Origin: Naegleria gruberi
Taxonomy: Eukaryota
Direction: 5' to 3' (one strand)
Assembly: GCA_000004985.1 (NCBI GenBank)
Contig: GG739334.1
Length of the DNA: 1,739 nucleotides
Positions within the stretch are counted from its first letter, which is position 1, and every line of letters begins with the position of its first letter. The position numbers and the translations under genes are program-made. The notes below the pieces were generated by a model. That model ran no database searches, had not been told where the DNA came from, and saw only the letters and a list, made by a program, of their open reading frames with translations. Positions 1-1,739 of this stretch are shown in pieces.

Positions 1-959
1 GCTCCGTGAGCTAATAATTCTTCATCAATAATGATATTAATGTCAGTACAGAACGAGACTGGAGGTTTTCCTGACAAGAAAAATTCAATTATTTCTTCCA
101 AAGTTTTATCATATGAATGGAGAGCATATGATAAAACCTTTCCTTTTCTTGGCGTTTTAGCATCTTTCAACTTGTGCCAATTCTCATCGAGGACATTAGT
201 CTTCTTTATCATTTCCTTTGCCTTTGTGGATCTCAACAAGGAAGAAGTGTGTGCAGTGAGGATAGCCTCAGTAATCTTTTGTAAAAACAACAGATTTTGC
301 ACATCTGGAGGAGTGCTGGTATTTTGACTAATAATACCTTTCAGTAAGGTAATGGAAACTTTTGGTTCCATATTTGGAGCATTGAAAGAATCCATTTTAG
401 TCTTGAAATAGTTTGTCATCTTGGTTGTACAGTTATGGATTTCCATGAAAAAGTAATCAATTTTTTTTGTAACAAGTTTTTCCATCAAATCGATAACTGG
501 TTTCTCTGGTGCGTTTAAGAAGTTATCATCCGAATTAGCAAGGGAATGCATAAATGAACCATGACCAGGAGCATCAGCAATATGGATTAACACTCTGGTA
601 AAGCTATTCCAGTCTAAATCGACAACTTTTTGCAATCCTCCGGCTACATCTTCAGCAATATCATATCCATACATAAGTGGACAATCTGCAATCGCTTTCT
701 CGATAACTTCCACTTGGTCAGTGAATGGATGAATAACAAATGGTACCTTATCATCAATATCAGCATAACCTACAAAGGCGTAACGAATAGTTTTCACCTC
801 TTGATTTTTGGAAGCAACTTCTTTTAAAACCTTTGAAATAACAGACTTGGCAGAATCCATCCATGTCTTCATAGAACTAGTAATATCTAACAAGAAGCAC
901 AAATCAATGTACTGAGGGTTGCGAGCTTGAATTTCTCGCATTTGCTTAACTGAAATCAT
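1..959 (-). CDS. 5' part of a vWA-domain protein. ATG at 959..957, and the frame stays open to position 1, so the 3' end lies outside the window. The vWA domain spans roughly 908..434 and carries a MIDAS-like D-x-T-x-S motif.
   Basis: Translating the reverse complement from 959 by hand gives an uninterrupted frame of 319 codons plus 2 nt. An in-frame TAA sits two codons upstream (968..966). The translation begins MISVKQMREIQARNPQYIDLCFLLDITSSMKTWMDSAKSVISKVLKEV...IRYAFVGYADIDD...GYDIAEDVAGGLQKV...RVLIHIADAPGHG. This follows the vWA beta1 / beta2 / (GGT-like loop) / beta4-TDG layout: DITSS at 887..873, GYD around 665..657, IADAP around 581..567. The track omits it because there is no stop codon inside the window. 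Codon use is biased and consistent (CCA, GCT, GGA/GGT, AGA). Confidence 0.8.
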   Translation of the reverse strand, partial: MISVKQMREIQARNPQYIDLCFLLDITSSMKTWMDSAKSVISKVLKEVASKNQEVKTIRYAFVGYADIDDKVPFVIHPFTDQVEVIEKAIADCPLMYGYDIAEDVAGGLQKVVDLDWNSFTRVLIHIADAPGHGSFMHSLANSDDNFLNAPEKPVIDLMEKLVTKKIDYFFMEIHNCTTKMTNYFKTKMDSFNAPNMEPKVSITLLKGIISQNTSTPPDVQNLLFLQKITEAILTAHTSSLLRSTKAKEMIKKTNVLDENWHKLKDAKTPRKGKVLSYALHSYDKTLEEIIEFFLSGKPPVSFCTDINIIIDEELLAHG

Positions 960-1024
960 GATGGATTATTTTTTTTAAAGTTGTCAAAGTACTTGATACG
1001 AATGCTGGGCATAAAGTTGGGCGA

Positions 1025-1047
1025 AACGTGATAGACAACGTGAATAG
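1025..1047. repeat. Tandem direct repeat AACGTGA-(A)TAG with 12-bp period: 1025..1034 and 1037..1047.
   Basis: gcgAAACGTGATAGacAACGTGAATAGtga. The heptamer AACGTGA is exact at 1025..1031 and 1037..1043, and each copy is followed by TAG. Each carries an ACGT core. Confidence 0.45.
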
Positions 1048-1059
1048 TGAAGTTTCAAG

Positions 1060-1128
1060 TTGTCAAGAATTAAGCGTTATGACCTGCATAGGAGTGATGT
1101 GATGATATGTTGGTGGAATTGTCAAGAA
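1060..1128. repeat. Exact 10-mer TTGTCAAGAA repeated at 1060..1069 and 1119..1128 (59 bp apart). A third variant copy TTGTCAAAG lies at 981..989.
   Basis: Read directly: caagTTGTCAAGAAttaag, ggaaTTGTCAAGAAgtcac and aaagTTGTCAAAGtactt. The reverse complement is TTCTTGACAA, which contains TTGAC(A). Three copies within about 150 bp of intergenic DNA suggest a repeated transcription-factor binding site. Confidence 0.5.
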
Positions 1129-1129
1129 G

Positions 1130-1163
1130 TCACGTTTTCAACCAAAAAATAGTCATCACGTTT
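1130..1163. repeat. Direct repeat TCACGTTT at 1130..1137 and 1156..1163, placed 53 and 27 bp upstream of the plus-gene ATG.
   Basis: agTCACGTTTtcaacc and caTCACGTTTgatta. Both contain an ACGT core. They lie in the proximal promoter of the plus-strand gene. Confidence 0.45.
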
Positions 1164-1182
1164 GATTACATCAGCAAGAAAA

Positions 1183-1739
1183 ATGACATCACGTACTCCT
1201 AGCAAAGTTCACTTGCTTGTCACATTGGAATGCTCATTCCTTCACAGTAACAAACTTGGAGAGACTGATAACACTATTTTGCACACGATTTTTGATTATC
1301 TTGCTAATTTCTGTGGCAAGTATTTAGTTAAAACTGAGAATTTGACTCTATGTTTGTTGAATAGTAAAGGAAACACGTGTACGAAACACGAATTTACAGG
1401 TAACAGAAAGTTTGAAGAACCTTTCAAACACTTAATACAGCAGTGTGATTTTGCAACCGAAACCAAGCCATTTTCGTTATTTGATATGTTCCAAACATGT
1501 CATACAATCTCATCAAAGGAAGTGGACACCCAAATGGTTGCAATTATGTTTTGTTCTTCTATCAGCTATGTACCATTGGATGGAGGTGAATTGATCTTTC
1601 TTCAAAATTTGAGAGAAAATTCTGTTAAAGTCAGTGTAATTGATTTTGATGTTGGTCAGAGTAAGGAACAGATCTACATTGATTGTATCAATTTGGGAAT
1701 AACCTATTATCAAACCCCAAATTTGAAATATCATCTTCT
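1183..1739 (+). CDS. 5' part of a protein with a degenerate vWA-like (Rossmann-like beta-alpha-beta) fold. It may belong to the TFIIH p34/Tfb4 family. The first ATG after an in-frame TAG (1150..1152) is at 1183, and the frame stays open to the window end.
   Basis: Codon-by-codon translation from 1183 gives 185 codons with no stop: MTSRTPSKVHLLVTLECSFLHSNKLGETDNTILHTIFDYLANFCGKYLVKTENLTLCLLNSKG...MVAIMFCSSISYVPLDGGELIFLQNLRENSVKVSVIDFDVGQSKEQIYIDCINLGITYYQTPN. The start context agaaaaATG is A-rich and Kozak-like, and there is no Shine-Dalgarno sequence. It has the same codon bias as the minus-strand gene (TTG/CTT Leu, CCA Pro, GGA/GGT Gly). Three stretches pattern-match my recollection of human p34: HLLVTLE (vs LLVIVVD), YLANFCGKYLVKTENLTLCLLNS (vs [20 protein letters not shown]) and IFLQNLRENSVKVSVIDFDVGQS...DCINLGITYYQTP (vs [20 protein letters not shown]...ACDITGGLYLKVP). 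This is a loose match from memory, not an alignment. Confidence 0.7.
   Translation, partial: MTSRTPSKVHLLVTLECSFLHSNKLGETDNTILHTIFDYLANFCGKYLVKTENLTLCLLNSKGNTCTKHEFTGNRKFEEPFKHLIQQCDFATETKPFSLFDMFQTCHTISSKEVDTQMVAIMFCSSISYVPLDGGELIFLQNLRENSVKVSVIDFDVGQSKEQIYIDCINLGITYYQTPNLKYHL

What the first reader, a model, noticed from the sequence alone, without database searches (positions are those of the whole stretch)
1..959. Large vWA-domain gene absent from the supplied ORF track (truncated at window edge)
The minus strand from 959 down to position 1 is a clean frame of 319 codons. It shows the hallmark von Willebrand A layout in order: a beta1 strand ending in the metal-site motif, an RYAFVGYAD beta2, a G-x-D loop, and an hIhIADAPGHG beta4. 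The track lists only three short ORFs, all antisense to this frame, so relying on the track alone would misdescribe the window entirely. The vWA domain sits at the N-terminus and is followed by at least 145 further residues (KLVTKKIDYFFMEIHNCTTKMTNYF...) that I cannot place in a known domain. Whatever is fused C-terminally lies outside the window.
Basis: partly seen in the sequence, partly recalled or inferred. Interest (0 to 1): 0.55.

Follow-up and report, generated by a model that had tools for sequence, protein, structure and literature searches.

The report
Naegleria vWA–alpha-kinase gene, front half
The window is a whole 1.7-kb Naegleria gruberi scaffold, and its minus strand encodes the first 319 residues of an ordinary eukaryotic signalling protein: a metal-binding vWA docking domain that most likely leads into an alpha-type protein kinase cut off by the scaffold end.

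Summary

Two corrections:
- The remaining 66 residues can be placed. They align with the linker of a 911-aa Naegleria lovaniensis vWA + alpha-kinase protein (38% identity over residues 6-319). The last 14 residues align with the first strand and the "PFAxG" motif of the alpha-kinase domain.

The missing C-terminal part is therefore most likely an alpha-kinase, as in Dictyostelium VwkA.

The window matches the 1,739-bp contig of N. gruberi XP_002668091.1 (207 aa, "predicted protein, partial"). That model stops too early.

A second unannotated orphan frame (1183-1739, + strand) diverges from a 223-bp spacer.

This is an ordinary new member of a known family, of low interest.

The parts
1..959 (-). 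ORF1: the first 319 codons of a protein-coding gene, open to the left edge of the scaffold (bases 1-2 are a partial codon). It extends the NCBI model XP_002668091.1 / EFC35347.1, which is 207 aa and marked partial.
   Evidence: Translation. 100% identity to P0001, which sits on a 1,739-bp contig. Chance statistics. Codon-position composition is the same before and after residue 207.
957..959 (-). Start codon ATG (Met1). An in-frame TAA lies two codons upstream.
   Evidence: No exon resembling the roughly 80-aa N-terminal extension of the N. lovaniensis paralogues exists anywhere in the window.
201..911 (-). vWA domain of the VWA_4 type, residues 17-253: beta1-alpha1-beta2-beta3-alpha2-alpha3-beta4-alpha4-beta5-alpha5-beta6-alpha6.
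873..887 (-). First metal-site (MIDAS) loop, D25-I-T27-S-S29, written DxTxS in this family.
   Evidence: D25, T27 and S29 are at least 90% conserved in the 63-sequence alignment A2. The loop lies at the end of predicted beta1.
648..668 (-). Second metal-site loop, G98-Y-D100-I-A-E103-D104 (family consensus GGDDxAED).
   Evidence: G98, D100 and E103 are invariant and D104 nearly so. ORF1 has Y97 where at least 90% of relatives have G.
558..599 (-). beta4 plus the third metal-site loop: TRVLIHIA-D129-APGHG.
   Evidence: D129, A130 and H133 are invariant. H126, I127, A128, P131 and G134 are at least 90% conserved. Predicted strand 121-128.
45..200 (-). Linker, residues 254-305. It is modelled with low confidence and contains the conserved PRKGK motif (residues 270-274, bases 138-152).
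   Evidence: pLDDT 47-67. Residues 254-319 alone match P0056 residues 330-399 with pairwise E = 5e-5 and do not match the kinase-less paralogue P0002. PRKGK is identical in P0056.
3..44 (-). Residues 306-319, INIIIDEELLAHG: the probable first beta-strand and first conserved motif (PFAxG) of an alpha-kinase catalytic domain, cut off by the scaffold end.
   Evidence: G319 aligns with P0056 residue 399, and Pfam Alpha_kinase starts there at residue 397. In a multiple alignment with 10 vWA + alpha-kinase proteins, this stretch falls on h-x-h-x-h...PFAxG, which is followed in them by xxRxAY.
333..341 (-). The point where the NCBI gene model ends (K207). The minus strand reads AAAG|GTATTA, which resembles a splice donor.
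   Evidence: In-frame homology to P0056 continues past this point: residues 208-319 alone give E = 1.9e-10. The vWA alpha6 helix is also encoded downstream of it. No intron therefore starts here.
960..1182 (.). 223-bp spacer between the divergent ORF1 and ORF2, presumably a bidirectional promoter region. It carries three same-strand copies of TTGTCAAR at 981, 1060 and 1119.
   Evidence: 0 of 200 shuffles of the window give 3 or more copies. The motif was chosen after seeing it, and it is not enriched in the N. lovaniensis locus.
1183..1739 (+). ORF2: a second gene fragment, open from 1153 with its first ATG at 1183, running off the right edge after 185 codons. No detectable relatives.
   Evidence: P of about 5e-7 for 195 open codons, and 0 of 2,000 shuffles reach that length. 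Its frame scores best of six under a codon model trained on ORF1, and the reverse also holds. No Pfam, PDB or database hit.

Best explanation
ORF1 is the 5' part of a Naegleria gruberi gene for a cytosolic vWA + alpha-kinase protein, the same architecture as Dictyostelium VwkA.

Shown here:
- Residues 17-253 fold as a vWA domain of the VWA_4 type, structurally closest to the integrin beta I domain.
- All three metal-site loops are retained: DxTxS, GxDxxED and HIADAP.
- Residues 254-305 form a poorly ordered linker.
- Residues 306-319 align with the first strand and motif of the alpha-kinase catalytic domain of the closest full-length relative.

Inferred:
- The rest of the alpha-kinase domain, and perhaps further C-terminal modules, lie beyond the scaffold end.
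- The vWA domain uses its Mg2+/Mn2+ site to dock an acidic residue of a partner protein. This would target or regulate a Ser/Thr alpha-kinase.
- By analogy with VwkA, the kinase may act at the contractile vacuole and on the actomyosin system, possibly under Ca2+/calmodulin control.

The public 207-aa gene model ends prematurely. The exon continues in frame to the end of the scaffold.
For: - Source and coding status: 100% identity to XP_002668091.1 on a 1,739-bp N. gruberi contig. The open frame is far beyond chance.
- vWA domain: Pfam VWA_4 E = 3.8e-6, 27.0 bits. Exhaustive phmmer finds 2,884 representatives at E <= 1e-3 and 1,196 at E <= 1e-10.
- Metal site: the family's conserved residues are retained.
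- Kinase continuation, alignment: tblastn and BLASTP against N. lovaniensis C9374_010400 (911 aa) give 38% identity for residues 6-319 against 84-399, E = 6e-60. That protein has Alpha_kinase at 397-584, E = 1.6e-39. The linker alone is significant at E = 5e-5 and is specific to the kinase-bearing paralogue.
- Kinase continuation, end of frame: the last 14 residues align with the start of the kinase domain in 10 vWA + alpha-kinase proteins.
- Spacing from vWA start to kinase start is about 290-300 residues here and in P0056, and 277 in Dictyostelium vWKa (vWFa 121-233, kinase 398-592; PMC2827801).
- The architecture is widespread: Arcella, Chromera, Rotaria, Fusarium and N. lovaniensis; Neurospora and Tetrahymena (PMC1420674 and PMC2827801).
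- Function of VwkA: contractile vacuole and Golgi localisation, indirect regulation of myosin II, and activation by Ca2+/calmodulin.
Against: - The kinase domain itself is not in the window. Only 14 residues overlap it, too few for any profile to score.
- VWA_4 domains also occur alone and fused to other modules: Hsp70-like, SecA_DEAD-like, and the kinase-less N. lovaniensis paralogue P0002.
- The vWA part of ORF1 is slightly closer to P0002 (46%) than to the kinase-bearing P0056 (41%).
- ORF1 lacks the roughly 80-residue N-terminal extension of both N. lovaniensis proteins.
- ORF1 has substitutions at two positions that are at least 90% conserved in the family, R66 to A and G97 to Y. The second sits next to the second metal loop. 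Altered or lost metal binding, or a decaying gene copy on a tiny orphan scaffold, cannot be excluded.
- No direct sequence comparison with Dictyostelium VwkA was possible. The functional analogy rests on shared architecture.
Confidence: 0.8

Rival explanations
1. ORF1 encodes a vWA-only protein with a lineage-specific tail, like N. lovaniensis C9374_010404 (P0002), or a vWA fused to some other module. Under this reading no alpha-kinase follows beyond the scaffold end.
For: P0002 has the VWA_4 domain and a 130-residue tail with no known domain. It is the closer relative over the vWA part, at 46% against 41%. VWA_4 occurs in several other architectures and very often alone.
Against: ORF1 residues 254-319 have no similarity to the P0002 tail, but match the linker of the kinase-bearing paralogue right up to its kinase domain (E = 5e-5). 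The terminal INIIIDEELLAHG fits the kinase-start motif of ten fusion proteins.
Confidence: 0.12
2. The scaffold carries a non-functional remnant: a pseudogene, a decaying duplicate, or an assembly orphan of a vWA + alpha-kinase gene. Under this reading it is not an expressed gene.
For: It is a 1.7-kb orphan scaffold. ORF1 has substitutions at two nearly invariant family positions, R66A and G97Y. It lacks the N-terminal extension of its N. lovaniensis relatives. No second N. gruberi protein was found in the searches.
Against: There is no stop or frameshift in 319 codons (P of about 1e-10). Codon-position bias is coding-like throughout. All metal-site residues and the hydrophobic core are kept, and the domain is modelled at very high confidence.
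Confidence: 0.06
3. The public gene model is right: the coding exon ends at K207 at a GT donor, and window bases 1-338 are intron.
For: The NCBI/JGI model stops at K207. The minus strand there reads AAAG|GTATTA, a plausible splice donor.
Against: The frame stays open for 112 more codons (P of about 3e-4). Those codons alone align in frame with P0056 at E = 1.9e-10 and with P0002 up to about residue 259. They encode alpha6, which completes the vWA fold at pLDDT of about 90. Codon-position composition is unchanged.
Confidence: 0.02

Closest known systems
Naegleria lovaniensis C9374_010400 (XP_044543997.1, UniRef 'Alpha-type protein kinase domain-containing protein', 911 aa; P0056)
   Same: 38% identity, collinear over ORF1 residues 6-319 (E = 6e-60). 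It shares the same VWA_4 domain, the same linker with the PRKGK motif, and the same position for the kinase start.
   Different: It has an 83-residue N-terminal extension that is absent here. It keeps R and G at the two family-conserved positions where ORF1 has A66 and Y97. Its kinase domain and about 330 C-terminal residues have no counterpart inside the window. Its neighbouring genes differ, so there is no synteny with ORF2.
[quoted passage not shown] 2005, as reviewed in PMC2827801 and PMC1420674)
   Same: The vWA domain lies N-terminal to the alpha-kinase domain, with similar spacing: vWFa from residue 121 and kinase from residue 398 in Dictyostelium, about 17 and 306-317 here. Both organisms are free-living amoeboid protists (contractile vacuoles in Naegleria are background knowledge, not tested here).
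   Different: ORF1 has almost no leader before the vWA domain. The kinase domain, calmodulin regulation and localisation are unknown for the Naegleria protein.
Naegleria lovaniensis C9374_010404 (XP_044544001.1, 'VWFA domain-containing protein', 438 aa; P0002)
   Same: It has the closest vWA domain, at 46% identity over residues 3-189. It lies 4 kb from the kinase-bearing paralogue.
   Different: It has no alpha-kinase. Its tail beyond the vWA domain is unrelated to ORF1 residues 260-319.
Pfam VWA_4 (PF25106), including roughly 220-residue stand-alone proteins from metagenomes
   Same: Shared conserved motifs: DxTxS, FVGYRD, GGDxxEDVxGG and HIADAPxHG. 30-40% identity over residues 15-195.
   Different: Most relatives are single-domain proteins. 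At least one (P0022) sits on contigs that look like giant-virus genomes, directly after an AAA-type ATPase gene. ORF1 scores only 27.0 bits, exactly at the Pfam cut-off.
Integrin beta-subunit I-like (betaI) domain
   Different: Only 15-18% identity. Integrin betaI domains are extracellular and inserted in a hybrid domain. ORF1 has no signal peptide-like leader and is fused to a cytosolic kinase. It is not a member of the integrin family.

Membership tests
vWA (von Willebrand factor A) fold superfamily | Rossmann-like alpha/beta fold with strand and helix order beta1-alpha1-beta2-beta3-alpha2-alpha3-beta4-alpha4-beta5-alpha5-beta6-alpha6 | tested here: met
vWA (von Willebrand factor A) fold superfamily | MIDAS metal site: DxSxS after beta1, an acidic or Thr ligand in the alpha2-alpha3 loop, and Asp after beta4 | tested here: met
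   By sequence, D25-x-T27-x-S29, D100/E103 and D129 are all present and are family-conserved columns. T replaces the first S throughout this family. Actual metal binding cannot be tested with these tools, and Y97 replaces a conserved G next to the second loop.
Pfam VWA_4 (PF25106) | Score at or above the curated gathering threshold of 27 bits | tested here: met
   27.0 bits against a cut-off of 27, E = 3.8e-6, which is borderline. Support comes from nearly all listed homologues carrying PF25106 and from 1,196 representatives at E <= 1e-10.
Alpha-kinase family (Pfam PF02816) | Presence of the alpha-kinase catalytic domain | not testable with these tools
   The domain would lie beyond position 1 of the scaffold. 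Only residues 306-319 overlap its first strand and the PFAxG motif. That stretch is too short to score against the profile, and there was no Pfam hit.
vWA + alpha-kinase (VwkA-type) architecture | N-terminal vWA domain followed by a linker that is collinear with known vWA + alpha-kinase proteins up to the kinase start | tested here: met
   Collinear with P0056 over residues 6-319 against 84-399. The linker alone gives E = 5e-5 and does not match the kinase-less paralogue. The multiple alignment with 10 fusion proteins agrees.
vWA + alpha-kinase (VwkA-type) architecture | [quoted passage not shown] | not tested
The biochemical properties are known only from the literature.
Ubiquitin-like domain (considered because of PDB hits) | A significant match of one beta-grasp unit, in a region not already assigned to another fold | tested here: not met
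   Single ubiquitin chains give only E of 0.1-0.9. The low E-values come from summing nine 3-bit matches to polyubiquitin. The matched stretch, residues 185-232, is alpha5-beta6-alpha6 of the vWA domain in the model.

The most novel reading that the evidence does not exclude
The N. gruberi protein may be a diverged vWA + alpha-kinase. It has lost the N-terminal extension of its relatives and carries R66A and G97Y next to the metal site. That could mean a changed docking specificity or a metal-independent vWA domain. It shares a 223-bp bidirectional promoter, with a triplicated TTGTCAAR element, with a lineage-specific orphan gene (ORF2). The two genes might then form a co-regulated, Naegleria-specific pair.
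Probability: 0.1. Interest if true: 0.3.

Novelty: new member of a known kind. Interest (0 to 1): 0.15.

Why it matters
The value is mainly in annotation.

- The public N. gruberi model (XP_002668091.1, "predicted protein, partial", 207 aa) can be extended to at least 319 residues. It can be re-described as the N-terminal half of a probable vWA + alpha-kinase.
- This adds Heterolobosea (N. gruberi, with an intact N. lovaniensis relative) to the lineages known to carry the VwkA-type architecture: Amoebozoa, fungi, ciliates and rotifers.
- If the kinase part is confirmed, Naegleria would offer a second amoeboid system in which to ask what the vWA domain of these kinases docks to. That question is still open for Dictyostelium VwkA.

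It does not reveal a new kind of system.

Tried and rejected
- Ubiquitin-like domain at residues 185-232. The PDB sequence search gave polyubiquitin E-values of about 1e-6, but these come from nine summed 3-bit repeats. The region is part of the vWA fold. Rejected.
- Pfam ExoX-like_C (residues 6-22, E = 0.011) and DUF6439 (E = 0.09). Both are sub-threshold and short. Rejected.
- ORF2 as a second, degenerate vWA domain. It looked that way by eye, but hhalign against the VWA_4 alignment gave probability 0.1%, there were no Pfam or PDB hits, and the single-sequence AlphaFold2 model was unusable at pLDDT 36. Unsupported.
- ORF2 as a relative of the C-terminal region of P0056. A 166-residue tblastn alignment appeared, but its Smith-Waterman score was reached by 10 of 300 shuffles. 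Rejected.
- An upstream exon encoding the N-terminal extension seen in both N. lovaniensis paralogues. Nothing in the window matches it.
- Synteny with N. lovaniensis. ORF2 matches nothing in the 21.5-kb locus L001.
- Exact look-up of the contig that encodes P0001. Not on record.
- Foldseek against AFDB50, intended to reach a Dictyostelium VwkA model. The library was unavailable.
- Rfam, tRNA and repeat scans of the window. No RNA genes were found, only short repeats.
- Literature search for Naegleria alpha-kinases and for PF25106. Nothing relevant.

Full report
**What is in the window**

The window is 1,739 bp at about 35% G+C. On the minus strand, positions 959 to 1 read as 319 codons without a stop. 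The frame starts at an ATG that sits two codons after an in-frame stop, and it runs off the left edge. From base composition, the chance of 319 open codons is about 9e-11. In 2,000 shuffles the longest open stretch in any frame never exceeded 178 codons. The ORF lister leaves out ORFs that run off an end. That explains why the frame is missing from a track of complete ORFs.

**Where it comes from**

The first 207 residues are 100% identical to "predicted protein, partial [Naegleria gruberi]" (EFC35347.1 / XP_002668091.1). Its only contig is 1,739 bp long, the same length as the window. The window therefore appears to be an entire small scaffold of a eukaryotic (heterolobosean amoeba) genome. 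The sequence cannot be extended within that assembly.

**The vWA domain**

- Profile and sequence searches:
  - Pfam gives VWA_4 (PF25106) at 27.0 bits, exactly the gathering cut-off (E = 3.8e-6). Classical VWA and Integrin_beta fall below threshold.
  - Homologues are abundant, and nearly all listed ones carry PF25106.
  - An exhaustive phmmer run over 1.84 billion representatives finds 2,884 at E <= 1e-3 and 1,196 at E <= 1e-10.
- Structure prediction:
  - An AlphaFold2 model built on a 63-sequence alignment has mean pLDDT 83 and pTM 0.77. Most of residues 15-250 score above 90.
  - The topology is canonical: beta1 17-25, alpha1 28-51, beta2 57-65, beta3 74-80, alpha2 83-91, alpha3 105-113, beta4 121-128, alpha4 153-164, beta5 168-173, alpha5 176-192, beta6 203-206, alpha6 218-253.
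- Fold comparison:
  - Foldseek against the PDB returns only integrin beta chains in the top 50, at E of about 1e-10.
  - The viral library also returns vWA proteins.
- Metal site:
  - The family's conserved columns include D25, T27, S29, G98, D100, E103, D104, D129 and the HIADAPxHG block. ORF1 keeps all of these.
  - ORF1 deviates at two positions that are at least 90% conserved. A66 replaces R, and Y97 replaces G. The second lies next to the second metal loop.

The "KLVTKKIDYFFMEIH..." stretch is alpha4-beta5-alpha5 of the same domain, which ends near residue 253.

**The public gene model is too short**

The 207-aa model ends where the minus strand reads AAAG|GTATTA, a donor-like site. Four results argue against an intron there:
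- The frame stays open for 112 more codons (P of about 3e-4).
- Those codons alone match the N. lovaniensis relative in frame at E = 1.9e-10.
- They encode the alpha6 helix that completes the fold.
- Their codon-position composition matches that of the first 207 codons.

**What follows the vWA domain**

I fetched the N. lovaniensis locus around the second-best hit, P0002, and ran tblastn with ORF1. The best match in that locus was not P0002. It was a neighbouring intron-less 911-aa gene. That gene is C9374_010400 (P0056), which UniRef names "Alpha-type protein kinase domain-containing protein".

- BLASTP aligns ORF1 residues 6-319 with P0056 residues 84-399, at 38% identity and E = 6e-60.
- Pfam places Alpha_kinase at residues 397-584 of P0056, at 136 bits. 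The window edge therefore falls two or three residues into the kinase domain.
- The linker alone (residues 254-319) matches P0056 at E = 5e-5. It has no similarity to the tail of the kinase-less paralogue P0002, even though P0002's vWA domain is slightly closer (46% against 41%).
- In a multiple alignment with ten vWA + alpha-kinase proteins, ORF1's last residues INIIIDEELLAHG fall on the pattern h-x-h-x-h...PFAxG. That pattern opens the kinase domain and is followed in those proteins by xxRxAY.

I conclude, with about 0.8 confidence, that the missing part is an alpha-kinase domain.

**Comparison with what is known**

The architecture is that of Dictyostelium VwkA/vWKa, which has its vWFa motif at residues 121-233 and its kinase at 398-592.
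- It affects myosin II abundance and assembly without phosphorylating the heavy chain.
- It is the one verified Ca2+/calmodulin-regulated kinase in Dictyostelium (PMC2827801, PMC7072818, PMC1420674).

The same reviews report vWA-alpha-kinases in Neurospora and eight in Tetrahymena.

VWA_4 domains are also found in other settings:
- alone;
- fused to Hsp70-like or SecA_DEAD-like regions;
- on contigs that look like giant-virus genomes, directly after an AAA-type ATPase gene.

The vWA domain alone therefore does not imply a kinase. The linker homology is what carries that inference.

**Likely mechanism**

This section is inference. The vWA domain presents a divalent-cation site that completes its coordination with an acidic side chain of a partner. 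This is how integrin and other MIDAS domains work, according to established knowledge of the fold. In a vWA + alpha-kinase, that docking would recruit or localise the kinase, or gate it. By analogy with VwkA, the pathway may concern the contractile vacuole and actomyosin. None of this can be tested with sequence tools.

**Surroundings**

- A 223-bp spacer (960-1182) separates ORF1 from a divergent second open frame, ORF2.
- ORF2 is open from 1153, has its first ATG at 1183, and runs off the right edge after 185 codons.
- ORF2 is far longer than chance allows. Its frame is the best of six under a codon model trained on ORF1, and the reverse also holds.
- ORF2 has no Pfam hit, no PDB hit, no database relative and not even a self-hit, so it is unannotated. 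It has no match in the N. lovaniensis locus. Two tentative resemblances did not survive testing.
- The spacer holds three same-strand TTGTCAAR copies, and 0 of 200 shuffles give that many. The motif was picked after seeing it and is not enriched in N. lovaniensis.
- No RNA genes were found.

**Verdict**

The finding is real and the vWA interpretation is right. The domain boundary needs correcting, and the unknown C-terminal partner can be named as a probable alpha-kinase. This is a new, partly annotated member of a known protein architecture in an ordinary eukaryotic genome. Interest is low.

Noticed in passing
window 1153-1739 (+), first ATG at 1183: A second long open frame (ORF2, 185-195 codons, running off the right edge) diverges from ORF1. 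It is statistically far beyond chance and shares ORF1's codon bias. It has no Pfam, PDB or protein-database relative and is apparently unannotated, so it looks like an orphan gene fragment.
   Followed up: partly
window 960-1182; motif copies at 981-988, 1060-1067 and 1119-1126 (+): The 223-bp spacer between the two divergent genes contains three same-strand copies of TTGTCAAR. Two of them sit inside a 14-nt direct repeat, TTT[A/C]AAGTTGTCAA. None of 200 shuffles of the window gives three copies. The motif was chosen post hoc and is not enriched in the N. lovaniensis locus. It may be a promoter element.
   Followed up: partly
window 333-341 (-): The NCBI/JGI model XP_002668091.1 ends at K207, at a donor-like AAAG|GTATTA. 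In-frame homology and the vWA fold continue past this point, so the public model is truncated by at least 112 codons.
   Followed up: yes
L001 (N. lovaniensis PYSW02000042.1): 3525-6260 (-) and 10001-11509 (+): N. lovaniensis carries two VWA_4 paralogues 4 kb apart. One is fused to an alpha-kinase (911 aa, no intron). The other is kinase-less (438 aa, with introns). Both have a related N-terminal extension of about 80 residues that the N. gruberi ORF lacks.
   Followed up: partly
L002 6001-6696 and L003 6001-6696 (JGI metagenome contigs of 209,772 and 130,232 bp): A 231-aa stand-alone VWA_4 relative (P0022) lies directly downstream of an AAA-type ATPase gene, with a 2-nt gap. Its neighbours include a fused type II topoisomerase, an RNA polymerase subunit and an SNF2/DEAD helicase. 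This context looks like a giant-virus (Nucleocytoviricota) genome carrying an AAA+/vWA gene pair.
   Followed up: no
window 666-671 and 762-764 (-): residues Y97 and A66: ORF1 has Y97 and A66 where at least 90% of 63 family members, including both N. lovaniensis paralogues, have G and R. Y97 is adjacent to the second metal-binding loop. This could reflect altered function or relaxed constraint.
   Followed up: no
window 100-140: A 16-nt inverted repeat (AAAGTTTTATCATATG / CATATGATAAAACCTT, 94% complementary, 9-nt loop) lies inside the linker-coding part of ORF1. It is probably coincidental.
   Followed up: no

Follow-up and report, generated by a model that had tools for sequence, protein, structure and literature searches.

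The window analysed here is an entire Naegleria gruberi contig of 1739 bp, which carries two divergent open reading frames (ORFs; Table 1). The minus-strand ORF has no stop codon up to the end of the window, being open at base 1, and was 100% identical over 207 aa to a record named "predicted protein, partial [Naegleria gruberi]". It begins with a vWA domain, followed by a predicted long helix and a low-confidence linker, and by its sequence it reads as the 5' part of a gene of the vWA + alpha-kinase type. The plus-strand ORF matched no Pfam family and had no homologue at E <= 1e-3; it is context, outside the vWA finding. The spacer between the two is presumably an upstream region common to both divergent genes.

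Table 1. Features of the 1739-bp window, with residue numbers of the minus-strand ORF
Feature	Position	Strand	Basis
ORF, 319 codons	959..3	minus	ATG 959..957; in-frame TAA 9 nt upstream; translation
vWA domain, residues about 17-206	342..911	minus	beta1 to last strand of the sheet
D25-I-T27-S-S29-M30, MIDAS motif 1 (D-x-T-x-S-M), beta1-alpha1 loop	870..887	minus	alignments, AF2
Y65-A66-D67, C-terminal end of beta2	759..767	minus	alignments to beta8 and beta3
G98-Y-D100-I-A102-E103-D104, loop ahead of helix 105-113	648..668	minus	hmmsearch, hhalign
W117, near-invariant Trp, common with integrin beta "IGW"	609..611	minus	199/202 in family
H126-I-A-D129-A-P-G-H133-G134, beta4 end and next loop	558..584	minus	strand E121-128, alignments
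H138 ... D144-D145, conserved His/Asp, beta4-alpha4 loop	525..548	minus	conservation counts
Predicted long helix, residues 218-266	162..308	minus	DSSP of AF2 model, pLDDT 72-88
Low-confidence linker, residues 267-319	3..161	minus	pLDDT < 50 for 269-283 and 299-319
Spacer, 223 bp, vWA gene to divergent plus-strand ORF	960..1182		coordinates
Second ORF, divergent, 185 codons, open to window end	1183..1739	plus	ORF listing

The N-terminal domain has a vWA fold (Rossmann-like alpha/beta, CL0128 type), with a six-stranded sheet and flanking helices, and its structure matches those of solved vWA domains significantly (AF2 core pLDDT 80-94). In the AF2 model the D25-S29 motif lies where strand E17-25 ends and helix H28-51 starts, D129 directly follows strand E121-128, and the putative ligands are all on one face of the sheet: beta1, beta2 and beta4 carry them at their C-terminal ends, and the loop leading into helix 105-113 carries the rest. 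The helix at residues 218-266, a segment conserved with the N. lovaniensis proteins P0056 and P0002, is predicted by the model to link the vWA with the kinase side.

The original prediction had singled out three MIDAS-like motifs in this domain. Translation placed D25-I-T-S-S29 exactly at 887..873 (with M30 at 872..870) and HIADAPGHG, with D129 at 575..573, likewise where it had been put; G98-Y99-D100 was also present, but at 668..660 rather than at about 665..657, a shift of one codon. Its view of the site as an idiosyncratic deviation did not hold, the signature being near-invariant across a family of at least 2884 clusters. Specifically, clustering at 50% identity gave 2884 clusters at E <= 1e-3, a number that fell to 1196 when the limit was E <= 1e-10, with a range comprising eukaryotes and giant-virus-like contigs (Heterolobosea, Amoebozoa, stramenopiles, chytrids, green algae, nematodes and giant viruses). 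Scanning for related loci used degenerate DNA that encodes H-I-A-D-A-P-x-H-G-x-x-[YF]-H. The alignments indicate that the odd-looking motifs are the normal signature of a large, already catalogued vWA family, whose domains in protists usually precede an alpha-kinase, and, because they are family signatures, that they lie far beyond chance. The window holds an ordinary Naegleria paralogue, with a catalogued domain family and a known architecture.

The Pfam family concerned is VWA_4 (PF25106). The window match is borderline against a curated gathering cutoff of 27 bits: the 319-aa ORF scored 27.0 bits and residues 1-215 alone scored 28.0 bits. All of the 49 relatives tested (49/49) also matched, with a best E of 2.2e-14. 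Of the 169 profile positions only 2-89, the first half, are matched, a part that includes the D-x-T-x-S-M start and the G-G-x-D-x-x-E loop, whereas the half with HIADAPxHG departs from Pfam's model; this divergence suggests that the window family is a distinct branch inside or beside VWA_4. In UniRef the relatives bear the name "Hemicentin-1-like von Willebrand factor A domain". Full-text searches found no literature linking alpha-kinase, von Willebrand and MIDAS, and no relevant literature on hemicentin MIDAS or on a Naegleria vWA alpha-kinase.

We counted conservation over 202 related, aligned domains pooled from two database searches. In the first motif, D25 was found in 192 of 193 domains, S29 in 186 of 193 and M30 in all 199; Thr occupied the first-Ser position of the MIDAS motif (T27) in 192 of 193 family members. 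At the end of beta2 both Y65 and D67 were invariant (202/202). The loop ahead of helix 105-113 contained G98 (193/201), D100 (202/202), E103 (201/202) and D104 (199/202), with Ala (100/202) or Pro (75/202) at position 102 and a variable position at Tyr99 (Gly in 79, Asp in 57 and Ala in 25 of 201). Around the end of beta4 we counted H126 (188/202), D129 (201/202), P131 (200/202), H133 (201/201) and G134 (194/201). Further on, H138 stood in 179 of 201 domains, and of the D144/D145 pair one Asp was kept in 194 of 200, without exception in alignments A1 and A2. The window copy is atypical at two positions, namely A66 (Arg in 190/202) and Y97 (Gly in 188/201), and given R66A and G97Y it could be a drifting paralogue.

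Among solved structures, the best structural and sequence match was the integrin beta I domain, especially that of beta8 and beta3. The best 50 Foldseek matches were all integrin beta chains (best E = 5e-10). When the profile of the trimmed alignment A2 was searched against 177,635 PDB sequences, integrin beta chains made up 57 of the 60 matches listed and were the only significant ones, with beta8 the best (E = 6.6e-5); the profile of alignment A1, whose 369 positions were diluted by long flanks, found nothing in the PDB at E <= 1. Beta I domains stood above alpha I domains in all three structure and sequence searches. In hhalign the family was aligned with beta3 (residues 111-359) at a probability of 92.3% (E 5.4e-7, 173 columns) and with alphaM (128-321) at 72.7%, both reference sequences being 100% matches to PDB chains. 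Identity of the window domain to integrin beta is only 14-18%. Scores against the Pfam Integrin_beta model were weak: the window reached E 0.02-0.045, and of the 49 relatives 7 came in at E <= 0.1. Other high-scoring structural neighbours were the intracellular vWA domains Rpn10 and TFIIH p44/Ssl1. A polyubiquitin match at E of about 1e-6 in a single-sequence PDB search was an artefact, being the sum over nine repeats whose single stretches had E of about 500.

The beta3 alignments gave a residue-by-residue map. In beta3 the MIDAS is formed by S121, S123 and E220 (with D119 and D251), and the SyMBS by D158, N215, D217, P219 (a backbone ligand) and E220. The window residues D25, T27, S29, M30, D67 and G98 corresponded to beta3 D119, S121, S123, M124, D158 and N215, respectively, and D100, A102, E103, D129, A130 and H133 to D217, P219, E220, D251, A252 and H255. 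The anchoring segments were aligned with both beta8 and beta3: the family "AFVGYRD" with "GFGSYVD" and "GFGAFVD158", W117 with the Trp of "HIGW" and "KIGW", and "HIADAPxH" with "VMTDQTSH" and "FTTDAKTH". As originally predicted, all alignments to solved vWA domains placed D25, T27, S29 and D129 at MIDAS positions. The coincidence of D25/T27/S29/E103/D129 with the beta3 MIDAS and of D67/D100/E103 with its SyMBS argues that the classical loop Thr is most likely replaced by E103 rather than by D100, and that D100 is probably part of a second metal site. The earlier choice of D100 as the substitute for that Thr is not supported by these alignments, in which D100 falls on the SyMBS residue D217 and E103 on E220, and the earlier residue set was incomplete in leaving out D67 (= beta3 D158) and E103/D104.

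Measured against the classical alpha-I MIDAS, the window has D-I-T-S-S where D-x-S-x-S is expected and has no loop Thr, alphaM T209 being aligned by hhalign to the variable position 99; the Asp at the end of beta4 (alphaM D242, beta3 D251) is present as D129. One could still picture a single alpha-I-type site that binds one metal with altered coordination, in which T27 stands for the first Ser, D100 for the Thr of "GGT" and D129 for the beta4 Asp. The G98-x-D100 spacing does resemble G-x-T, position 99 adjoins D100, and D100 is invariant. We nevertheless consider such a site unlikely: the alphaM alignment is weaker than that to beta3, beta I outranked alpha I throughout, a 4-residue insertion of the family relative to the alpha-I domain (A102-V105) would have to fall exactly at the conserved E103-D104, and the equally invariant D67, E103 and D104 would be left unexplained.

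A Thr in place of the first Ser is not peculiar to this family. As the original prediction had noted for copine A-domains, the D-x-T-x-S variant is known, and in the crystal structure solved for the copine-like vWA domain of RGLG1 such a MIDAS coordinates Mg2+ (PMC7155146); by analogy, since this variant binds Mg2+ in RGLG1, Thr at position 27 should be functionally compatible with Mg2+ binding. The shared D-x-T-x-S of RGLG1 and copines is also what speaks for the window domain being a copine-type A domain, the other known DxTxS vWA. That assignment is extremely improbable, and we rejected copine membership: there was no Copine (PF07002) or C2 match in the window at E <= 10 and none among 49 relatives. 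Together with the position of the vWA, which is N-terminal and in the closest relative precedes an alpha-kinase, this bears out the earlier suggestion of a distinct vWA subfamily other than copines.

Our preferred reading, which we hold to be reasonably likely, is that of a VWA_4 vWA domain, N-terminal in a vWA + alpha-kinase protein, with an integrin-beta-like MIDAS and a SyMBS-like site and without an ADMIDAS. The central MIDAS would be built from D25, T27 and S29 in the beta1-alpha1 loop, E103 in the loop leading into helix 105-113 and D129, where beta4 ends, with T27 giving the hydroxyl that Ser gives elsewhere and E103 taking the place of the classical loop Thr. The adjacent SyMBS-like site would use D67, D100 and E103 along with two backbone carbonyls, those of residues 100 and 102, so that E103 would be a bridging Glu common to both sites. 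The third integrin site, the ADMIDAS, is missing. From topology and homology, we infer that these side chains converge on one or two points. By analogy with integrins, the MIDAS cation may have its coordination completed by a partner protein through an acidic side chain, and a second cation (Ca2+ in integrins) may stabilise or tune partner binding. The vWA domain could in this way recruit or regulate the downstream alpha-kinase via the long C-terminal helix.

Some vWA domains lack a working MIDAS. The domain might accordingly be a metal-independent protein-protein interaction module with a relic site, whose conserved acids serve folding or partner contacts; its intracellular structural neighbours Rpn10 and TFIIH p44/Ssl1 and the loss of the near-invariant R66 and G97 from the window copy would both sit well with this. 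Against it, seven oxygen-donor residues lie at beta3 MIDAS/SyMBS positions with 96-100% conservation in 202 domains, and such conservation, across distant eukaryotes and giant-virus-like contigs, is the pattern expected of a metal site in use, which makes a relic improbable.

A different centre altogether could be formed by H126, D129, H133, H138 and D144/D145, as a family-specific transition-metal (e.g., Zn2+) or catalytic site distinct from a MIDAS. The conservation counted above for the three His and for one Asp of the pair points that way, as does the absence of counterparts for these residues, apart from H133, among the beta3 metal ligands (H138 and D144-D145 have none in the beta3 metal sites). 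However, H133 is aligned with a His found in both beta3 ("TDAKTH") and beta8 ("TDQTSH") that is not among the ligands of the beta3 metal sites, no enzyme family was matched in Pfam by the window or 49 relatives, and the loop from H138 to D145 is of low model confidence (pLDDT only about 63-80). We regard such a centre as very unlikely.

The kinase part of the preferred reading comes from the relatives. The closest full-length one, N. lovaniensis P0056 (911 aa), is collinear with window residues 6-319 over its residues 84-399 (E = 6e-60), the window "...IIIDEELLAHG" being aligned with "...IAIDTEKYGEG399". In P0056 a vWA domain at 98-192 is followed by a Pfam Alpha_kinase domain (PF02816) at 397-584, whose start corresponds approximately to window residue 317, and 25 of the 65 longer relatives carry Alpha_kinase as well. 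The window ORF is cut off by the contig end at residue 319, which leaves the alpha-kinase domain itself outside the window; from the collinearity we infer that the gene continues into one beyond the contig end.

For this window little is changed, except that its motifs are to be interpreted by comparison with the integrin beta I domain and not as a damaged alpha-I MIDAS. A bolder claim, possible but in our view doubtful, is that the family carries a working, linked MIDAS + SyMBS cation pair, an arrangement so far characterised in integrin beta subunits alone. If true, the two-metal arrangement would predate integrins, and the pair would be a docking switch, tuned by Ca2+ and Mg2+, that acts on the attached alpha-kinase via the C-terminal helix. 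Confirmation would provide a small, soluble, intracellular model of the MIDAS-SyMBS cation pair, and a hypothesis for divalent-cation regulation of vWA + alpha-kinase proteins such as Dictyostelium VwkA.

Such proteins are known from Dictyostelium (VwkA) and from Tetrahymena, with eight paralogues (PMC2827801). In VwkA-type proteins the vWA is N-terminal and the alpha-kinase C-terminal, as in P0056, and the vWA domain of the window ORF is N-terminal in the same way. VwkA itself was absent among the 120 matches listed in the homologue search with profile A2 and among the named matches; its roles in myosin II levels and the contractile vacuole would need experiment before being transferred to Naegleria. 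Copines, by contrast, have two N-terminal C2 domains and then an A domain, a different order from the N-terminal vWA seen here. RGLG1 and the copine A domains have the first motif in common with the window, but RGLG1 keeps the classical loop Thr (T258), unlike the window, and its additional Ca2+ sites are remote from the MIDAS (PMC7155146).

The closest comparison is with integrin beta, from which the architecture as a whole clearly departs. The domain is without the long specificity-determining loop (the stretch between D67 and the following strand, E74-80, is only 6 residues long) and without the hybrid-domain insertion; M1 lies 24 residues before the first motif, behind an upstream in-frame stop, leaving no space for a PSI domain or signal peptide; and downstream the relatives have a helix and an alpha-kinase in place of PSI, EGF and transmembrane parts. 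With the loop, the hybrid insertion and the PSI, EGF and transmembrane parts all missing, an integrin beta subunit is ruled out: this is an intracellular, kinase-linked protein. The invariant extra acid D104 and the conserved H126 and H138 are likewise unexplained by the integrin template. The Asp pair of the integrin ADMIDAS (D126, D127) is absent, replaced by T32 and W33 in the window and by P/S/A/K and W/Y/F/H across the family, a condition shared with beta8 ("SMHNN"). At the SyMBS positions, N215 is replaced by the near-invariant G98, so that one side-chain ligand is missing, and P219 by Ala in the window (Pro being the residue in the 75 relatives noted above), whereas three of the four side-chain ligands are kept, as the invariant D67, D100 and E103. 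All five MIDAS positions are retained, the change of S121 to Thr being conservative. Family and integrin beta have a signature in common, made up of D-x-[ST]-x-S-M, [FY]-x-D where beta2 ends, D-x-[AP]-E ahead of the helix, the conserved Trp and, past beta4, D-x-x-x-H.

Integrin beta I domains were ranked first by three independent comparisons of the vWA domain. Specifically, when an AlphaFold2 model built from 45 sequences (pLDDT 80-94 in the vWA core and only 76 overall because the tail is disordered) was searched with Foldseek, every one of the top 50 matches was an integrin beta chain (best E = 5e-10), while a profile of 49 family members compared with 177,635 distinct PDB sequences gave integrin beta chains as 57 of the 60 matches listed, the best being beta8 (E = 6.6e-5). 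We also excised the matching domain from 199 proteins returned by our searches and used hhalign to compare the resulting 202-domain alignment with beta3 (residues 111-359) and alphaM (residues 128-321; both references agreed with PDB chains in numbering and at 100% identity), obtaining a probability of 92.3% for beta3 (E 5.4e-7, 173 columns) versus 72.7% for alphaM.

HMMER and hhalign alignments agreed on the map from window residues to beta3 (see table). In beta3 the MIDAS ion is liganded by S121, S123 and E220, with D119 and D251 close by; the SyMBS ion by D158, N215, D217 (through both its side chain and its carbonyl), the carbonyl of P219, and E220, which bridges the two ions; and the ADMIDAS ion by S123 (carbonyl), D126, D127 and either D251 or M335. 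Based on this map, all MIDAS positions are kept in the Naegleria domain and its family (with Thr in place of S121), as are all but one of the four side-chain ligands of the SyMBS. By contrast, the Asp pair of the ADMIDAS is absent, being replaced by T32/W33 in the window and by P/S and W/Y in the family; beta8, the best match, has 'SMHNN' at this place. Seven oxygen ligands, each near-invariant, line the top face of the fold, arranged as in integrin beta.

Features of the window, with beta3 counterparts and family conservation of vWA residues, and AAA-vWA gene pairs on giant-virus-like contigs
Feature	Position	Strand	beta3	Conservation
vWA ORF, 319 codons (translation)	ATG 959..957, open to window end	-		
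ORF of 185 codons, divergent from vWA ORF	ATG 1183 to 1739, open to window end	+		
Spacer, 223 bp	960-1182			
DITSS (D25-S29)	887..873	-		
D25			D119	192/193
T27			S121	192/193
S29			S123	186/193
M30			M124	199/199
Y65				202/202
A66 (family Arg)	762-764	-		Arg 190/202
D67			D158	202/202
Y97 (family Gly)	669-671	-		Gly 188/201
G98-Y-D100	668..660	-		
G98			N215	193/201
D100			D217	202/202
A102			P219	
E103			E220	201/202
D104				199/202
W117			Trp of 'IGW'	199/202
HIADAPGHG (H126-G134)	584..558	-		
H126				188/202
D129	575..573	-	D251	201/202
A130			A252	
P131				200/202
H133			H255	201/201
G134				194/201
H138				179/201
Codon 207, end of public model	339-341	-		
Ubiquitin-like candidate (rejected), residues 189-232	~264-395	-		
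L001 gene pair	4509-6672			
L002 gene pair (JAIYBN010000006.1)	6511-7903	-		
L003 gene pair	452-2663			

The original prediction had read DITSS, G-Y-D and HIADAPGHG as unusual substitutes for the canonical DxSxS, GGT and TDG motifs. Translation places DITSS, and D129 within HIADAPGHG, exactly as predicted; G98-Y-D100 is also present, but one codon away from the predicted 'about 665..657'. The assignment of D25/T27/S29 and D129 to the MIDAS holds in the alignments to beta3, and copine membership was rejected, as anticipated. However, the supposedly deviant residues turned out to be the consensus of the 202 domains. Nor does D100 appear to stand in for the loop Thr: in the comparison with alphaM, T209 falls opposite position 99 (Tyr in the window, variable in the family), and four residues (A102-V105), E103-D104 among them, are inserted in the family. 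Judging from the alignments, E103 is most likely the replacement for that Thr, and D100 is better read, together with the previously unremarked D67, as a ligand of a second site adjoining the MIDAS. By analogy, DxTxS is compatible with a working MIDAS, since this motif coordinates Mg2+ in copine-like RGLG1's crystal structure (PMC7155146).

The integrin template leaves unexplained the invariant D104, R66, H126, H138 and the D144/D145 pair. These residues might be taken to form an additional, family-specific metal or catalytic centre, which we consider unlikely; R66 is itself absent from the window copy. Given that this copy departs from the 'YRD' and 'GGxD' motifs at A66 and Y97, while the N. 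lovaniensis relatives retain both R66 and G97, the N. gruberi sequence may represent a drifting paralogue.

If the integrin-like arrangement is functional, a Mg2+ or Mn2+ ion at the MIDAS would bind an acidic residue, either in a partner or within the protein itself, and the SyMBS-like site would hold a second, stabilising cation, which in integrins is Ca2+. After the vWA domain comes a helix predicted to span 49 residues (218-266), and relatives then have an alpha-kinase; on the model of integrin I domains, in which the alpha7 helix moves, site occupancy could be relayed through the C-terminal helix so as to place the kinase or regulate it.

The window protein belongs to the vWA fold but lacks two of the three defining features of a classical alpha-I MIDAS. 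Pfam assigns its domain to VWA_4 (PF25106) with a borderline score (27.0-28.0 bits against a cutoff of 27), the match ending halfway through the profile, while 49 of 49 relatives match clearly (best E = 2e-14). The window, 1739 bases long, spans a small N. gruberi contig from end to end. A 319-codon open frame at the window's G+C of ~35% is no chance event, and an in-frame TAA lies 9 nt upstream of its ATG. The start of the frame is 100% identical to a 207-aa database entry ('predicted protein, partial [Naegleria gruberi]') ending ...LLK, past which the frame stays open for 112 codons, to base 3. Because in-frame homology to both N. lovaniensis proteins persists through the added codons, the 207-aa end looks like a gene-model artefact rather than an intron or a stop. 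A ubiquitin-like domain was rejected, as the phmmer polyubiquitin hit (E ~1e-6) was a summed-repeat artefact (single repeats E ~500). The spacer is presumably an upstream region common to the vWA gene and the 185-codon ORF, which matches no Pfam family, lacks homologues at E <= 1e-3 and is thus probably a Naegleria-specific orphan.

The closest full-length relative, N. lovaniensis C9374_010400 (911 aa), aligns to window residues 6-319 (38% identity, E = 6e-60). Since its Alpha_kinase domain begins at residue 397, equivalent to about window residue 317, the contig by this alignment ends where the kinase is expected to start; the window holds the vWA part of a putative VwkA-type alpha-kinase and stops about where the kinase part would begin. 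Among 65 longer relatives, Alpha_kinase was found in 25, and Pkinase, HSP70, FYVE or SecA_DEAD in a few. The locus tags of the two closest relatives, C9374_010400 and C9374_010404, differ by four, the longest contig measures 45,484 bp for each, and only one carries an alpha-kinase domain (the other protein has 438 aa), which suggests a local paralogue cluster with differing C-termini.

A word-indexed search returned 55 relatives, and when 1.84 billion cluster representatives were scanned exhaustively with HMMER, 2884 matched at E <= 1e-3 (1196 at E <= 1e-10). Named relatives come from N. lovaniensis, Arcella and Synstelium (Amoebozoa), Chlorochromonas (stramenopile), Gonapodya and Phlyctochytrium (fungi), green algae, Anaeramoeba and Panagrolaimus nematodes. 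Stand-alone forms (~220-260 aa, most ending ...SQDP) occur on giant-virus-like contigs: a strict DNA pattern for HIADAPxHGxx[YF]H matched 10 IMG/VR contigs of 48-220 kb and, among 185,579 prokaryotic species genomes, a single contig (L002, 'MAG: Proteobacteria bacterium', 188,548 bp). As its neighbourhood (AAA, vWA, RNA_pol_L-like, 1059-aa ORF) is that of IMG/VR contig L003, L002 is probably a giant-virus contig misbinned into a bacterial MAG. The stand-alone vWA genes lie directly downstream of, and overlap, a ~500-aa BCS1-like AAA ATPase gene, in what looks like a conserved gene pair of giant-virus-like genomes; contigs L001, L002 and L003 also code for topoisomerase II, an RNA-polymerase subunit and SNF2/DEAD helicases.

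The domain family, the DxTxS variant and the vWA plus alpha-kinase architecture (seen in Dictyostelium VwkA and in eight paralogues from Tetrahymena; reviewed in PMC2827801) were all catalogued before. We found no description of the integrin-beta-like reading of this metal site, with a MIDAS and a SyMBS but without an ADMIDAS, in the literature searched, beyond whose reach two key older papers lay, and regard it as a useful, testable refinement. Despite such a metal face on paper, the window protein is not an integrin beta subunit, since it lacks the specificity-determining loop, hybrid domain, PSI/EGF and membrane parts as well as the ADMIDAS.

What the first reader, a model, noticed from the sequence alone, without database searches (positions are those of the whole stretch)
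981..1128. Three copies of TTGTCAA(G/A)(A) in the shared intergenic region
The exact 10-mer TTGTCAAGAA occurs at 1060..1069 and 1119..1128, and TTGTCAAAG occurs at 981..989. All three are in the same orientation inside a 223-bp gap between divergent genes. The 10-mer does not recur in the coding sequence of this window. On the other strand the motif reads TTCTTGACAA, and the TTGAC core resembles several known sites (W-box-like, sigma70 -35-like), so its identity is ambiguous. A triple occurrence in so short a region is unlikely by chance, so it is a candidate cis-regulatory element for one or both genes.
Basis: seen in the sequence. Interest (0 to 1): 0.5.

Follow-up and report, generated by a model that had tools for sequence, protein, structure and literature searches.

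The report
Repeated TTGTCAA words in Naegleria promoter
Three same-strand copies of TTGTCAA sit in the 223-base spacer between two divergent genes of the amoeba Naegleria gruberi, more often than chance predicts, and they are most likely binding sites for a transcription factor, but this could not be tested against the rest of the genome.

Summary
TTGTCAA occurs at 981, 1060 and 1119, all on the + strand and nowhere else in the window. The exact 10-mer TTGTCAAGAA is at 1060 and 1119, and copies 1 and 2 share a different 10-mer, AAGTTGTCAA.

The window is a whole 1739-bp scaffold of Naegleria gruberi, a eukaryote. The words lie in the 223-bp spacer between a VWA-domain gene (minus strand, ATG 959) and an orphan ORF (plus strand, ATG 1183).

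In shuffles of the spacer, any 7-mer occurring three times has p about 0.025. The full configuration has p about 1.5e-4, but that statistic was defined after seeing the data. The spacer as a whole holds roughly three to seven times more repeated words than shuffles do.

A second family, TCACGT(T), is at least as strong. Its copies are mirrored, so each points towards the nearer gene.

The sigma-70 and W-box readings fail. The word is not a general promoter element in 21.5 kb of N. lovaniensis (11 copies, none intergenic), and it is not conserved upstream of the closest homologues there.

The best reading is a cluster of binding sites for one transcription factor in a bidirectional promoter. 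A TGACA core fits TALE homeodomain proteins, but this is only a lead. Neutral duplication or chance remains nearly as likely. Interest is low to moderate.

The parts
1..959 (-). Gene 1: the first 319 codons of a VWA_4-domain protein. The start codon is at 959-957 and the gene runs off the left end of the window.
   Evidence: Open frame. Pfam PF25106 VWA_4 E 3.8e-6. 100% identical to the N. gruberi predicted protein P0001, with the same start. 38-39% identical to two N. lovaniensis proteins, one of which is a VWA + alpha-kinase.
960..1182 (.). The 223-bp spacer between the divergent genes, a presumed bidirectional promoter with both 5' leaders. It is rich in repeated words.
   Evidence: Repeated-word pairs against shuffles: k6 45 vs 16, k7 23 vs 5.5, k8 11 vs 1.6, p <= 0.002. 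Five of six coding blocks show no excess. No Rfam family, tRNA or tandem repeat.
978..989 (+). Copy 1: AAGTTGTCAAAG. It lies 22-30 nt upstream of the gene-1 ATG, where the gene-1 sense strand reads CTTTGACAACTT.
1057..1069 (+). Copy 2: AAGTTGTCAAGAA, in the middle of the spacer (-101 to -110 from gene 1, -123 to -114 from gene 2).
1119..1128 (+). Copy 3: TTGTCAAGAA. It lies 55-64 nt upstream of the gene-2 ATG, inside the 75-nt ATG-free stretch, and directly abuts a TCACGT word.
1024..1043 (-). Two copies of the second word family, seen as AACGTGA on the + strand at 1025 and 1037. They read TCACGTT on the gene-1 sense strand.
   Evidence: AACGTGA/TCACGTT occurs 4 times on both strands, p = 0.0068.
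1092..1105 (-). GTGATGTGATGA: two further half-copies, which read CATCAC on the minus strand and lack the ACGT part.
   Evidence: Inverted 7-mers 1094/1186 and 1099/1153.
1130..1194 (+). Three TCACGT words at 1130, 1156 and 1189, in the gene-2 sense orientation. The last lies in codons 3-4 of gene 2. The 24-nt imperfect direct repeat 1138-1161 / 1171-1194 carries two of them.
   Evidence: (D1).
1183..1739 (+). Gene 2: an open frame of 185 codons that runs off the right end. It is an orphan.
   Evidence: No Pfam match. No hit among 5.8 billion proteins. The only hit among 1.84 billion representatives is a spurious one to a repeat protein. AlphaFold2 model pLDDT 35.6.

Best explanation
The three TTGTCAA(R)(R) words are a cluster of binding sites for a single sequence-specific DNA-binding protein. 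They lie in the bidirectional promoter shared by a VWA-domain gene and an orphan gene of Naegleria gruberi.

The invariant part is TTGTCAA, which reads TTGACAA on the gene-1 sense strand, with partly conserved flanks (AAG on the left, GAA on the right). The factor would help set transcription of one or both genes, working alongside a second, mirrored cluster of TCACGT(T) words.

The core TGACA/TGTCA is what TALE-class homeodomain proteins (MEIS, KNOX, TGIF) recognise, from my own knowledge. N. gruberi encodes 12 TALE homeobox proteins (PMC6219170).

Shown: the words, their positions, their non-random concentration, and the eukaryotic promoter context. Inferred: that a protein binds them, which protein, and any effect on transcription.
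For: - Exact positions and a single orientation.
- All three of the window's copies fall in the 13% of it that is non-coding.
- Any 7-mer three times: p about 0.025. With a repeated 10-mer as well: p = 0.007. Full configuration: 3 of 20,000 shuffles.
- The core is invariant while the flanks diverge immediately. Local alignments beyond the core are no better than shuffles and there is no tandem array. This is what selection on a short site predicts, rather than a recent long duplication.
- The spacer as a whole has about 3-7 times the expected number of repeated words, whereas five of six coding blocks have none in excess.
- The source is a eukaryote with short spacers (67-583 bp in the N. lovaniensis locus), so most of a 223-bp divergent spacer is likely to be functional.
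- TALE genes are present in N. gruberi.
Against: - No functional or comparative support was obtained.
- In 21.5 kb of N. lovaniensis the 7-mer occurs 11 times, never in the 1889 bp of intergenic DNA (0.97 expected if uniform).
- Upstream regions of the two closest homologues there share nothing significant with this spacer beyond A-runs. They carry only TGTCA-type fragments: TTGTCACCTGTCAAAG lies 25-40 nt upstream of the VWA-alpha-kinase gene. These genes are only 38-39% identical to gene 1, so they may not be orthologues and the test is weak.
- A region-level p of 0.007-0.03 would arise by chance in hundreds of the roughly 15,000 spacers of this genome.
- Three sites cannot define a matrix.
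- The link to TALE proteins rests on a 5-base core.
Confidence: 0.45

Rival explanations
1. The words have no function. They are chance matches, or leftovers of small local duplications in a spacer that evolves by slippage and duplication. The first reader simply picked the most conspicuous repeat.
For: Exact 10-mer repeats are common in this window: four other pairs are listed (D17-D20). The whole-window count of TTGTCAA is not unusual (14 of 200 shuffles reach 3). Region-level p values of 0.02-0.05 for the simple statistics are unremarkable for a genome scan. There is no enrichment in N. lovaniensis intergenic DNA and no conservation at homologous loci. Other repeated words in the same spacer (TAAAGTTG twice, a 24-nt imperfect repeat) could point to a duplication-prone stretch.
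Against: The combined configuration is rare in shuffles (3 of 20,000). The copies are 59 and 79 bp apart rather than adjacent, and TRF finds nothing. The flanks are unrelated. The excess of repeated words is specific to the spacer.
Confidence: 0.38
2. The operative element of this promoter is the second word family, (A/C)TCACGT(T), an ACGT-core site of the kind bound by bZIP or bHLH dimers. TTGTCAA is secondary or incidental.
For: AACGTGA/TCACGTT occurs 4 times in 223 bp, p = 0.0068, and AAACGTGA 3 times, p = 0.011. Four of the window's six ACGT tetramers lie in the spacer and a fifth lies 8 nt into gene 2. The orientation is mirrored: the two left copies read TCACGT towards gene 1 and the three right copies read it towards gene 2. 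Copy 3 of TTGTCAAGAA directly abuts one of them.
Against: This does not exclude a role for TTGTCAA, and the two families can coexist. TCACGT is also not enriched in N. lovaniensis intergenic DNA (4 copies, 0 intergenic). The orientation pattern of five sites has a chance probability of only about 1 in 16.
Confidence: 0.3
3. TTGTCAA is a general core-promoter or start-site element of Naegleria, comparable to an initiator.
For: Copy 1 lies 22-30 nt from the gene-1 ATG and copy 3 lies 55-64 nt from the gene-2 ATG, both inside stretches free of upstream ATGs. These are places where transcription could begin.
Against: The two gene-proximal copies have opposite orientation relative to their genes. 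None of the 10 N. lovaniensis spacers contains the word. The only words enriched there are A/T runs next to start codons.
Confidence: 0.05
4. The words are W-boxes bound by a WRKY-type protein, or bacterial-type -35 hexamers.
For: The minus strand reads TTGACA in all three copies.
Against: A W-box needs C or T after TTGAC, and all three copies have A. The source is a eukaryotic nuclear scaffold. The sigma-70 scan gives 1 site against 1.1 expected, and that site's -10 hexamer overlaps the gene-1 start codon.
Confidence: 0.02
5. The words act in RNA, as protein-binding sites in the 5' leaders.
For: Copy 3 may lie in the gene-2 leader and copy 1 in the gene-1 leader.
Against: The two leaders would carry complementary, not identical, sequences. 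Copy 2 is probably upstream of both start sites, since upstream ATGs lie between it and each gene. No RNA family or structure was found.
Confidence: 0.03

Closest known systems
Clusters of repeated binding sites for one transcription factor in bidirectional promoters of compact eukaryotic genomes
   Same: Several copies of one short word with an invariant core and variable flanks, tens of bases apart, in a spacer of about 200 bp between divergent genes. A second word family sits alongside.
   Different: No factor, no binding data and no conservation are available here. No promoter motif has been described for Naegleria in the papers searched.
TALE homeodomain sites (MEIS/KNOX/TGIF, core TGACA/TGTCA)
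   Same: All three copies contain TGTCA (TGACA on the other strand). N. gruberi encodes 12 TALE homeobox proteins, including MEIS/KNOX-like and PBC-like ones (PMC6219170).
   Different: The typical extended sites (TGACAG, or the PBX-MEIS composite TGATTGACAG, from my own knowledge) are not matched: the base after TGACA is A, and there is no TGAT half-site. The specificity of the Naegleria proteins is unknown.
W-box (TTGACC/T) of WRKY factors
   Same: Shares TTGAC.
   Different: The sixth base is A in every copy, so the defining C/T is missing.
Bacterial sigma-70 -35 hexamer TTGACA
   Same: The hexamer is identical on the minus strand.
   Different: The genome is eukaryotic and nuclear, and there is no excess of -35/-10 pairs.
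ACGT-core elements (G-box / hybrid boxes of bZIP factors, E-box-like CACGT half-sites). This applies to the second word family.
   Same: TCACGTT(T) has an ACGT core with a CACGT half-site, repeated in both orientations.
   Different: The sites are not palindromic (CACGTT or CACGTA, not CACGTG). No factor was tested.

Membership tests
W-box (WRKY binding site) | TTGAC followed by C or T | tested here: not met
   The minus strand reads TTGACA-A in all three copies.
Sigma-70 promoter -35 element | A bacterial host, and a -10 hexamer 16-18 nt downstream, more often than chance | tested here: not met
   The source is Naegleria gruberi, with homologues on a eukaryote-type N. lovaniensis contig. The scan gives 1 site against 1.1 expected.
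TALE homeodomain site | Core TGACA / TGTCA present in each copy | tested here: met
   TGTCA is present in all three copies. A 5-base core has low information content.
TALE homeodomain site | TALE proteins encoded by the organism | tested here: met
   Taken from a paper, not from sequence: 12 TALE homeobox genes in N. gruberi (PMC6219170).
TALE homeodomain site | Demonstrated binding of a TALE protein to the site | not testable with these tools
   Needs EMSA, DAP-seq or a protein-binding microarray.
Tandem repeat / minisatellite | Head-to-tail copies of a unit | tested here: not met
   TRF at minimum score 30 finds nothing. The sequences between copies do not align better than shuffles.
General Naegleria promoter element | Enriched in intergenic relative to coding DNA of the genus | tested here: not met
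   N. lovaniensis, 21.5 kb: 11 copies, 0 in 1889 bp of intergenic DNA. Only A/T runs are enriched. Power is low and this is the sister species, not N. gruberi.
Conserved (footprinted) cis-element | Kept at orthologous loci | tested here: inconclusive
   Only 38-39% identical homologues were found. Their upstream regions do not align with this spacer. No close relative was found in metagenomes or in the protein collections.
Structured RNA gene | Match to an RNA family or a tRNA | tested here: not met
   Rfam has nothing in the spacer even at E <= 10. No tRNA.

The most novel reading that the evidence does not exclude
TTGTCAAGAA and the mirrored TCACGTT words together are the first recognisable cis-regulatory vocabulary of a heterolobosean promoter. 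The TTGTCAA word would be read by one of the 12 Naegleria TALE homeodomain proteins. That would give an experimental handle on what TALE factors did near the root of eukaryotes.
Probability: 0.12. Interest if true: 0.5.

Novelty: new member of a known kind. Interest (0 to 1): 0.25.

Why it matters
Almost nothing is published on promoter elements of Naegleria or other Heterolobosea. The literature searches here returned no described motif. If TTGTCAAR or TCACGTT proved to be enriched upstream of N. gruberi genes, they would be starting points for building expression tools in an organism that is hard to transform, and for assigning targets to its transcription factors. As it stands this is one promoter with repeated words. 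It is a reasonable lead, not a discovery.

Tried and rejected
- **Structured RNA or tRNA in the spacer:** none found.
- **Tandem or diverged long duplication:** none. TRF is empty and the flanks do not align.
- **Sigma-70 promoter:** no excess, and the source is a eukaryote.
- **W-box:** wrong sixth base.
- **Coding repeat:** the small ORF 1060-1152 starts on copy 2, but copy 3 falls in another frame of it, so this is not a peptide repeat.
- **Fetching N. gruberi background DNA:** failed. All three word-indexed protein searches returned only P0001 from N. gruberi. P0001 is not in the gene-position index.
- **Relatives in metagenomes (gene 1) and viral contigs (gene 2):** none.
- **Contigs of other hits (P0050, P0003, P0034, P0055):** short or tightly packed contigs that I could not tie to Naegleria, so not used.
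- **Identity of gene 2:** no Pfam match, no homologue, and no relation to the VWA profile. The only HMMER hit is an artefact of a cadherin-repeat protein. The AlphaFold2 model is uninformative.
- **Alignment of the spacer with upstream regions of the N. lovaniensis homologues:** only A-run matches.
- **TGATG-type words, which looked recurrent in N. lovaniensis spacers:** p = 0.007 before correction for 413 tests, so not significant.

Full report
**What the window is**

The window is an entire 1739-bp scaffold of the amoeboflagellate Naegleria gruberi. The minus-strand frame from 959 to the left end (319 codons) is 100% identical to the public 'predicted protein, partial [Naegleria gruberi]' P0001, whose only contig is 1739 bases long and which starts at the same ATG.

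This protein has a VWA_4 domain (PF25106). Its best eukaryotic relatives are two N. lovaniensis proteins:
- a 438-aa VWA protein (P0002, 39% identity);
- a 911-aa VWA + alpha-kinase (38% identity over residues 6-319).

The plus-strand frame from ATG 1183 to the right end (185 codons) is an orphan:
- no Pfam family;
- no hit among 5.8 billion proteins;
- one spurious hit to a bacterial cadherin-repeat protein among 1.84 billion representatives;
- no relation to the VWA profile;
- an uninformative structure model (pLDDT 35.6).

An open frame of 185 codons at 35% G+C is very unlikely by chance, so I treat it as a gene. The 223 bp between the start codons (960-1182) is therefore a divergent, eukaryotic promoter region.

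**The observation**

Every coordinate in the finding is right.
- TTGTCAAGAA is exact at 1060-1069 and 1119-1128.
- TTGTCAA occurs three times in the window, at 981, 1060 and 1119, always on the + strand. It occurs nowhere in the 1516 coding bases.
Copy 2 (AAGTTGTCAAGAA) thus overlaps copy 1 on its left and copy 3 on its right around an invariant 7-base core.

**Is it more than chance?**

The tests used dinucleotide-preserving shuffles of the 223 bp and asked about any word, not just this one.

| Statistic | Result |
|---|---|
| Some 7-mer three or more times on one strand | 2.3-2.8% of shuffles |
| Some 10-mer twice | 4.5% |
| Both together | 0.7% |
| Triple 7-mer with two pairs extending to 10 nt or more | 3 of 20,000 |

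The last statistic was framed after seeing the data and is optimistic. The simple ones would be met by chance in hundreds of spacers of a genome with about 15,000 genes.

A broader measure is more telling. The spacer has far more repeated words than its shuffles: pairs of shared 6-, 7- and 8-mers number 45, 23 and 11 against 16, 5.5 and 1.6 expected (p <= 0.002). Five of six equally long coding blocks show no excess. The spacer is therefore built from repeated short words.

**What else is in the spacer**

A second family is at least as prominent.
- AACGTGA/TCACGTT occurs four times (p = 0.0068) and AAACGTGA three times (p = 0.011).
- Four of the window's six ACGT tetramers are in the spacer, and a fifth is 8 nt into gene 2.
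- The orientation is mirrored. The copies at 1026 and 1038, plus two CATCAC half-copies at 1094-1105, read TCAC(GT) towards gene 1. The copies at 1130, 1156 and 1189 read it towards gene 2.
- Copy 3 of TTGTCAAGAA abuts the TCACGT word at 1130.
- A 24-nt imperfect direct repeat (1138-1161 / 1171-1194) carries two of the TCACGT words and spans the gene-2 start codon.

**Where the copies sit**

- Copy 1 is 22-30 nt upstream of the gene-1 ATG.
- Copy 3 is 55-64 nt upstream of the gene-2 ATG.
- Copy 2 is in the middle.

The nearest upstream ATG is 53 nt from gene 1 and 76 nt from gene 2 (a 75-nt ATG-free leader). Transcription probably starts inside those stretches, and copies 1 and 3 are then near or inside the core promoters or leaders. 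The two gene-proximal copies have opposite orientation relative to their genes.

**What it is not**

- No RNA family or tRNA is present.
- There is no tandem array.
- The sequences around the three cores do not align better than shuffles, so this is not a recent long duplication.
- The sigma-70 idea fails because the organism is a eukaryote and the scan gives 1 site against 1.1 expected.
- The W-box idea fails on its defining sixth base.

**Comparative tests**

I could not reach any other N. gruberi DNA. All three word-indexed protein searches returned only P0001 from this species. P0001 is not in the gene-position index. Metagenome and viral scans found no relatives.

The best available substitute was 21.5 kb of N. 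lovaniensis around the two homologues.
- TTGTCAA occurs 11 times there, all within called genes, and 0 times in 1889 bp of intergenic DNA (0.97 expected).
- TCACGT occurs four times, none of them intergenic.
- The only words enriched in those ten spacers are A/T runs next to start codons. The window shows this feature too.
- The upstream regions of the two homologues share only A-run matches with the spacer.
- The VWA-alpha-kinase homologue does carry TTGTCACCTGTCAAAG 25-40 nt upstream of its ATG. That is the same strand and about the same place as copy 1, but a shared 8-mer between two such regions is expected by chance about half the time.

These results argue against a general Naegleria promoter element. 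They say little about a gene-specific site, because the loci may not be orthologous and the sample is small.

**Most likely mechanism**

I favour, at about 0.45, a cluster of binding sites for one DNA-binding protein in a bidirectional promoter, working beside the TCACGT(T) cluster. Three things support this:
- the invariant core with diverged flanks;
- the restriction of the word to the only non-coding stretch;
- the general excess of repeated words in that stretch.

The core TGACA/TGTCA is what TALE homeodomains recognise (my own knowledge), and N. gruberi has 12 TALE homeobox genes (PMC6219170). This is a lead, not a test. The extended MEIS and PBX-MEIS consensus sequences are not matched.

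The main rival, at about 0.38, is that the words are chance matches or neutral products of small duplications. The reading that the ACGT-core words are the operative element is compatible with either.

**Verdict**

The suggested identities (W-box, -35 hexamer) are rejected. This is an ordinary kind of feature, repeated short words in a promoter, in an organism where no promoter words have been described. Interest is low to moderate. A motif count over the N. gruberi genome would settle most of the question.

Noticed in passing
window 1024-1043, 1092-1105, 1130-1194: A second repeated word family, TCACGT(T)/CATCAC, occurs 5 times plus 2 half-copies. The copies are mirrored about position ~1115, so each reads TCACGT towards the nearer gene. 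Statistically it is at least as strong as the reported motif (p = 0.0068 for the 7-mer occurring 4 times).
   Followed up: partly
window 960-1182: The whole spacer has 3-7 times more shared 6- to 8-mers than its shuffles, and five of six coding blocks do not. Its G+C content (about 0.37-0.385 in 200-bp profile windows overlapping it) is not lower than that of the flanking coding sequence.
   Followed up: yes
window 100-140 (gene 1 coding, minus-strand mRNA): A 16-bp inverted repeat with a 9-nt spacer lies inside the coding sequence. It folds as an RNA hairpin of -15.7 kcal/mol with a z-score of -4.4, and 0 of 200 shuffles fold as well. Its meaning is unknown. It also accounts for the repeated-word excess of coding block 1-223.
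   Followed up: partly
window 1138-1161 and 1171-1194: A 24-nt imperfect direct repeat (75% identity) lies 33 nt apart, and its second copy spans the gene-2 start codon (AAAAATGACATCACGT against AAAATAGTCATCACGT). It looks like a small duplication of the start region (D1).
   Followed up: no
window 1012-955, minus strand: If gene-1 transcripts start upstream of 1012, an 18-codon upstream ORF (ATG at 1012) would end in a TGA that overlaps the main ATG (TCATGA). This was read by eye from the sequence.
   Followed up: no
window 1183-1739: Gene 2 is an orphan, and no gene model for it was found in the protein collections: no relative among 5.8 billion or 1.84 billion proteins. Its last residues, QIYIDCINLGIT, faintly resemble the start of the VWA domain of gene 1, PQYIDLCFLLDIT (hhalign E 0.37, not significant).
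   Followed up: partly
window 1-959 compared with L004:3525-6260 and L004:10001-11509: Both N. lovaniensis homologues have an N-terminal extension of about 75-90 residues before the VWA domain. The N. gruberi gene lacks it, with its VWA domain starting about residue 18. The public model P0001 also stops at residue 207, at a presumed intron, although the frame stays open and homologous through residue 319.
   Followed up: partly
L004 spacers, and window 965-976 and 1144-1150: In N. lovaniensis the only words clearly enriched in intergenic DNA are A/T runs such as CAAAAAA next to start codons (p down to 1e-15). Both leaders in the window show the same A-rich stretch just upstream of the ATG.
   Followed up: partly
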